Shown here: in pieces, positions 1 to 59,796 of the stretch
How the letters are laid out: each line of letters begins with the position of its first letter
Numbering within the stretch: the first letter of the stretch is position 1
Source of the DNA: a virus
Taxonomy: Duplodnaviria > Caudoviricetes
IMG/VR virus record: IMGVR_UViG_3300032214_001248
Span: 1 to 59,796 of that record
Reading direction: 5' to 3' (one strand)
Length of the DNA stretch: 59,796 bases
Made by a program: the position numbers and the translations under genes
Notes under the pieces: generated by a model
Database searches by the model: none
What the model saw: the letters and a program-made list of their open reading frames with translations, nothing else
What the model was told of the DNA's origin: nothing

Positions 1-360
1 AGCACTTAATGCTGCTCCAGGAACTTGTGCTGTAGTATCTGATGAATAAGTTAACTTATCCATTGTTGATCTTGGACCAGGAAAACCACCACCAAAGTAT
101 CCTGCTATTGAGTTTCCTGTTGCTGCAAGAGAAATACGAGCAGCACTTAATGCTGCACCAGGAACTGTTGTTCTTGTGTCGGTTGAATAAGCAACCTTAT
201 CCATTGTTGATATATCACCCGGCAAAATATTACCACCACCAAAGTACCCAGTATTTGGTGTGGCATCATTTATAAACACCTCTTCTGGAGGAACCCAGTT
301 ATTATCCCTAATTTCTGACAGTACTTCAGATAAAACAAAAGTCCCCCTAGTTTCAGCCAT
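1..360 (-). CDS. Kelch-like/beta-propeller repeat protein, N-terminal part (runs off window start)
   Basis: Not in ORF track. ATG at 360 overlaps the stop of the upstream gene. Open frame MAETRGTFVLSEV...TGYFGGG...STMDKVAYSTDT...VPGAALSAAR...AGYFGGG...STMDKLTYSSDT...VPGAALSA has a ~47-aa repeat with GYFGGG. Confidence 0.75.
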   Translation of the reverse strand, partial: MAETRGTFVLSEVLSEIRDNNWVPPEEVFINDATPNTGYFGGGNILPGDISTMDKVAYSTDTRTTVPGAALSAARISLAATGNSIAGYFGGGFPGPRSTMDKLTYSSDTTAQVPGAALSA

Positions 361-859
361 TTTTTATAATTATCTTCTGAAAGAGTATAGAAGTATTTAG
401 ATTAGTAGCATAAGAATGCCATAAATCACTTCTAAATAAGACCATTCGATTGTATTTTGCAACAATATTTCCATACTCTTTCCATAAACTCAAATCAGAC
501 TTAAAAACTTCTGAAAGATTATTTTCAGTAATCTGATATTTATTTGCTTCTTCTGAAGTTGGAAATGTTTCCAGTCCTGTTGCAAGATGAGAATAAAATT
601 TAATTCCAGTCTCGCCAAAGGATTGCATTGGTAACGCCAAATAAATGACTGCAATCCAATCAGATGCAATATGAGCGACAACACCCAAATCACCACCAAC
701 TTCATTTGTTGCCGAAATGATTTCAATAGGATTTCCTATGACTTCTGTAAGTTTACTTACAGTTTCATTAGTAATCACACATCGATTCTCAAAAAAACCT
801 TTATGATATTGATGTGGAATATCATAAAGGTTATCAACTATAAAAATTTTCTCTCTCAT
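353..859 (-). CDS. putative 2OG-Fe(II) oxygenase-like protein (DUF6445-like)
   Basis: N-terminal IFIVDNLY, AVIYL...G..FY and C-terminal AKYNRMVLFRSDLWHS are typical of this phage oxygenase-like family. Confidence 0.6.
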   Translation of the reverse strand: MREKIFIVDNLYDIPHQYHKGFFENRCVITNETVSKLTEVIGNPIEIISATNEVGGDLGVVAHIASDWIAVIYLALPMQSFGETGIKFYSHLATGLETFPTSEEANKYQITENNLSEVFKSDLSLWKEYGNIVAKYNRMVLFRSDLWHSYATNLNTSILFQKIIIKNG

Positions 860-1707
860 TCTGGAGTATTATTTCCTTCAATTTGAGTTTGTGTTGCTGC
901 AGGTTTAATTGCCGCACCATAACCTAAATCAGTACCAGTGATTTTTTCGTAACCTCTCATAACCTTACTTTGAAGATCATTAATGAACTCCATTCTTCCT
1001 CTTGAATCCAAAAGTTTATCCATAGGTAGATAACCTTCCTTGAACTGATTTCGTGGATCAACCATTGAAGGAGCAGATGCACGACGCATTGCTTGTAGGT
1101 TTGCACCAGAAATACCAGTTTGTGCTGCCATCAGATCATCAAGTGCTTGTTCTGCAAGTCTTGTATCCCAATACTCTTGATTCTCTTCCAGGAACTGCTC
1201 TCTTGTTGGAGGAGTACCACCGTTTTGTTCAACCAGTTTCTCAAGCATACTATCCAGATGCTGAAGTTGGTGGAGACGATCACGGATTTCAAGTTCAGAA
1301 CCTTTGAGATAATGAGCCATCTCAAGTTCTTCTAGGTCATACCAACAAAGTTTTTTGCCACCACCAGGACCACCAGTTTCCCACATAATGGGTTGAGTTT
1401 TATCTTTTCCTTCCCACTTATACTCAAACTCACGAACTCTTTCTTTCATTTCAATGAGTTTTCCCATATATCCAGCAGCCATAATACGACGCTCTTTGAG
1501 AATATGCTCAAAGGATACGGAGATATTGTGAGTGTTTAGACCAATGAACTTTTCGATTTGGAAGTTAGTTCTTCCTTGAGCCATTTCTTTATCGCTTTCT
1601 TCCCAAGCAAAGACATTTTCTGATGCTTGCTTTAGATAATCGTCATTAAAAACAGCATCTTGAGCGTTAATTGGTGCATAAGTCAATGCAGTGATTTCTT
1701 CAGACAT
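856..1707 (-). CDS. hypothetical protein, helical/coiled-coil
   Basis: 283-aa ORF with phage-like codon use and a 4-bp overlap with the next gene. Confidence 0.7.
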   Translation of the reverse strand: MSEEITALTYAPINAQDAVFNDDYLKQASENVFAWEESDKEMAQGRTNFQIEKFIGLNTHNISVSFEHILKERRIMAAGYMGKLIEMKERVREFEYKWEGKDKTQPIMWETGGPGGGKKLCWYDLEELEMAHYLKGSELEIRDRLHQLQHLDSMLEKLVEQNGGTPPTREQFLEENQEYWDTRLAEQALDDLMAAQTGISGANLQAMRRASAPSMVDPRNQFKEGYLPMDKLLDSRGRMEFINDLQSKVMRGYEKITGTDLGYGAAIKPAATQTQIEGNNTPE

Positions 1708-1750
1708 AATTTTTTCAAGTTTGAAAATTTGTACTACTATATATGAACGT

Positions 1751-3445
1751 TTAACTAACTGAACTTTGTGCTAGAAGTTCGGTTGCCACTTGCTTACCCC
1801 ACTTTTTCTCAAAATGTCTACGATAATTTTTTTCTCTTGTTAAAGTTTTTTCCTTTGGTTCATTGCTTCTCCAGGTTGATTTTCCAGAGAAATGAATAAG
1901 ATAAGAATTGTAATTTAGATCAACATTAAATCCAAGTTGATTAACTCTTAAACGATAATCAACATCCTCTCCACCATTCTCAAAGTTTTCATCTAAAAAT
2001 CCAGCAGTGGATAAGATTTCGTGAGGAATATAGAAACAATGGAAACCAATGATTGATTTATTAATTTGTTCTGGATTTACATTCAGAGTCTTAACAAACT
2101 CATTCAACTCATTTTCTTTTCCTTCAAGGTCTTCTAGATCCATTACTGGTTCTATTTTAAGACTTCCATAATCTCCAACTAGTTTTTGATTGCAAAGTGG
2201 AACTAAAACAGTGTTTCTGGAATTGTAGTCTTGATTCCAATTTTCTGTAAAAACAACATCATTACTCAAACCAAAGAAGTCTACTTCATCAACCAGAGAA
2301 AGTTTCATTACAAAGTTCATATTCTCTGCAAATGTTTTTGGCGTATTATTTGCAATCAGAGTAATGTGCTCTCGATAATCTGTCAGAGAATACTGCCCAT
2401 CATTATCAATCAAGAAAAACTTATCCTTTTCTCCCAATTCAGTATTCTGAAAGAAAGATTTAAGTGCAAGATCAGTATATTTTTCAGTGCTCTTTGTACT
2501 TGTCATACAATAATATACTGGTCTCTTTTCAGTTTTATGATTTTGGACTGTATCAACTAGATTTTTCCATTGCTCTGCAATTTTCTTCCAATCATACTTT
2601 TCTGTTACATAATCTGAAATCAATTTAGAGACTTCCTGATAAAACTTTGGTTCTTTATCATAATAATCCAGTGCTAAACAACAAGCATCGGCAAACTGAC
2701 GAATAAAATTATCAGTAACTTTCCAACCTTTTGATGTATTCTCACCTTCAATTGGAATAACCGTCGCATTCTTTTCACCAGCAACCTCTGCAAGTGCTCC
2801 AATATCTGTAATAATTGGATATGCCCCACACTTCATTGCTTCAATCATCGAAACACCAAATGTTTCTTCCCAAATATTTGGATGAATAAAGAATGCTGCT
2901 TCCTGATAATGCCTAATCAACTCCTCACGTTCAATAACAGGGGAATATTCGACATTTGGGAGAGTCTTCAGATACTCATAAAGTTCAATAAACTGGTCAT
3001 TAGATGGTCCATAAAGAGACATAGAAGAGAAAATCTTAAACTTCACATCTTTATGAACTTGAGAAATCAAAGGAATAACCTTTGATAATACTTCAAGACC
3101 TTTATATGGAATTGAAGTAAAGATCATTGTCTTTGTTTTTTGAGTTGAATGTTGGAACATTTCAGCAACTCCATTTGGAATCACTGAAATTTTATGTTCA
3201 GGAACATTCAAAAATCTTACAAGTTGATCTTTGTTCCACTGTGAAGGTGAAACAATATGATCCACAGTGTTATGATCAAAGTTCAGAAAGACTGGTTGAT
3301 CATAAGCGTGATGTGCCCATATAATCTTGTATTGATGATTTGATTTTTTAATCTCTTCGGGTAAATGCGAAACAAAAACATTTTCTGGAAATGTATAGTG
3401 TTCTTGCAAATACAAATAAGACGTTTCAGTTGCACCAGATTTCAT
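1751..3445 (-). CDS. two-domain glycosyltransferase (GT-B/GT4-like fused to GT-A/GT2-like)
   Basis: N-half has VIPNGV, PYKGLEVL and WEETFGVSMIEAMKCGAYPIITDIGALAEV (GT4 signature). C-half has LIDND, LSNDVVFT and GFLDENFENGGEDVDYRLR (GT2 signature). Confidence 0.85.
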   Translation of the reverse strand: MKSGATETSYLYLQEHYTFPENVFVSHLPEEIKKSNHQYKIIWAHHAYDQPVFLNFDHNTVDHIVSPSQWNKDQLVRFLNVPEHKISVIPNGVAEMFQHSTQKTKTMIFTSIPYKGLEVLSKVIPLISQVHKDVKFKIFSSMSLYGPSNDQFIELYEYLKTLPNVEYSPVIEREELIRHYQEAAFFIHPNIWEETFGVSMIEAMKCGAYPIITDIGALAEVAGEKNATVIPIEGENTSKGWKVTDNFIRQFADACCLALDYYDKEPKFYQEVSKLISDYVTEKYDWKKIAEQWKNLVDTVQNHKTEKRPVYYCMTSTKSTEKYTDLALKSFFQNTELGEKDKFFLIDNDGQYSLTDYREHITLIANNTPKTFAENMNFVMKLSLVDEVDFFGLSNDVVFTENWNQDYNSRNTVLVPLCNQKLVGDYGSLKIEPVMDLEDLEGKENELNEFVKTLNVNPEQINKSIIGFHCFYIPHEILSTAGFLDENFENGGEDVDYRLRVNQLGFNVDLNYNSYLIHFSGKSTWRSNEPKEKTLTREKNYRRHFEKKWGKQVATELLAQSSVS

Positions 3446-3448
3446 AAA

Positions 3449-3880
3449 TTACCTCCCTTTTGTTGATTTTTCTTTAATAATAAAGTCTAAAAATTCTTTT
3501 GACCCATAGTTTGTCCATCCACCAGAAATTTGAACTTTAATTGGTATAGTAGTTGTGTAATGATAATGGAATAACCAATTCAAAACTATAGAATCCATTT
3601 TTTGTCCGCATTCCAAAACCTCAAGATAATTACCACCAGACCATTTTCTTTTAGTAATAATAACTTTAGAAATGTTTGGTTTTAACCATTCTGGTATTTC
3701 CAAATTATCTAACCATTCGCATTTATAATTTTTGCAAGGATCATCTGGTCGATTTTCATAAATTGTACATTCACTTTCACATTTAAAATGGCAAGGTCTT
3801 CCAGATTGGAAATAGTGACCGTGTGCATCTCCAACTAACCACCCCTCACAGCAGGCAGTGCAACCATTACATCCTCTCAT
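3449..3880 (-). CDS. cysteine-cluster (YkgJ-like, Fe-S/Zn-binding) protein
   Basis: CNGCTACC...PCHF...CTIYENRPDDPCKNYKCEWL. Confidence 0.7.
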   Translation of the reverse strand: MRGCNGCTACCEGWLVGDAHGHYFQSGRPCHFKCESECTIYENRPDDPCKNYKCEWLDNLEIPEWLKPNISKVIITKRKWSGGNYLEVLECGQKMDSIVLNWLFHYHYTTTIPIKVQISGGWTNYGSKEFLDFIIKEKSTKGR

Positions 3881-3884
3881 AACA

Positions 3885-4538
3885 CTAACCTTGATAAATG
3901 TGATAACCAGTGTGATTGAGTTTAATTGTTGGATCTAACCAAATATTATAACCGACTTGTTGTGCTCTATGAAAGAAACTTTTATCTTCCGACATAAAAC
4001 CATTTTGAGTTTGATGTTCTGCAAAGTAGTGATATGAATTATTCACCTCTGCAGAAGTATGTGGAGTATCTGAATGATAATCCGAAGGAATATACTTGAG
4101 ACCTGGATTTTGTTTTGCAATATCAAGAAACACTTGACGATGTATTAGAACAAATCCCATTCCATTTCCATTGATTCTCACCAAATCTCCTCGCCTTTGT
4201 TCTGGTTGAACAATATCTACACAGTATCGTTCTGGAATAATCTTCATTGGATAAGCACCAGAAACAATCGGAACTTGATGTGATAGTAATTTTAGCACAT
4301 CTTCCGAATTAAATCCAATGTCACTGTCCAAAAAGAACAAGTAATCGTGTTCTGTGTTGTTAATGAAAAAGTTTGCTACTTTGGACCTTGCTTGTGTAAT
4401 CAACGAAGAATTTGTCAGAGTTAATAGTCCATGAGGAATATCATTTCTGACAAATGCTTTAGCAAGATTAAACAACCCAAGAGTAGTTTTTTCACTCACA
4501 ATACCTCCCATACATGGAAGACCAATCATTATACTCAT
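3885..4538 (-). CDS. GT-A fold glycosyltransferase-like protein
   Basis: SLITQARS, DYLFFLDSDIGF (DxD), GMGFVLIHRQVF, MSEDKSFF and IWLDPTIKLNHTG. Confidence 0.8.
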   Translation of the reverse strand: MSIMIGLPCMGGIVSEKTTLGLFNLAKAFVRNDIPHGLLTLTNSSLITQARSKVANFFINNTEHDYLFFLDSDIGFNSEDVLKLLSHQVPIVSGAYPMKIIPERYCVDIVQPEQRRGDLVRINGNGMGFVLIHRQVFLDIAKQNPGLKYIPSDYHSDTPHTSAEVNNSYHYFAEHQTQNGFMSEDKSFFHRAQQVGYNIWLDPTIKLNHTGYHIYQG

Positions 4539-4553
4539 ATTAGTTTTTTAATA

Positions 4554-4562
4554 ATTATAGCA
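4554..4562 (-). promoter_or_regulatory. possible extended -10 sigma70-type promoter for the glycosyltransferase cluster
   Basis: TGCTATAAT on the minus strand 15 nt upstream of the ATG at 4538; no good -35. Confidence 0.4.
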
Positions 4563-4570
4563 CAAAATTA

Positions 4571-5383
4571 TTAGATTATAGCTTTTCCCGAAATCTGAAC
4601 GTGAATTGTTGATAATTGTTCAACTTTAATCCTGAGAACATCATTGACATTTAATCTCTTTGGAGTTTCCAAAAGTTCCACACTTGCATATTTTGGGACA
4701 ACCAAGTTATTTACAAGACTTCTAGTATTAATGCCACTTGTAACTGTGATAGAGATTGGATAACCACCTAGGTCCGTAGTATTTGTTAAACGAATTGATT
4801 GAAGAATGGATGCCTGTGTTGCAGTGTAAATTCCAATCGGAGCAGTTGTGCTAATGCCAGATTCCCCAAATCCTAATCCAAAATAATCTGTTGCAGTTTT
4901 TTCTTGATACGTCACAAAAACTTGAACACCACTATCAATACCAACACGATCAATGTCGGTTGCTCTCATTATAATTCTATCGGAGGGATTTAGAATTTGT
5001 GGTTGATTCAAAAGTTCAACTGCAGACCCAGTTGGAATTGGAATATTATAAGCAAAGTAACTTCTCCCTCCATTGACAAAATCAAATGCACCAATGACAT
5101 TGAGTTCTGTATTAAAACCAACATTAGATGCATGAATCGAATGAACAATATATTCTTTTCCTGCTGTTGAAGGAATTGTAAGAACTGTTACGCCAACTCC
5201 AGATATAATTGTATTTGTGGAACTTGTAATACCCGTGTTAAATGAACTACCATCAACAATAATACCTGTTAACTTGCTGCCATCGCCATAATATGTGGTA
5301 GTTCCAGTATTGCCAACACCTATAACATTGGTAACGTTTCTAGAATCGTCAATGACAATGGTTGCCCCTACGTTATATGACAT
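4571..5383 (-). CDS. virion/tail-fibre-associated protein with internal domain duplication
   Basis: Fibre-type YYGDGSKLTGI motif. Two similar beta-rich halves (IPIPTGSAVELLNQPQILN / VVPKYASVELLETPKRLN). Confidence 0.6.
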   Translation of the reverse strand: MSYNVGATIVIDDSRNVTNVIGVGNTGTTTYYGDGSKLTGIIVDGSSFNTGITSSTNTIISGVGVTVLTIPSTAGKEYIVHSIHASNVGFNTELNVIGAFDFVNGGRSYFAYNIPIPTGSAVELLNQPQILNPSDRIIMRATDIDRVGIDSGVQVFVTYQEKTATDYFGLGFGESGISTTAPIGIYTATQASILQSIRLTNTTDLGGYPISITVTSGINTRSLVNNLVVPKYASVELLETPKRLNVNDVLRIKVEQLSTIHVQISGKAII

Positions 5384-5540
5384 CAGATTTAGAGTAAATG
5401 AATCCTAGGTTTATTTATCTACTCACCAGTCTGTAAACTTTTTTGAAATTTTTTAAAGTTACACTATAGGAATATTCTTTGTCTGTAGGTGACTTATATT
5501 CTGCTCAAGAAATTTTAGCAAAACTTATTTTGACTGATAC

Positions 5541-8500
5541 TTACTTCAAATTATCTACGATTTTTTGAAGTTTATCAATCTTTTCATTTTGCTCTTTAAT
5601 TGCTTCAATTAACACACCAATAATATTTCCATAAGATACTGATTTCAAACCACTATTACTAGTTTCAACTACTTCGGGAAGAACTTTTTCAATTTCTTGT
5701 GCAATAACACCAATTGAAGGTTTATTGTTATTTATCCAATCATAACGAACACCTTCAAGTTGTTTTACAAGGTCTATAGCATTTTCAATAGGTCTTATGT
5801 TGGTTTTTTGAGTTTGATCTGATAATGATGTTAGAATTGTTGCTGAAAGATTTCCTGTTGATGGATTAAACTGAAGATTTGTAGAAGAAACATTCACTGA
5901 AGAAATAGTTCCAGAAGTTGCATCCTCAAAAAGAATATATCTTGTTGCATCTGTGGAAGTATCATCACTTACGGACAGTGCAGTGGCAGTTGAATAAGTA
6001 TTACTGTCTATAGAACCATCTGCCTTTAAAAACTGACTTGAAGTTCCCCCTGGTCTTATAAAAGAGCTTGCTGTTACAACACCAGAAACATTAAGTTGTT
6101 TGGCAAATAATGTAGTACCAGTAACTGTAGTAATTCCAGCAAACGTTGAAATTCCAGATACATTAAGTGATCCAAGAGTTCCAACCGAAGTTAATGATGA
6201 ATTAACTACTCCAGAACCTAGAGTTGTTGATGTAAGAACTGAAGTATTGTTGATTTTATAATCATTACCCGTAGTAGCATTAAAACCACCTGAAGTTACA
6301 ATACCCGAAGCGTTTAATTGCTTGGTAAATAAAGTCGCTCCTGTTACTGTAGTAATTCCAGCAAACGTTGAAATTCCAGAGACATTTAATGAGTTTAATG
6401 TTCCAACCGAAGTTAATGATGAGTTAACAACACCAGAACCTAGAGTTGTTGCATTAAGAACTGAAGTGTTGTTAATTTCATAATCATTACCCGTAGTAGC
6501 ATTAAAACCACCAGAAGTTATGATTCCAGAAACTAATGTATTACCAACAACATGAAGTTTTGATGTTGGATTTGTAATACCAACTCCGAGATTACCAGAA
6601 GAAAGAATAGAAACTGTAGAAGATGATAAATTATTTCCAAAGGAGTTAATATATCCATCATATGTAATAACACCTAAACCAGTGTGAAAATAGATATCTC
6701 CAGTTGCTGCTAATCTGATATTATCTTGAATTGATGTTCCAGTATCATTACCTTTAAATATTAACAACTCAGACTTATCACTAGCACCATAAAGTCTTTC
6801 GGAAATTACTGTGTGATTATATCCACTATCTCCATTAGCACCAGGGAATCTGATTTGACTTTCCGAAAAAATTGAACAAGCTCCATTAGTAGTTAAAGAA
6901 GTTGCAGCAACAACAGTAAATGTATTTGAGTCTGTTACTGTTACTTGATTATAATATGAATCAACCGCAGTTCCTGTACTATAATCAATATAAACAGAAT
7001 CCCCAGTAGTTAATCCATGATTAGTACAAGTAACGGTTACAGTTGTTGTACCAACCATCACATATGTACCAGTTTTATTGGCAACACCAATTCTCAAATT
7101 AGTTCCTAAATCAGTGTATCCTGGTGTAGTAGTGTTTTTACCAACACTAAATCCAGCAGTAGTGTTTAAATAAGAACCCGAAGTATTATTAGAATCTAAA
7201 ACTAATCTTAGAGTGCCAGAACCATCTCTAGCAGCAAATTGCATATTATTTGAGGCATCTTGGTAGATACCAGCTTCATTTGAAATACCTGTTGTAACTG
7301 CTCTAACTAACCATCTTGCTGCAGATGCAGTTTGATTAGTTACATTAAATATGTTAATCGCAGTATTTGCTATAGCAACCGCACCGGATGTTAAATTAAT
7401 TGCAAGTGGTCTCAAACTATTGAAAGTCCCTGAAGGAGTTGTTCCAGCAGCACTTAATAGATGATAATACTCACTACCATCATTTCTTAAAATTACTGTA
7501 GGAACATTAGTTCCAGTATGTAAAAGTAATTGATTTCCTGCGTTTACAAACTGACCCAATCCAGCAACATCTAATTTTGCAGTTGGATTTGTGGATCCTA
7601 TACCCAAAGAACCAGAAATATAAGCACTAGCACCATTAACTTGAAGTGTCTGTGATGCTGTTCCTGTTGATGTCCCAGAACCAATCAATACAGGTCCATT
7701 AGTAAATGTAGAAATTCCAGTTATTCGGAGATCATTAAAATTATTAGGTGCATTTATAATTGCAGATTCAATTGTTGCTGTTGTTGTGGCGTCGAGGGAA
7801 GCAATATTCTGAAGTTGTCTGGAGGAACTAACGATTTCAGTGGCACCAATGTTTAATGAGTTGGTAGTTGTAATACCAAAATTATTAATGTTTTGTACTA
7901 ATAAATTAGTAGCAGTTGTAACTCCAAGAGTAGTTATTCCTGTTACAACAAGTCCTGCTGTAACAAGTCTAGTAAGAGTTCCAACAGAAGTTAATGATGA
8001 GTTAACAACACCAGAACCTAGAGTTGTTGCATTAAGAACTGAAGTGTTGTTAATTTCATAATCATTACCCGTAGTAGCATTAAAACCACTAGAAGTTACG
8101 ATACCAGAAACTAATGCATCACCAACAACATGAAGTTTCGATGTTGGAGTTATGGTCCCTATACCCGTATTTCCAGTTAAAGTTGTGGCAATTATAGTTC
8201 CACCAGTTCCTACTCTAAGAATTCCTGTTGTGGTGACACCAGATACATTAAGTGTTCCAAGAGTTCCAACAGAAGTTAATGATGAATTAACAACACCAGA
8301 ACCTAGAGTTGTTGCATTAAGAACTGAAGTATTGTTTATTGTATAATCATTACCTGTAGTAAGATTAAAACTACTAGAAGTTACGATACCAGAAACTAAT
8401 GCATTACCAACAACATGAAGTTTCGATACTGGATTTGTGGTTCCTATACCTGCATCTCCATTGTCAGTTACTACAAATACTCTACCATTAGTAGATATTC

Positions 8501-11500
8501 CTAAAGCATTTGCTACTCCTACTTGAAATCTTTGTAAAGGATTTGTAGTTCCTATGCCAGCATTTCCACTTTGTAAAAATCTTGCCCATTCAGTACTACC
8601 TTGTCCAAATGCCATTCCACCATTAGCACCATTTGGATTATATTCAATATATCCTTGTTCAGTTAAATCAGTTACGTTAACTAACTTTGTTGATGCACTA
8701 GTCCAACTACTTCCCGTCTCATTTCTTGTTGCTTTGATTCTCAAATATGTCGTATTATTATTGAGATAAACAAACTGTGCAACGGTAAGTGCAGAACCAA
8801 CAGTTCCTGGAAGTGTGATTCCAGTTCCAACGTTTGAAATAGTAGCATTCGGTGAGAGTTGTAAATTTGCTGATGGATTAGTAACACCAACTCCAAGATT
8901 ACCAAAAACATAAGCACCACCACTACTAACTTGGAGTGGTTGTGATGCTGTTCCTGTTGATGTTCCACTACCTATTAATAGAGAACCATTTTGTAAAGAT
9001 AATACTATAGTACCTGGATTATAAGCAAGATTAGTATTTGCTCTAATAGATCCTACACCAGAAACTCCTTCAAAGAAAGTTAAATATCTAGTTGCATTTT
9101 GAGTGTCTGATATGACTGCAACAGTAGCAGCACCACCTACTAATGTTCCAGTAATATTATCTACATAAAAATTTGACCATCTTTTACTTGGAGAACCAAT
9201 ATTATAAGTAGCGTCTATAGATGGCAGAACATCACCACCAAAAGTAGAAATGCCAGAAGTGTTTAATTGCTTGGTAAATAAAGTCGCTCCTGTTACTGTA
9301 GTAATTCCAGCAAACGTTGAAATTCCAGTAATATTGAGATTTTGTGAAGTTAAACTTGTTGCTCCCGCAATACCTAAAGTAGATACGCCAGCATTAATTT
9401 GTCCACTAAATGTTCTTGCCGTTACAACACCAGTAAAGTTTCCATCACCAACAACAAAAAGTTTAGAAGTTGGTGCATCAGATCCAATACCAAGATTAGT
9501 TCCGGTATTAATCGTGATCGTTCCAACACCAACAGTTGGTCCAATATTGATTTGAGTGAATGAACCAGAAGCACCACCAGTACCAAAGTTGATTGTTTTG
9601 GTTGTAGCAGCAGCAGAAACCCCAGTAGCAAGGTTGAGTATTTGAGAGGTGGTTGCTTGTCCTAATGTAATCGCACCAGTTTGCAATGCACCACCAATAG
9701 TAACTGTGCCTGTGGTGTATGATTGGGCAGTAAAGTTTTGAGTGGTTCCAGTATGAGCAATGTTGCCAGTACTAACAGTAATGTTCCCACTGAATGTTTG
9801 TGATAAACCAAGAGTTGCTACTGTATCATCGGCAGTAATTAATGGCAAATTAAGAGTTCTATTCGCAGCAATTGCAGCAGCGGCAATTCCATATTCAAAA
9901 GTGTTCGCTGGATTTCTTATTTTTAATTGAGAAGATAAGAATGTTGAAATTCCAGAGACATTTAATGAATTCAATGTTCCAACAGAAGTTAATGATGAGT
10001 TAACGACACCAGAACCTAGAGTTGTTGATGTAAGAACTGAAGTATTGTTGATTTCATAATCATTACCTGCCGTAGCATTAAAACCACTAGAAGTTACGAT
10101 ACCAGAAACTAATGCATTACCAATAACATGAAGTTTCGATGTTGGATTTGTAGATCCTATACCCAGAGAACCAAAGACATAAGCACCACCGCCATTAACT
10201 TGAAGTGGTTGTGATGCTGTTCCTGTTGATGTTCCACTACCTATTAATAGAGGACCATTGGTAAGTGTAGAAATTCCTGTTACAGTTACGTTTCTATCGA
10301 CATTTAAATCCGTATCGATATCTACTCTATTATTAAAGGTTGATAGTCCTGTTACAGTTACGTTCCTATCGACATTTAAATCAGTATCAATGTCTACTCT
10401 GCTATTAAAGGTTGATAGTCCTACTACAGTTAAGTTCCTATCGACATTTAAATCCGTATCGATATCTACTCTGCTATTAAAGGTTGATAGTCCTACTACA
10501 GTTACGTTCCTATCGACATTTAAATCCGTATCGATATCTACTCTATTGTTAAATGTAGAGATACCAGTTACCAATAATCTATCATCAACAGTTACCTGAC
10601 CAGCAAAAGAATCAATCGTTAAGATTCCGGATGTGGTATCAATCTCATTATCACCACTCACACCTATTTGGACATTATCAATATAGGCACCACCATTAGC
10701 ATCAATATAATTAGTAAATGTAGAGATGCCAGTTATAGTTGCATTCCTATCAACATTTAAATCAGTATCAATGTCTACTCTATTATTGAAGGTTGATAGT
10801 CCTACTACCGTTACGTTCCTATCAACATTTAAATCAGTATCAATGTCTACTCTATTATTGAAGGTTGATAGTCCTACTACCGTTACGTTCCTATCAACAT
10901 TTAAATCCGTATCAATGTCTACTCTATTATTAAATGTAGAGATACCTGTTACTAATACATCACCAACAACATGAATTTTTGATGTTGGATTTGTGGTTCC
11001 TATACCCACTCTAGATGCGGATAAAGGAACATAAACGTCGGAGTTGAAGGTTGATATTCCAGTTACTAATAATCTGTCATCAACAGTTACCTGACCAGCA
11101 AAAGAATCAATCGTTAAGATTCCGGATGTAGTATCAATTTCATTATCACCACTTATACCTATTTGAATGTTATCAATATAAGCACCGCCATTGGCATCAA
11201 TGTAATTAGTAAATGTGGAGATGCCAGTTACAGTTACGTTTCTATCGACATTTAAATCCGTATCAATATCTACTCTGCTATTAAATGTAGAAATGCCAGT
11301 TACTAATAATCTGTCATCAACAGTTACCTGACCAGCAAAAGAATCGAGAGTTAGAATCCCTGTGGTGGTATCAATCTCATTATCACCACTTACGCCTATC
11401 TGAACATTATCAATATAAGCACCACCATTAGCATCAATATAATTAGTAAATGTAGAAATTCCTGTTACAGTTACGTTCCTATCGACATTTAAATCCGTAT

Positions 11501-12311
11501 CGATATCTACTCTGCTATTAAATGTAGAAAACCCAACTACAATTACGTTCCTATCAACATTTAAATCCGTATCAATGTCTACTCTATTGTTAAATGTAGA
11601 GATGCCAGTTACTAATGAATCACCAACAACATGAAGTTTTGATGTTGGATTTGTGGTTGCAAGTCCAACATTACCAACTGTACTTACAACAAAGGGACTT
11701 GAATCCGGATTTGCAGCATCTTCAACAACTAATGGATTACCAGTACCTGTTTGAGTAATTCTGACTAAATCGGTAGATGTTGATCCTGAAAAGAGTCCCG
11801 CAATACCATCTGATTGTGGAACTACATGCAATTCCGCTCCCGGAGTGGTTGTTCCTATACCGACATTATCAGAGATATAAGCTCCGCCTCCATGAACTTG
11901 TAATTTTTGATTTGATGTTCCCGTCGAAGAATATGTTCCAACAACTATTGACCCACTTCTTACAAATACAGAAGTTTCAATTGTTGATATTCCAGTAACT
12001 CTAATGTCACCTCTTACATAAACAGCAGTTTGTCCTGTACTTACTGGAGATCGTATATCTAACAAATACCCAGGTAAGGACGTTCCAATTCCTACAGAAT
12101 TTCCAAGTCCCGTTGGTCCAGTAACAACAGAAAAGGTATTTCTGGATGAACCAACATATAAAGTTTTTGACCCAATATCTTCGGTAACTTCTAACTTATA
12201 TTGGGGAATAGTAGTTCCAATACCAACGCGGTCAACATCACCATCTGCAACAATAAGATTTGTATTAACTTCTAACCCGTTCTTTACGACAAAATTCTTA
12301 TTAATTGCCAT
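5541..12311 (-). CDS. long tail fibre protein with C-terminal intramolecular chaperone (peptidase S74-like)
   Basis: 2256 aa, many VGIGTTNP..KLHVVG repeats. C-terminal SDQTQKTNIRPIENA...GVIAQEIEKVLPEVV...KSVSYGNIIGVLIEAIKE followed by a coiled coil. Confidence 0.9.
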   Translation of the reverse strand: MAINKNFVVKNGLEVNTNLIVADGDVDRVGIGTTIPQYKLEVTEDIGSKTLYVGSSRNTFSVVTGPTGLGNSVGIGTSLPGYLLDIRSPVSTGQTAVYVRGDIRVTGISTIETSVFVRSGSIVVGTYSSTGTSNQKLQVHGGGAYISDNVGIGTTTPGAELHVVPQSDGIAGLFSGSTSTDLVRITQTGTGNPLVVEDAANPDSSPFVVSTVGNVGLATTNPTSKLHVVGDSLVTGISTFNNRVDIDTDLNVDRNVIVVGFSTFNSRVDIDTDLNVDRNVTVTGISTFTNYIDANGGAYIDNVQIGVSGDNEIDTTTGILTLDSFAGQVTVDDRLLVTGISTFNSRVDIDTDLNVDRNVTVTGISTFTNYIDANGGAYIDNIQIGISGDNEIDTTSGILTIDSFAGQVTVDDRLLVTGISTFNSDVYVPLSASRVGIGTTNPTSKIHVVGDVLVTGISTFNNRVDIDTDLNVDRNVTVVGLSTFNNRVDIDTDLNVDRNVTVVGLSTFNNRVDIDTDLNVDRNATITGISTFTNYIDANGGAYIDNVQIGVSGDNEIDTTSGILTIDSFAGQVTVDDRLLVTGISTFNNRVDIDTDLNVDRNVTVVGLSTFNSRVDIDTDLNVDRNLTVVGLSTFNSRVDIDTDLNVDRNVTVTGLSTFNNRVDIDTDLNVDRNVTVTGISTLTNGPLLIGSGTSTGTASQPLQVNGGGAYVFGSLGIGSTNPTSKLHVIGNALVSGIVTSSGFNATAGNDYEINNTSVLTSTTLGSGVVNSSLTSVGTLNSLNVSGISTFLSSQLKIRNPANTFEYGIAAAAIAANRTLNLPLITADDTVATLGLSQTFSGNITVSTGNIAHTGTTQNFTAQSYTTGTVTIGGALQTGAITLGQATTSQILNLATGVSAAATTKTINFGTGGASGSFTQINIGPTVGVGTITINTGTNLGIGSDAPTSKLFVVGDGNFTGVVTARTFSGQINAGVSTLGIAGATSLTSQNLNITGISTFAGITTVTGATLFTKQLNTSGISTFGGDVLPSIDATYNIGSPSKRWSNFYVDNITGTLVGGAATVAVISDTQNATRYLTFFEGVSGVGSIRANTNLAYNPGTIVLSLQNGSLLIGSGTSTGTASQPLQVSSGGAYVFGNLGVGVTNPSANLQLSPNATISNVGTGITLPGTVGSALTVAQFVYLNNNTTYLRIKATRNETGSSWTSASTKLVNVTDLTEQGYIEYNPNGANGGMAFGQGSTEWARFLQSGNAGIGTTNPLQRFQVGVANALGISTNGRVFVVTDNGDAGIGTTNPVSKLHVVGNALVSGIVTSSSFNLTTGNDYTINNTSVLNATTLGSGVVNSSLTSVGTLGTLNVSGVTTTGILRVGTGGTIIATTLTGNTGIGTITPTSKLHVVGDALVSGIVTSSGFNATTGNDYEINNTSVLNATTLGSGVVNSSLTSVGTLTRLVTAGLVVTGITTLGVTTATNLLVQNINNFGITTTNSLNIGATEIVSSSRQLQNIASLDATTTATIESAIINAPNNFNDLRITGISTFTNGPVLIGSGTSTGTASQTLQVNGASAYISGSLGIGSTNPTAKLDVAGLGQFVNAGNQLLLHTGTNVPTVILRNDGSEYYHLLSAAGTTPSGTFNSLRPLAINLTSGAVAIANTAINIFNVTNQTASAARWLVRAVTTGISNEAGIYQDASNNMQFAARDGSGTLRLVLDSNNTSGSYLNTTAGFSVGKNTTTPGYTDLGTNLRIGVANKTGTYVMVGTTTVTVTCTNHGLTTGDSVYIDYSTGTAVDSYYNQVTVTDSNTFTVVAATSLTTNGACSIFSESQIRFPGANGDSGYNHTVISERLYGASDKSELLIFKGNDTGTSIQDNIRLAATGDIYFHTGLGVITYDGYINSFGNNLSSSTVSILSSGNLGVGITNPTSKLHVVGNTLVSGIITSGGFNATTGNDYEINNTSVLNATTLGSGVVNSSLTSVGTLNSLNVSGISTFAGITTVTGATLFTKQLNASGIVTSGGFNATTGNDYKINNTSVLTSTTLGSGVVNSSLTSVGTLGSLNVSGISTFAGITTVTGTTLFAKQLNVSGVVTASSFIRPGGTSSQFLKADGSIDSNTYSTATALSVSDDTSTDATRYILFEDATSGTISSVNVSSTNLQFNPSTGNLSATILTSLSDQTQKTNIRPIENAIDLVKQLEGVRYDWINNNKPSIGVIAQEIEKVLPEVVETSNSGLKSVSYGNIIGVLIEAIKEQNEKIDKLQKIVDNLK
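10265..11615 (-). repeat. intragenic tandem repeats in the tail fibre (24-aa/72-nt unit and ~55-aa unit)
   Basis: RVDIDTDLNVDRN occurs 10 times. TNYIDANGGAYIDN...GQVTVDDRLL occurs 3 times. The DNA copies are near-identical. Confidence 0.9.
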
Positions 12312-12344
12312 TTGGGTTCACTCTCCCCCTAGTTAGATTTTAAT

Positions 12345-12352
12345 TATTTATA
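12345..12352 (-). promoter_or_regulatory. T4-type late promoter TATAAATA
   Basis: Exact TATAAATA on the minus strand ~35 nt upstream of the tail fibre ATG. Confidence 0.7.
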
Positions 12353-12353
12353 A

Positions 12354-15300
12354 TCAAAAATCAGGAACTCCTGGAGGGAGAATCCAAAAATTAGCCGTTG
12401 TATTGCTATATGATGTGCCGGAGAAGAATGAATTGGAAGAATCTCCATAGTATCCATAATAATAAGTAGTTCCTCCCCAGGAGAGAATAGAGTAATCTGA
12501 CCCATATCCAGGAGAAGAAAGATTATTTTCATCCCATGCCAAACAATATAACGGATATGCATATTGAACGAGTTGCCAATCAGTTAGACTAGTTCTAAGT
12601 CTAATATAATTTGCATTGAGCATTTTTCTAATATTAAAAGGTTGTGCTTTCGTAATGGACGTTGTTCTTCCATCAAGAGTAGCAGTCAAACGGTAATCTT
12701 GTGTTGCAGCAAGTTCTAAGAATCTTTGCCATCTTGCATCGTCAATACAAGTGTTTGTTCCTGGAAGAACCTTTCCAGTAGTTTTTGTAAGAGTTCTTGG
12801 GTCTTTTCCAACAGTGGCAGCAGAAAATACTAATATTCTCCCCGCAGAATCTTGATAAAAATCGCCAAAATCATTTTGAGTTTCACTTATGTACCTTATA
12901 ACAAATTTTGTAGATCTATCTACATTTCCACCAAGAGTTGTTTGCATGACACGTACAGATCCATCAGTATATCCAGACCCACCGCCGCCTCCAGAACCAA
13001 AGTGCCCAGCACCACCGTTTCCACCTGTTGCACCATTTCCTCCCATACCATTGTTTGCTGTTTCAGATCTTCCAGCAGTTTGATTTATAGCATATCCATC
13101 TTTATATCCTCTGTTAATCTGAGCACTATTTAAAATTTCGGTTCCATTGGATAATCTAAATCTCATTTTACCCAAATCTTCACACGCTGCTTTTCCTTGC
13201 TGCTTCCAATACTTACCCTTTGTACAAGAAATTGCCCTACCACCAAAGTTACCTTGTGCTCTTGAGTCCTCCGAATATATTGAAACTTCTGATGACGATG
13301 AACCAAAAATTCCATTTCCAGATAACTGCCCTGCCTGTATTGCTTGTCCACCACTTCCATTTTGTTGTCTACCTGATCCATTCCCACCACTTACGCCAAC
13401 TCCGCCACCAGATCCACCGTTACCAGTTCTTCCTTCACCACCACCTTGTCCAACACAAGCAATTAATTTTGCTTTTCTATATAACCAAAGAGCACCTTCT
13501 GATTTAATTCCACGTAAAATATACTCATCATCTTTGTTCATCAAAAATCTAATTTTTGAATAACCACCTTGTCCTCCACTATAAGTATAAAACCCTGTTC
13601 TTATACTTGCAGCAGACCCATACATTTCCACCTCAACATAGATATCTCTCTCTTTTGCATATAAACAAATAGTATCGGAAGATGTAATATTAGTATTGGA
13701 TATTAAATCTGAATATATTTCTCGGTTAGCTGCTGTTCTTGGTCTAAATATTGAAAATTCATTTTCAATGGAAAGATTCGTGAATTTGGAAGACATTGTT
13801 CCATCATCATAATAAACTTCCATCCCTAAAATAGCACGGGGAGATTCTGGAATAGTGGGATCTACCGCTGGAGTAACTTGATATATTGATACCACATTAT
13901 ATTCAACAGTATTTGTATATAATGGCGAATTGCAAGCCGTTGGATGTGATATCTTACATCTTAGTAAATTATAAGAAACATCATCTGTAGATATGGTAAG
14001 ATTTTTTGTCTTAGACCCACTAACGATGGTGATAGATTTTTCAATATATGTAGAAACCTCTGATTGAAGAGATATGCTAGAGTTTTGGTTTGGAGTAAAT
14101 TCTGCGGGATACTTATTGAGACCTTTATAAATTTTGAGGTCTTGCATATAACACTGTGGATAATTTCCAGCGACTGATAGAGTACTTTCCAATCCAATAT
14201 ATCCAGACGTATTTCCACCAAACCTTCCATTTAACCATAAAAAGATGCCTGTGGATTGTATTAATTTTCCATCAATATAAAATTTAACCGACGTAGAAGA
14301 TTTGGAAATTGCCAAATGTCGCCAAGTTCCAACTTTTAAATCACTGACGGTTCCAATTTGACGTATCCCAGATATATCCGCAAGATAAAATGTACCCCCT
14401 CCAGTACTATTTCTTATTAATGAAAAAGAAGTTCCACCATTGCCACTATAACCACCACCAACATTTATTAGAACTTCACGTAAATTTGTAGTCCATGTTG
14501 AAAATCTACACCATAACTCTATAGTAAAGTCTCCAGTTCCAAAATTAAAATCTTCACTTGCACTAACATTTAAATAATGACTTCCATTAAAATATGCAGC
14601 ACCCCCATAAAATTTTCCAACACCTTTATTCCACAGAGGAGATTTCCCGTAAGTTGACCCAGCAGTTATTGATTTTTTATTTGCAGATAAGTCAGTAAGT
14701 TTTAAAGTTCCGGTACCCTCATCCCATAAAGGTAAATCTAAAATAAGTGTCTTATCGACCATTCCAGATGATGGTACAATAAAGTCAGATGTATATTTTG
14801 CAATTCCATATACTTGGAAATCTTGTATGCCCCCAACCATAGGATATTCTTGAATTGCATTAGATGCCTTTCCAATTAAAACTGGGGAAGATGACTTGAT
14901 GTCTATATCTTTCCACGATTGAGTAGCAACTTTTTTCCCATCAATAAACAATCCAATAGACCCATCTTTTCTTGATACTGCTACATGATGCCAAGTATTT
15001 AAATTTAAAGTTCCACCAGAAACAAAAGTTCCCGCTACTGATGCTTCAAGTTGTGATGATGCATTTTTTCTAACTGTAAAAGAAGAAGAAACTCTATAAA
15101 CATTAAAGGAATTATTAAAATCGTTTGACCACCCATATAAAGAACTGCCTATTTTTCCGAAGATTGGGAAGTAAGTATAATCTCCGACTGTTACTCCAGA
15201 ATTTGATGAAGGTATAGGTTTATTGGTGTCTCTAGAACTATCGTAAATTGTATTTCCTGCCCAACGAATTACTAATTGTCTTGTGTTAGTATATGGATCA

Positions 15301-17495
15301 GTTTCCGTTGCTCCAGTTCTAGTGTACCATCCGTAAGATGTAGTTGGATATGTAGTTTCAGATCGTGCTGTTGTTGCTGCCCTCTCAGTTGCGTAAGGAC
15401 CGCAGGAAAATATTTCTTTAATTCCACTTTGCGTAAAATACACCCATGACTCTACAGTAAAATCACCCTTTCCAAAATTAAAATCAGAAATAGGAGATAA
15501 CTGAAGATATGAATTTTCACTAAAATATGCGTATCCGTTGTAAAATTTTCCTCCACCATTTACCCACAATGTACCTGTATTAGTAACTGTGTTTGGAACA
15601 TTGGTAAGATCAATTAAATCCAAAACAGAATCTGAATTTCTGTCCCACAAAGGAAGTCTTAAAAGAGCATTTGTTGGGTAACTATAGTTATTTGATGGAA
15701 TCTTTATTATTGTATTTGCTTCTTTTGTGCCGTCAACCAAATCGACACCATTTAATTGCCATTGATATAAAATTTGATTATCAGAATCATCATCCACTTC
15801 GGAATTGGCAGAAAAAGTTGCTTCGAATTCCTGAGCAGTTGAGGTTATTGGTTCAAAATCAAGTATTATTGAACCATCTTTGCCAGCTTCTGCTCCAACT
15901 TTGCGTTTTGTAGACCCCTCAGTAATCAGTGTTGGATGAAGATATCCAGAACCTCCACCACCACTACCATCCGTTAAGGATGCTGCATCAGAACTTATTA
16001 AACCTCCACCTCCACCATAATATCCACCACCACCTCCACCAGCTCCATTACCTCCAATAAGAACACCACCAGGACTTCCAGAGGTTCCATTGCCTCGTCC
16101 ACCTATACCACCGGAAGACTGAGTTCCTGCTTTACCACTTGCAATAAGAATGGATTCATTCCCAGAAAGACCTCCACCATTACCTCCAGTAGATACCTCG
16201 TCTTGAAAGTCAAATCCCTCCTTTACTCCATTTGTACGTATAGTAAAGGATCTTACATAACTGTTATATCCATTTGCACAGAACCAAACTCTAAATCCAA
16301 ATCTAGTTTTTTCTTCTATTCCACTATTGGTAATACTTTTATATCCCCCACCCGCAGTTTGTTGTGATATATTATCAATTTGGATGACATAACTATCATC
16401 TATAAAAGGAGTTTTGAAAATTATTTGATAATGCTTATATGATAAGTTATTGCTACATGGCAATCCATCCGCAGCACTTGCACCAACATAGTTTACAGTG
16501 ATATCTGGACTATTTTGAGTTAACTCGTGTCTGTTTATGCTATTATTAAATACATGATAAACAGTAGATTTATAATTAGTTCCTGGTAAAGTTCCGCCGC
16601 CACCACCGCCACCGGCAATTATTATGGCATTGCTTTGTGATACTGATCCAAGGAATATTCCACTATATCCACCACCACCTCCACCTCTAGTATTACTTCC
16701 CCCTCCACCATAACCAGGAGTTCCTAAAGAATTTCCTCCAGCACCACCAACAACCAATTTATATTCTTTATCGGCAAGGAGAGTAAGTTTACCTGAGGAA
16801 AGACCACCTTTACCACCAACAGATTTTACATCCCCAACATAAGATGAACCACCACCGGCACCAGAAACTTTAACATCAACTTCAACATCATTACTTGAAA
16901 TAATTGTATATACTTTTCCGGGATCAAAGTCGTTATAAAAAGGAGTGTCTTTCAGTTTGAGATATAAATCAGTTCCTGAATCGTCTATAATCCTTAAAAC
17001 AGATTCTTCTAGTGTAACAGATCTTGGATGTTGAGTGATTGTAATTTCCGGATACGCAGTTAATAATACAGTATTGGAGTTTATTGGGTCATTAATAGCA
17101 TTACCAGTAGATCTGGCAGTGCCAGCAGTAACATCGGAACCAGAAACTACATATGCTGAAGGGATATAATCCGCTTCTACAAAAAACTTATACTTATTAA
17201 GATAAACTGGAGAATCTATTGTTAAAGTATTAGTTGATGAACCAGAAATAGTTGCTCCATTAAAGGACCCATCAGTTAACTCAATTGTAGATGATTGAGT
17301 ATCTTGAGCGTACCATTTGTAAGAGATGTAACCAGTTGGGGTTGCCGAATTGGAAGGTGTTTGTGATGGAAAAGATGCCGTTGCAATTCCTACAAATGTT
17401 GCAATACCACAAACCGAAATTGGGGAAGGTTGTGTTATAAATGATAAAATAGGACCATTAAGATCAAGAGTAGTCTGCTTATTATTTACTGACAT
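12354..17495 (-). CDS. large tail-fibre/receptor-binding structural protein (Ig-like, Gly-rich and two LamG/concanavalin-like domains)
   Basis: ITQP..YKWY and ITQHP...YQWQ Ig-like segments, poly-Gly stretches, and two FNFG.GDFT.E.W...W.H.A.S....F.IDGK blocks. Confidence 0.75.
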   Translation of the reverse strand: MSVNNKQTTLDLNGPILSFITQPSPISVCGIATFVGIATASFPSQTPSNSATPTGYISYKWYAQDTQSSTIELTDGSFNGATISGSSTNTLTIDSPVYLNKYKFFVEADYIPSAYVVSGSDVTAGTARSTGNAINDPINSNTVLLTAYPEITITQHPRSVTLEESVLRIIDDSGTDLYLKLKDTPFYNDFDPGKVYTIISSNDVEVDVKVSGAGGGSSYVGDVKSVGGKGGLSSGKLTLLADKEYKLVVGGAGGNSLGTPGYGGGGSNTRGGGGGGYSGIFLGSVSQSNAIIIAGGGGGGGTLPGTNYKSTVYHVFNNSINRHELTQNSPDITVNYVGASAADGLPCSNNLSYKHYQIIFKTPFIDDSYVIQIDNISQQTAGGGYKSITNSGIEEKTRFGFRVWFCANGYNSYVRSFTIRTNGVKEGFDFQDEVSTGGNGGGLSGNESILIASGKAGTQSSGGIGGRGNGTSGSPGGVLIGGNGAGGGGGGYYGGGGGLISSDAASLTDGSGGGGSGYLHPTLITEGSTKRKVGAEAGKDGSIILDFEPITSTAQEFEATFSANSEVDDDSDNQILYQWQLNGVDLVDGTKEANTIIKIPSNNYSYPTNALLRLPLWDRNSDSVLDLIDLTNVPNTVTNTGTLWVNGGGKFYNGYAYFSENSYLQLSPISDFNFGKGDFTVESWVYFTQSGIKEIFSCGPYATERAATTARSETTYPTTSYGWYTRTGATETDPYTNTRQLVIRWAGNTIYDSSRDTNKPIPSSNSGVTVGDYTYFPIFGKIGSSLYGWSNDFNNSFNVYRVSSSFTVRKNASSQLEASVAGTFVSGGTLNLNTWHHVAVSRKDGSIGLFIDGKKVATQSWKDIDIKSSSPVLIGKASNAIQEYPMVGGIQDFQVYGIAKYTSDFIVPSSGMVDKTLILDLPLWDEGTGTLKLTDLSANKKSITAGSTYGKSPLWNKGVGKFYGGAAYFNGSHYLNVSASEDFNFGTGDFTIELWCRFSTWTTNLREVLINVGGGYSGNGGTSFSLIRNSTGGGTFYLADISGIRQIGTVSDLKVGTWRHLAISKSSTSVKFYIDGKLIQSTGIFLWLNGRFGGNTSGYIGLESTLSVAGNYPQCYMQDLKIYKGLNKYPAEFTPNQNSSISLQSEVSTYIEKSITIVSGSKTKNLTISTDDVSYNLLRCKISHPTACNSPLYTNTVEYNVVSIYQVTPAVDPTIPESPRAILGMEVYYDDGTMSSKFTNLSIENEFSIFRPRTAANREIYSDLISNTNITSSDTICLYAKERDIYVEVEMYGSAASIRTGFYTYSGGQGGYSKIRFLMNKDDEYILRGIKSEGALWLYRKAKLIACVGQGGGEGRTGNGGSGGGVGVSGGNGSGRQQNGSGGQAIQAGQLSGNGIFGSSSSEVSIYSEDSRAQGNFGGRAISCTKGKYWKQQGKAACEDLGKMRFRLSNGTEILNSAQINRGYKDGYAINQTAGRSETANNGMGGNGATGGNGGAGHFGSGGGGGSGYTDGSVRVMQTTLGGNVDRSTKFVIRYISETQNDFGDFYQDSAGRILVFSAATVGKDPRTLTKTTGKVLPGTNTCIDDARWQRFLELAATQDYRLTATLDGRTTSITKAQPFNIRKMLNANYIRLRTSLTDWQLVQYAYPLYCLAWDENNLSSPGYGSDYSILSWGGTTYYYGYYGDSSNSFFSGTSYSNTTANFWILPPGVPDF

Positions 17496-17506
17496 TATTT
17501 TTTACC

Positions 17507-20500
17507 TCAGTTTACGAAGTTTTGACCGACAACCACGGCATACATCCCAACACTTGACATGTTATTTCCATCAAATAATCGGAAAGAATAAATGTCACTT
17601 CTATTTGCAGTTGATGTAACAGTTGGAATTACTCCCCCACCAGGCCAATAAACTGGAATTGCATTTAATCCAATGTTCCTAAAGTCATCCAAATCAACAG
17701 TGTATCCACCAACTGAAGCTTGAGTTATCTTAATTGTAAATGAAGATGAATTTGCTGGTGGATTTATGACTACAAAATAATTTATATTCTGGGTTAGAGT
17801 CAATTCAAATGTCTGAGAAACTGAAAGATCAATAGTAACAAAATTAGATGCACTTGTCAGAGTAGTAACAGATTCTGTAAAAGTCTTAAGTCGTGTAAGA
17901 CCTTCAACATCTAATTTTGCTCTTGGGGTAAGAGTTCCAATTCCAATATTAGAACTGGATGTTATGAGAGCGGTTCCAGAAGTTCCAACAACCAAATTAG
18001 TTGATGTAATTATTCCGGCAGTGATTCTCCCAGAAGAACTTTGGAGATTATATGAAGTTGCTGTTATGATTCCACTTACATGAACATTATTTGCAGTAAT
18101 GAGACCTACAAATCTTGCTTGACCATTAACATAAATGCTTGTTGAAGCCATTCCAACTGCTCCAACCTCAAAAGCAAATCTTGGAACAGATGTTCCAATA
18201 CCAACATTTTTAAAGTCAGTGTTATAAACTTCATTGGAAGTATTGGTCCACCCACTAGCAGGTAAACTTAAATTTGTAATTAAAGAACCATCACCTACAA
18301 AATTAGATGCAGTTAAAATACCAATGATATTTAAATTTCCAGAAATGTTGGCATTTCCATTTATATTTAATTTAAATCCTCTATCAGTCGTCCCTATCCC
18401 AACTCCCCCAGAAGAAGTGACTGAGAACTGATTTGTTCCGGAATTTACTAATAATCTATTTGCTCCAGCAGTTATTGTATTAATTCCTAGAGTATCAAAA
18501 ATTGGAGAGTTTGAGACACTAGCCTCATTAATAGCACCAAAACGGAACCATGCATTTTCTTTCGTATAAATCCATCCAACAAATCCAGTTTTTGTTGGAT
18601 TATCAAGATAAACAACATCACCAGGGTTTCCCGCAGTTGTTGGTGTTGAGATTCCTACAGTGAATTTTCTAGAAACAACAGCATCACCCTGTAAATATAA
18701 AGAGTATGCCTCGATTCCTTTTGGTGAACTTGAGGTTAATTTATTTGTAAAAATTACTGGACCATTAAATTCAGAAACTGAATTTTTGTTTGAACCACCT
18801 GATATTGTTATAGCACGTCCAAAATTACCTTCAATTGCACTGATAACGTTAATGCTTGGAAAATCCGAAATGTCTTCACCAGTAATAGTTTGGATAGGGG
18901 TATCAAAGATTTCTTCTTGTCCAGTTACTGTACTTAGTTTTTTGTTTCCGGAATATGAAATACCCTTGTCATTCATTCCGGTATAGAAGTTTATACCACC
19001 ATTTTTTCTAGTAGACTGTCCTAAAAGTTCCTCTTGTGGAGAAATTTGTCTATCTTGTCTATCCGGAAATGCCGTTGAATAATTACCTGGACCAAATCCA
19101 ACATATTCAAATGTATGACTAGAAGCACGAGAAATAGAGTGTCTTCTAAGTTCTACTGGAAGAGTGCGAATTTTTCTTACAATAGAATTGCTAATGTGAG
19201 TAGATGCTTTTGTTCCAAGAACGCTTCTAAACACAGAAATTGGAGTTCCTGCACTAATATTATTAGGAACCGTCGATTTTACTCTTACAATTTCATCGTC
19301 GATTGCAAAATAATCTCCAATTCTTACATCCAAATTATCAATTCCACTGAGAGTGATGCTTTCCGTAGTAACATCACTTATTGCAGAATACAGGGTAGTG
19401 GTAATTCCTGCATAAATTGGAGTCATTCTGCCATTTAAATTTTCATTATCAATTGTAACAATACCTTCATTAGAAGTTACACCCCCTCTATAACCATAGA
19501 GTGTTCCAGTAGCTGTTGGCGATATTGTTCCTATTCCAATTTTAACTTTGAATGATGTAAGACTTACATTTTCTGTAACTACAAAATCTCCATTATAAAG
19601 TGATTGATTTGCCCCACCGATTCTAATTTTCGAATCAATCTTAAGTCCATGCCTATTTTGAGTTACAACCGTAGCGATTCCACTAACTCTATCATATGCA
19701 AGAGAACTAATCCGTAAAGTCTCTCCAGTTAAATATGCCGATGAATTTGAAGTTACAACTGATCCAATACCACCATTAGAAATCCAAGTGGAAAGTCCAA
19801 CAGAAGATTGGACACTAAAGCTCTTTGCTGCACCTACACTAACTCCGGTTATTCTATAAAGATTGTTAAACGATGAATAAGTTTCGGAACTTACGCCATT
19901 AATTCTTATAGAATCCCCAATATTATTATAAATTTTAGTTACATTTACATATGCAGTAGTAAATCCAGCAAAAGTTGATACACCAACAATCGCTAAAGAA
20001 TTTCCTATTCCATAAGCACTACCACCATCCATAATAACTACGTTGGTAATATTACCAGATGCATTGACTGTTATCTTTGCAGTTGCATGGTTTCCAGTAA
20101 TAGATGTTCCAATACCAACTAACCGAGCATTATAAAAATCTCCAGATGCTGCAAATCCATATCCAAGTCCACTGTTAGCAATTGAAACTTTAGTGATGCG
20201 ATTTAATCCATGATCAATTGAGGTATGAATAGTATGAATGGTTGAACTTGTTGAAACAATGTTTGTAATACCTACTCCAACACTCACATCAACGAAATTC
20301 TTAGAAATAGTTTCTTTTGTAATACTATTTCTTGGTTCATCAATTAAAGTTTCACCTATTAATGATGATTGTGCAAAAGACTTTGCCTCTATTGGATCTG
20401 ATACTGGATTATCCTTATCAAGTTGTGGATATAAGTTTTTCACATTTTGCGAAAACTTTTCATCTCCAAAATAGTTAATCGATGGAGTAACAGATGAATT

Positions 20501-23371
20501 TAAAACTGTTAAGTAGTAAATACCATCTTCAACTTGTGGCGTAAAATTTTGAACTTGCTCATTTCTAAGGATATAATATGTGTTATTATGTTCCTTTTTC
20601 TTAAAATATGGGAGGGTTGTGTCTCTAGAACTTGTATTATTTGCAAAAGTTCCTGGATTATCTAATAAACCGAAAGAAAAATGTTTCGTACTACTAATTC
20701 CGGTAACCGAGAATGTACCGTTAAATCCAGAATTTCCTATTCCACTTGGGTTTAAACTAGACTCTACATTTATTATTTCAATTTGAGAACCAACAGTTAA
20801 GTTGTGTGGAAGTTCCGTTGAAACATTTGCAGTATTACTTTGCCAATTTGCATTAGCAATAAATCTAAAATTTCTTTGGTCATTTACATTGCTAAGCGAC
20901 CCACTGCCAAAATAAGTTTGTATTTCACCATCAGTAGATCCTATAGAAGTATTTGATTCTTGTAGAATATAACCATCACTTGGTGGTCTTACATTGGATG
21001 CACCAACATCTTTTGGTATAACATATCTGACACGATATATTCTTTCGGATGAAGATCTATTGTCTTTTTTACGTTTGATATAAGTTCTCGATGTCGCTTC
21101 TCCAAGAGAAGTGGTCCCAAGTCCAACAATTACATTGTAAATTCCATTTTCAGTGCTTGCAGATGCTACTCTAACATACCACTGATTTCTTGTACTATCA
21201 AATTGAATTGGATGCCCAATATCGCCAGATATTTTATCAGAAACTCTACTTATAACTTTTAAAGCACCACCTTTAGTATTAAAAGTTATATTTTTTGAAT
21301 CAGTGTTTGTATGTGTAATAGAATCGCTTAGAGTCTTTGCAACTTTAATTTGAGTTGTTCCTATTCCAACATCATTTACATTTGTAATTGCATAATAAAC
21401 TAGATTATTTAAAAGTCCATCTGGAATTTTTCCAATATCACTTAAAAATCTAATTTTTTCGCCATTTTTTAGAGTATGTGCTCCAATAGTCAACACATTA
21501 CTAGAATTATTAGTAACGTTAAATGATTTCTCAGAACTTGTCTGAGATTCTGGCATTACAATTCTGGAAGAATATTCTGTTACTGTTCCCGATGAAGAGA
21601 CAAGTACATTCAATCTATCATTCTGTCTTGCACCTATGCGATATCCCTCAATTACATTATCTGGGTAAACATCAGAGTTTGTTTGTCCATAAAGATATAA
21701 ATTTCCAGTTGATCCAAAAGAAATTGTTTTTGCAACATCAATAGCATTGAATTCATAAGTAAATTCATCTAAGGAAACTTCTTTTGGTGGTATGATATGT
21801 GTGATGTATCCAAGATCATCTTGAGGGAAAGCATTTCTCTTAAACCCACTAGCAATTAATGCTTTAGAACCAAAGTTGGAGTTTGAGTTTGTGATGGACA
21901 TATCTCCACCACTTTCTGTGACAAAATGTTCTGCATAACCAATAGCAAAAATTGAAACGTTCTGAACAAACGCATCATTAACTGCTTTGATGTGGTAATT
22001 TCTCCACTCTGGTTTATGAACAGATCTAGAATTATTGCTTAAAGTCTCATTGCCCGGAACTGAGCTATCTTGATATAGTCCAGTATCTTCATCAAAAATA
22101 ACGAATGCTCTATCATCCTTTTGAAGCCCAATTCCTGTAAATTGGGCAATCACCATAGATTTAAATCCTGTTGCTTTATCACCATCAGCAAGAATTCCAC
22201 ACATTCCATATACGGAACGAAGAGAAATATTAAAAATATATGGAGATGCTGAACTTACAGTATCTGATTGTAAGGTAAGAGTTGCCCCTTCCGAAGTAGA
22301 TAATGCAAGAGTTGGTTCGTTTTGAACCTGATATTTAATTATGGTATCTGATATTTTCTCGGTAACTACAAATTGACCATCATATCCATCTGAAGTTACG
22401 CCTTCAATTCTAAAAGGAGTATCTACATCTAATCCGGGGACAGAATCTTCTGTAGTTACAGTAACCGTTGTGCTTGGAGTTATTCCGTCTCCAGATATAA
22501 TACTTGCTATACCTACAGTAAATCCTGTCGATCCAACAATGCGATATTCATCAATTTTTGGTTGAATATCAAGACCAGAACTTGGATAATCTGGTTCTAT
22601 CGGACGACCAGATGATTGCCCATAAACAAGACCGACTTTTTCATAATACATTTCAAGATCGGTTCTATCAAATTTTCTACCAGTAATATATTCATCATTT
22701 ATACTTACTTCATTTACGCCGTCTGCGTATTCAAAGCAAGATAATTTGTGGTGAGAAAAGTTGGGAACAAAAAGATTGGAAGTATAGTCAATATAACACT
22801 GTCCATTTGGATCTGCATCAAATAATGAAAACTGCCAGAAATAGCATCCACCAGTAACTCTGAAAATAGTTGATTTTTCAATATTATCATTTAGTGGATT
22901 TGGAACATATTTTGGTCTTATTTTAGTCTTTCTTAAGTCCAATCCAACAATTGAAGTTCCACGGGGGATGATAACACCACCATGAATACTGTTGAGTTTA
23001 TAAAGTTGATTTGACGGATTTGTTAAATCGAAATTTGTACTTAAATCATATGGTGGAAAATCATTTGTTATTGTTCCATCTCTACGAAGAAAAATACCTT
23101 CACCATCAGGAATCCATCCTGGACGGTTATCTACAATATGATCCCCAGGATAAAGAATAATTGTAGTTTTATTAAATCTATCGTTACTTAAACCTTTTTG
23201 ATATGAAAATCTTGCAGACTCTACTAATGCCCTCTGAATCGTTTTAAACGGACGAGTCAAAGAGTTACCTTGATTTTCAATACTATCAGTAGCATCTAAG
23301 TCATTGGGATTAACGTAAAGAACTGTTCCTCTTGCCGACTTCAGAAAATTATTAAGGCGTGAAAGACCCAT
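17507..23371 (-). CDS. large virion structural protein (conserved cyanophage fibre/baseplate-associated)
   Basis: 1954 aa. N-terminal LYVNPND.DATDSIENQGNSLTRPFKTIQRAL, and C-terminal fibre-like GIGT repeats. Confidence 0.75.
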   Translation of the reverse strand: MGLSRLNNFLKSARGTVLYVNPNDLDATDSIENQGNSLTRPFKTIQRALVESARFSYQKGLSNDRFNKTTIILYPGDHIVDNRPGWIPDGEGIFLRRDGTITNDFPPYDLSTNFDLTNPSNQLYKLNSIHGGVIIPRGTSIVGLDLRKTKIRPKYVPNPLNDNIEKSTIFRVTGGCYFWQFSLFDADPNGQCYIDYTSNLFVPNFSHHKLSCFEYADGVNEVSINDEYITGRKFDRTDLEMYYEKVGLVYGQSSGRPIEPDYPSSGLDIQPKIDEYRIVGSTGFTVGIASIISGDGITPSTTVTVTTEDSVPGLDVDTPFRIEGVTSDGYDGQFVVTEKISDTIIKYQVQNEPTLALSTSEGATLTLQSDTVSSASPYIFNISLRSVYGMCGILADGDKATGFKSMVIAQFTGIGLQKDDRAFVIFDEDTGLYQDSSVPGNETLSNNSRSVHKPEWRNYHIKAVNDAFVQNVSIFAIGYAEHFVTESGGDMSITNSNSNFGSKALIASGFKRNAFPQDDLGYITHIIPPKEVSLDEFTYEFNAIDVAKTISFGSTGNLYLYGQTNSDVYPDNVIEGYRIGARQNDRLNVLVSSSGTVTEYSSRIVMPESQTSSEKSFNVTNNSSNVLTIGAHTLKNGEKIRFLSDIGKIPDGLLNNLVYYAITNVNDVGIGTTQIKVAKTLSDSITHTNTDSKNITFNTKGGALKVISRVSDKISGDIGHPIQFDSTRNQWYVRVASASTENGIYNVIVGLGTTSLGEATSRTYIKRKKDNRSSSERIYRVRYVIPKDVGASNVRPPSDGYILQESNTSIGSTDGEIQTYFGSGSLSNVNDQRNFRFIANANWQSNTANVSTELPHNLTVGSQIEIINVESSLNPSGIGNSGFNGTFSVTGISSTKHFSFGLLDNPGTFANNTSSRDTTLPYFKKKEHNNTYYILRNEQVQNFTPQVEDGIYYLTVLNSSVTPSINYFGDEKFSQNVKNLYPQLDKDNPVSDPIEAKSFAQSSLIGETLIDEPRNSITKETISKNFVDVSVGVGITNIVSTSSTIHTIHTSIDHGLNRITKVSIANSGLGYGFAASGDFYNARLVGIGTSITGNHATAKITVNASGNITNVVIMDGGSAYGIGNSLAIVGVSTFAGFTTAYVNVTKIYNNIGDSIRINGVSSETYSSFNNLYRITGVSVGAAKSFSVQSSVGLSTWISNGGIGSVVTSNSSAYLTGETLRISSLAYDRVSGIATVVTQNRHGLKIDSKIRIGGANQSLYNGDFVVTENVSLTSFKVKIGIGTISPTATGTLYGYRGGVTSNEGIVTIDNENLNGRMTPIYAGITTTLYSAISDVTTESITLSGIDNLDVRIGDYFAIDDEIVRVKSTVPNNISAGTPISVFRSVLGTKASTHISNSIVRKIRTLPVELRRHSISRASSHTFEYVGFGPGNYSTAFPDRQDRQISPQEELLGQSTRKNGGINFYTGMNDKGISYSGNKKLSTVTGQEEIFDTPIQTITGEDISDFPSINVISAIEGNFGRAITISGGSNKNSVSEFNGPVIFTNKLTSSSPKGIEAYSLYLQGDAVVSRKFTVGISTPTTAGNPGDVVYLDNPTKTGFVGWIYTKENAWFRFGAINEASVSNSPIFDTLGINTITAGANRLLVNSGTNQFSVTSSGGVGIGTTDRGFKLNINGNANISGNLNIIGILTASNFVGDGSLITNLSLPASGWTNTSNEVYNTDFKNVGIGTSVPRFAFEVGAVGMASTSIYVNGQARFVGLITANNVHVSGIITATSYNLQSSSGRITAGIITSTNLVVGTSGTALITSSSNIGIGTLTPRAKLDVEGLTRLKTFTESVTTLTSASNFVTIDLSVSQTFELTLTQNINYFVVINPPANSSSFTIKITQASVGGYTVDLDDFRNIGLNAIPVYWPGGGVIPTVTSTANRSDIYSFRLFDGNNMSSVGMYAVVVGQNFVN

Positions 23372-23415
23372 TTTATTAATACTTATAGTTCCGTTATGAG
23401 TTATTTATTCACAAG

Positions 23416-23440
23416 AAAACCTCCTACAAGAGGAGGTTTT
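23416..23440. terminator. intrinsic terminator hairpin, possibly bidirectional
   Basis: AAAACCTCCT-ACAAG-AGGAGGTTTT perfect 10-bp inverted repeat. Confidence 0.7.
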
Positions 23441-23464
23441 ACAAGTCACACGGAAGGGATTTGG

Positions 23465-24097
23465 TTAAGTATCGCCTTTTATATTATACCACTCTTGCTC
23501 TTGCCAAGTCAACTGTTGTTTGAGTTTCTTGTCGAAAACCATAAGATACCGATGTTTACGACTCCTATCACGCCACTCACCATCAGCACCCTTGATACTA
23601 CCTCGTGAATGTTTGGTCCCATCAGCATAATAGAAATCTTTTTTAGCGTCAGTTAAACCGTAGTACTGAAAATTACAAGCTCTGTATATAATTCCAGAGT
23701 GGTGATTAGAGTCAGCGTAACTAAGAACAGCACGAACTGTGGCATCTTTTTTAAACCTCTTAATGCAACGACTTACGAACCAAGACGTAATATTATATTC
23801 TTCTTTCTGAACTTCAGGATGAACACACAATCTTGATAACTCATAAAGTCCTTCCTGTTCATTTCTTTCTAGTCCAAACGCCCCTACTGCTATTTCTGGG
23901 ACGGGGAGACTAGTGAAAATAACCCCACCAAGACAACCCCCAATATTAAGAGGGCATTCCCAGTCAGAATGTTTGAAAAGTCCATAGTTATAACCCGATT
24001 TGTATGTTTTACTTTCATCCTTAAGATAATGATAAGTTAAAAGGAGTGGTTCAAGTTCTTTTTTCGACACTCTTTCTATGTAGTATTGACTTTTCAC
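23465..24097 (-). CDS. mom: Mom-like DNA adenine modification protein (GNAT fold)
   Basis: HYL, YELSRLC, SWFVSRCIK and AVLSYAD..HHSGIIYRACNF.YYG match the Mu Mom family pattern. Confidence 0.75.
   Translation of the reverse strand: MKSQYYIERVSKKELEPLLLTYHYLKDESKTYKSGYNYGLFKHSDWECPLNIGGCLGGVIFTSLPVPEIAVGAFGLERNEQEGLYELSRLCVHPEVQKEEYNITSWFVSRCIKRFKKDATVRAVLSYADSNHHSGIIYRACNFQYYGLTDAKKDFYYADGTKHSRGSIKGADGEWRDRSRKHRYLMVFDKKLKQQLTWQEQEWYNIKGDT
23483..23512 (-). promoter_or_regulatory. sigma70-type promoter inside the 3' end of mom
   Basis: TTGACT-N18-TATAAT with TG at the extended -10 position. Confidence 0.55.
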
Positions 24098-24110
24098 TTT
24101 TTAAGTATTT

Positions 24111-24284
24111 TTACTCATTTTGTTTGCATTCTAACATATATTCTACCGTGCTTGCTACATCATTCATAGCATCACGAAGAAATGGTTGTTGTCCCGATTC
24201 TTGTCTGCGAATAGGACGCGAACTGTCAGTAAGAGTCCAACGCCATTGCTTCATAGACTCACAGTACCAGAGTTTAATGTTCAT
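24111..24284 (-). CDS. small hypothetical protein (57 aa)
   Basis: Not in ORF track. MNIKLWYCESMKQWRWTLTD...QESGQQPFLRDAMNDVASTVEYMLECKQNE fills the gap between tRNA-Thr and mom. Confidence 0.65.
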   Translation of the reverse strand: MNIKLWYCESMKQWRWTLTDSSRPIRRQESGQQPFLRDAMNDVASTVEYMLECKQNE

Positions 24285-24306
24285 TTTGGAGTTTTAAAGA
24301 ACTCAG

Positions 24307-24377
24307 AGCCCCATAACAGAATTGAACTGTTCTCTGCAGTTTACAAAACTGCTGCATCACCACAATGCTTATAGGGC
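24307..24377 (-). tRNA. trnT: tRNA-Thr(UGU)
   Basis: GCCCTAT/ATGGGGC acceptor stem, GCAGT-TTTGTAA-ACTGC anticodon arm, AACAG-TTCAATT-CTGTT T arm; no encoded CCA. Confidence 0.9.
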
Positions 24378-24379
24378 AT

Positions 24380-24649
24380 TTAATCAACAGGTAACATTTC
24401 TGGATTTTCCAGTTCAAGTTCAAACATAAGAGGATGACATTCTTCAAGCATCAAGTAGTATGAGGATTGATAAAGGTCTTCTGGTTCAAAACGTCTTTCG
24501 TTATCTGCTAATTTGACTAACTCCAAGTCGAATAAAGAATCGTCTGGAAGTTCGTCAAAAGTAAAAGGAACTTGATTTATGAAGTACATAAGAACAATTT
24601 GTTTTCCGCGATTGTACCATACATATGCGGCATCTATTCTGTACTTCAT
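24380..24649 (-). CDS. hypothetical protein
   Basis: 89-aa acidic ORF between the HNH gene and tRNA-Thr. Confidence 0.7.
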   Translation of the reverse strand: MKYRIDAAYVWYNRGKQIVLMYFINQVPFTFDELPDDSLFDLELVKLADNERRFEPEDLYQSSYYLMLEECHPLMFELELENPEMLPVD

Positions 24650-24685
24650 AGAATAGTTCCTTTACTTTTGTTTATTTAGAGGAGG

Positions 24686-25150
24686 TTAACTTCTCTTGTT
24701 TTTACCTCTATATGTCTCGGTTTGAGCGTGACAGTTAGGGCAAAGAAGGCGAAGGTTTTCTAAACGATTATCGTGGTGATTTCCGTTTATGTGGTCTAAT
24801 TCAATAGGAGTAGGTTGACCTCTCCATTCTTTTATGCCACATTCTTCACATTTATGTTCTTTTATTCCTTCAATAATAAGTCTATTACGAAGTCTAAAAG
24901 ATTGAACTATACTGTTCTCTTTAAGATAATAGTCAACTGGTTTTTTTGGTCCAGTTTTCTTATCTTTATTCCACGCTTGTCCGTGGAAGTGAGAGGTATC
25001 AATACCCAACTTTGATATTCTTCTATGAGTTGTTTGGTAATTTCCCCCTGCTGGTATTATGTTAAGTTTTTGTAAAACTTGCCTAATACTACCAGAAGTT
25101 TTTACCGCCTCACGGAGTTCGTCTTCAGTATAGGTATATCGTATATTCAT
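24686..25150 (-). CDS. free-standing HNH homing endonuclease
   Basis: CEECG...IELDHINGNHHDNRLENLRLLCPNCHAQT, with a helical N-terminal region likely to bind DNA. Confidence 0.9.
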   Translation of the reverse strand: MNIRYTYTEDELREAVKTSGSIRQVLQKLNIIPAGGNYQTTHRRISKLGIDTSHFHGQAWNKDKKTGPKKPVDYYLKENSIVQSFRLRNRLIIEGIKEHKCEECGIKEWRGQPTPIELDHINGNHHDNRLENLRLLCPNCHAQTETYRGKNKRS

Positions 25151-25194
25151 TTAAATGGTAAACTTTATGTTTATTTATAAAGTTTACCATTTAA
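25151..25194 (-). promoter_or_regulatory. 18-bp perfect hairpin containing a late promoter (TATAAATA at 25172-25179), directly before the HNH ATG
   Basis: TTAAATGGTAAACTTTAT-N8-ATAAAGTTTACCATTTAA immediately followed by ATG. Confidence 0.8.
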
Positions 25195-25478
25195 TAGGGC
25201 GAGCGAGACTTGAACTCGCACGAGCATACGCTCAACAGATTTTCTTACCACTATAGTTTTCACTACCCTTTCAGTTTGTGGTCTGGACTATACCTTCACC
25301 ATACCTTTCGATTTAGGTGTTCCCCGTCTAGTCTCTACACCTTCAAGATTTCTCTTGCTTGGCTCGGTATTGCCATTTTACAGGTTTCACCGAATTTGAG
25401 GAATTACACTCATAAGGTTTCCCAAATGAGGCTCAATTTTCATAAGTCTGGTGTGTCTACCGATTCCACCACCGCCCC
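25195..25478 (-). tRNA. trnL: tRNA-Leu(UAA) interrupted by a group I intron (exons 25444-25478 and 25195-25243)
   Basis: 5' exon GGGGCGGTGGTGGAATCGGTAGACACACCAGACTT joined to 3' exon AAAATCTGTTGAGCGTATGCTCGTGCGAGTTCAAGTCTCGCTCGCCCTA gives an 84-nt class II tRNA with loop CT-TAA-AA. Confidence 0.92.
25244..25443 (-). ncRNA. group I intron ribozyme (IC3-like), 200 nt, no internal endonuclease gene
   Basis: P1 with U.G pair (CUU|A...UGAG), P AAAUUCGGUGAAA, Q AAUACCGAGC, R GUGUAGAGACUAGACGG, S GGUAUAGUCC, terminal G, several GAAA tetraloops and a CCUAA...UAUGG receptor in P8. Confidence 0.92.
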
Positions 25479-25487
25479 ATAAAAAAC

Positions 25488-25667
25488 TCAGAGGAAACTG
25501 AGTTGACTGTTACATTCTACCATATAAGTCGGAGGATGTAAACGGCAGTATTCATTAAACGTAATCTTCATTTCTTTATTGGTGAGATTACAGTTTTCTG
25601 CCGCTTTTGGAACGTTCCACTTTGCAGTGAAGAGCATTTCCATTGATTTTCTTGTTTCTGGACGCAT
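25488..25667 (-). CDS. small hypothetical protein (59 aa)
   Basis: Not in ORF track. MRPETRKSMEMLFTAKWNVPKAAENCNLTNKEMKITFNEYCRLHPPTY... Confidence 0.65.
   Translation of the reverse strand: MRPETRKSMEMLFTAKWNVPKAAENCNLTNKEMKITFNEYCRLHPPTYMVECNSQLSFL
25514..25542 (-). promoter_or_regulatory. sigma70-type promoter upstream of tRNA-Leu
   Basis: TTTACA-N17-TAGAAT with extended TG, ~35 nt upstream of the tRNA 5' end. Confidence 0.6.
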
Positions 25668-25726
25668 TTTAAAAAAAGTATCGTGTGAGAATTTTTGCCG
25701 GAGTTTTTTACCCCCAAAAATGGAAC

Positions 25727-25909
25727 TTAAAGTGGATTTGCGTATGAGAGTGTTTCCTCATCCACTGTAGCACGAACAAAGTCTAGCACATTCATAAACT
25801 CTTCGACTGTATCACATGCCACTTGCTTCTCTGACCCCTCACTGGAGTACAGGTACACTGTACGCTTGAGAGGGTCCACAACACAGCGTGAGAGGTACTC
25901 GTCTTGCAT
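25727..25909 (-). CDS. small hypothetical protein
   Basis: 60-aa ORF downstream of a strong early promoter. Confidence 0.7.
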   Translation of the reverse strand: MQDEYLSRCVVDPLKRTVYLYSSEGSEKQVACDTVEEFMNVLDFVRATVDEETLSYANPL

Positions 25910-25934
25910 TCGGTCGTCCGTTGATTACCCATGT

Positions 25935-25963
25935 ATCATAGCACGGTCAGGGGGGCGTGTCAA
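25935..25963 (-). promoter_or_regulatory. early sigma70-type promoter
   Basis: TTGACA-N17-TATGAT with extended TG. Confidence 0.75.
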
Positions 25964-26721
25964 GCCCTTATGCCATTGATCACATACTGAGAATTGTCTC
26001 CAGGGTAATCGGCAGGACTTGTTCCTTGATATTCTGGAATGTTTTTATCAACATCTTTTCTTTCCCCATAAACAACGTAAGTACAATTGATAGCACCACC
26101 AGCATTATTTTTTACAATTACTCTATTTCCCCATTCTATTTTTTCAACAAACAATTCCTGATAAACACCAATAGGCGTTAAAGTTACTCCAATAGTTTCT
26201 GCATCTACTAAGTCTCTCCAATATTCAGGAAGTTGAATAACATTATCATCAACCAGTCTACCTCTAACGTAAACTTCCGCTTCTGGACCTTCTATACAAA
26301 TATATCTGAGTCGATATCCTTCTTTTGATGGATGTAAAATATCAAAAGATTTTTTGCTATTCACCACACTGACTAAATTTGTCCAAGCAGTTCCGGCAAT
26401 AGTTTCAACATCTATACCATTTGCCGACATAATACCACTTATATCAACATCGCCATTAAAACCTGTTTGGTCTGCGTTTACATTGAATGTGGGAATATTA
26501 CCTTGACTTCTTTCTAAAGTAACAACAGAGGTGTCAAATCCATTCAAATGCATATAAACATAGTCAGCGGGTGATTCGACTACATTTGCAAGAACCATAG
26601 AAACATCATCAATATTCCAATATCCACTAAAAGGATCTAAAGAAAAATCATCATTATTTCTATAGTCTACATCAACCCCGGGTCCAGCAAAGGTTCCATA
26701 TTTTTGAAAAGTAAATGCCAT
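25960..26721 (-). CDS. virion structural/tail-associated protein
   Basis: C-terminal KSFDILHP...LRYICIEGPEAEVYVRG...LPEYW..LVD domain shared with the adjacent paralogue. Confidence 0.65.
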   Translation of the reverse strand: MAFTFQKYGTFAGPGVDVDYRNNDDFSLDPFSGYWNIDDVSMVLANVVESPADYVYMHLNGFDTSVVTLERSQGNIPTFNVNADQTGFNGDVDISGIMSANGIDVETIAGTAWTNLVSVVNSKKSFDILHPSKEGYRLRYICIEGPEAEVYVRGRLVDDNVIQLPEYWRDLVDAETIGVTLTPIGVYQELFVEKIEWGNRVIVKNNAGGAINCTYVVYGERKDVDKNIPEYQGTSPADYPGDNSQYVINGIRA

Positions 26722-27380
26722 TATTCATCAATCTCCACTTCTAAAGGTCTAACGTCTTTTCTCTCTGCAAAAATATGATAAAAGCAATTTATTGGCATAT
26801 TTGCCTTTGATTGTAAATGCACCTTTTCTTCATCAATTCTTTTTACAATAACATCTTGATGAGATCCAATTGGAGTTAAAGAAACTGTAATTGTTTCCAC
26901 ATCAACAAGCTCTTTCCAATAATCTGGAAGTTCAATATAGTTTCTATTTAATACTCTTCCTCGAATGTAAACTCCATTTTCTGGTCCTTCTAAGCAAGTA
27001 TGAACTAATTTTTTACCAGGTTTTGTTGGATGATCAATTACGAAATTTTTGATTGTTGCTTGAAGAACTCTTGTCCTTACAACTTCTGCTTCAATATATC
27101 TAGATTTGAGAAGTAAATCAACTCTTACAAAACTTTGAAATCTAGAATAAAGTTTTGACCATAAAGAATAAAATGGTGACCTAGAATCAGAATTAAAAGT
27201 TCTACCAACCATCATTGTAGCATCAGCATTGTCATATTCTTTAGCTGCACCGACTTGCATAGGACCTTCAACAAAAGCAGATCCATTAATTTTTCCTGGA
27301 CCAACCCCCATCATAGGTGGAAGTCCAGCACCAACCATCAACTGCCCACCTAATGCAAGATCATCAGAACATTGTGCCAT
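26721..27380 (-). CDS. virion structural/tail-associated protein (paralogue of the downstream gene)
   Basis: KNFVIDHP...LVHTCLEGPENGVYIRG...LPDYWKELVD. Confidence 0.65.
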   Translation of the reverse strand: MAQCSDDLALGGQLMVGAGLPPMMGVGPGKINGSAFVEGPMQVGAAKEYDNADATMMVGRTFNSDSRSPFYSLWSKLYSRFQSFVRVDLLLKSRYIEAEVVRTRVLQATIKNFVIDHPTKPGKKLVHTCLEGPENGVYIRGRVLNRNYIELPDYWKELVDVETITVSLTPIGSHQDVIVKRIDEEKVHLQSKANMPINCFYHIFAERKDVRPLEVEIDE

Positions 27381-27391
27381 TTTTTATCTCC

Positions 27392-28051
27392 TTAAAATTC
27401 AGCTTGTTTAACTTGGAAGTTCCTACCTCCGTTTTTACCATCTTTATTTGCAACTGCATCTGTCACACCTCTTATTACAGAACTATAAATGCTTAGGCAA
27501 CTATTAGCAGCAATTTCTGCCTTTCCAGATGTTGCCAATTTATACATTGCTTTTGCATTCAATATCACCTTCTTTCCATCAAGTTCGATATTTTCCGTCG
27601 CTTTCATTCGGATGTTTCCTTTTGAACCACCCTCACCAACAGCAATCAGTTCAATATCAGTTCCTATTAGTCTAATTTTTCCGTTTAATGCATTAATATC
27701 TATATTACCATTCCAAGAACCAATGTAAAGAGAATCTTCGGTTTCAGTAAGGTCTTCTCCAGATTCAATAGATATCCTACCAGGTGCAGTAATTTGAGTG
27801 CAAGATTTTCTTGGACCTTCTTTATCCAAAGAAATAGAATGTCTTCCATCAGACGCTTGTAACAATACATCTGCAGTGCAATCTGCAGACTTATGAATAT
27901 GCCCAAAATTTATTGATCCATGGTCATTACCATAACGAAGTCCTGTATAGTTTTTCTTGGCGTTATTATTTTCTGGAAGAGATCCACTTGCATATGCAGC
28001 ACTTCTAGGCGATCCTGATCTATTATTAAATCTATTCTGGGAAGTTGCCAT
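27392..28051 (-). CDS. baseplate spike-like protein (gp5 C-terminal beta-helix-like)
   Basis: Short alternating beta repeats (NIDINA.NGKIRLIGTDIELIA...NIRMKATENIELDG); located downstream of gp5. Confidence 0.5.
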   Translation of the reverse strand: MATSQNRFNNRSGSPRSAAYASGSLPENNNAKKNYTGLRYGNDHGSINFGHIHKSADCTADVLLQASDGRHSISLDKEGPRKSCTQITAPGRISIESGEDLTETEDSLYIGSWNGNIDINALNGKIRLIGTDIELIAVGEGGSKGNIRMKATENIELDGKKVILNAKAMYKLATSGKAEIAANSCLSIYSSVIRGVTDAVANKDGKNGGRNFQVKQAEF

Positions 28052-28083
28052 TACTATAAACTAATATACACTATTTAATCACC

Positions 28084-31000
28084 TTAAATAAGGTTCTCGG
28101 GAGTATTTGGAATATTAAGTTTTGGATTATTAGAACTGAGTTCTGTATCAGTACCAGACCTTTCAATAGCAGTTGGTGCAGAGGTAACCTTAGCATCAAT
28201 ACTTTCTTGTAGAGTATTATAAACTTGGACAAGTTCTCCTGGAGTCTCATAGAATCCAGCATATCTAACCCCATCTTTATAAAATACGGACCCATAATAT
28301 GCTCTACCATCAATATAACCATTCTGTTTAAGACCAACTAAATCTGTAACTTGAATAAGTTTTGCGGGATCTACAACAATGGGGTCTCTAACAGGTACAA
28401 GAACTGGTACTGCCTCAAAATTAATTCCCGTTTCAGTTTGAATTGTTATATTTGGGTATGATGTAAAACCAATACCAGGATTAACTGGTGTTACTTTAGT
28501 AATTCTACCAAAAGAATCGCATTCATAATCCAATACTGCCCCATTGTTGGGAGTGATTGTAATTCGGTCTTCTCCACATCTATGATTTATTCCAGGATTT
28601 GTGACTATTACATTTTCCAATATTAAAGTAACTGGATATGTATTAGTGCCTGTTGGACTTGGAACTATTGTTGGTGGTGGTATATATCCATTTCCTGGAT
28701 CTTCTACTATAATATCAGTAACAACTCCTCTACCACTTAATTTTTTAGGGCAAGGTGGTGGAATAAGAATGGCAGAAATTCCCATAGGATTTGATGACCA
28801 TGGAGTCTGTTTACTTGATGATTGAGATACCTCTTTGCGAATAACAAGTGCAAATCCCACTGGATTTTTCGTAAAAATATTAGTAAAGTCTGGAGTATTT
28901 TCCATTTCCACTACAATATCATAAGTTCCAGCAGTAACATTAACAGCATCGAATGGGGGACTGCCAGTAAATCCTCTTGCATCCAAGACTTTTACTCCAT
29001 TAATTAATAAAGACGCACTATTATCTGCTTGAAATGCTATTTTATACTGCCCATCTTCAGGAAATTTAACTCCCTTCCAAGTATAAGTTTTTTTACCATT
29101 TATTTCAGAATTATTAGAATCAAGTGGAGGTAGATATGGAGATATTGAATGATTATTCATAAAATCTCCCCATCTACTATCAGTATAATGGAAAAGACTT
29201 GGACCACTATATGTTACACCATCTTTTGATGTGCCACCAGTTAGCGTCTGTTGAACAGTTGAAGAAGATTTTCCACTACTTGTAACATCAGTTATTATTA
29301 ATTTAATATTTTCATCTGTACCTTGAGCATCGAGAAGAGCTAATTTGTTATTACTGAGTTTAGGAGTTCCTACGCCAGGTGAAGCACCAATAATTTGAAT
29401 TGGACCATAAGTCTTTCCAGCACTAAATTTTCCAGATTTTCTAATATTTTCTTTCTGAGGTAAATCAGATTTTCTATTAAAAGATACTTGTCCACTATCA
29501 GAAGGAACAACCATTCCTTTTGCAGCAATGCCATATATAAATGGTTGGTCACTAACTTCCATTATAAAGAATATTTCGCCACTTCCAGCTCCATCAACCT
29601 CAATATAATAATCTTTTCCCTTTTGAATAAATTTTGCTTTTATTTTTGATGGAGTAGTAATTGTACTTTGAGCATCAACTTGCCAATCTTTAGTTCTGAA
29701 GATTTTTTGATCTATTACACTAGAAGTTTCTATAGGTTCGTTATAAAGTTCTGCTGTAATAGTATGCCTACCTTTCGAAAGAAAAGTTTTTACTAATTTT
29801 GGAGATTCATTATTAAATCCGTCAAGGTTTGATATTTCTGTATTATCAATCAATATTCTACCTTTATTATCTCTAGTTCCCCGCACTCCATAAAATCCAT
29901 CATAAGGAATATCAATACTCCAAGAAGTAGAATATGTTGCACCAGAGTTATCGCTTCCTGGAGTATCCAAAGGTTTAACTGGAGAAATTGCATAACGATT
30001 CATAAATCTACTCCAACCAGGAGCTTCATATGTTCTCGTTGAAGTAGTACTATTGTTTGTAACTCCCGGAGAAGATTCCAATCTATATGTTAAATCATAT
30101 GTACTCCTACCACTGTTTTTTGCCTTTCTCTTATTTGAACTAGAAAAAGAACCAATAGATGTAGTTATTTGTATGTCATCATTATCATTACCTGATGTAG
30201 TGTAATCTGCAAAAATTTTATTTGAAGATCCAACACCACTTTCCTTATCTTTAGTTCCACCTTTTATCAAACCCTGTTCAACAGAGTTAAATTTGGAAGA
30301 ATCTTCTTTAGCTCTAACAATATAATTTAAATTTGGGGTTATAGTAATTTTTTCAACTCTTGATTTTTTATTTTTATCAGCACCATTTATAACAAATGTA
30401 TGCGAACCATCAACCGCTGTAAAGATAAACGATAAATCTTTTATTGCTCCTTGACCATAAACAGTAAAACTCACCTCTTTCTTTTGTTGAGTTGACGTTG
30501 GATTGTCTATAGTAATTGTTTCTGTTATTATTCTCGGGCTTGCAAATTTAACTGGATACCAACTTTGAGATATAGTAGGGAATCTTGTGGTCCAAATTGG
30601 ATTATTTGGGCATCTTCCCTCCTGTTCTGGAATTTGTTCTTGTGGAGGAGCTGGTTCGGGTGGTGCATTAATAGTTACAGAAACTCCCATTGGATTTTCA
30701 TTCCAAGACTTGGAAGATACTATTTTTTGTTCAACTGCTGATTGAGAACCTCCAGAAGAATCTGTTTTATTTTTAATATCTGTTATAATAATTTTTATAT
30801 TTTCGTCACTTCCAGCAGTGTCAAGAAGAGCTAACTTATTGCTATTGACTTTAGGAGTTCCTGCACCCGGAGACCCTCCATTAATCTGAATTGGTCCATA
30901 AGTTTTTCCTGCAGTAAATTTTCCAGTCTTTTTAATTGTCTCTTTTTGTGGAGTATCAGATCTCCTTTTAAAGGATAAATCATTACCATCTGAAGGTATA

Positions 31001-32229
31001 ACGACCTCTTTAGCAGCAAGACCTGCAATATAACTTTGATCATCAACATCCATTACAATTGTTACTTCACCGGTTCCAGTGCCACCAACTTCCAGAAAAT
31101 AACTTTTACCTTTTTGAATGAATTTGGGTTTAATATTACCTTTTGAATTAGAACTCTGACCTGCTGTTACTCTTGTTTCATATATTGGAGAATTTAAAAG
31201 ATCTATGCGAATGTTATGAATACCCTCTGTGATTGTTTTTCTAACATCACTAAGAGAATCTGCAAATCCACCCAAATCAAATACCTTTTCACCATCAACA
31301 TAAAGTTGGGCAACATTATCACACAATCCCCTAAAAACGTATTCCCCAGTCAAAGGAAAATGTTCATTCCACTCCATTGTGAAGAGTATTCCCGAATAAT
31401 CACTTCCCTTTACATTTGATGGAGAAACTGGAGAAACTGCATAGGAATTCATAAAATCAGACCAAGCACTACCAAAAGTAACATTATGCGTCTGATAAGG
31501 CGTTACTCTAGGATCACTTACAGTTATTTTGTTTGGTCTTCTTTTTCTAGTATCCCAGAATGGAGATCTTGCAAGAGCTCTTACAACCTTTTCATATTTT
31601 TCTACTTCAGTCTTTATGGGATCTAATCCTATATTCACATAAGCACTTGGTTCCCACGGGCCCAAATCCTCACCATTTGGGCCATATTTTCTACCAAATC
31701 CAACTTCGTTTGGATCACAAATTTCATATTCTTCAAAATCTTCTTCATCAGCATAAGTTTCAAATCCATCTGAAACCTCCCCAACTACTGCCTTAAGCAC
31801 AGCACCACTACCATAATAGCAATGATCATTTGCAGTCACCTGTGGGTCATATTGATATCCGTGCCCCCCACGAACTAAATCAACTGCCAATAGTGAACCA
31901 TCAGAACCAATAACTGGATTCGCCTGGGCACCCACTCCACCTCCACCATAAATTTGAATACTTGGAGGTCCGCAAGGTTTTTTCTGATTTAGTCCTTCAC
32001 AATCTTGATTTGACTCTAAATCAGACGGAGTAAGTCTATTAACCTCATTAAGACTCAGATATTGAAGGACACTGTTTCCATTTTTAAATACAAAAGTTGT
32101 ACCTGGATTATCTTTACCATATTCATTAGCTTCACATATGGAAACATCGCTAACATATCCCAACTTAGGATCGATGTATCCCAATCTAATATCATCTTTT
32201 GAAGGTTGTCCGAATAGATTACTTGCCAT
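28084..32229 (-). CDS. large baseplate/tail protein with PA14-like domains
   Basis: Three G.Y.F/V....DN.....++DG/NG....G.H.I..+L.N blocks and a duplicated KFIQKGK...KTYGPIQI...DENIK domain. Confidence 0.65.
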   Translation of the reverse strand: MASNLFGQPSKDDIRLGYIDPKLGYVSDVSICEANEYGKDNPGTTFVFKNGNSVLQYLSLNEVNRLTPSDLESNQDCEGLNQKKPCGPPSIQIYGGGGVGAQANPVIGSDGSLLAVDLVRGGHGYQYDPQVTANDHCYYGSGAVLKAVVGEVSDGFETYADEEDFEEYEICDPNEVGFGRKYGPNGEDLGPWEPSAYVNIGLDPIKTEVEKYEKVVRALARSPFWDTRKRRPNKITVSDPRVTPYQTHNVTFGSAWSDFMNSYAVSPVSPSNVKGSDYSGILFTMEWNEHFPLTGEYVFRGLCDNVAQLYVDGEKVFDLGGFADSLSDVRKTITEGIHNIRIDLLNSPIYETRVTAGQSSNSKGNIKPKFIQKGKSYFLEVGGTGTGEVTIVMDVDDQSYIAGLAAKEVVIPSDGNDLSFKRRSDTPQKETIKKTGKFTAGKTYGPIQINGGSPGAGTPKVNSNKLALLDTAGSDENIKIIITDIKNKTDSSGGSQSAVEQKIVSSKSWNENPMGVSVTINAPPEPAPPQEQIPEQEGRCPNNPIWTTRFPTISQSWYPVKFASPRIITETITIDNPTSTQQKKEVSFTVYGQGAIKDLSFIFTAVDGSHTFVINGADKNKKSRVEKITITPNLNYIVRAKEDSSKFNSVEQGLIKGGTKDKESGVGSSNKIFADYTTSGNDNDDIQITTSIGSFSSSNKRKAKNSGRSTYDLTYRLESSPGVTNNSTTSTRTYEAPGWSRFMNRYAISPVKPLDTPGSDNSGATYSTSWSIDIPYDGFYGVRGTRDNKGRILIDNTEISNLDGFNNESPKLVKTFLSKGRHTITAELYNEPIETSSVIDQKIFRTKDWQVDAQSTITTPSKIKAKFIQKGKDYYIEVDGAGSGEIFFIMEVSDQPFIYGIAAKGMVVPSDSGQVSFNRKSDLPQKENIRKSGKFSAGKTYGPIQIIGASPGVGTPKLSNNKLALLDAQGTDENIKLIITDVTSSGKSSSTVQQTLTGGTSKDGVTYSGPSLFHYTDSRWGDFMNNHSISPYLPPLDSNNSEINGKKTYTWKGVKFPEDGQYKIAFQADNSASLLINGVKVLDARGFTGSPPFDAVNVTAGTYDIVVEMENTPDFTNIFTKNPVGFALVIRKEVSQSSSKQTPWSSNPMGISAILIPPPCPKKLSGRGVVTDIIVEDPGNGYIPPPTIVPSPTGTNTYPVTLILENVIVTNPGINHRCGEDRITITPNNGAVLDYECDSFGRITKVTPVNPGIGFTSYPNITIQTETGINFEAVPVLVPVRDPIVVDPAKLIQVTDLVGLKQNGYIDGRAYYGSVFYKDGVRYAGFYETPGELVQVYNTLQESIDAKVTSAPTAIERSGTDTELSSNNPKLNIPNTPENLI

Positions 32230-32284
32230 TCGATATATTAAATGCTAACTTCTTTGATTTCATTGTTAATATTTATTGCCCCAC

Positions 32285-34012
32285 TTAATATTTTAAATCT
32301 TCAGTGTTCTTTGCTGGTTGTGCAAAGTCAATTCCAGGAGAGAAAGTAATTTCAGTTGCAGATTGTACATTTTTAGCAACTGAACTATAATTTGGAAATT
32401 GTGCTTCCTCAGACGCACCACCACCCTTATGTAAGGTATAAAAATTAGAAACAGGGCAACTTGGTTTTAAGTCTCCCTTAAGAATATTTAACGCCACATT
32501 TTCAAATCTCAAAGCACTACTTAAACTGGAACTTATAGAACTTACATTTGCAGATATGTCGGACAAACTACTGCTTACCTCTGCAAGTTGAGAATTTATA
32601 TCAGATAAAAATGCATTTATTCCCTTTAAAACTTCATCAATACCATTATTAATATCATTTTGATTTGTTACAATAATATCAGCAACAAATTTTTCTACCG
32701 AACAAATAGGAACCTCGGGGGCATCTCCATTATAACCTGTGGTTGGATCATTATCTCTAGAAGGATTTTTTGTATCTAATATTCTATTTAATGCTGATCT
32801 AATTTGATCACATAACTTTCCAGCAATTTTGCTGAATAGGGAGTAAATTTTTTCTGTAATTTGCTCTTTAATATCGAGATATTGATGTCTTTGATTTGGA
32901 TACATCACATCAACAGTTTTTGACAGAGATTTATTAATTTTTTTAAGGATATATTCCAGCATCTTATCAAAAATAATTTTCATATATTTCGCTAGTTGGC
33001 AAGAATAATCAAAAATTAATTTCTTAATATCTTTTGATAAAATTTGAGAAGCAGCATCAATATAACTCTGTGCTGTTTGCAAAATTTTATCAATGTCCCT
33101 AGTAAGATTTTCTAATAAAATATTAATTGCCTTCAAGGCAGAACCCACTTGATCGCAGGGACTCATCAATACTCTTTTTTTCAAATATAATTCATTTCTT
33201 TTTGTATCTGCATTTGATTGAATATGATTATCATCGGGATTTTCAATTGCGGCACCAGGTTGAGAAGGAGATGTTGGCGAACTTGCTTCTTTACACCTTG
33301 CCCCTATTCCATCGGCAACTACCTTCTGAATAAATTTAGTCCTTTCATCTCCAGTCAATCCCCTAGCCTGTGCTTCTCTTATTGCACTTTGCTGATCAGC
33401 AAATTGTTGCGAATTCAATGATTTGTCAGAACGGAGACCAAACTCATTAATAGCAACTCCTGGCGGTGGAGGAGAGCACTCTTCAGATTGCGTATTTCCT
33501 TTTGGTTTTTGAACTCCTATTCTATCATCTGGAACTTTTGGTTTTGCACTTCCGACAGGGGGATCTTTTCCTTCAGAGTATCCACTAGTTGCTGCAAAGT
33601 TAGAATCATTATTACCAATTTTTGTTTTTAATTGAGTCTGTGCATTATTGCCCAGAACTCCCATAATTACAGGAACTTGTTGATCTTGTCCGTCGAGGAA
33701 AAATCCAAATACAAAATTTCCTTGGCGAAGATTTGGTGTTTGAGAAGCACCAGTTTGACCCCCACCCGCAGTAATCGGGTACATCACTTGAGCCCAAGGA
33801 AGTTGATCTGAAGAAATTACTTCCTCTTCTTTATCATGAAGTCCAATAATTCTTACTTTATATCTACGACCCCATCCAGGAATAGATTGGGGGGAATCAT
33901 GTTTCCCAGACGCAGCATTATCCCTCCAAGTTGAATCGTCAGCAATCTGACCTACCCACCAGTTAAAATGTGCTCCTAAGAATCCAGGATTAAATAAGTT
34001 TCCTTCACTCAT
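32285..34012 (-). CDS. gp5: baseplate hub subunit gp5-like (OB-fold N-terminus)
   Basis: WWVGQI...GRRYKVRIIGLH...DQLPWAQVM...GNFVFGFFLDG.D.Q.PVIMG is the T4 gp5 N-terminal signature. Confidence 0.85.
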   Translation of the reverse strand: MSEGNLFNPGFLGAHFNWWVGQIADDSTWRDNAASGKHDSPQSIPGWGRRYKVRIIGLHDKEEEVISSDQLPWAQVMYPITAGGGQTGASQTPNLRQGNFVFGFFLDGQDQQVPVIMGVLGNNAQTQLKTKIGNNDSNFAATSGYSEGKDPPVGSAKPKVPDDRIGVQKPKGNTQSEECSPPPPGVAINEFGLRSDKSLNSQQFADQQSAIREAQARGLTGDERTKFIQKVVADGIGARCKEASSPTSPSQPGAAIENPDDNHIQSNADTKRNELYLKKRVLMSPCDQVGSALKAINILLENLTRDIDKILQTAQSYIDAASQILSKDIKKLIFDYSCQLAKYMKIIFDKMLEYILKKINKSLSKTVDVMYPNQRHQYLDIKEQITEKIYSLFSKIAGKLCDQIRSALNRILDTKNPSRDNDPTTGYNGDAPEVPICSVEKFVADIIVTNQNDINNGIDEVLKGINAFLSDINSQLAEVSSSLSDISANVSSISSSLSSALRFENVALNILKGDLKPSCPVSNFYTLHKGGGASEEAQFPNYSSVAKNVQSATEITFSPGIDFAQPAKNTEDLKY

Positions 34013-34224
34013 TAGTCTTCATATATCTTACACTCTAATGCACCTGGGTTTTCGTCACAATATAATTCCAAAGCAGTTGGATCATGATGATCGTCTGGGT
34101 GATTCTCAACCCATTTTTCTAAAGACTCCAATTCACTTTCAGTATGTCTTCTTGATTGGGCAGATATGGTCGGGTCATCAAGTAAATTCTTGTCATGTTC
34201 GATGTGTTGTTCTACGCTTTCCAT
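34012..34224 (-). CDS. cp12: CP12 Calvin-cycle inhibitor (phage type)
   Basis: C-terminal TALELYCDENPGALECKIYED CP12 signature; 70 aa, acidic. Confidence 0.9.
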   Translation of the reverse strand: MESVEQHIEHDKNLLDDPTISAQSRRHTESELESLEKWVENHPDDHHDPTALELYCDENPGALECKIYED

Positions 34225-34263
34225 AACTATGCGTAAAGTTACTATGACTATTTAACAACTTTA

Positions 34264-35634
34264 TTATGGATTATATTTTGGCGTGCCTTTTGTGCCAACA
34301 GAGTCTCTAACTGCGACTATTTTTGTAAACCCAGCAGTCTTTATATTAATATAATGACATATATCGGCAATTAAATAGTAACCACCCAAATATTCATCAA
34401 AATCTTGAATCTTTTTAGTTGAAAGTTCTGGAGTACTTACATAAATTAAATCCCCAGCATGTAAACTAAAATCAGCACGGTCAAGTGTTATCGTCGTTTG
34501 AGATGAAAAAAGTTGATTATATCTCATTGAAGACTGATTTAAAATATTTTTAGGATCAAAATTCTGTTCTTTCGATTTTTCTATTTGTTGTTTTGTACTT
34601 CCACTTGGAATTGATCCAGTATCAAGAAGCATATATTGTGTTCTTGAAAAATCTTTATTTCTTCCTTCCTTATCAAATTTTGGATTTATTTTCGGTAAAG
34701 ACTTTCCTGCTTTTTGAAGATTTTCTTCAGATCCAAGTTCAGTTGGTTGTCCCTGAGACTTTGGATTAATAACTTCATAGTAACAATTGAACGGATCAAA
34801 TAATATTGTTCTTGTGGAATACGTACCAGCTTCAAGTTTTGTTTGAATATCTCCCCCTGGAGTTGGTGGAATTATATCCACTATTTTTCCATCATATTCG
34901 GCAGGAAGATCTGCAGTTTGATTATAGATAAAACTTTTTATATTTTTCTTACTACCATTCTGTTCATTTTCAGATAACATTCCATCTATAGATTTAAACT
35001 TAAATCCATCCGATGTCTCAAAGAAAAGAAATCCGGCGGTATTTCCCTTTGCATTTTGTATACTAGGAACACTCCTTTTTGCTAACCAAAGAATATGATA
35101 AAAAGGTCTTTTTTGATTACCAAAAAAATTAAAAGTATTTTCAGTTTCTTCAATATCTAATTTTTTCTCTGTACTCAAAAGTTCAGAATCAGTTAAAACA
35201 TTTCTTACATGATCTGATATTTTTCCATCGTATCTTTTTCTAACAACACATTTATAATTGTCTATTGCTTCTGAGGAAATAAACTCAACACCAACTAAAG
35301 ACTTGGTAGTGTCTTTTGATAGTGGAGTAATAGAACTAATATTGACATTCAAATTTAACTCAACATCATTATAATCTCTTAGTTTTATTTGGGAATCAAG
35401 ACCATATTCTAAAGGCATTCCCTCAAGAAGTGTTTTATAAACTCCATCCTTTTTAACTGTATTACCCGTATCAGCATAAACTATCTGAACACGAATAGAT
35501 GGGTCCAAAATACTCTCATAATAATACAGATCTGTTATAATATCAGGAATGTCTTTAATAATTTTATTGTCTATAGATGAAATCAAAAACTCATCTATAG
35601 AAACTGACCTAGAATCTACTGTTTTCTGAGACAT
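34264..35634 (-). CDS. baseplate hub protein (gp27-like)
   Basis: YYESILDP..., AGFLFFETSDGFKFKSID, SLHAGDLI and GYYLIADICH; lies between the tape-measure-like genes and gp5. Confidence 0.65.
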   Translation of the reverse strand: MSQKTVDSRSVSIDEFLISSIDNKIIKDIPDIITDLYYYESILDPSIRVQIVYADTGNTVKKDGVYKTLLEGMPLEYGLDSQIKLRDYNDVELNLNVNISSITPLSKDTTKSLVGVEFISSEAIDNYKCVVRKRYDGKISDHVRNVLTDSELLSTEKKLDIEETENTFNFFGNQKRPFYHILWLAKRSVPSIQNAKGNTAGFLFFETSDGFKFKSIDGMLSENEQNGSKKNIKSFIYNQTADLPAEYDGKIVDIIPPTPGGDIQTKLEAGTYSTRTILFDPFNCYYEVINPKSQGQPTELGSEENLQKAGKSLPKINPKFDKEGRNKDFSRTQYMLLDTGSIPSGSTKQQIEKSKEQNFDPKNILNQSSMRYNQLFSSQTTITLDRADFSLHAGDLIYVSTPELSTKKIQDFDEYLGGYYLIADICHYINIKTAGFTKIVAVRDSVGTKGTPKYNP

Positions 35635-35659
35635 TTATATGAACACTTTTTTATACTAT

Positions 35660-38446
35660 TTAACCCTGCATATATGCATGATCACGCCAAGAACTTGAAG
35701 ATGGCATTGTAGGTGATGAAATAACTGATTGTTGTGGAGCAGGGACAGGAACCATAACAACTTCCGGTTCTGATTGCTCTACAATAACTTCTGCAGCAGA
35801 ACCAAGTTCATAATAAGCATAATTTCTCAAAACATTAATAGCTCCATCATAATTTGCTTTGTTTAATGCATCTAAAAATCCAGGGAAGTTTTGCTCTAAT
35901 GCTGATGTAGTGTCAGTATCAAGAACAAACTCAATACCTCTTTCACCAAGAATCGCACGAGTAAATCCTCTAACGAGACCACCTCTACCATAAGCAACGT
36001 GAACATGATTATCATGACCTGGATAACCGTCTTTTAATAATTGAATGGGTTTTACACCCTTCATTCTATTAAATTCTGCAATACCGGCAAGAATTTGTTC
36101 TTGATCACCATATCCACGACTTCTTCCATAACCACCAATATCAATTGCTCTAGATCCTTTAGAAGCATAATGGAGTGATCCAGGACTATGACCACTTTCA
36201 GGTGACCATGGCCTATGTTCTGGGTGTTGATGGACCCCTGATCCCCATCTCCCCAAACCCTTTGCATCTAAAAATCTTCCAAGTTCTCCAGCAAGTTTTG
36301 ACCCCCTTCTTGCATCAGAATTATTTGATAATTGTGTGTAACTTCCGCCAGTTGCTCCCACATCAGAAGATGGAACATAACTACCATACTTTGCAAGAAT
36401 ATCATTTGCATATTTCATTCTATTTTCAAATCCGGGCATTCCTGGTTTTTCCCCAGACCTTTCAAATCTTTCTAACCAAATTGCAGATGCATCTCTTGCA
36501 CTTGATGCCTTTTTAATTTCTCTCCAATCTCCTCTTTGTTCTGCTTCCCATTTTAATCCCACCAATTGTCCTTCTAAAGTATTTGGGTCTTTCCCAATAG
36601 AACTAATATAAGCAGAAACTCTTGGCCATCTATGTTGCTTATCCCATTGTGCTATTCCATGGTGACTGCCATTATCAGCTTTTGGATCAAATCCACTTTC
36701 TTGTTGCAAATTCCCAGCAATACCTGCTGCTTGTGCTCCAGTTAAACCTTGAGATATTAAATAGTGCATTGATTTTTCTGCACCAGTTGAACCAGAAAAA
36801 TCTTCAGGACCTTCAACTCCCATTTGACCAGAAGAAGAAACTTTTTCCTTTTCCTCCCCCACAATCGCATTTAATCCCAACTGTTTCATCAAATCGTTTA
36901 AAACATTACCAACTCTCGAAGAAACAGTCTCCTCTACTGATTTTGATATCACTTTAGTTAAATCTTCACCTCTCATAAACATTTCAGAATTTACCTCGCC
37001 ACCACCAGCAAATGCTCCACCAGTTCTCAATACCTCACTACTAAAAGTATTTCCCATCCAAGAGTTTAATCCCTTTCCAACATTTTCATAGTCAAGTGAA
37101 GATGGTTTATCACCTAAGAGTGTTTTTATTGCCAACCCAAAAATTGGTCCAAAGAAAGGAATATCGCCCGTCTTATCATAGAAATTTTTGGCATATCCCA
37201 AAGGATTCATCGTATCACTTTTAGATGACTCTGGAAACATTTTTTCTATTTCTTTGCCACCACCAACATCAGCACCTGGCTTTAATTTTGGCGGAGTAAT
37301 GCTTACTTCACGTTTTACTTTGGGTTTTTTAACTTCTCTTTTTGCAGGTCCACCAACAACCCTCCCACCCCTTGTAATAATTCCACCTTGAGCACGACCT
37401 TGAACTTTTTGTTGCTCCTGCTCTTTTTTTCCAAAGAAAATATCATAAAGTTTTCCACCAGCCCAATCACCAGCAAATCCACCCAGAATAGCTCCTATTG
37501 GTCCACCAAAACCAGTACCAATAGTACCAAGTATACCTGCACCTATTGCTTTGAATGCTGCCCTACCTAGTGGTTCTCCCAAAGCAATTGACAAACCAAA
37601 ATCAAGTAACCCCCCAATAATAGGAAGTCTTTTAGTAAATGGTCTTATAAACTTTAATATCGTTTTAGCACCACCTCTTCCAAATAATTTTGCTGCTAGT
37701 CTAGTAGCACCTCTAGATAATCCTCTTCTCCCAACTTTTGAAGGTGATGGTTTCTGACCCCTTTTAATATCTGGTCCAAAATCATCACCACCCAAATCAC
37801 CAAAAGCAAGTATAGCAATAATACTTGCTTCAATAACTTTACCCATTGCACCAACAAATCCATCAAAAACTTTGGTGAAATTATCTCCACCAAGATTTTT
37901 TAGAAGTGCTTTAGTGGAATCATATGCTTTATATCCCCAATCAACAAAAGTTACAAGACCGTTTAATAATTTTCCACCCCAATCAGTAACAAAATCAAGT
38001 GCTTGTCCCGCTAACTTTACAACTCCCATTAACTTAGGAAGTTGTGGTAATAATCTAACAACTACAAACCCAAGTAAAATATTAAATAAAAACTTCTTAA
38101 TTCTATCAAGAAAACTTAATTTTGGTACTCCAGGAAGTTTAATCTTTTTATCCTCTTCCTTCTCTGGTTTTGCTTCTAACTTTTCTTCTTTTTCAGTAAA
38201 CTTTTTTTGTTCTGCAAGTTTCCTTTTTTTAGCCTCTTCTGCTTGCTTTAATAATGTATTAGTCTTTACTAAATCATTAATCTTAATAACCTGCCTCTTT
38301 ATAATTCCAAGATTTCTATTAGAAAAAGAGTCATCTCCACTCGATAAAGATTTAACACTAATTTTTTTAGTGATAGCAGAAATGCCAGAACTTGGTAAAA
38401 GTTTTGCTGGATTTATTTTTACTGGAGGTAGTGATTTAGGTTCCAT
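35660..38446 (-). CDS. tape-measure-like tail protein with phage tail lysozyme and putative Zn-peptidase domains
   Basis: GLTGAQAAGIAGNLQQESGFDP...GIAQW...FERSG (phage tail lysozyme-like) and SLHY...RAIDIG...HDNHVHVAY (M15-like peptidase motif). Confidence 0.7.
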   Translation of the reverse strand: MEPKSLPPVKINPAKLLPSSGISAITKKISVKSLSSGDDSFSNRNLGIIKRQVIKINDLVKTNTLLKQAEEAKKRKLAEQKKFTEKEEKLEAKPEKEEDKKIKLPGVPKLSFLDRIKKFLFNILLGFVVVRLLPQLPKLMGVVKLAGQALDFVTDWGGKLLNGLVTFVDWGYKAYDSTKALLKNLGGDNFTKVFDGFVGAMGKVIEASIIAILAFGDLGGDDFGPDIKRGQKPSPSKVGRRGLSRGATRLAAKLFGRGGAKTILKFIRPFTKRLPIIGGLLDFGLSIALGEPLGRAAFKAIGAGILGTIGTGFGGPIGAILGGFAGDWAGGKLYDIFFGKKEQEQQKVQGRAQGGIITRGGRVVGGPAKREVKKPKVKREVSITPPKLKPGADVGGGKEIEKMFPESSKSDTMNPLGYAKNFYDKTGDIPFFGPIFGLAIKTLLGDKPSSLDYENVGKGLNSWMGNTFSSEVLRTGGAFAGGGEVNSEMFMRGEDLTKVISKSVEETVSSRVGNVLNDLMKQLGLNAIVGEEKEKVSSSGQMGVEGPEDFSGSTGAEKSMHYLISQGLTGAQAAGIAGNLQQESGFDPKADNGSHHGIAQWDKQHRWPRVSAYISSIGKDPNTLEGQLVGLKWEAEQRGDWREIKKASSARDASAIWLERFERSGEKPGMPGFENRMKYANDILAKYGSYVPSSDVGATGGSYTQLSNNSDARRGSKLAGELGRFLDAKGLGRWGSGVHQHPEHRPWSPESGHSPGSLHYASKGSRAIDIGGYGRSRGYGDQEQILAGIAEFNRMKGVKPIQLLKDGYPGHDNHVHVAYGRGGLVRGFTRAILGERGIEFVLDTDTTSALEQNFPGFLDALNKANYDGAINVLRNYAYYELGSAAEVIVEQSEPEVVMVPVPAPQQSVISSPTMPSSSSWRDHAYMQG

Positions 38447-38449
38447 TTA

Positions 38450-40882
38450 TTAAAAGATTCCTAAAATTTTCTTACTTCTTGGTGCATTACTAGATGGACA
38501 AGTTGCCCCAAAGTTTGGAGTTCTTGGTCTCCCTCCAGATGATTTTGTTACTCCACCCTTTCCACTTCCAATTGGTTTTGTTCTAACAACAACAGGTTGT
38601 CTTGATGGTGGATCCAATTGTTTTGTTTTTGGTTTAGTTGGTGATATCCTAGCAGCATTTGCTTTTGATGCTAATTGAAGTTCTTGTCCCCTATAACCAG
38701 ATCCAAGTCCACCCATCCCACCAACACCACGATTCTTGTAATAGTTTCTTTCCTGAGATCTATGCGAATCTTGTATTATAGAATTTTTCTTAGCAACTAC
38801 AGACTGTTTTGATTTTGAATCATTTATCGCCTTCTTATATAAGTTTGCACCCAACATCTTTTTGATGTTATCTTCAGTCATTCCTTCTTTTCTATACTGC
38901 TCCAAATCAGTAATAGCAGCAAGTCTCATTGAGCGTGCATTTAACGTTTCTTGCCTTGCCCTTGCTCCCCTAGGATCAAAAAGATTTGTAAGTTGCTCTA
39001 AAAATCCATTCTTTCTTTCCGTAGGTCTTGCATATTCCGGTTGACCAGCACGAAATCTAAGATATCCAACAAATGGACCATCTGGACCCATCATTATTTT
39101 AGTTTTTGGTAAACTCTTATTATCTCTCTTTAACCCAAGACCACCAAGAACTCCACCACCTTTTCCTTGATATGACTTATTTCTAGCACCATATTTGTCT
39201 ACCTGTCCAGATAAACCTTTAGTAAAATTGGAAGAATAAATTATATCATTTCCTTTTTGTTGTGCAAAATAACGTTTACCTGCAATAGTAATTTCCGGTT
39301 CAACCATAATATCACCATATCTTGTTCCCTCTTTAACAGCGTCCTTAACTACAATCGAATCCCTACCATTATAAGTTGCTGCATAACCCTTACCAATATC
39401 AAATCCTTGCGTCCCCTTTAGAGATAGACCTCCTGAACTAAGTGCTTTTTGTGAGGCAAGTTGTTTTTCTATTCTCTGAATTCTTTGTTGGACTGATAAA
39501 GCAGCACCGGGAGACCCTCCACGACCACCAACGTTTTCTTCTTTTTTCTGAGTCTTTAATTCTTGTTCATTTTTTCTATAAGAGGAATCGCTAGATTTAT
39601 CTGTACCAACTAATCCTCCACCATAAGCATGTGCTGCTCCATTTATCATTTTGGGTCTATTTGTACCACCACCAGCAGCATTCATTGATTCAAGTGCTCC
39701 TACACCATATTTCTGAACAGCACCACGAGACATAACAAATTCACCATCAGTAAGCATAGCAGGAATCTTGTCAATTCCCTTTTGACCACTTACAAATCCA
39801 GGTCCACCACCAAAAAATCCAAATAGATTTTTGAGTTGTGCTAAACCACCACCAAAATACCCAGGTGTTTTTGGTTCTGATTCTTTTCCAAGATTTTCAA
39901 GTCCTGTAAAATTTTCAATACCACTACTTAAAGCCATAGTGGACCCAACAGTTGCTGCAACTGTCAGACCAGCACTTAATAACTTACCACCTTTTCCCCC
40001 AAGAAATCTAGCAACCCCCTTTGCACCTACAAGTTTAGCAGCAACTTGTACAAGTTTTAAAGTTCCTGCAATTACAAGTTTGGAAAGACCACCAACAAAT
40101 CTACCAAATTGAGTTCCAAATCTAATATAAAGTGCTAAAAGTTTTGGCCAATGATCACCAAAAAATCTAATAATAGACTGAACTTTATCTCTATTATCCT
40201 TATTACCAAACCACTCTAAAAGTAAAACAATAGATCTACCTATAAAAATCGCAGTTATAAAGTCAATAATTCTACTTAATAAAGATTTTACAGGTGCAAT
40301 AATTTTTTCAGCAACTTTTATTGCAGCAGAAAATCCTTTTTCTAATCTAGATTCTGCAAGACCCCTCTTGGCATCTTCCGCTTCTTTTCGCGTTCTTTCA
40401 GCAGAACTCTTTTGAACTTTATTTTGTAGTGTTAAATTTTTTATTATTTCGCCAAGAAGACCTACAATTTCTTTGGTGTCATCTTGACCCTTTATTTCAT
40501 CCGCTGCTGGAGGAAGTGCAAGTGGTCTTATTCCCGTAAGAAGTTTTTTCTTTTTAAGGTTAATACCAACAGCAGTTCCTTTTTTAAAACTTGCCGCTGT
40601 TATTTTCTTTACTTTAAATCTACCCTTTTTACCCTTTACCCTTTTCCACTCATCAGTTATCATTTCAACTTCTTCTGATGCAAGATTTTGCTTTGTCATT
40701 CTTGCAGCAGCCATTCTTTCTCTGAGAAGAGAAGAATATGTGTCATAATCAATATCAAATATATCTTCTAGCCCAAGCAATCTTAATATTCTTTCGTCTA
40801 TTTTTTCATTAATAAGAGCACTCCCATTCTTTGCCTTTGATGGCATTAATGCTGGCAAATTTTTAGAAGAATTGAGTGCCAT
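38450..40882 (-). CDS. tape-measure-like tail protein
   Basis: Long helical Gly/Ala-rich protein with GIDKIPAMLTDGEFVMSRGAVQKYG, a motif typical of tape-measure C-terminal regions. Confidence 0.6.
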   Translation of the reverse strand: MALNSSKNLPALMPSKAKNGSALINEKIDERILRLLGLEDIFDIDYDTYSSLLRERMAAARMTKQNLASEEVEMITDEWKRVKGKKGRFKVKKITAASFKKGTAVGINLKKKKLLTGIRPLALPPAADEIKGQDDTKEIVGLLGEIIKNLTLQNKVQKSSAERTRKEAEDAKRGLAESRLEKGFSAAIKVAEKIIAPVKSLLSRIIDFITAIFIGRSIVLLLEWFGNKDNRDKVQSIIRFFGDHWPKLLALYIRFGTQFGRFVGGLSKLVIAGTLKLVQVAAKLVGAKGVARFLGGKGGKLLSAGLTVAATVGSTMALSSGIENFTGLENLGKESEPKTPGYFGGGLAQLKNLFGFFGGGPGFVSGQKGIDKIPAMLTDGEFVMSRGAVQKYGVGALESMNAAGGGTNRPKMINGAAHAYGGGLVGTDKSSDSSYRKNEQELKTQKKEENVGGRGGSPGAALSVQQRIQRIEKQLASQKALSSGGLSLKGTQGFDIGKGYAATYNGRDSIVVKDAVKEGTRYGDIMVEPEITIAGKRYFAQQKGNDIIYSSNFTKGLSGQVDKYGARNKSYQGKGGGVLGGLGLKRDNKSLPKTKIMMGPDGPFVGYLRFRAGQPEYARPTERKNGFLEQLTNLFDPRGARARQETLNARSMRLAAITDLEQYRKEGMTEDNIKKMLGANLYKKAINDSKSKQSVVAKKNSIIQDSHRSQERNYYKNRGVGGMGGLGSGYRGQELQLASKANAARISPTKPKTKQLDPPSRQPVVVRTKPIGSGKGGVTKSSGGRPRTPNFGATCPSSNAPRSKKILGIF

Positions 40883-41048
40883 TCGATTGCTGTTGTTTTA
40901 GTTTTTCTTCTTCTAGATGTTGTTGTAGTAAGACAACATAGATGTCTCGTTCCCAAGGCATCATATTTTCAATTTCTGTCAAAGAATATTTATGGTACTG
41001 CATCAAGGCAAAATTAAGACGGAAATAACTTTCCAAATCCATATGCAC
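40863..41048 (-). CDS. gp51: baseplate hub assembly catalyst gp51-like
   Basis: NFALMQYHKYSLTEIENMMPWERDIYV; follows gp26 in the -1 frame. Confidence 0.7.
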   Translation of the reverse strand: MHMDLESYFRLNFALMQYHKYSLTEIENMMPWERDIYVVLLQQHLEEEKLKQQQSNGTQFF

Positions 41049-41053
41049 TAGGG

Positions 41054-41773
41054 CTATGCGAAAAAACTTGCTAACCCTTCTAGAACAACTTCACTTTCAA
41101 CTTTAGTTTTTGGATTTACGACGGTAACCTTATGGGATAGTTTTGGCATGGTCTCAAAGAATTTTTCAATCTCTTTAAATTGTGACGAATTCATTTGCTC
41201 CAGAAAATCACTAAGTTCCTTCTTAGTTACATCAGCAGATGCCCAAACTTCATCTTCAGTATAAATTTTATCAATACATGAAGCAATTAAATCAAAAGAT
41301 TGCTCCATAGCATTCGTATCAGTAAAATCAAAATTATTTTTAATGAATTGATCAAGAGATGGATATTTCATTTCCATCATAATACTCTTATCAACTTTTA
41401 TTTTATTAGTGTGATCTTCATTTTTCTCAACTTTAATATCGTCAAGACTCAACTTAATTGTGGTTGTTGTCTCTTGATCATCGGGGCAAATAACATTAAC
41501 CTCAATATCTTCTCCTACAGATTTGCCCCTGATGTTAAGGAAAAGATATTCAATATCAAAAGTAGGTAAAGATTCTACTTTTATATTTTTTGTTATAACA
41601 CAGTTTTTAATAACATTCTTAATAGCATTAGTAATTTGCTTAGTGTCTTCACTCTCTAAAGCAATCACTAATACTTTTTCTTCCTTAACAAGAAAAGGTC
41701 TGTATTGAATTGTCTGTCCAGTTGAAGGCAACTCAAGTTCATAAGTTGGTGTAGCAATCTTTGGTAAGGGCAT
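41054..41773 (-). CDS. gp26: baseplate hub assembly protein gp26-like
   Basis: MPLPKIATPTYELELPS...YRPFLVKEEK...FDIEYLFLNIRGKSVGE. Confidence 0.8.
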   Translation of the reverse strand: MPLPKIATPTYELELPSTGQTIQYRPFLVKEEKVLVIALESEDTKQITNAIKNVIKNCVITKNIKVESLPTFDIEYLFLNIRGKSVGEDIEVNVICPDDQETTTTIKLSLDDIKVEKNEDHTNKIKVDKSIMMEMKYPSLDQFIKNNFDFTDTNAMEQSFDLIASCIDKIYTEDEVWASADVTKKELSDFLEQMNSSQFKEIEKFFETMPKLSHKVTVVNPKTKVESEVVLEGLASFFA

Positions 41774-41814
41774 AATATCCTATAGGAAATTCAGTATAAA
41801 TTTATTTATTGTAC

Positions 41815-42663
41815 TTAAGCAATGTTAGAATTTGCACCAACAGTAAATCCAGAAACAGTATTACCAGAACTTAATGCGGAGAGGTCAGGAACTCCACCAA
41901 CATTAAATCCACCTTCTAAAGATTGGTTATAATTTTGTGCCCAATTATATTCATTATTCAGAACAACCTGATTCTCAGAAGATAATGGCGTCTGATCCGC
42001 CACCTTATCATTATTTTTAGAAGATGGAGATAAAATATATCTTACATAAGTCATAGATACAGTACATTTTAATAAAGATGATGAATCATAAGATATTGGC
42101 ATAGAAGAAATTGAAATTGGAAATGCATCAATAAAATCATATGTCAAATTGGAAGCGTAATCTCTTTCAAATTTAACTACTTTTAAAGATCCCTTATAAT
42201 CATTTGGATACCTAACTCTATAGAAATATTGAGAATTTCTACTTCCTACAGGACCTAATAAATTTCCACCCGAATCTCTTTTCTGAGCAATACTCTCATT
42301 TACAATATATTTTATCCAGGTTTCAAAAAATCTAATTGGCATATAATTTTGTGCATCAACGTAAAAAGTTAAATCAATTCTATCATCATAGATTCTTCTA
42401 TAAACATGCCTCTCAGTAACTCCATGAAAATCATTATTAATTTCATGAGTTGCTAAAGAAGACCCGGGTAATGTTGCCTCAGAACATAACAAAGTTAGTG
42501 TTCCAGAGGTTGCTGGGGTATATGCTACGCCATTGTCTTTTAAATAATCTATAAAGTTTCCACTCTTTGTCGGATACCCTACCTCAACTTCAAAATGTGA
42601 AGTAAGTGCTGGTTTAAGAAGTAAATTTGCCTTTATATCAGATAAAGTTTTTGGAGTAGGCAT
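41815..42663 (-). CDS. tail tube-like/baseplate tube initiator protein
   Basis: LLCSEATLPG...IDLTFYVD...FFETW...AFPISIS...LLKCTVSMTY, a T4 gp19/gp54-like fold pattern. Confidence 0.65.
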   Translation of the reverse strand: MPTPKTLSDIKANLLLKPALTSHFEVEVGYPTKSGNFIDYLKDNGVAYTPATSGTLTLLCSEATLPGSSLATHEINNDFHGVTERHVYRRIYDDRIDLTFYVDAQNYMPIRFFETWIKYIVNESIAQKRDSGGNLLGPVGSRNSQYFYRVRYPNDYKGSLKVVKFERDYASNLTYDFIDAFPISISSMPISYDSSSLLKCTVSMTYVRYILSPSSKNNDKVADQTPLSSENQVVLNNEYNWAQNYNQSLEGGFNVGGVPDLSALSSGNTVSGFTVGANSNIA

Positions 42664-42664
42664 T

Positions 42665-42672
42665 TATAAATA
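42665..42672 (+). promoter_or_regulatory. T4-type late promoter for the plus-strand gp4-gp2-gp48-gp53 block
   Basis: Exact TATAAATA at the strand switch. Confidence 0.6.
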
Positions 42673-42737
42673 CTTTTTGACCTTTATATATTATGTAGTA
42701 AGGTTGATGAGAAAAAATCACACAAAGGTTGGAAAAA

Positions 42738-43190
42738 ATGCCACGCGATTCAAAATACAATCAGGGATATTTTCATCCAAGAAATCCAGAAAAATATATT
42801 GGAGATTGTCAAAACATAGTATATCGCAGTGGTTGGGAACTCAAGTTTATGCAATGGTGTGATAGATCCCCAAACATTATAAAATATGGATCAGAGGAGT
42901 TTTGTGTTCCATATTACAATCCAGTAAAACAAAAAATATGCAGATACTTTCCAGATTTTATTATTGAAGTCCTAGAAGATGGTGGAAAAATTCAAAAATA
43001 TGTTATTGAAATCAAACCAAAAAAACAAACTGTTCCACCAATTCCGGGAAATAAAAAAACAAAGACATATATTAATGAAATTAGAACTTATGCCATTAAC
43101 CAATCAAAATGGGAATCAATTCAAGAATGGTGTAATGACAGAATGATTAAATTTCGTATAATCACAGAACAAGAATTGGGTATCAAGTAA
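42738..43190 (+). CDS. gp4: head completion nuclease gp4
   Basis: QG.F.P.NP.KY.GD..NIVYRS.WE.KFM.WCD...YFPDF...IEIKP; ATG at 42738. Confidence 0.9.
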   Translation: MPRDSKYNQGYFHPRNPEKYIGDCQNIVYRSGWELKFMQWCDRSPNIIKYGSEEFCVPYYNPVKQKICRYFPDFIIEVLEDGGKIQKYVIEIKPKKQTVPPIPGNKKTKTYINEIRTYAINQSKWESIQEWCNDRMIKFRIITEQELGIK

Positions 43191-43576
43191 TGGCAGATGG
43201 TTTTGGAAAGTATACAAACATTCCCCCCAGAATGAAAGAACTCAAAAAAAGAATTAATGAATCAAATACAAAGGATCCTGAAGATTTGATGATGATCATA
43301 ATGGACGTGTTGAAGCAAGAGGTACTATATCCAGAACCAGGAAAATTTTATACGTTTATTTACAATCCAAAGACACCAGATATTGAATATGACCAACATC
43401 CACTGATTGCGTGTACTTCATTAGAAAGATGGGGATTTAAGGCAATCAATTTTCACTGGAGAGAGGGAAGGCAATATACGTGGGAAGAAATTGCAGGAAA
43501 ACTTCACGTTGTAAAATATGAAGAACTTGATGAGATGCTTTCTATTCAATATGCAAAATTCCGTCTAAATAAATAA
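43190..43576 (+). CDS. gp2: DNA end protector gp2-like
   Basis: PGKFYTFIYNPKT...YDQHPLI...GFKAINFHW. Confidence 0.65.
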   Translation: MADGFGKYTNIPPRMKELKKRINESNTKDPEDLMMIIMDVLKQEVLYPEPGKFYTFIYNPKTPDIEYDQHPLIACTSLERWGFKAINFHWREGRQYTWEEIAGKLHVVKYEELDEMLSIQYAKFRLNK

Positions 43577-43649
43577 AAAACTTGACATAAATGTCTATCC
43601 GCTTAGGACAACACATCTTCATATGTCCCTTTAATGAGGAGGTTGTTTG

Positions 43650-45026
43650 ATGGCATATAATAGCGATGGAGCAAAAGGAGATACTAGTAATCCTTTCAAA
43701 TTAAATGGACAAAATTATAATGTAAAACTTGACTCTAATGTAAGTGGTGGAAACATTAAAGCATCCTCAATTACTTTGCAAAAAGAAGTAACCACAAGAA
43801 GTGGAAAATCATTTGCTGCATATGGTGAGAGTTTTGATGGTGGAAAAACATGGTCAGAACCAGGTTCTAAACCACCAAAAGCATTATCAGCAAGCAGTGG
43901 ACTTACAGAAAGTGAATTAAAGTCTCTCCAACCTGGAGGTGCTTTAAACAAACAAGTTTTATCTGCAGCAAATCAAACCGCAACAAAAGCAGGAGCAACA
44001 CCAAAACAATTAGAGCAAATTTCAAAAGGAAATGATTCTGGCATAAAACCTTCAAATCCAGATACAACTCCAGAGCAAGCAGCAACAGAAGCACAACAGC
44101 AAGAATTGGAAAAGGAAGCTGCAACTTATGCCAATGGAACAAGGTATGGTAAAGGAAGTTATGGGAATGCAAAATATCCCATCACTCTACAAGTAGAGGA
44201 ACAAGATTGTATAAAATTTAGTATAGTACAATATGTTGCATCGGGTCTTAAGTCTGCAGAAAGTGCAGCTGGAAACCGAATAGTATCAGTTAATAATGCA
44301 GGTATACCAGAACTTGGAAAAAGAGAAATTTTAGGAACTGTAGTGCTACCAATTCCAGGAGGAATATCAGATTCTAACGGAGTTGATTGGCAGGGAGATT
44401 CATTGAATGATCTATCAAAAGCTTTTGCTGACATAGCACAATCTGCCATTTCCGGTGGAGGAGCAGCGGCAGAAACAGCAACTAAGAGTCAAGTTGATAA
44501 AGCAAAGGGCAATACAGGTGACCTAACAAGTATTTTTACCTCAAAATTTACTGAAGCTGCGACTGGCACTGCAAATATAATGCAAAGACAATATGGTGCA
44601 ATAGTAAACCCAAACCTTGAGTTATTATTCAATAGTCCAAGTCTAAGGTCATTCTCTTTTACATTTAGATTGTCTCCAAGAGAAGAAAAAGAAGCGAAAG
44701 AAATAAGAAAGATTATAAGATTCTTCAAACAATCCATGTCAGTAAAAAGAAGTAGTAAATCTTATCTCCTAAAGTCACCACATACCTTTGCAATATCTTA
44801 TATAACTGCAAAAAATAGACAACATCCTTACTTAAATAAATTTAAAGAGTGTGCTTTGACACAGTGTAATGTCAATTACACCCCAGATGGAAACTATATG
44901 ACTTTTGCTGGAGAACCATCTATGACATCATATGAATTATCCCTACAATTCCAAGAACTCGTTCCACTATATGATGACGAATATGGCAACGAATCCCCAG
45001 ACCAAATAGATAGCATAGGTTTCTAA
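43650..45026 (+). CDS. gp48: baseplate tail tube cap gp48
   Basis: LPIP..ISD...W, NPNLELLF..P.LRSFSFTF.L.PR...EA..I..II.FFK and C.LT...VNYTP; strong GAGGAGG RBS. Confidence 0.85.
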   Translation: MAYNSDGAKGDTSNPFKLNGQNYNVKLDSNVSGGNIKASSITLQKEVTTRSGKSFAAYGESFDGGKTWSEPGSKPPKALSASSGLTESELKSLQPGGALNKQVLSAANQTATKAGATPKQLEQISKGNDSGIKPSNPDTTPEQAATEAQQQELEKEAATYANGTRYGKGSYGNAKYPITLQVEEQDCIKFSIVQYVASGLKSAESAAGNRIVSVNNAGIPELGKREILGTVVLPIPGGISDSNGVDWQGDSLNDLSKAFADIAQSAISGGGAAAETATKSQVDKAKGNTGDLTSIFTSKFTEAATGTANIMQRQYGAIVNPNLELLFNSPSLRSFSFTFRLSPREEKEAKEIRKIIRFFKQSMSVKRSSKSYLLKSPHTFAISYITAKNRQHPYLNKFKECALTQCNVNYTPDGNYMTFAGEPSMTSYELSLQFQELVPLYDDEYGNESPDQIDSIGF

Positions 45027-45027
45027 A

Positions 45028-45696
45028 ATGCCAAGTTATTTTCGACAAATTCCAGACTTAGACTACGTTAGCAGAATCCCAGATGCTCAAATAGGAGATT
45101 ATGCTAGAGTCAAGAATTTATTTAGAAGAGGAAAATTAAGAGAAGATATTTTCCAAAATCTATCATTCTTTACAAAATATAAGATTGGAGGAGATGATAG
45201 ACCTGATAATGTTGCCTTCAAAATATACCAAGACTCTTCATTAGATTGGTTAGTTCTTATTTGCAATAACATTGTTAGTGTTCAAACAGAATGGCCTTTA
45301 AACGCAAATGATTTTGACGAATTTCTTCTTAGTAAATATGGAAGTTATGATACTCTTTATAATGGAATTCATCACTATGAGACTCCAGAAATAAAAAACA
45401 GTCAAGGAATAACAATTGTTCCTGCAGGACTACAGGTTCAATCAGACTATTCAGTTTCTTATTTTGATTTCTATACCGATATATCAGAAACTCTAACAAA
45501 CATAGCAATTCCAATTACAAACTATGAATATGAACAAAAACTTGAGGAGAATAAGAGAAATATTTTTATTTTAAAACCAGCATACTTGAATATTGTATTA
45601 AATGATATGAAAGAAATTATGGCATATAAAAAAGGGTCTTCGCAATATGTTAGCGAGACCCTTAAGAAAGGAGATAATATTAGACTTTATTCGTAA
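45028..45696 (+). CDS. gp53: baseplate wedge subunit gp53
   Basis: YFRQIP...DRPDNVA..IY.DS.LDWLVL..NNI....EWP...IHHYET. Confidence 0.9.
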   Translation: MPSYFRQIPDLDYVSRIPDAQIGDYARVKNLFRRGKLREDIFQNLSFFTKYKIGGDDRPDNVAFKIYQDSSLDWLVLICNNIVSVQTEWPLNANDFDEFLLSKYGSYDTLYNGIHHYETPEIKNSQGITIVPAGLQVQSDYSVSYFDFYTDISETLTNIAIPITNYEYEQKLEENKRNIFILKPAYLNIVLNDMKEIMAYKKGSSQYVSETLKKGDNIRLYS

Positions 45697-46644
45697 TCAA
45701 TCCTCAGCAAGACGTTGGAAGTAACTGAGAGCATCATCTTCATCCTCGTCAACTTCTTTAGTAACTACAGGAAGTGAAGGAGATTTGGAGCGAGCATAGG
45801 ACTGTTCCAGTTCTTCCACTACACGACTTTCGACACTAGGAGTTTGAGAATACGATTCATACTCGTCTTCTTGTTCAACTACATCACGAGATTGTGTTGG
45901 AGCAACTTTCTGACCAAGAACCATCTTCATACGACGCTCAAGTTCTTCATAGGACTTGAATTGATCAGGGGCAGTTACGGCAGCAAGAGAATACTCTTTC
46001 TTCCAAAGTGCTTCCAGAGCATCATCATCATCTAGAAGAGGTTGTACTGGACCAAATTCAGACTTGTCATAATTCCAATAACCATCTTTCTTGACAATCT
46101 TCAGTTTGAAGTTTGCACCTTGCCAGAAGTCAAAGGGATTAATAGGACTTTCATCTTCAAACTCAGGTTGCATTGCTTCCATAATCTTGTCAAAGATTTT
46201 CTTACCATACTTGAACAGAAAGACTTTACCTTCATTCTGAGGATTGGTAGGATCCTTTACAACATAGATGTTGGAGTAGTAAGACAGTTTACGCTTCTGC
46301 TTACGAACAGTTTCTTTATTTGTTTCTGTACCAGTGTTCCACAGTTCTCGGTTATATTCACCAAGTGGATCTTTGCCACCAATGGTTGTGAGAGAGTTCT
46401 CAATATACCAACCACCAGGACCTTGGAAGGCATGGGAGTACATTTTTGCCCAGGGAAGTTCTTCACCTTCAGGGGCAGGCAGGAAACGAATCACTGCGAA
46501 TCCGTTACCAGTTTTATCCATCTCAGGTTTCCAGAGACGCTCATCAGCACCACCAGAAGTAGTGCTCATTTTCTCAACTTCCTTTACAAGTTTGGAAGTC
46601 AAGGAACCCAGTTTGGATTGTTTTTTGAGATTTTCAAATGACAT
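45697..46644 (-). CDS. gp32: single-stranded DNA-binding protein gp32
   Basis: DERLWKP..DKTGNGFAVIRFLPA...WYIENSLTT...FKYGKKIFDKI...NYDKSEF, with an acidic C-terminus. Confidence 0.95.
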   Translation of the reverse strand: MSFENLKKQSKLGSLTSKLVKEVEKMSTTSGGADERLWKPEMDKTGNGFAVIRFLPAPEGEELPWAKMYSHAFQGPGGWYIENSLTTIGGKDPLGEYNRELWNTGTETNKETVRKQKRKLSYYSNIYVVKDPTNPQNEGKVFLFKYGKKIFDKIMEAMQPEFEDESPINPFDFWQGANFKLKIVKKDGYWNYDKSEFGPVQPLLDDDDALEALWKKEYSLAAVTAPDQFKSYEELERRMKMVLGQKVAPTQSRDVVEQEDEYESYSQTPSVESRVVEELEQSYARSKSPSLPVVTKEVDEDEDDALSYFQRLAED

Positions 46645-46689
46645 TAGATTTCTCCGTATTAGTGGGATTTGGCTTTTGTGTACTTCGTT

Positions 46690-46718
46690 ATTCTACAGGT
46701 CTGAACCTGTTTTGTCAA
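46690..46718 (-). promoter_or_regulatory. sigma70-type promoter for gp32 with a stem-loop in the spacer
   Basis: TTGACA-N17-TAGAAT; ACAGGT-TCAG-ACCTGT hairpin within. Confidence 0.7.
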
Positions 46719-47040
46719 TCCTTTCCTTCATTGATTCAAGCATCTTTGACATATTGTTAAAGACAACATTCATATCAACATTAGAAGGAAGACCCATCAT
46801 AGAAGCAGATTCATAAATTCTCTCTTTCATTTTCTTTGCTTCAGGATCGTCAGATAAACTCATCCGAGTATAAAGAATCTTTTGTTTATCTAAAAGTCGT
46901 TCAAGAACATCAATATGATCCATTTTTTCCTCTTTGGTCATACGAGGAAAATTAAATACATTTTGATAAATGGTTTCCTGAAGTTCAGCAATCTCTGTCA
47001 TCTCTGCACGGACGACTTCGGAATTAAAAAAAGTCATCAA
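46693..47040 (-). CDS. conserved cyanophage protein (DUF1825-like)
   Basis: FFNSEVVR...LLDKQKILYTRMSLSDDPEAKKMK. Confidence 0.7.
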   Translation of the reverse strand: MMTFFNSEVVRAEMTEIAELQETIYQNVFNFPRMTKEEKMDHIDVLERLLDKQKILYTRMSLSDDPEAKKMKERIYESASMMGLPSNVDMNVVFNNMSKMLESMKERIDKTGSDL

Positions 47041-47633
47041 TCTCCTAAAACTACTTCTTTCAAAATTTTCTTATAACGAAATACATCAATATGTAGGAAG
47101 GGTGAATACTTTCCCATACGCATAGAAGTTAGTTTCCAAACAGGATCATCCAACTTTTTATCAAACTGAGACTTATATCCAAGTATTCTATCCAGAATTA
47201 CCATTGCTTCCAAAGAAAGACGACTCTGTAAATGTTCTTTTAGAACTTGAGGATGCCTTCCTGTTTGAACTGAGAACATACTCTCAAAGTTTTTTTGTGT
47301 GAAAACATTTCCAATTTCTTCTTTAAAATTATAAGAAAGAGATTGAATACGCTTCTGCCATTGCTTGTATGTTGACTCACCTTCTTTAATAATCTCACCA
47401 ATCCATAGAGATTGTGGATCACTGCAGGAAACAAAGTTTGCAACAAAAAACTCCTCAACTTCTTTATCTGTTTTTTGTCTCGATACCTTTTCAAACCAAA
47501 ATCGATCACGTCGCTTATAGAAAGAATCCAATGATGCTCTAGTTTTCCCCGCGTATTTCAAATAGTCATAAGAATCTTTTGTAAAGTGATTCTTTAGTGC
47601 AATGTAAGTTTTATAACAATCAAAGGGCATCAT
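47037..47633 (-). CDS. gp59: helicase loader gp59
   Basis: YKTYIALKNHFT...YDY.KY.GK......F.KR.DR.+FEK. Confidence 0.9.
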   Translation of the reverse strand: MMPFDCYKTYIALKNHFTKDSYDYLKYAGKTRASLDSFYKRRDRFWFEKVSRQKTDKEVEEFFVANFVSCSDPQSLWIGEIIKEGESTYKQWQKRIQSLSYNFKEEIGNVFTQKNFESMFSVQTGRHPQVLKEHLQSRLSLEAMVILDRILGYKSQFDKKLDDPVWKLTSMRMGKYSPFLHIDVFRYKKILKEVVLGD

Positions 47634-47641
47634 TCAATAAA

Positions 47642-47899
47642 TTAAAAAATTAATTTTGCTCGAGAAGTTTTCTTCAGAAAATTAAGTTCCATTGCCTCAT
47701 ACTTAATTTTGTCTTTAAGAGGTTTTGAAATCAGTTTAGGAACTGATTCCACATCAATACTATTCGATTCACAAAAGTGAATGATTGCATCAATATAACT
47801 CATATCTTCGTTAATTTGAACAAGATTCTCAATCTCTTGAGCGAATCTTGATGGACAGAAAAATTTACTTTCCAGTACCTTTTCTAATTCATTCTCCAT
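47642..47899 (-). CDS. gp33: late transcription coactivator gp33
   Basis: FAQEIE..V.....SYIDAI..FCE.N.ID.E...KLISKPLKDKIK.EA..LNFL; start taken at ATG 47899. Confidence 0.85.
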   Translation of the reverse strand: MENELEKVLESKFFCPSRFAQEIENLVQINEDMSYIDAIIHFCESNSIDVESVPKLISKPLKDKIKYEAMELNFLKKTSRAKLIF

Positions 47900-48569
47900 T
47901 TTGCCCAGTATTGTGACGTACAAATTCTTTAATGTAGCGAACTAATAACTTAATATAATCCCCTTTGTTCCTTTTGTCAAATACTTTAACTTCACCAGAT
48001 GGAGTAACCATTAAAGTAATTAACTTAACTGGAGGAATTTTAGTCAATTCGTAGTATGCAGCAGCATAAAACATTTCTTGAACAAAGTAATTTTCAATCC
48101 AAGCTTCTGGTTTAATCTTATCTGAAGTCTTAAAGTCTATAACTGCAAGTTCTCCTTCATATTCAGCAATACAGTCTACTCTTCCAGCAAGTCCAAGATA
48201 TTCTGAATATAAAGTTCTTTCAATTGCATGAATATTATTTATCTTATCAAGATAAGGTTTAGCATGAATGAACATAATCTTTGTCATTGGTTGGTAATTA
48301 TTCCAATCCAATTCTTTATTTTCTAAGTAGTCTTGACAGACTTGGTGAAAATCAGTTCCTCTTGCAGTTGCTCTTTTAGTAATACGGTTTGCCTCTTCAA
48401 GACCAACTCTCTTTCTCCACTTAACGAAGACTTCCCGATTATAAAAACTTGTGACCGAAGTAATAGAAGGCACCCAGTCTCCATTGGGTAGGTTATAGAG
48501 ACGGATGCTTTCTGTTGTTTTACAATCTAGTTCAATATCACCCAGATAATTATGATGAATAAAACTCAT
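47889..48569 (-). CDS. PD-(D/E)XK exonuclease
   Basis: PSITSV...RGTDFH...E..L....LGLAGRVDCIAEYEGELAVIDFKTS...YFVQ..AY. Confidence 0.85.
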   Translation of the reverse strand: MSFIHHNYLGDIELDCKTTESIRLYNLPNGDWVPSITSVTSFYNREVFVKWRKRVGLEEANRITKRATARGTDFHQVCQDYLENKELDWNNYQPMTKIMFIHAKPYLDKINNIHAIERTLYSEYLGLAGRVDCIAEYEGELAVIDFKTSDKIKPEAWIENYFVQEMFYAAAYYELTKIPPVKLITLMVTPSGEVKVFDKRNKGDYIKLLVRYIKEFVRHNTGQNGE

Positions 48570-49321
48570 ACTCCGATTTCCATTTTAGCAAGAATATACT
48601 CTTTAACAAACCCAGACCTTACAATATCATCAACACCAAATTCAATAATATCAATTGAAGGCATTACTCGCAAAACCTTCATAAAATCAATAATACCATT
48701 CTTCTCGTTTGTTTTGATTAGGTCAGATTGAGTAGCATCACCACAGAACATAATCTTAGAATTTTCACCAACACGAGTAATGATTGAATCCAATTCGTGG
48801 AAGTTTAAATTCTGAAACTCATCTACAATAATGATTGCATTGTCCAGAGTAGTTCCCCTAATAAAAGAAGTACTCCAAAAACTAATCGTTCCTTGTGTTT
48901 TGAGGTTTCCATAGAGCATTTCAAACGATGCTTCATCAGGCAACTCGAACATATACTTTACCATATTCTTATATGGAATCTGATAAAGAGAAGACTTGTC
49001 TTCATGATCTCCCGGAAGGAATCCAATTTCACGAGTAGCAACAAGAGACCTTACAATATAAATTTTTTCATAAGGACTTCTTTCATCAAGAACATCTTGT
49101 AAAGCATTATACAGTGTAATAAATGTTTTACCTGTACCAGCACACCCATAAGCAACGATATGTTTGTTCTGTTCGTAAGATTCGAATAATGTTTTTTGAT
49201 TTTCTGTAAGAGGTTCAACCTCTCTCATTATATCACAACTAATTGGTTTCTTACGCTTCATTTGTCTAGTAGTCATACCAACTCCGATTGGTTGGTCGGA
49301 TGTCCTTTTTCTTCTTGCCAT
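48566..49321 (-). CDS. phoH: PhoH-family ATPase
   Basis: GCAGTGKT, IGFLPG, FIRGTTLDNAIIIVDEFQN, TRVGENSK, GDATQSDL and DIVRSG. Confidence 0.95.
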   Translation of the reverse strand: MARRKRTSDQPIGVGMTTRQMKRKKPISCDIMREVEPLTENQKTLFESYEQNKHIVAYGCAGTGKTFITLYNALQDVLDERSPYEKIYIVRSLVATREIGFLPGDHEDKSSLYQIPYKNMVKYMFELPDEASFEMLYGNLKTQGTISFWSTSFIRGTTLDNAIIIVDEFQNLNFHELDSIITRVGENSKIMFCGDATQSDLIKTNEKNGIIDFMKVLRVMPSIDIIEFGVDDIVRSGFVKEYILAKMEIGV

Positions 49322-49327
49322 ATAAAA

Positions 49328-49576
49328 TTAGATTGGTTTTACTTTTGATCCGGGAGCCTTTGATGCTTGATGTAGAACATCATTCCATCCTGGATGAGAT
49401 TTTTTCAGTCTATCATAAACTTCACCCAACTCTCCAGAACTTGGACAAGTAGATGGATCACTCCAATCACGATCCCATTCTGGATTATCTTTTTTCCATT
49501 GGTCCCAATCGTGAACACTCATTATCACATCTTTTTGTTCACCAGTGACTTTATTATAAACAGGGTACGTTGCCAA
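49328..49576 (-). CDS. conserved small T4-like protein (FmdB-like)
   Basis: MATYPVYNKVTGE...GWNDVL......PGS. Confidence 0.65.
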   Translation of the reverse strand: MATYPVYNKVTGEQKDVIMSVHDWDQWKKDNPEWDRDWSDPSTCPSSGELGEVYDRLKKSHPGWNDVLHQASKAPGSKVKPI

Positions 49577-49605
49577 CTTTATGCCTCCATAGTGTGTAAG
49601 GATAT

Positions 49606-49764
49606 TTATTCAATAGTGATGGAAGGTGCATCATCGCACTCTACACAATCAATACATTCATCCATATCTGGATTTTCTTTAAGAAACTTTTGAAAATCTT
49701 CTTTACTTAAAAGAATTTTGAATATATGTCCAGTCAAATGATCTTTGATGCACCAACTTTTCAT
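49606..49764 (-). CDS. small hypothetical protein with CxxCxxC
   Basis: ATG at 49764 preceded by GGAG; MKSWCIKD...ECIDCVECDDAPSITIE. Confidence 0.6.
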   Translation of the reverse strand: MKSWCIKDHLTGHIFKILLSKEDFQKFLKENPDMDECIDCVECDDAPSITIE

Positions 49765-49949
49765 TTTATCTCCGAAGAATAATTTGAGATTATTTTGTTT
49801 ATATGTTGTATAAAAGATGATAAATCCAAATCCATTTTCATAGAATTGCAAGTTGGACAACAAGAAACACAATTTTCATAGATATATCCTTTTGTATTAT
49901 CTTGTCTATCAATTTCCCAATGTGGAAATTTATTTATGTATTCACTACA
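49761..49949 (-). pseudogene. truncated HNH-type endonuclease remnant
   Basis: Frame with no start codon: CSEYINKFPHWEIDRQDNTKGYIYENCVSCCPTCNSMKMDLDLSSFIQHINKII...; preceded by an in-frame TAA. Confidence 0.75.
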
Positions 49950-49954
49950 TTATA

Positions 49955-50614
49955 TCAAATTTTCCATTCAATTTCAACACCACCCAATGCTTCTGCAGTC
50001 GTTGGAAACTGTTCACAGAATATTTCTTTACAAAGTTTAGCAATATCCATATGTTCTTTTTGAGTTCCATTTTTTTCACGAAGTGCGATGTATGTTATCC
50101 ATGACCTTACAGAACCGGTCATATAGAGGCGTGTGGGCGTTGCTAGAGGCAGAACGAACCTTGCACACTCCTTTGCCACGCCGTGCTCTAGAAGGCGGTT
50201 GTAGAGGCGTAGAGAGTGCTCAAAATGAACGCGGATATCTTCTGTTAGTGTCAGCTTCAAATAGTCTGGAATGTCGTCAATACTGTTCTGACGATTCTTA
50301 GTATCCTGACGGCGAAGTTCAGGAAGAGGAATAGATTTTCCTAGCAGACTTGCATCAGCATACCGCTGCGAAAATTCCTGAAATGTAAAACTCCTATGTC
50401 GAAGTATTTGAGCTGCTACACCGCGTGTAGTATTAATCTCAACAGTCATTGTTGCCTGTTCAAAAATACTCCAGTGTTGATGCTTAATACAATACTTAAG
50501 TAGTCCAGAGAAATTATCATTCTCTTGGTTATTTGGATTACTTACACGAGCACAATATGCCATGTGCTTCTCTGCATCAGGAGTAACACTAATTAGTTTT
50601 ACTTCTGGTTTCAT
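49955..50614 (-). CDS. thyX: flavin-dependent thymidylate synthase ThyX
   Basis: AYCARVS, HQHWSIFEQ, QILRHRSFTFQEFSQRY and GVAKECARFVLP; start taken at MKPEVKLIS (50614). Confidence 0.95.
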   Translation of the reverse strand: MKPEVKLISVTPDAEKHMAYCARVSNPNNQENDNFSGLLKYCIKHQHWSIFEQATMTVEINTTRGVAAQILRHRSFTFQEFSQRYADASLLGKSIPLPELRRQDTKNRQNSIDDIPDYLKLTLTEDIRVHFEHSLRLYNRLLEHGVAKECARFVLPLATPTRLYMTGSVRSWITYIALREKNGTQKEHMDIAKLCKEIFCEQFPTTAEALGGVEIEWKI

Positions 50615-50627
50615 TAGTTCGTAGTCT

Positions 50628-50795
50628 TCAAACTTCATCGTCATAAAATACTTCGTCGTAATCTGAAATGTATCGGGAAATTTCTTCATATTGTGGAGGT
50701 TTGTATTCATCCACATCAGAATTAATTTCCGACTTAAGACATTCTACTAGAGATTCAAGATTTTGTACAATTAGCTTAAGCTTTTCTTTATCCAT
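50628..50795 (-). CDS. small acidic hypothetical protein (55 aa)
   Basis: Not in ORF track. MDKEKLKLIVQNLESLVECLKSEINSDVDEY...DYDEVFYDDEV, downstream of an early promoter. Confidence 0.7.
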   Translation of the reverse strand: MDKEKLKLIVQNLESLVECLKSEINSDVDEYKPPQYEEISRYISDYDEVFYDDEV

Positions 50796-50818
50796 TCATA
50801 TCAACCCGGACAAAGGTA

Positions 50819-50853
50819 ATTATACACAAAAAAAGAGGGGTAGTCAACCCCTC
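50819..50853 (-). promoter_or_regulatory. combined terminator and early promoter cassette, copy 1
   Basis: GAGGGGT-TGACT-ACCCCTC-TTTTTTT hairpin overlapping TTGACT-N17-TATAAT. Confidence 0.8.
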
Positions 50854-50858
50854 CTATA

Positions 50859-51356
50859 TTATGCCAAAGATTTAGATAGTTCTGAGAGAATGGAATACGC
50901 AGTATCCTGAGGAACATCAGTAAATTGAGCATTCATTTTTTTCCCCTGAATAATAATTACACACATATCATCCGAAGATGGTTCTGGGATAGTTCCAATA
51001 ATAGTTGAGGTTCCATCTTGATTTTCAGAAAAAACTAATTGTCCAATTACAGACTCTGAAAAAATATTAGGAAGTTTATTTCTATATCCATCCCAATCTG
51101 GAAGAAGTTTATGATTGTTAAATCTTGAAGAAATCATATCAGTAACTTTCATTGACTCAATTTCCGTGAAATAGGGCCAGTGCTTTTTAATAATATTTTT
51201 AATTCCTCTCAGACTTTTACTAGATGGAGTTCTTGCTACTTGACCCGCAAGTGCTTCTTTAATAATATTTCTCCACATTTTTAAAAATTCTGTTTCAAAA
51301 TGAGGATACTTTTCATACAAATCTTTAACTTTTAATCCAAGAGTTTTTGAAGCCAT
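50859..51356 (-). CDS. orphan hypothetical protein flanked by direct repeats
   Basis: AT-rich ORF. Start taken at MASKTLG (51356) because the longer ORF-track start runs through the promoter. Confidence 0.7.
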   Translation of the reverse strand: MASKTLGLKVKDLYEKYPHFETEFLKMWRNIIKEALAGQVARTPSSKSLRGIKNIIKKHWPYFTEIESMKVTDMISSRFNNHKLLPDWDGYRNKLPNIFSESVIGQLVFSENQDGTSTIIGTIPEPSSDDMCVIIIQGKKMNAQFTDVPQDTAYSILSELSKSLA

Positions 51357-51378
51357 AGTAAAATAAAAAACTAAATCC

Positions 51379-51414
51379 ATCATACACAAAAAAAGAGGGG
51401 TAGTCAACCCCCTC
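51379..51414 (-). promoter_or_regulatory. combined terminator and early promoter cassette, copy 2
   Basis: 30 bp identical to copy 1 (51382-51411 = 50822-50851); TTGACT-N17-TATGAT. Confidence 0.8.
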
Positions 51415-51418
51415 GTTC

Positions 51419-51739
51419 TCAATCTCTTTGTCTCCAGTCATCTGGTTTATCTTCAGTGAAAAAATCTATAATATCATCAACTGTATCAAATCCAGACACT
51501 CCTTTGGACTCGTGACCAATTCCACCAATATCAAGTTGGTTTAAAAAATCATCCAATCCACCTTCTTGCATATCGGGATTTTCTGCTTTCCGTCTTGCTT
51601 GACGAAGCAGTGTACCAGCACTTCTATTTGCCTGGGCAAGTTTCTCTGCCCAGATTATTTCGTTTAATTCTACTAATTCACCTTTTACAATTCGTTCACA
51701 TATTGCTTCTAGACGTAAACGATATTGAGTAGAGAGCAT
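51419..51739 (-). CDS. conserved cyanophage hypothetical protein
   Basis: MLSTQYRLRLEAIC...DDWRQRD. Confidence 0.75.
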   Translation of the reverse strand: MLSTQYRLRLEAICERIVKGELVELNEIIWAEKLAQANRSAGTLLRQARRKAENPDMQEGGLDDFLNQLDIGGIGHESKGVSGFDTVDDIIDFFTEDKPDDWRQRD

Positions 51740-51766
51740 ATATTTCTCCAGATATAGTGTATTTAT

Positions 51767-52093
51767 TTACCGCTCAATATAACTCAGAGTATGATTCTGA
51801 GCATAAAGTTGTTGAATAATGATATCACAACCAATCTTAGGATTGCAATCACCACAAGTATAGACATCCACTGCCGCTTTACCTTCTTCAGGCCAGGTAT
51901 GAATTGAGATATGACTTTCTGAAAGCAAACAAATGACAGTGACCCCCTGCGGTTCAAACTTTTTTGAGATAGTCTGAATCACAGTGGCACCGCTGGCAGA
52001 TGCTGCGTTTTCTAGTAAGTCTATAAGACAACGCTCGTCGTCCAAAAGGACAAACGAGCATCCGTACAAGTTAAGTAAGTAATGCTTCCCCAT
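51767..52093 (-). CDS. speD: S-adenosylmethionine decarboxylase proenzyme
   Basis: KFEPQGVT..CLLSESHISIHTWPE.G.AAVDVYTCG. Confidence 0.95.
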   Translation of the reverse strand: MGKHYLLNLYGCSFVLLDDERCLIDLLENAASASGATVIQTISKKFEPQGVTVICLLSESHISIHTWPEEGKAAVDVYTCGDCNPKIGCDIIIQQLYAQNHTLSYIER

Positions 52094-52094
52094 T

Positions 52095-52307
52095 TTACAG
52101 TGGATTCTCCTCCGCTTCCTTTATTAATGAACTGACAATATCTTCTGTTCCGTCCATCGTTTTGATAGCATACAGAGATGATTTTTTGTATTTTTTAATT
52201 TTTCTATATTGCTTTAAGATAATATCTATATTATCCAAATCTATAGTGATATTAGCATCTTTGCCAATTCTATTTTCTTTTCCTTGTCCACCAAATCCAG
52301 CAGTCAT
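52095..52307 (-). CDS. hypothetical protein
   Basis: 70-aa ORF tightly packed in the operon. Confidence 0.6.
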   Translation of the reverse strand: MTAGFGGQGKENRIGKDANITIDLDNIDIILKQYRKIKKYKKSSLYAIKTMDGTEDIVSSLIKEAEENPL

Positions 52308-52657
52308 TTTCTTTTTTTCTTTTCAGGTGCCTTATATCCCCACAGTTTGGGGTTTACTCTTCCATATCCAAAATCAATTTTCTTAATAGAACCCGAACCA
52401 TACTTATCATAGTACATATCAAAAAGACTTACTTTTTTTGCTGTACGACAAAGATCAATAAACTCTTCCCCATCAACAACATACCAAACAAGATATGCAT
52501 CTGATGGGAATGAAGGATCGTTTGCTTGTTGTAGGGTTGTTTTTTCTAAAACAATTTCGCATCCATATTGGGCAGCAACAATTTTTTTAGATTCTTGTTT
52601 TTTTTCTGCCATCTTTTTTCCCTTCTCTGCAACTACTGTCATGAACGACCACCCCAT
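52304..52657 (-). CDS. conserved cyanophage hypothetical protein
   Basis: PSDAYLVWY...FDMYYDKYG...GYGRVNPKLWG; start uncertain. Confidence 0.7.
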   Translation of the reverse strand: MGWSFMTVVAEKGKKMAEKKQESKKIVAAQYGCEIVLEKTTLQQANDPSFPSDAYLVWYVVDGEEFIDLCRTAKKVSLFDMYYDKYGSGSIKKIDFGYGRVNPKLWGYKAPEKKKRK

Positions 52658-53229
52658 TGAATATCGGGATATGCATCTTTTACATTGTCAAAACTAATTT
52701 TATATTTATCTGTCAGTTTTTTATCTTTAACTAAACAGATAAGTTCTGCCTCTTTTGGATGCAAACCTTGCAAAATATTAATAAACATTGTTTCTCTACG
52801 GATAGAACTCAATCCATTATTACCACCCTTTACAAAATTATAAAACATTTGATATTCTTTTCGAATCGAAGATCTACCCTGATCCATAGATCCCAAAGAA
52901 TTTGAACTCAATTCATCCATTTTAGATACTGCATCTTGAACTTTAGAACTTAAAGTTCCACTATAAGATGTCTGTTCACCAGTACTTGCATACGGAACAT
53001 CACCTTCAGGAAGAAGAGTAATTATAGATTCATCAAAGTTCCAAATTAAAACAGTTTTAAGAGAGGGGTCATCATAAATTTTTAGGACTTCCACTTTCTT
53101 TGCGTTACTTCTTTGCTTTGATGCAAGTTCTAAAATTTCAAATATAAACGGATTAGTTGGAAGAGCTTCTATTGATTTTTCAGATGAGGTGCTCTTAGTT
53201 TTTGTTACAGTCATAAATTTCAATTGCAA
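52639..53229 (-). CDS. conserved T4-like hypothetical protein
   Basis: LLPEGDVPY...RRETMFINILQGLHPKEAELICLVKDKKL. Confidence 0.75.
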   Translation of the reverse strand: MQLKFMTVTKTKSTSSEKSIEALPTNPFIFEILELASKQRSNAKKVEVLKIYDDPSLKTVLIWNFDESIITLLPEGDVPYASTGEQTSYSGTLSSKVQDAVSKMDELSSNSLGSMDQGRSSIRKEYQMFYNFVKGGNNGLSSIRRETMFINILQGLHPKEAELICLVKDKKLTDKYKISFDNVKDAYPDIQWGGRS

Positions 53230-53261
53230 TTGCCTAGATTTAACATATTTAGTTGTATTTT

Positions 53262-53495
53262 TTAATCGTCTTCTTCATCAAATTCTTCATCATCATCAAA
53301 ATATCCTTCTTCAAATCTAACGGAAACAACTTCATCGGGTATGATTTGTCCGTTTTCATCAAAAAACTCTGGGTGTAGATATGGAGTCTTTGATTCTAGT
53401 AGATGCCTATAAGTCAACCAACCTATTATACTACCAACCATAAAAAAGAGCAAAGTAAACATTATAGTAAATGTTATTGCATATGCGGTGTCCAT
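53262..53495 (-). CDS. small membrane-anchored hypothetical protein
   Basis: N-terminal hydrophobic helix, HPEFFDENG and an acidic tail. Confidence 0.7.
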   Translation of the reverse strand: MDTAYAITFTIMFTLLFFMVGSIIGWLTYRHLLESKTPYLHPEFFDENGQIIPDEVVSVRFEEGYFDDDEEFDEEDD

Positions 53496-53512
53496 TTATT
53501 TTCTCCAGAGAG

Positions 53513-53755
53513 CTAATTTTTCTTAATATCAAAGTGAAATTCTATAAAGAAATGAAACTCTCTACGAAAGAGAGAAATCATTTTACCAAACTTCACTTGA
53601 AAAGTTTTTGGTTTTGATGACTCCCTCTTCCTCCTATTCCTAAGTAGTAATTCAACTCCCCGATTAATTTCGGGTTCAAATTTATTTAGTTTGTTTTTTC
53701 CTTCTTCCTGGTCGTTTATCATGATTATATTTCCAAGCGTCTTCGAGAATTGCAT
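53513..53755 (-). CDS. small basic hypothetical protein
   Basis: INRGVELLLRNRR...FGKMISLFRREFHF; the true start is probably downstream of the ORF-track start. Confidence 0.55.
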   Translation of the reverse strand: MQFSKTLGNIIMINDQEEGKNKLNKFEPEINRGVELLLRNRRKRESSKPKTFQVKFGKMISLFRREFHFFIEFHFDIKKN

Positions 53756-54041
53756 AAAGATAATTTCTTATCTTTCTTGCTTGTGGTTTCGGAATATGCC
53801 CATAACCTTCACGAAGTTGTTTATGAATTTCGTCGGCACCACCTTCCAGATATTCGTCAAGATCCATTACAAGATTACTGATTTCACTTGCAGTACTACT
53901 TTCAATAAACTCTTCTACCTCACGCCTAAGTGTTCCACGAATTTTTAGATAATCATAAAACTTTAAAACAAATTGTCCATTGAAAGCAAGATCGATTGCT
54001 TTTTCAACGTCAAAATAAACTTCGTGAAAAGTAGATTCCAT
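53682..54041 (-). CDS. conserved cyanophage hypothetical protein
   Basis: LREGYGHIPKPQARKIRNYL..IL.DAWKY. Confidence 0.75.
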   Translation of the reverse strand: MESTFHEVYFDVEKAIDLAFNGQFVLKFYDYLKIRGTLRREVEEFIESSTASEISNLVMDLDEYLEGGADEIHKQLREGYGHIPKPQARKIRNYLYAILEDAWKYNHDKRPGRRKKQTK

Positions 54042-54280
54042 CAGACTAGATTTTGCTCTTTAAGATATTGGACCGTATCTGAACAACCACCAAGATGTTC
54101 TTGATCATTCAAAACAACCTGAGGAAACGTAGAACCTTGTCCGAATTGAGCATAAAACCCATCACGTTCAAAGTGTTCACCAAGATTGTAAACAACATGC
54201 TCAAGGTTTGCTAATTGCAATACCTGTTTGATTTTGCTGCAATATGGGCAACCATCTTTTGAATAAATTGTAAATTTCAT
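54041..54280 (-). CDS. nrdC: glutaredoxin
   Basis: YSKDGCPYC...TFPQV....HLGGC. Confidence 0.92.
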   Translation of the reverse strand: MKFTIYSKDGCPYCSKIKQVLQLANLEHVVYNLGEHFERDGFYAQFGQGSTFPQVVLNDQEHLGGCSDTVQYLKEQNLV

Positions 54281-54304
54281 ATTTTTTAAAGTATATAAGG
54301 TAAT

Positions 54305-54568
54305 TTATACGATCACAGGTTCTGCCATTCTTTCTGGCAAAATATTTTGCGATTTAAGTTGATTGTCATCTTCCATTCTTGTTGATGGAATATTTACAAC
54401 TTGATCAAGAAGAATCTTAACTTGTCTATAAGTTCTCCCTTCCACAAAAGATACCATCACCATAGCATCCTGAACTGTTGCGGTATCGCAGATTTTTTTA
54501 CCATTTTTATCAAATACCGAATAATGATCAGTGTATTCAATCTGCTGAAGTTTTTGTATCTGATTCAT
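54305..54568 (-). CDS. hypothetical protein
   Basis: Part of the ORF-track 115-aa frame; start moved to an internal ATG to reduce overlap with the upstream small gene. Confidence 0.55.
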   Translation of the reverse strand: MNQIQKLQQIEYTDHYSVFDKNGKKICDTATVQDAMVMVSFVEGRTYRQVKILLDQVVNIPSTRMEDDNQLKSQNILPERMAEPVIV

Positions 54569-54680
54569 TTGATGTAGATGGTGGTTTTTCATTATAAGTC
54601 TTTTTTGGTGTGGTGTAAAGACCAGGCCAAGTGTCTCTAATAATTTCTGCAAGTTTATATGGAGTTGTTGAATTTATCAT
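54537..54680 (-). CDS. small hypothetical protein (47 aa)
   Basis: Not in ORF track. ATGA overlap with the HNH stop; MINSTTPYKLAEIIRDTWPGLY... Confidence 0.55.
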   Translation of the reverse strand: MINSTTPYKLAEIIRDTWPGLYTTPKKTYNEKPPSTSNESDTKTSAD

Positions 54681-55048
54681 GAAGCATTATTTCTTCTTGG
54701 GCGATAACTATAAAGATTTGTTGGTTTTGGCGGTTTCATCCAGTCTTCTATTTTATTCAAACTATCTTCATTATAGAAGTCTTGTTGGACATACCATAAC
54801 TTCCAATACTCATGCCCTTTAGATTGATTGCAAGAATGACAACAGCACACCACATTTCTTGTGATATCTAAACCACCTTTTGATTGTGGAACAACGTGGT
54901 CTAATGTTAGATTTTCTTCAGAGTCACAGTAAGCACATTTGTGACTCCAACTTTCTTTTATGTGTTTTCTCCACAATCGTTTTGCTTCGGATGAACTTGT
55001 TGTCTGCAAATTAAACAAGTAATCTTGAGGCGACTGGAGAATATCCAT
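54677..55048 (-). CDS. HNH endonuclease (short, McrA-like)
   Basis: CAYC.....LTLDHVVPQSKGG.D...NVVCCC.SCNQSKG. Confidence 0.9.
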   Translation of the reverse strand: MDILQSPQDYLFNLQTTSSSEAKRLWRKHIKESWSHKCAYCDSEENLTLDHVVPQSKGGLDITRNVVCCCHSCNQSKGHEYWKLWYVQQDFYNEDSLNKIEDWMKPPKPTNLYSYRPRRNNAS

Positions 55049-55076
55049 AAGTACATGCGACTTGTGAATATTTATT

Positions 55077-56099
55077 TTATCTTACATGATGCCCACCAAA
55101 CATATAACGCATTCCATTTAGGATTTTTGCTCCGAATGATCCGAGATTGCGTGAGTTAAATCTTTCAAATAGGGCAGTAGTAATAACAGGAGCGGGAACC
55201 CCCAAGTCCACAGCGGCAGAAACAGTCCAACGACCCTCACCGCTGTCGGATACGCCTCCAGAGAACTGTTCAAGGCGACCATCCCTGCGTAGCACATCAG
55301 CAGTAAGGTCAAGTAGCCAAGACCCAACCACGCTACCACGGCGCCATAACTCAGCAACTTCAGCAACATCAATATCATAGCAGTAACTTTCTGGGTCTGC
55401 CATAGGGGCAACCTCTGCGTCTCCTTCTCTAACATACTGAGCACCTGCGTTTGCATTCTTAATAATATTGAATCCTTCAGCATACGCTTGCATAATACCA
55501 TACTCAATACCATTATGCACCATCTTCACAAAGTGTCCTGCTCCAGGACCACCGCAATGCAACCAACCGTATTCGGCAGAAGTTACATCAGATGTTGGAT
55601 CCGTTCTATGGCAGGAGTGAATATCTGGGGAGAGGGCGGAGAATATCTTTGAACAAGTGGCGACTGCAGTATCTCCACCTCCAACCATAAGACAGTATCC
55701 ACGATCCAGACCATAAACACCACCGCTAGTGCCACAATCAATATATTGGATACCCATCTTTGCCAAACGTTCTGCTCTTTTCCGACTGTCTTTAAAATTG
55801 CTATTGCCATGATCAATAATAATATCTCCTTCACTACAATATCGTAGTAACTCATTGATTGTCTCCTCTACTGTTTCGGCAGGTACAACCATCTGAAAGA
55901 TACCTGGTTTATTTTGTCCCTTGACTACTTGAACAAGGCTTTGTATAGAATTTGCAACTCCATTAACATATCCGTTTTCGTAGGCTTCTTGTGCTTTTTC
56001 ATAGTTTCTCCGATAACCCCAAACTTCAATTCCTGCTTTCATCATACGACGGGACATACCTTCGCCCATCCGCCCAAGACCAATTAATCCTACTTTCAT
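55077..56099 (-). CDS. gnd: 6-phosphogluconate dehydrogenase (short type)
   Basis: GLIGLGRMG, IIDHGNS, DCGTSGG, GAGHFVKMVHNGIEYG and DSGEGRW. Confidence 0.97.
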   Translation of the reverse strand: MKVGLIGLGRMGEGMSRRMMKAGIEVWGYRRNYEKAQEAYENGYVNGVANSIQSLVQVVKGQNKPGIFQMVVPAETVEETINELLRYCSEGDIIIDHGNSNFKDSRKRAERLAKMGIQYIDCGTSGGVYGLDRGYCLMVGGGDTAVATCSKIFSALSPDIHSCHRTDPTSDVTSAEYGWLHCGGPGAGHFVKMVHNGIEYGIMQAYAEGFNIIKNANAGAQYVREGDAEVAPMADPESYCYDIDVAEVAELWRRGSVVGSWLLDLTADVLRRDGRLEQFSGGVSDSGEGRWTVSAAVDLGVPAPVITTALFERFNSRNLGSFGAKILNGMRYMFGGHHVR

Positions 56100-56108
56100 T
56101 TTTTACTC

Positions 56109-57440
56109 CTATTTTAATTTGAGTGGATAGTCCCACTTAGTAACAAGTTCTGTTTTTTGAAATGGTCCCCAATTTCCTGGAGAATAAAGATATGGCATTG
56201 TCATAATACGACAATGATCTCCAGTACATAAAAGATCATCAACAATTCTCCAAGATTCCAACACTTCATCAGCATGAACGAAGTGTGATTGATCTTCATT
56301 TACTGCATCATAAAATAGTTTTACATATCCATCAATTGCTTTTTCTACTGGATAATGATACTGAAGAAGTGCTGATTCTACTTTATCATTTAGTCCAGGA
56401 GATTTAATGTCAATACGCATATCTAAATGAGGATCTGGTTGCAATCTCATTACAATTCTATCGTTGCATTCGTGCCCATCAAATAACTGTTGTGGGGGAG
56501 ATCTAAATTTAATTACAACCTCAACACAATTTACAGGCATTTTTTTACCCGTCATAAAGTGAAATGGAACTCCTTTCCATCTCCAGTTATCAACATAAAG
56601 ATCTCCAGCAACAAAAGTTGGAGTTTGAGAACCTGGTGTTACTCCTTCCTCATTTTTATATTCATCATATTGTCCAAGAACTACATTATCACCAAGTCTA
56701 GTTGCGGCAAGAACCTTAACTTTTTCTCTGCGAATTTCTTTTGCATCATTTTTACAAGGAGGTTCCATTGCAATCAATGCAAGTACCTGAAGCATATGGT
56801 TTTGAAGCATATCTCTCACGGCACCAGCAGTATCATAATACTGAGCACGACCTTCACAACCAATTGTTTCAGTTGCAAAGATTTGAACTTCTTCTACGAA
56901 GTTTCTATTCCAAAGTGGTTCAAGAAGAATATTGCTAAAACGAGTGGCAAGAATGTTATTAACAGTATCTTTACCCAGATAATGGTCAATGCGATATACT
57001 TGTTTTTCGCGTAAATATCCAGCCACCACAGATTGTAAGTGATTAGCAGATTGAAGATCGGTGCCAAAAGGTTTCTCAATAATGACTCTAGATTTTTCTG
57101 CGTCATCTAATTTACCTGCCTCTTTTAGATTGGTAATTGCATCAACATATCTTTCTGGAGGAACTGATAGAAAATAAGTGGTGTCATCATAAGAATCTAT
57201 CAGTTTTAAAGATTCTAAATCACTCAGATCACAAGAAACATAATCAAGTCTTTTAATAAACTCTTGCGAATAATTACCTAAAGTTTCAACCCAACTCTCC
57301 TTACTGTGTTTAGTTCTGGAAGCACCAATAATTTTAAACCCTTTTGGTAAAAGATTTTTCTTGTGAAGAGTGTAAAGTGCTGGTATAAGTTTCCTTTTAC
57401 AAAGATCTCCAGTTGCTCCAAATATTACTATTGATTTCAT
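56109..57440 (-). CDS. zwf: glucose-6-phosphate dehydrogenase
   Basis: IFGATGDL, EKPFG, YRIDHYLGK, RDMLQNH and NWRWKGVPF. Confidence 0.97.
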   Translation of the reverse strand: MKSIVIFGATGDLCKRKLIPALYTLHKKNLLPKGFKIIGASRTKHSKESWVETLGNYSQEFIKRLDYVSCDLSDLESLKLIDSYDDTTYFLSVPPERYVDAITNLKEAGKLDDAEKSRVIIEKPFGTDLQSANHLQSVVAGYLREKQVYRIDHYLGKDTVNNILATRFSNILLEPLWNRNFVEEVQIFATETIGCEGRAQYYDTAGAVRDMLQNHMLQVLALIAMEPPCKNDAKEIRREKVKVLAATRLGDNVVLGQYDEYKNEEGVTPGSQTPTFVAGDLYVDNWRWKGVPFHFMTGKKMPVNCVEVVIKFRSPPQQLFDGHECNDRIVMRLQPDPHLDMRIDIKSPGLNDKVESALLQYHYPVEKAIDGYVKLFYDAVNEDQSHFVHADEVLESWRIVDDLLCTGDHCRIMTMPYLYSPGNWGPFQKTELVTKWDYPLKLK

Positions 57441-58099
57441 TCTTTTTGATTATCAATAACTGCTTCCCAATCCTTCTGAAAGAGTTCTAGACCCTTATCA
57501 GTCATAATGTTCTTATACATTGCCCAGAATACAACTGGTGGAATTGTAACAACATCAGCACCATTGAGGAAAGATTGTTCTACTTGTCTTACATCACGAA
57601 GAGATGCTGCAAGAATTTGTGTTTCGGTAAATGCATGATCATACACCTTACGAATGTTCTTGATGAGTTCAATTCCATCCACAGAATTGTCCATCCAACG
57701 ACCTACGAAAGGTGAGATGAATGTTGCACCTGCTTTAGATGCAAGAATTGCTTGTGCAACTGAGAACACCAAAGTTACATTAACTTTAATTCCTTTATCG
57801 GAAAGTGTTTTACATACCTTAAGTCCTTCTACAGTACAGGGAACTTTAATTGTAACTGCAGGTGCAATTGTATAATAATCTTGTGCTTGTGAGAGCATTT
57901 CTTCGGCAGTATCGGCAACAACTTCAGCGGAAATGCTTTCTAAATTTGAAAATGTGGTGGAAATTTCTCCAATGACTTCTTGGAGTTGTCTTCCACTTTT
58001 GAGAATTAGAGATGGGTTTGTAGTGACCCCATCTAATAGTCCAGTATCATATGCTGGGCCAATCATTGAAACATCAGCAGTATCTAAAAAAATCTTCAT
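57437..58099 (-). CDS. talC: transaldolase (TalC/Fsa family)
   Basis: MKIFLDTAD, GVTTNPSL, IKVP.T.EGL, NVTLVFS, SPFVGR and LAASLR; start at ATG 58099. Confidence 0.97.
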   Translation of the reverse strand: MKIFLDTADVSMIGPAYDTGLLDGVTTNPSLILKSGRQLQEVIGEISTTFSNLESISAEVVADTAEEMLSQAQDYYTIAPAVTIKVPCTVEGLKVCKTLSDKGIKVNVTLVFSVAQAILASKAGATFISPFVGRWMDNSVDGIELIKNIRKVYDHAFTETQILAASLRDVRQVEQSFLNGADVVTIPPVVFWAMYKNIMTDKGLELFQKDWEAVIDNQKE

Positions 58100-58122
58100 A
58101 TAAAAGTAAAAACTCATAAGTA

Positions 58123-58151
58123 ATTATACGGAGTTCTTACTAAGGTGTCAG
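58123..58151 (-). promoter_or_regulatory. sigma70-type promoter for talC-zwf-gnd
   Basis: CTGACA-N17-TATAAT upstream of talC. Confidence 0.65.
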
Positions 58152-58189
58152 ATTTTGTTATGAATTGAAGACATAATAAGTCTCATATG

Positions 58190-58744
58190 TTAGGTAGAGT
58201 AACATTTGAGATTTTCTACTAATGTTTGGAGTTCTTGTAGGGAAGCGTCACATTTTATCCAATTTGCCCTTGAAGACACAACCCATATGTTATCTGGAGT
58301 ATAACCTTTTCCTGGATCTTTTTGATCTAAACTAGGATTTCTTGGATCTCTTTTATCATTTGTTGATACAAGAGGTATTCCAAGCAAAGGACAAATTTCT
58401 GGAATAACAATATCATCTATAGTTATAGTAAAAGGTATTCTCTTCCTTTTTGCTCTATGTTGAGCATTATGGAACATCTTATATCTTCTATCATCTACCT
58501 TGCGTGTTCCAGGTTCCTTTCTACTTCTTGGATTATTTGGAGATACTTCTCTCAACCTTTCCAATCTTAAACATCCACAGGATATTATTTTTCCAGATAC
58601 AATATCGTGCCTTCTTGTTTTAGTAGTTTTACCTCCACAAGAACAAGAACATTCACATAATACATACTTCTTACAAGGAGATTGATATTCTTTTTGTATC
58701 GTCAATCTATTAAAAGTCTGCCCTACTATACTATTTTTTATCAT
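58190..58744 (-). CDS. putative free-standing homing endonuclease (HNH/His-Me-like)
   Basis: N-terminal GQTFNRLTI...CECSCSCG...SCGC module and C-terminal ICPLLG...PSLDQKDPGKGYTPDNIWVVS.RAN..K nuclease-like motif. Confidence 0.8.
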   Translation of the reverse strand: MIKNSIVGQTFNRLTIQKEYQSPCKKYVLCECSCSCGGKTTKTRRHDIVSGKIISCGCLRLERLREVSPNNPRSRKEPGTRKVDDRRYKMFHNAQHRAKRKRIPFTITIDDIVIPEICPLLGIPLVSTNDKRDPRNPSLDQKDPGKGYTPDNIWVVSSRANWIKCDASLQELQTLVENLKCYST

Positions 58745-58799
58745 ACCTTCAATTATATCTATTATTATTTATAATTTTTATTTTTTTGAATGAAGGTAT
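58743..58799 (-). promoter_or_regulatory. late promoter (TATAAATA, 58766-58773) between inverted repeats covering the endonuclease RBS and start
   Basis: ATACCTTCA...TGAAGGTAT 9-bp inverted repeat; the downstream arm includes GAAGGT and the AT of ATG. Confidence 0.6.
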
Positions 58800-58807
58800 T
58801 ATAACAT

Positions 58808-58833
58808 AAAAAAGACCCTTATATAAGGGTCTT
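58808..58833 (-). terminator. intrinsic terminator after psbD
   Basis: AAGACCCTT-ATAT-AAGGGTCTT followed by a T tract. Confidence 0.8.
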
Positions 58834-58841
58834 GAAAATTA

Positions 58842-59795
58842 TCAAAGAGCATTCCCTCTCGGAAGAACTTCTTCTGGTAGAACCAGATTCATTTGAGGTT
58901 GGTCTACACTAAACATCCAAGCACGAATTCCTTCGTTGAGCAGTATATTTTTAGAATAAAATGTTTCAAACTCAGGATCTTCAGCAGCACGAATCTCTTG
59001 ACTTACAAAGTCGTAAGCACGCAGATTAAGAGCAAGACCGATGATACCGATACTGGAAGTCCAAAGACCCATAACAGGGACGAAAAGCATAAAGAAATGC
59101 AACCAACGCTTGTTACTGAAAGCAATACCAAAAATCTGCGACCAGAATCGGTTTGCAGTAACCATTGAATAGGTTTCCTCTTCTTGAGTTGGTTCAAAGG
59201 CTTTAAAAGTGTTTGCTTGTTCACTGTCTTCAAATAGCGTGTTTTCTACAGTTGCTCCGTGAATCGCACAGAGTAGTGCTCCACCCAGTATACCAGCAAC
59301 TCCCATCATATGGAAGGGGTTGAGCGTCCAATTGTGGAAACCCTGTAGGAAGAGCAGGAAACGGAAGATGGCGGCGACACCAAAGGAAGGTGCAAAGAAC
59401 CAACTGGATTGCCCTAGAGGGTACATCAGGAACACACTGACGAAGACTGCGATGGGTCCAGAGAAGGCAATCGCATTATAAGGACGAATGCCCACAAGAC
59501 GGGCAATCTCAAACTGCCTAAGCATAAATCCGATCAGACTAAAGGCCCCGTGGAGTGCCACAAAAGTCCAGAGTCCCCCAAGTTGGAACCACCTGACGAT
59601 ATCCCCTTGAGCCTCAGGACCCCAGAGCAGAAGAAGAGAATGACCCATAGCGTCTGCTGGAGTACTAACTGCCGCAGTAAGAAAGTTTGCACCCTCAAGA
59701 TAGGAACTTGCCAACCCGTGAGTATACCAACTCGTAACGAAAGTCGTCCCAGTAAGCCAACCACCAAGAGCAAGGTAAGCAGTGGGAAAAAGAAG
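58842..59795 (-). CDS. psbD: photosystem II D2 protein (5' end beyond window)
   Basis: Frame open to the window edge ([35 protein letters not shown]...), with [10 protein letters not shown] and C-terminal [10 protein letters not shown]. Confidence 0.98.
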
Positions 59796-59796
59796 A

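Follow-up and report, generated by a model that had tools for sequence, protein, structure and literature searches.

A group I intron and a free-standing HNH gene at tRNA-Leu(UAA) of a cyanophage: probably two separable selfish elements at one hotspot

The tRNA-Leu(UAA) gene of a freshwater T4-like cyanophage (IMG/VR record IMGVR_UViG_3300032214_001248, of which the whole stretch of 59,796 nt analyzed here is called the window) is split by a small group I intron and followed by a gene for an HNH endonuclease, and the two are probably separable selfish elements that share one hotspot in the tRNA cluster, where four allele states assort freely without forming an obligate pair. The original prediction had treated the segment at 24686-25478, whose limits are precisely the HNH stop codon and the tRNA's first base, as a single two-part mobile unit. 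Its description of the two parts has held, and its account of how they depend on each other has not.

The split tRNA-Leu(UAA) gene occupies 25195-25478 on the minus strand and folds into a cloverleaf once the intron is removed (ARAGORN). Its 5′ exon of 35 nt (25444-25478, minus; ARAGORN on the spliced sequence) ends in ...CAGACTT, the last base being U34, and its 3′ exon of 49 nt (25195-25243, minus; ARAGORN and covariation) supplies the rest of the anticodon loop, the long variable arm, the T arm, the acceptor strand and the discriminator A, with CCA absent from the DNA. Between them lies a group I intron of 200 nt (25244-25443, minus; Rfam and RNAalifold) that opens with ATGAAAATTGAGCC and closes with GGTAAG and its terminal G. 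The Rfam group I model RF00028 matches 25262-25453 (minus) over its full length with 60.4 bits (gathering score 50, E 7.4e-13), and no sense-strand ORF of 40 aa or more is found within the window intron, in agreement with its prediction as an ORF-less intron in a tRNA; we take it to belong to subgroup IC3. Joining the sequences on either side of 25244-25443 (...CTT/ATGAAAA...GGTAAG/AAAA...) gives a product that ARAGORN calls as tRNA-Leu(taa), with the junction between anticodon positions 34 and 35. Standard ARAGORN missed the split gene in the window, and its -i option misplaced the intron and called the tRNA as Tyr; split tRNAs were instead called with an in-house script that splices the sequence and submits it to ARAGORN again. 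As standard tRNA finders miss split genes, phage tRNA-Leu counts are too low.

The fold is conserved among 41 phage sequences, in which the pairing of the acceptor stem and of the anticodon stem across the intron is accompanied by compensatory changes. RNAalifold drew 66 pairs for these pre-tRNAs, 52 of them with compensatory (double) changes, and did not draw P7; a U.G pair stands at the 5′ splice site (P1) in 40 of the 41, and the terminal G is invariant. By this covariation the intron fold is real; splicing is inferred. One RNA-library contig, from a relative at about 95% identity or more, joins ...GGTAAG straight to ATGA..., the junction expected of a full-length intron circle; as an assembled contig of a relative and not of the window phage, it gives an indirect hint of self-splicing. 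Left out of this count was a further contig (X18) whose 30-nt terminal redundancy over the intron makes it ambiguous at the junction, and a joint from 24871 to 25443 in DNA run X2, one side of which has 29 letters, was disregarded.

The phage intron resembles the cyanobacterial tRNA-Leu(UAA) intron in its insertion between U34 and A35, its core motifs and helices, its lack of an ORF and its length of about 200-250 nt, and differs from it in being phage-borne, polymorphic among close relatives and, in some copies, equipped with an HNH ORF. No near-identical donor was found in the 401 cyanobacterial genomes searched, where the best matches to the window intron reach 63-81% identity (the match at 81% being partial), as against 85-98% among phage contigs. 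A scan of bacterial genomes for a donor with a P7-core pattern was uninformative, the matches listed being mostly proteobacterial and acidobacterial tRNA introns. Five of six small cyanobacterial genomes examined carry an intronless tRNA-Leu(UAA), to which the phage 5′ exon is about 86-93% identical over some 30 nt.

The HNH gene (24686-25150, minus; Pfam and PHROG) is intact, starts with ATG and encodes 154 aa. As originally described, it lies just downstream of the split tRNA on the same strand, with a spacer of 44 nt rather than 45 separating its ATG (25150) from the discriminator base (25195). The protein matches Pfam HNH PF01844 (E 3.2e-6, above the cut-off) and phrog_10822 (E 2.2e-52); Pfam and PHROG matches are to HNH families alone, with no GIY-YIG domain. 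It consists of an N-terminal three-helix domain, a linker and a C-terminal CxxC...DH..N..N..CxxCH ββα-metal domain, in which C101, C104, H120, N132, C137, C140 and H141 are invariant across an alignment of 47 relatives. The AlphaFold2 model (mean pLDDT 89.6) shows the strand-strand-helix element at residues 117-142 with pLDDT above 90. Foldseek returned nothing from the PDB at E 0.001 or better, its HNH-domain matches being weak (best E 0.014) and to the DNA endonucleases McrA and TagI; no relative with a solved structure was found by sequence below E 0.03. RNA-library contigs over the gene are at most about 88% identical to it, that is, they come from a relative and are not a measure of expression in the window phage. 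Most probably the protein works as a free-standing homing endonuclease.

The association of this HNH family with tRNA-Leu(UAA) is strict. Among the best 80 of 389 relatives found in IMG/VR, 79 are evaluable (L018 is cut by a contig end), and every one of the 79 lies within 150 nt of tRNA-Leu(UAA) or inside its intron, which argues against chance adjacency. The HNH gene follows an intronless tRNA in 58 loci and an intron-bearing one in 18, precedes an intron-bearing tRNA in 1 and sits inside the intron in 2; in most loci it lies 42-52 nt past the tRNA, and in the 58 the intronless neighbor retains the CTTAAAA loop. Of the more distant relatives, all five that were examined in named phages are again situated within tRNA clusters, and distant relatives occur in the tRNA clusters of the culturable phages S-CRM01, Michonne, Cronus and GodonK, which are possible test systems. 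In a scan with the HNH protein of locus L079, matches at 41-54% identity neighbor intronless tRNA-Leu, and those at 38% or less neighbor other tRNAs or none.

Relatives with 39-58% identity to the window HNH are encoded by the intron itself in other phages: in the sense orientation in P6 (L005, and L108 and L136, which share one HNH protein), in the sense orientation in P1 (L149), and antisense in P6 (L076, L079, L096 and L159). Because relatives are encoded within the same intron, the link of the family to the tRNA and its intron is real. A single HNH family thus occurs in five arrangements, namely next to a tRNA without the intron, next to one with it, convergent with the tRNA, and sense or antisense within the intron, and the intron-encoded forms are the expected end point of a pathway from free-standing to intron-borne endonuclease. 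An intron-linked ancestor of the family was considered and dropped: all branches outside the main free-standing clade of 55 rows are intron-linked, but this part of the sample is biased because most of those rows were found via the intron. The strict adjacency to a single isoacceptor, together with the intronless host genes that resemble the phage 5′ exon, could also suggest that the HNH protein acts on RNA or on the host, cleaving the host tRNA-Leu(UAA) or its gene, with the altered or intron-bearing phage tRNA as a resistant replacement. This reading is very improbable, as it is typical of DNA homing for relatives to be intron-encoded and for the distribution to be patchy, and the weak structural matches are to DNA endonucleases.

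The boundaries of the HNH cassette can be read from its absence in related phages. Relative to alleles that lack it, the cassette is a clean insertion, bordered by the 3′ end of the tRNA on one side and by the conserved CCTCTAAATAA leader on the other; alignment of the alleles resumes downstream of the HNH gene at 24650-24685 (minus), where the conserved CCTCTAAATAAACAAAAGTA leader of the next gene, which contains CTAAATA at 24673-24679, forms the right boundary. The variable region is flanked on the right by a conserved 89-aa ORF of unassigned function (24380-24649, minus; phrog_4134, by PHROG and alignment), beyond which the tRNA cluster continues with tRNA-Thr(UGU) (24306-24377, minus; ARAGORN and Rfam), and on the left by a conserved 59-aa ORF (25488-25667, minus; phrog_1308, by PHROG), which served as a neutral anchor for sampling syntenic loci. 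The region also contains a second HNH family, whose cassette junction falls exactly within a tRNA-Thr anticodon.

At the syntenic locus sampled in this way the tRNAs are more divergent than the flanking ORF, with a mean pairwise identity of 0.65 for tRNA-Leu and 0.69 for tRNA-Thr against 0.83 for the DNA of this 59-aa ORF, and tRNA-Leu forms of 74-77 nt and 83-88 nt interchange at the same site. Such turnover would fit an HNH protein that is kept for the benefit of the phage, by making SegB-like breaks that drive tRNA recombination, amplification or replacement and so permit escape from tRNA-targeting host nucleases; the intron and the highly variable tRNA-Leu body would then be by-products of tRNA turnover. 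SegB is described as amplifying tRNA-Tyr against Septu and as widely co-located with tRNAs (PMC13096335), and the HNH family likewise occurs in tRNA clusters of unrelated phages. The benefit was described, however, for a GIY-YIG enzyme of another family, no tandem tRNA amplification was seen in the window, and the HNH gene is missing from 62 of 72 syntenic relatives, which argues against a needed function; maintenance for phage benefit is accordingly quite improbable.

The spacer between tRNA and HNH gene (25151-25194, minus) is taken up entirely by an 18-bp hairpin (RNAfold, ΔG -18.9 kcal/mol) whose 3′ arm stops at the HNH ATG. The T4 late-promoter consensus TATAAATA lies at 25172-25179, partly in the last bases of the 5′ arm and partly in the loop. 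Across the family, TAAATA occurs within 60 nt upstream of the HNH gene in 72 of 79 loci and is enclosed by a hairpin of 6 bp or more in 70 of 79, with differing arm sequences, and the 3′ arm ends 0-3 nt ahead of the ATG in 52 of the 79. Since TATAAATA is not enriched in the window as a whole (4 found, 6.9 expected), its assignment as a putative late promoter of the HNH gene rests on position and on analogy with T4, as described in PMC2988022. About 30 of 76 cassette leaders open with ACTTAAAA, the octamer of the anticodon loop, and none of 67 HNH-minus controls has TTAAAA. The octamer could serve as an operator in imitation of the homing site, an arrangement described for I-TevI (PMC2988022); since the word is short and AT-rich and the leaders are related, it is treated as a lead and is not counted as evidence.

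The intron and the HNH gene do not travel together. The 72 syntenic phage loci comprise 1 with intron and HNH, 6 with the intron only, 9 with HNH only and 56 with neither, so that HNH is present in 10 of 72 overall; it accompanies 1 of the 7 introns and occurs at 9 of the 65 loci that lack one (Fisher p = 1.0, with few intron-bearing loci, n = 7, and with metagenomic contigs as non-independent samples). Intron state requires 10 changes on the HNH tree (at least 8-10 flips), where intron-linked rows are unclustered (105 of 500 shuffles are as low), and the window's own HNH clade (SH-aLRT 99) includes three intronless relatives. The closest HNH relatives (88-90% identity, among the best 80 of 389) adjoin intronless tRNAs, and the closest intron, at 98% identity, neighbors an HNH protein 67% identical to that of the window. 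An identical HNH protein is accompanied by the intron in L125, which lies on the contig of L014, and not in L016, and near-identical cassettes stand behind three different tRNA-Leu bodies (L013, L014 and L016). At least 37 intron-split tRNA-Leu(UAA) loci are present among 80 viral-contig loci fetched from the matches listed, and 22 of 37 among these matches have no HNH match within about 1.4 kb. Adjacency of an ORF-less intron to a free-standing endonuclease, as in trans homing, is thus seen in 18 of 79 relatives, and association of the two across related genomes is not.

These distributions bear directly on collaborative homing, in which the HNH protein would target the anticodon-loop region, the intron would split and thereby protect the site, and cleavage of intronless alleles in co-infecting phages would bring in both elements. 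It draws support from the 44 nt that separate an ORF-less intron from a free-standing HNH gene on one strand, from family members inside the homologous intron (P6 sense, P1 sense and P6 antisense), from the ACTTAAAA leaders with their TTAAAA-free controls, and from the second HNH family with its junction inside a tRNA-Thr anticodon. In intron-bearing alleles, moreover, a 98%-identical intron is flanked by shared sequence of 28 nt in the 5′ exon and 11 nt in the 3′ exon, and the remainder of the tRNA differs, which resembles a short co-conversion tract centered on the anticodon loop. Against it stand the lack of association (1/7 versus 9/65), the repeated changes of intron state, the 22 of 37 intron-bearing loci without HNH, and the 58 of 79 family members beside an intronless tRNA whose CTTAAAA loop is unchanged. 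Two tRNA-Leu sequences are identical between HNH-plus and HNH-minus loci, and in those genomes protection therefore does not come from the intron or the tRNA sequence; in addition, the exons of L033, which has both elements, are the same as those of L269, which has neither. The intron is, as judged from these sequences, not required to protect HNH-bearing genomes, and collaborative homing is unlikely here. Of the mobile unit originally proposed, the tie of the HNH family to tRNA-Leu(UAA) stands (79/79, with intron-encoded relatives at 39-58% identity), as does behavior like that of a free-standing homing-endonuclease gene, given the sporadic HNH (10/72) and the clean boundaries; the fixed pairing and the intron as necessary partner and protector do not, the distribution being the independent one that was named in advance as its refutation.

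Conceivable but doubtful is an arms race on tRNA-Leu(UAA), in which the HNH family would recognize the invariant anticodon loop ACTTAAAA, and the intron, the swapped tRNA body and the cassette itself would be escape alleles. The octamer with which the HNH leader opens would then be an operator copied from that loop, and a counter-move would be seen in the intron's repeated capture of HNH (sense in P6 and in P1, antisense in P6). Were this true, one phage population would display all steps in the birth of a mobile intron, and its group I introns would be the first known from tRNA genes of phages.

We favor two separable selfish elements at one hotspot. The first would be the 200-nt ORF-less intron in the anticodon loop, which would leave the transcript by self-splicing, so that tRNA-Leu(UAA) would stay functional. 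The second would be a cassette of about 510 nt, placed exactly at the tRNA 3′ end and composed of the putative late-promoter hairpin and the HNH gene. By analogy with T4 I-TevI and segB, the hairpin may stop translation of read-through tRNA transcripts, and transcripts begun within it at the late promoter would be translatable. Late in a mixed infection the HNH protein would act on alleles without HNH, nicking or cutting them in or beside tRNA-Leu(UAA), and recombinational repair would copy the cassette into the cut allele. Target site, nicking or double-strand cutting, and self-immunity are predictions. Less likely to come from the intron, self-protection would rather be owed to the cassette, as the interruption of a site made up of the tRNA 3′ end and the flank downstream of it, or to self-cutting that is tolerated, because HNH-bearing genomes are mostly intronless and their tRNA is sometimes the same as in HNH-less ones. 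The intron, some 50-250 bp from the cassette, could hitch-hike by co-conversion when a donor has both and would also be gained and lost by itself; co-mobilization with HNH would be occasional at most. Given the intron-encoded relatives, some family members must cut near enough to the anticodon loop to mobilize the intron, and the window HNH could cut there as well; the leaders that open with ACTTAAAA would agree with homing at the position where the intron is inserted.

An endonuclease whose specificity is for the anticodon region is reportedly encoded by the tRNA-fMet intron of Synechocystis, and is said to be I-Ssp6803I, with a PD-(D/E)XK fold. It offers a precedent for an anticodon-region target and for encoding within a tRNA group I intron, and differs from the window HNH in its tRNA, its nuclease fold, its bacterial setting and its position inside the intron. 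In phages, a 2014 review places all group I introns found until then in protein-coding genes, although phage tRNA genes are many (PMC3984707). The full-text literature searched, subscription journals excepted, yielded no subsequent account of any phage tRNA gene with a group I intron, and such introns appear to be unreported in that literature.

Free-standing endonucleases in phage tRNA clusters are described for T4 (SegB, GIY-YIG) and T5 (F-TflI and F-TflII, as well as F-TflIV) (PMC2330249, PMC2988022). Like these, the window gene lies between tRNA genes and is present or absent in close relatives, and like segB it has a putative late promoter in a hairpin beside the start codon (PMC2988022). 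It differs from SegB in its HNH catalytic family and in its attachment to one isoacceptor, tRNA-Leu(UAA), at a fixed 42-52 nt in most loci, SegB being described as recognizing a general TΨC motif without isotype preference (PMC13096335). T4 mobE, discussed with the defunct I-TevIII intron as a case of “trans homing” (PMC2790892), is likewise a free-standing HNH gene by an intron-bearing gene that can carry a neighboring intron along through co-conversion; it lies between nrdA and nrdB, and its mobilization is described there as experimentally shown, whereas here it is only possible. For collaborative homing, as described for F-CphI and the ORF-less psbA intron of cyanophage S-PM2 and for the ΦI/W31 DNA-polymerase intron (PMC3984707), the proposed pathway predicts endonuclease relatives inside the intron elsewhere. 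Such relatives are seen here, where the five arrangements form a natural series for testing how mobile introns arise from the union of an ORF-less intron with a free-standing endonuclease. The window system differs from that of S-PM2 in that its host gene is a tRNA rather than a protein gene and its enzyme is HNH rather than Endo VII-type (PMC6083498). Unlike the partners in collaborative homing, the two elements at tRNA-Leu(UAA) assort independently, and most members of the HNH family flank intronless genes.

The window, 59.8 kb of an IMG/VR virus record, is present in lake and freshwater metagenomes and is most closely related, among named phages, to Synechococcus myoviruses of the Kyanoviridae. 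Its minus strand carries, in listed order, a 1954-aa fiber gene, a Mom-like 210-aa ORF (23465-24097; Pfam Mom family, E 3.3e-22), tRNA-Thr(UGU) (24306-24377), an 89-aa ORF (24380-24649), an HNH gene (24686-25150), a 44-nt spacer (25151-25194), a split tRNA-Leu(UAA) gene (25195-25478) and a 59-aa ORF (25488-25667). The Mom family comprises DNA-modification proteins, and the Mom-like ORF separates the fiber gene from the tRNA cluster. The tRNA-Leu gene is interrupted by a 200-nt group I intron on the same strand (25244-25443; ...CTT/ATGAAAA...GGTAAG/AAAA...), which Rfam matches at 25262-25453 (60.4 bits against a gathering score of 50), and whose excision restores the cloverleaf, joined at positions 34/35 of the anticodon. 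Because the Rfam match, the restored tRNA and the Pfam HNH and phrog_10822 matches agree, the original prediction of an intron-containing tRNA-Leu(UAA) with an adjoining HNH gene on the same strand is correct to within one base, the spacing being 44 rather than 45 nt. The region around the 89-aa ORF and tRNA-Thr is a general insertion hotspot; other ORFs are inserted between these two genes in the syntenic loci L231 (3070-3678, 202 aa) and L285 (3050-3529, 159 aa).

Judged from covariation, the phage tRNA-Leu intron is a real ribozyme. An alignment of 41 distinct ORF-less phage pre-tRNA-Leu(UAA) sequences gives a consensus fold of 66 pairs, 52 of them with compensatory double changes, in which the acceptor and anticodon stems of the tRNA pair across the intron; 40 of the 41 sequences retain a U.G pair at the 5' splice site, and every intron ends in G. 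A 230-nt contig of a close relative from a riverine RNA library (run X16, record 11, aligning to window 25273-25440) is circularly permuted over the intron, with ...GTGGTAAG fused to ATGA..., that is, the last G of the intron to its first base. This joint is a full-length group I intron circle junction, was not seen in the one DNA run compared, and hints at intron excision in nature, in a relative rather than as splicing by this phage itself. The heuristic used to detect split tRNAs (splice-and-rescan) also returned, among the P7-core matches listed, candidate group I introns in phage tRNAs of other anticodons (Lys UUU, Arg UCU; L132, L140, L153, L145, L155 and others).

A tRNA-Leu intron is known from cyanobacteria, and 109 of the 401 cyanobacterial genomes sampled gave a match with E no higher than 0.001. 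The best of these matches are 63-81% identical (63-69% for full-length ones), against 85-98% among phage contigs, so that the phage intron is a lineage circulating among phages and was not recently acquired from any of the genomes searched. Of six small genomes examined in which the match was confined to the 5' exon, five carry tRNA-Leu(UAA) without an intron and one had been matched through a tRNA-Leu(UAG); two further small genomes contain an intron. The intron was not found in any named cyanophage of the GenBank phage collection, where only seven records match it, including four genomes of uncultured phages (0.6-0.7 Mb) and that of the Pelagibacter phage HTVC120P. Positions 19653-19799 of the latter (MH598807.1) are 79% identical to part of the window intron, as are positions 66789-66841 of the uncultured gut crAss-like phage cr111_1 at 91%, with no annotated feature at either place.

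The intron and the HNH gene, predicted to co-occur as a two-part homing unit, do not travel together. Element-blind sampling anchored on the upstream 59-aa ORF yielded 72 loci scoreable downstream among the best 80 of 540 relatives, of which one has both elements, six the intron only, nine the HNH only and 56 neither, so that HNH accompanies 1/7 intron-bearing and 9/65 intronless loci (Fisher's exact p = 1.0; p = 0.60 with the window included). A P7-core scan of viral contigs (80 loci examined among the matches listed) revealed at least 37 intron-split tRNA-Leu(UAA) genes, 12 with a window-family HNH, three with a partial HNH-motif match upstream only and 22 with none within ~1.4 kb; all comparative counts, drawn from best-80 samples or matches listed, come from metagenomic contigs that may include near-duplicates. 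In a maximum-likelihood tree built from 69 HNH proteins by a quick search, the intron state of the neighbouring tRNA requires 10 changes, at least eight of them forced by strongly supported branches, and intron-linked free-standing enzymes are not clustered (105 of 500 shuffles were as low). An identical HNH protein occurs at the intron-bearing L125 and the intronless L016, and the other members of the window's HNH clade (support 99) are three intronless loci. Pairings with the window are discordant: L020-L022 share an intron 98% identical but an HNH only 67% identical, L007 and L252 have a 90%-identical HNH beside an intronless tRNA, and L014 and L015 have identical exons but an intron only 86% identical. 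Separately, three of the 56 loci with neither element have another HNH family elsewhere in the region.

The intron also moves, or is precisely lost, independently, since L033 (intron-bearing) and L269 (intronless) have identical exons and ~90%-identical introns interrupt short (75-nt) as well as long tRNA-Leu bodies. At the syntenic position (L207-L286; window 25195-25478), 40 of 65 tRNA-Leu(UAA) genes are 74-77 nt without a long variable arm and 25 are 83-88 nt. Mean pairwise identity is 0.65 for tRNA-Leu and 0.69 for tRNA-Thr against 0.83 for the flanking 59-aa ORF DNA, a divergence that is unusual for tRNA genes.

The HNH gene is a cassette tied to tRNA-Leu(UAA). Among the best 80 of 389 IMG/VR relatives (52-90% identity), it lies 3' of an intronless tRNA-Leu(UAA) on the same strand at 58 loci, typically at 42-52 nt, at the same place 3' of an intron-bearing one at 18, just 5' of an intron-bearing one at one, and within the intron on the opposite strand at two; one locus, truncated at a contig end, is not evaluable. 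When alleles with and without each element are aligned, the flanks are conserved around two clean insertions, the intron, which follows CTT in the anticodon loop, and a ~510-nt cassette running from the tRNA 3' end to the conserved leader of the 89-aa ORF, CCTCTAAATAA. Distant relatives (38-50% identity) are located in tRNA clusters in all five named phages examined (S-CRM01, Gordonia GodonK, Erwinia Cronus, Citrobacter Michonne and Pseudomonas LCK69), with a tRNA-Leu(CAA or UAG) or tRNA-Gln gene alongside, and the tRNA-Leu link is lost below ~38% identity. In the intron-bearing L099, L122 and L128 (~1645-2103), an HNH lies directly 3' of the tRNA on the opposite strand, convergent with it. 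The cysteines and H..N..H residues are invariant in 47 sequences, and an AlphaFold2 model (mean pLDDT 89.6) comprises three helices in an N-terminal domain, followed at the C-terminus by a strand-strand-helix metal finger; the model has no close structural relative in the PDB, its best, weak Foldseek matches being McrA-type HNH domains and winged-helix DNA-binding domains.

The whole spacer (25151-25194) forms an 18-bp hairpin (dG -18.9), in which TATAAATA, the T4 late-promoter consensus, runs from the end of the 5' arm into the loop, with the 3' arm extending to the ATG; TATAAATA is not enriched across the whole window. Of 79 loci from the best 80 of 389, 72 have TAAATA at most 60 nt upstream of the HNH, 70 have it inside a hairpin of at least 6 bp, and in 52 the 3' arm stops 0-3 nt 5' of the ATG, and arm sequences vary among lineages. 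This layout exactly matches that described for I-TevI, I-TevII, I-TevIII and segB of T4 and mobE of Aeh1, where the translation start is hidden in read-through transcripts and late transcripts starting inside the hairpin are translated (PMC2988022); by analogy, the window HNH would be under the same control. In ~30 of 76 HNH leaders (L010-L016, L019-L024, L030-L040, L048-L051, L063, L065, L078; window equivalent 25185-25194), the octamer of the tRNA-Leu(UAA) anticodon loop, ACTTAAAA, directly follows the discriminator base, and TTAAAA occurs within the first 16 nt at 30/76 HNH-bearing versus 0/67 HNH-lacking loci. The window has ATTAAAT at this place. The octamer may act as an operator or homing-site mimic, or it may have arisen by chance because the DNA is AT-rich.

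The intron had been proposed to protect the HNH-bearing genome from its own nuclease. Two mature tRNA-Leu sequences are identical with and without HNH (L017 versus L247; L036, L056, L058 and L236 versus L238 and L250), and therefore, in those genomes, neither an intron nor tRNA sequence differences can confer protection. On the simplest reading, either the HNH recognition site may extend across the tRNA 3' end and downstream flank and be split by the cassette, or the phage may tolerate cutting of its own DNA, which has been reported for SegB and T4 DNA (PMC2330249). The collaborative model, in which the HNH targets the anticodon-loop region and the intron splits its site, stays alive at modest odds because relatives of the window enzyme are encoded within homologous tRNA-Leu introns, because the anticodon-loop octamer opens many HNH leaders, and because a second HNH family in the region has its junction exactly within a tRNA-Thr anticodon. 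Such relatives occupy the P6 loop in sense, their stop codon falling in the P7 strand, in a 595-kb uncultured phage (L005, 49% identity) and in L108 and L136, both with the same HNH protein. In L149 the gene lies in sense in the P1 loop, and in L076, L079, L096 and L159 it is antisense in the P6 loop.

The second family (Synechococcus phage DSL-LC03, L002, 2563-3050; L224, 3174-3590; L266, 3119-3508) has an N-terminus rich in cysteine and resembles the window enzyme only in the C-terminal HNH motif (56% over 54 aa). It lies just 5' of tRNA-Thr(UGU), whose start its stop codon overlaps, and its leader resembles the window type. In DSL-LC03 the gene follows the 5' half of a different tRNA-Thr allele, which stops at anticodon G35 and so places the cassette junction inside an anticodon.

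Several parts of this arrangement have precedents, namely free-standing endonucleases in phage tRNA clusters (SegB and the T5 F-Tfl enzymes; PMC2330249, PMC2988022), collaborative homing by F-CphI with the psbA intron (PMC3984707), trans homing by mobE with I-TevIII (PMC2790892), and an intron-encoded endonuclease directed specifically at a tRNA anticodon region (PMC3984707). Where it treats phage introns, a 2014 review places those known until then only in protein-coding genes (PMC3984707), and no later report of a group I intron in a phage tRNA gene was found in the full-text library searched, most subscription journals lying outside its coverage. Against these known systems, what appears to be new is the presence of group I introns in tRNA genes of phages, the tie of an HNH family to a single isoacceptor, and a full set of intermediate arrangements within one HNH family.

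Follow-up and report, generated by a model that had tools for sequence, protein, structure and literature searches.

The 3′ end of psbD in this cyanophage DNA is probably the site of a free-standing, intronless homing element, which would cut nuclease-free psbD, carry the neighbouring gene end along with its own insertion by co-conversion, and leave carriers that are themselves uncuttable. The window (the whole stretch of 59,796 nucleotides that was analysed) holds directly behind psbD an open reading frame of 184 amino acids (58190..58744; like all features below, on the minus strand), which PHROG profiles, alignment and predicted fold suggest is a PacI-like homing endonuclease of the HNH superfamily, moving as a 630-bp cassette. 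Across psbD loci, alleles accompanied by this nuclease are enriched in amino-acid changes in the tail of D2, the photosystem II protein that psbD encodes. A sequence-only reading had proposed that the nuclease targets the psbD 3′ end and travels with a recoded, resistant version of it; as a whole this is partly supported.

The window contains the 3′ 317 codons of psbD (58845..59796; Pfam Photo_RC, E 4.7e-70), the gene being truncated by the window end at 59796 and having its stop codon at 58842-58844. Its nucleotide identity to psbD of Kyanoviridae phages is 81-83%. An intrinsic terminator, recognised in the sequence as a hairpin with T-run (58808..58833) and conserved in empty-site alleles, follows the gene, and further downstream lies the transaldolase gene talC (57437..58117; Pfam TAL_FSA, E 3.6e-54). 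Junctions with L053/L054 and others delimit the cassette to 58176..58805, with the psbD terminator on one side and the talC promoter on the other: alleles whose site is empty run terminator-TTTTTTAT|TATGTCTT...talC, a sequence that the window matches exactly on both sides of its 630-base insertion. Collinear genomes with empty sites are L052-L057, L059-L061, L069, L070, L079-L082 and L094, and the site is occupied in the window, L003/L125, L032-34, L035 and L119-123. This variation in presence or absence, at a single site of genomes that are otherwise collinear, agrees with the earlier view of a homing-type nuclease, here free-standing, and the nuclease does stand directly behind psbD, after a 97-nt spacer with terminator hairpin and promoter. 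Logan contigs from three runs of one study reproduce the junctions and the variant D2 patch described below (X1 spans 57700-59115 with 0 differences, X2 58121-58910 with 6, X3 58411-59001 with 3), but are not independent support because they possibly come from the source sample. An X2 contig also joins 58166 to 58846 with 11 other letters and represents a relative without the cassette. Compared with L053, identity around the cassette falls and recovers (0.98, 0.72, 0.95); as proof of co-conversion this V-shaped valley was given little weight, nuclease-free pairs showing similar, shallower valleys. The last nuclease codons (58193..58207) are similar to the beginning of a small hydrophobic ORF found behind psbD in other phages (L020, L025, L015 and the nuclease-free L074) and, by this resemblance, look like a remnant from another genomic context.

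The nuclease family is tied to psbD. It lies downstream of psbD in all 38 IMG/VR loci with upstream DNA, a count that leaves aside three loci cut at the contig end and one 22-codon fragment. Relatives sit 60-160 bp behind psbD whatever the next gene, which may be talC, a small membrane ORF, a GIY-YIG gene or one of several others, and the siphovirus S-SKS1 has a homologue (56% identical) likewise behind psbD. Presence is patchy: the nuclease occurs at 9 of 70 psbD loci in a pattern-based sample, and among the 80 loci nearest in D2 it occurs at 6. Because the window cassette begins only beyond the terminator, the target could conceivably span the intergenic point of insertion (the terminator/talC-promoter junction) or be a site nearby, with the D2 changes as hitch-hikers. 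The left junction of the window, like that of L223, falls exactly after the terminator T-run; what runs uninterrupted through empty sites is divided there by the insertion, and this alone would make carriers immune. Against this, intergenic DNA and downstream gene vary widely among carriers, with psbD the sole constant neighbour, and the junctions of L148/L179 and L165/L186 lie inside psbD; we consider an intergenic target quite unlikely.

In these distant relatives the start of the cassette falls within the final 7-10 codons of psbD, and the cassette supplies a recoded gene end of its own. L148 equals the nuclease-free L182 up to codon 345; in the 7 codons that remain, 9 of 21 bases are recoded, and TATAAATA follows immediately. 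In L179, too, a recoded end travels with the cassette. In L165 and L186 the final 10 codons of psbD, with the terminator, are present again behind the cassette, and no second D2-end motif was found in the window between 50000 and 59796. The earlier proposal that the cassette travels with a recoded psbD end thus holds for L148/L179 and L165/L186 but is not supported as stated for the window, whose boundary is after the terminator and outside psbD. Mobile endonuclease ORFs of fungal mitochondria similarly bring a substitute gene end ('gene hybrids', for example Allomyces atp6). L165/L186 and L148/L179 are like them in inserting in the last psbD codons and supplying a recoded end, the old end being stranded in L165/L186, whereas the window has no stranded end and its cassette starts after the terminator.

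Residues 1-67 of the nuclease form a Cys-rich beta domain, in which C34, C36, C56 and C58 are invariant and which has been exchanged between lineages; residues 80-180 are modelled as a PacI-like HNH (beta-beta-alpha-metal) domain. The ORF matches PHROG 3322 (E 1e-30) and PHROG 1035, 'endonuclease VII' (E 1e-20), the PHROG endonuclease VII/HNH profiles ranging from E 1e-20 to 7e-8. Neither Pfam nor NCBIfam gave a match at E ≤ 0.1 for the nucleases of the window, L012, L165 and L223, and the family profile found none among PDB sequences at E ≤ 1, the PacI likeness not being detectable in sequence. With the AlphaFold model (pLDDT 86), Foldseek and VIA both rank PacI first, Foldseek at E 7.8e-3 and TM 0.50, and VIA at Z 7.6 (rmsd 3.4 Å over 99 residues), below that tool's comfort level of 8 and in the range that it labels possibly unspecific; the next matches, to Gme HNH, McrA and Cas9 HNH, have Z 3.4-4. 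An invariant catalytic His is absent among the 27 aligned sequences, which have the motif PSLD...GY...N...RAN..K.D and the invariant residues D140, Y148, N152 and N161. In PacI, according to the relevant passages of PMC4081073, Asp and Asn hold the metal and a Tyr, not a His, is the general base. The four invariant residues fit such an Asp/Asn metal site and Tyr base, and the modelled enzyme would use a PacI-like Tyr base, with Asp/Tyr/Asn instead of the classical His. The likeness to PacI (PDB 3ldy/3m7k) lies in the catalytic-domain fold, the invariant Asp/Tyr/Asn and the lack of an invariant His; PacI, however, is a restriction enzyme that binds zinc through Cys4 sites inside the domain, whereas here the Cys cluster is in a separate N-terminal domain. 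The family is uncharacterised and probably combines long target specificity with a Tyr-based HNH active site.

Between psbD and the nuclease start lies TATAAATA (58766..58773), a T4-type late-promoter motif that all 20 aligned cassettes share unchanged and that, from what is known of T4-like phages, we take to be a late promoter. In the predicted fold a 5′ arm, ATACCTTCA (58791..58799), closes a helix over the ribosome-binding site and start codon by way of a 3′ arm, TGAAGGTAT (58743..58751), which covers the Shine-Dalgarno sequence and the first two ATG bases; 58799-58791 pairs with 58751-58743, and TATAAATA is in the loop. The leader folds with an MFE of -10.9 kcal/mol (z -1.9), and the duplex, at -12.2 kcal/mol, was matched by 5 of 300 shuffles. 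RNAalifold returned no structure for the aligned cassette leaders because the helix arms are out of register between groups, and was replaced by folding duplexes sequence by sequence against shuffles. For 14 of the 20 cassettes no more than 9 of 300 shuffles attained the masking helix, its arms differing and covarying between cassette groups; a convincing helix is missing in the other six. Three runs that are possibly RNA (X18-X20) contained at most 6% of the sampled words each. By motif and helix together, the cassette would have a late promoter of its own and a hairpin hiding the ribosome-binding site on psbD read-through RNA. Translational control by a late promoter within a hairpin occurs in the T4 intron endonuclease genes (I-TevI and others), with which the cassette shares a late-promoter motif in the loop of a predicted helix hiding Shine-Dalgarno and start; gene family and host differ.

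Relative to its six closest relatives the nuclease has dN/dS of 0.05-0.09, that is, strong purifying selection. Such constraint, and the apparently late expression that the promoter motif suggests, could also be read as domestication, the enzyme having lost homing and now degrading host DNA or excluding competitors generally. The patchy distribution (9/70; 6/80), the N-terminal swaps, the overwriting by a GIY-YIG gene and the fixed psbD position are instead typical of a selfish element, and we regard domestication as highly improbable.

For the D2 tail, residues were numbered so that the last is 352, and the majority of 103 distinct phage psbD 3′ ends served as reference. In codons 307-341 (58878..58982), the stretch that is hypervariable at the protein level in nuclease-carrying alleles, the window differs from the majority tail at 8 of 35 residues (T316S, L325I, A330F, P331S, H336Q, E337M, F339L and F341L); nuclease-free alleles differ at 0-5 of 35, with a median of 0. 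Codons 330-341 (58878..58913) translate to the variant patch FS...QMNLVL. The D2 end quoted in the sequence-only reading is the exact translation of 58845-58961. That reading stressed changes at conserved residues, and H336Q and the others are indeed seen, but Gly stands in place of the DQPHE His (H336G) in several phage D2 proteins, some from alleles that carry the nuclease and some from alleles free of it. It further noted that the last ~130 nt are AT-rich. Although G+C is 0.38 at 58840-58959 against 0.44-0.53 further 5′, this is barely outside the phage norm, the last 170 nt of psbD having 0.42-0.47 in nuclease-free alleles and 0.37-0.43 in the window; the fall in G+C along psbD is general in phages, so the AT-richness is real yet only slightly beyond that norm. 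As nuclease-free phage psbD has the same fall, AT-richness was dropped as a sign of foreign origin.

Comparison of carriers and non-carriers supports enrichment of D2-tail amino-acid changes in psbD alleles with the nuclease. Pairwise amino-acid difference in codons 307-341 is 0.195 among carriers (28 distinct ends) and 0.036 among non-carriers (75), with similar third-position differences (0.535 and 0.461); it is 0.028 and 0.033 in the control codons 263-306, and 0.018 and 0.010 in codons 342-352. Distinct haplotypes of codons 307-341 number 26 in the 28 carriers and 19 in the 75 non-carriers. The carrier excess at the protein level in this stretch is about fivefold, and about twofold in a less biased sample, the diversity of non-carrier tails being perhaps understated because the nuclease-free comparison sets were picked by similarity to the window's talC or D2. 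In the pattern-based sample all 9 carriers have 1-7 changes and 23 of the 61 others have none (Mann-Whitney p 0.005, the sequences not being independent). The excess has exceptions: the carrier L186 has the full consensus in codons 307-341, and carriers L020-L024 and L038-L040 have the consensus in the 330-341 patch. No single nucleotide position divides carriers from non-carriers, and a single diagnostic 'resistance' nucleotide was rejected, the best positions separating only 25-43% of carriers.

Could the variable tail be ordinary mosaic evolution of psbD, through recombination and relaxed constraint on a short-lived D2, with the nuclease marking recombination-prone lineages and selecting nothing? 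The window psbD is mosaic, its first 240 nt being 97-100% identical to several nuclease-free loci, the remainder 82-93% and the last 111 nt 60-78%, and nuclease-free pairs are mosaic along psbD too. Variant patches without a nuclease (L331, L073) and H336G in nuclease-free alleles point the same way. On the other hand, the excess of protein change is confined to codons 307-341, beside the cassette, at equal synonymous divergence. Among distinct alleles whose patch is of the FS or [QH][ML]NL type, moreover, 5 of 7 are accompanied by a homing nuclease, compared with about 10 of 70 in the pattern-based sample, a contrast whose ascertainment is not clean, the patch alleles having been found partly via the nuclease. 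We judge ordinary mosaicism an unlikely explanation.

The window's patch itself has a wider distribution than its nuclease. When the 60-residue D2 tail was searched against 5.8 billion proteins, the best identity was 88% and the same patch occurred in one cluster only (P0003, 23 members). It is also present in the IMG/VR contigs L328, L329, L330, L332 and L333; L331, counted as a sixth, has a different 12-residue string at codons 330-341 but is 100% identical in nucleotides to the window over 58887-58925 (codons 326-338). A related HLNLVL tail occurs in L073, without a nuclease. The supposed bond between the patch and this nuclease does not survive these comparisons: none of the six contigs has it, five having a GIY-YIG endonuclease and L331 none. 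The sequence-only reading had named a variant common in phages lacking the nuclease as evidence against itself, and six contigs without this nuclease, albeit five with a GIY-YIG gene, come close to that. The closest relatives of the nuclease (87-90% identical, L002-L010) retain A330, P331, H336 and E337, four residues that are changed in the window (to F, S, Q and M), and their tails deviate from the consensus elsewhere (for example T316S, L325I, N338R or N338S, and in some F341L). Judged from these alleles, the window patch (A330F, P331S, H336Q, E337M, F339L, F341L) is not the creation of this nuclease; it is probably a pre-existing allele segment circulating among psbD alleles with homing elements, including the rival GIY-YIG endonuclease.

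In the five patch contigs the GIY-YIG endonuclease overwrote an HNH-type cassette. Its ORF matches the nuclease protein in the last ~11 residues alone, and kinship at the protein level was rejected, the match being a nucleotide-level remnant. A tentative extension, which we think possible but doubtful, is that two unrelated homing families (His-less PacI-like HNH and GIY-YIG/NUMOD3) compete at the psbD 3′ end in an arms race that forces change at those D2 residues (H336, F339, F341) whose D1 equivalents are ligands of the manganese cluster, FS...QMNLVL being an escape allele to one or both.

Under the homing reading that we favour, the enzyme would, in a mixed infection, cut nuclease-free psbD in or beside its highly conserved 3′ end, and repair from the carrier genome would copy the cassette and the adjacent psbD end. 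Recoded psbD ends do go with the cassette in L148/L179, and the window and L331 share a 39-nt patch within divergent flanks, but pairs free of the nuclease are mosaic as well. Carriers would have to be uncuttable themselves, and this, with repeated co-conversion, would be why D2 codons 307-341 are so variable in carriers. Intronless homing is known from T4 SegF (gene 56), SegG (gene 32) and MobE. These are likewise intergenic nuclease genes between conserved genes, present in some related phages and absent from others. Expressed late, their enzymes cut in the conserved gene next door, and flanking sequence is co-converted; the same course would apply here. They are GIY-YIG or classical HNH enzymes, whereas ours has a PacI-like HNH fold, and the gene affected here is a host-derived photosynthesis gene altered in protein sequence, beyond silent sites.

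A second parallel is F-CphI of cyanophage S-PM2, reportedly described by Zeng and colleagues in 2009 as a free-standing homing endonuclease next to psbA. Both are free-standing nuclease genes directly behind a photosystem II reaction-centre gene in a T4-like cyanophage, with that conserved gene in nuclease-free phages as presumed target; the target of F-CphI is the psbA intron site and its self-protection comes from the intron, whereas here the target would be the psbD 3′ end and protection would come from sequence divergence or the insertion. The F-CphI motifs (CX2-4C, central DHDH, conserved Arg, CX2C, Asn, as listed in the section of Fang et al. 2018, PMC6083498, on this enzyme) are absent from the nuclease alignment A1, and an hhalign comparison of A1 with F-CphI (probability 0.1%) indicates no kinship of the sort that the earlier mention of F-CphI might imply. 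Our search found no paper on a psbD-linked homing endonuclease; the Sullivan 2010 supplement (Fig. S7, endonuclease alignments) was outside that search and could bear on the family.

It seems that a parasitic DNA element is remodelling a photosynthesis protein of a virus. Viral psbD is expressed during infection and can recombine into host gene pools, according to the parts of Sullivan 2010 (PMC3037559) that treat it, so that a selfish element riding on the psbD 3′ end would spread non-synonymous changes in a protein that is among the most conserved known. Near the water-splitting cluster, the D2 counterparts of D1-H337, D342 and A344 are H336, F339 and F341, as the pertinent portion of bioRxiv 10.1101/502450 has it, and the changed D2 residues may thus mean that nature has supplied viable variants of that site. 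The locus provides a natural example of a homing gene that was overwritten by a second one, and a testable system because the cultured phage S-SKS1 carries a homologue of the nuclease. If an arms race between two homing families were indeed under way at psbD, selfish DNA would be a main driver of the evolution of viral photosystem II proteins.

On the minus strand of the window, an IMG/VR virus fragment of 59,796 bp put at 28% completeness, psbD runs off the contig and stops at 58842–58844. A 97-nt spacer separates it from an ORF of 184 aa (58190–58744), which is followed by talC, zwf and gnd. The psbD DNA is 81–83% identical to that of Kyanoviridae (T4-like) Synechococcus phages. The sequence-only reading had reported a psbD with a divergent end and a nuclease gene behind it; this observation is confirmed, and the D2 end it quoted is correct. 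With the last residue numbered 352, which in the excerpted text of bioRxiv 10.1101/502450 gives H336, F339 and F341 their photosystem-literature names, the window D2 differs from the majority phage tail by T316S, L325I, A330F, P331S, H336Q, E337M, F339L and F341L.

By scanning IMG/VR with talC we obtained 80 loci, many of which run from psbD through a terminator hairpin and ~90 nt to talC. In the window, 630 extra bases (58176–58805) stand directly after the terminator T-run, and the flanks match the empty sites base for base. A Logan contig of sequencing run X2 (depth 132) links 58166 to 58846 via 11 other letters and is a relative without the cassette. The cassette with its two junctions, and the variant patch of psbD (codons 330–341), are present in contigs of runs X1, X2 and X3; all four runs come from one study, and the window's source sample may be among them. 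These junctions mark the nuclease gene out as a separate mobile cassette.

Scanning IMG/VR with the nuclease returned 42 loci: 38 with upstream DNA, three ending at the contig edge, and L043, where the nuclease is present as a 22-codon remnant only. In all 38 the match starts 97–158 nt past the last psbD codon, with ORF starts 64–113 nt past the psbD stop. The closest GenBank phage relative (SWZG_00023 of siphovirus S-SKS1, 56% identity) also lies directly behind psbD, as do distant relatives (39–42% identity) in four of the best 80 D2-similar loci, a set that holds two closer relatives as well. The family occurs in 9 of 70 evaluable loci of a sample drawn by D2-body DNA pattern. The gene downstream of the nuclease varies from carrier to carrier (talC, a small hydrophobic ORF, a GIY-YIG gene or one of several unrelated ORFs), and over all loci more than 40 different gene clusters follow psbD. 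Since psbD is the sole constant neighbour of the nuclease, this argues for a putative recognition site within psbD.

Further nuclease genes were seen at these loci. L223 has them at both psbD ends, with an Endo VII-motif (F-CphI-type) ORF directly upstream (163–606) and the PacI-like nuclease downstream. The window itself carries a classical HNH_5 endonuclease ORF of 123 aa (54677–55048, minus strand) that borders gnd on the distal side of talC-zwf-gnd; close homologues stand directly behind psbD in L196 (1277–1648), L222 and L256, whose D2 tails are consensus or one residue off. At L043 (2210–4007) the remnant, a 3' end of the HNH-type nuclease, lies behind the psbA 3' exon and is immediately followed by a 311-aa GIY-YIG ORF, with an HNH-like ORF upstream, inside or before psbA. 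From L043 it appears that the elements found at the psbD end also reach the psbA flank. The position of the HNH_5 ORF beside gnd is reminiscent of the endonuclease-flanked carbon-metabolism cassette in the excerpted text of Sullivan et al. 2010 (PMC3037559).

The window nuclease had no match in Pfam or NCBIfam; its profile matches are PHROG 3322 ('endonuclease', E 1e-30) and PHROG 1035 ('endonuclease VII', E 1e-20). In an alignment of 27 relatives the N-terminal domain is variable and swappable, with three forms and invariant C34, C36, C56 and C58. The C-terminal domain is conserved, with invariant CPLL, PSLD (137–140), GY (147–148), N152, RAN (159–161), K164 and D166; no His is invariant across the 27. 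For the C-terminal domain of an AlphaFold model (pLDDT 86), the HNH restriction enzyme PacI was the top match with both aligners (Foldseek E 7.8e-3; VIA Z 7.6, the tool's grey zone, rmsd 3.4 Å over 99 residues), further HNH domains ranking behind it. PacI, according to the excerpted text of PMC4081073, binds metal through Asp and Asn and uses Tyr instead of His as base, and by analogy the invariant D140, Y148 and N152/N161 are consistent with a PacI-like active site. Kinship with F-CphI was considered and rejected: the CX2-4C, DHDH and CX2C motifs listed as its hallmarks in the excerpted text of PMC6083498 are absent, and the hhalign probability is 0.1%. Against its six closest relatives dN/dS is 0.05–0.09 (dS 0.7–1.2), and the gene is not decaying.

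Expression signals are found within the cassette, all on the minus strand: a TATAAT box (58798–58803), a 9-bp helix arm (58799–58791), the motif TATAAATA (58773–58766) and a complementary arm (58751–58743) over the Shine-Dalgarno and the first two bases (AT) of the start codon. TATAAATA, which we take to be a T4-type late-promoter motif, does not vary in 20 of 20 aligned cassettes. Pairing of the upstream segment with the translation start was beaten by just 0–9 of 300 shuffles in 14 of the 20, and no such pairing beyond shuffles was found in the other six; the arm sequences are not alike between cassette groups. For the window helix, 5 of 300 shuffles reach its value and the local fold z is −1.9. 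RNA that reads through from psbD would not be translatable, in contrast to RNA begun at the late promoter. T4 intron endonuclease genes have the same layout of late promoter and masked translation start, which the window cassette appears to share. One group of the aligned cassettes (L030, L031, L035, L036 and L119) has a sigma-70-like promoter, TTGACT, 17 nt and TATGAT (TATGGT in L036 and L119), upstream of the late promoter, whereas the window cassette has the TATAAT box only.

The nuclease had been proposed to travel with a recoded, resistant psbD 3' end. Some cassettes start inside psbD. Carrier L148 equals non-carrier L182 up to psbD codon 345, and in its last seven codons 9 of 21 bases are changed, all silently; TATAAATA follows immediately after the stop, and the nuclease ORF ends at the old psbD stop region. 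L179 has the same recoded end on another psbD body. In L165 and L186 a complete psbD is followed by the cassette, behind which the last ten psbD codons and the terminator occur again (L165:2494–3150; L186:2056–2559). In L186 this repeated end is joined in frame to the nuclease, and in L165 it closes an extra small ORF; comparison of the two psbD ends of L186 gives 8 differences in 33 bases, stop codon included. As read from these loci, at least two lineages (L148/L179 and L165/L186) have an element that does bring a recoded psbD end of its own.

We compared 28 distinct carrier with 75 distinct non-carrier psbD 3' ends (270 nt each), the non-carriers being chosen for resembling the window in talC or D2, and the sequences being kin. 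Over codons 307–341 the mean pairwise amino-acid difference was 0.195 in carriers versus 0.036 in non-carriers (third codon positions, 0.535 versus 0.461); the amino-acid values were 0.028 versus 0.033 for codons 263–306 and 0.018 versus 0.010 for codons 342–352. Distinct protein haplotypes numbered 26 of 28 versus 19 of 75. In the pattern-based sample, nine carriers averaged 2.8 tail changes (range 1–7) and the 61 other loci averaged 1.4, 23 of the latter having none (p 0.005, kinship ignored); one of the 61, L279, carries a GIY-YIG endonuclease and shows 13 changes. Consensus tails occur in some carriers (L186; for the 330–341 patch also L020–24 and L038–40), and no single base marking carriers was found among the compared ends. 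In the D2 tails of L220, L252 and L286, SS replaces AP at 330–331 and residue 325 is M; neither nuclease family is present in the 1.4 kb downstream.

The window's own patch is a different matter from the recoded ends of its relatives: whereas the latter travel with the element, a tie between the patch and the window's nuclease did not hold, so the earlier interpretation stands in part. The closest nuclease relatives (L002–L010, 87–90% identical) share S316 and I325 with the window and retain A330, P331, H336 and E337; at 338 most of them have R. A degenerate-pattern search of IMG/VR matched the patch in six contigs. Five (L328, L329, L330, L332, L333) have behind psbD a GIY-YIG/NUMOD3 endonuclease 68–72% identical to that of L279 (2482–3162), on the reverse strand ~100 nt after psbD in L328, L329, L330 and L332 and truncated to 120 codons in L333; no nuclease is present in the sixth, L331 (...QMNFVF). 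The window equals L331 over 39 nt (codons 326–338) within otherwise diverged flanks, and differs from L328 at 8 third positions over codons 324–345. Related tails are HMNLVL in carrier L223 and HLNLVL in carriers L030 and L041 and in nuclease-free L073; in a large protein collection the patch falls in one cluster of 23 members. Because it is found with GIY-YIG, with HNH-type and without nucleases, the patch is a circulating allele segment; to judge by these contigs it stands mostly, not solely, ahead of homing nucleases, and those are more often GIY-YIG enzymes than relatives of the window nuclease. At their 3' ends the GIY-YIG ORFs contain the last ~40 nt of an HNH-type nuclease ORF, which stays in frame in L279 and is frame-shifted in L328, so at this site an HNH-type cassette has been overwritten by the GIY-YIG gene. 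The window may be an older state of the overwritten lineage, or a recombinant.

The variant D2 may be functional. Its gene has no break in the reading frame, and the substitutions (two F to L, one E to M and one H to Q) are of a conservative kind for a hydrophobic pocket. Several phage D2 proteins have Gly at 336, and the patch recurs in several lineages. The AT-rich psbD end does not point to a foreign origin, since G+C declines along psbD in all phage copies compared. The window psbD is mosaic: its first 240 nt (59556–59795) are 97–100% identical to several nuclease-free loci, its middle 82–93% identical, and its last 111 nt 60–78% identical to anything, the best match being the 90% nuclease group. 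Against collinear, nuclease-free L053, identity drops from 0.98–1.00 to 0.72 at the cassette and recovers to 0.92–0.97 in zwf; nuclease-free pairs have valleys too, shallower ones. The 59556–59795 block is common to L133, L127, L094 and L053, which elsewhere are 82–93% identical, and reads as sharply bounded, conserved or recently exchanged. Compared with its near-twin L097, the psbD copy of L098 (1498–2337) shows an internal in-frame loss near codons 283–306; it may be a defective allele or reflect an assembly artefact.

SegF, SegG and MobE of T4 perform intronless homing. By analogy, the window element would work like these and like F-CphI at psbA; its protein is of neither family. A full-text literature search found no description of a psbD-linked homing endonuclease; Sullivan et al. 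2010, in the excerpted text, describe endonuclease-flanked zwf/gnd cassettes in cyanophages and do not mention the psbD end. Cleavage of psbD and resistance of the variant, the key readings, are both predictions from sequence. The window contributes a carrier whose cassette sits past the psbD terminator, a variant patch in common with psbD alleles occupied by GIY-YIG genes, and evidence from the nucleotide sequence that one homing gene replaced another.
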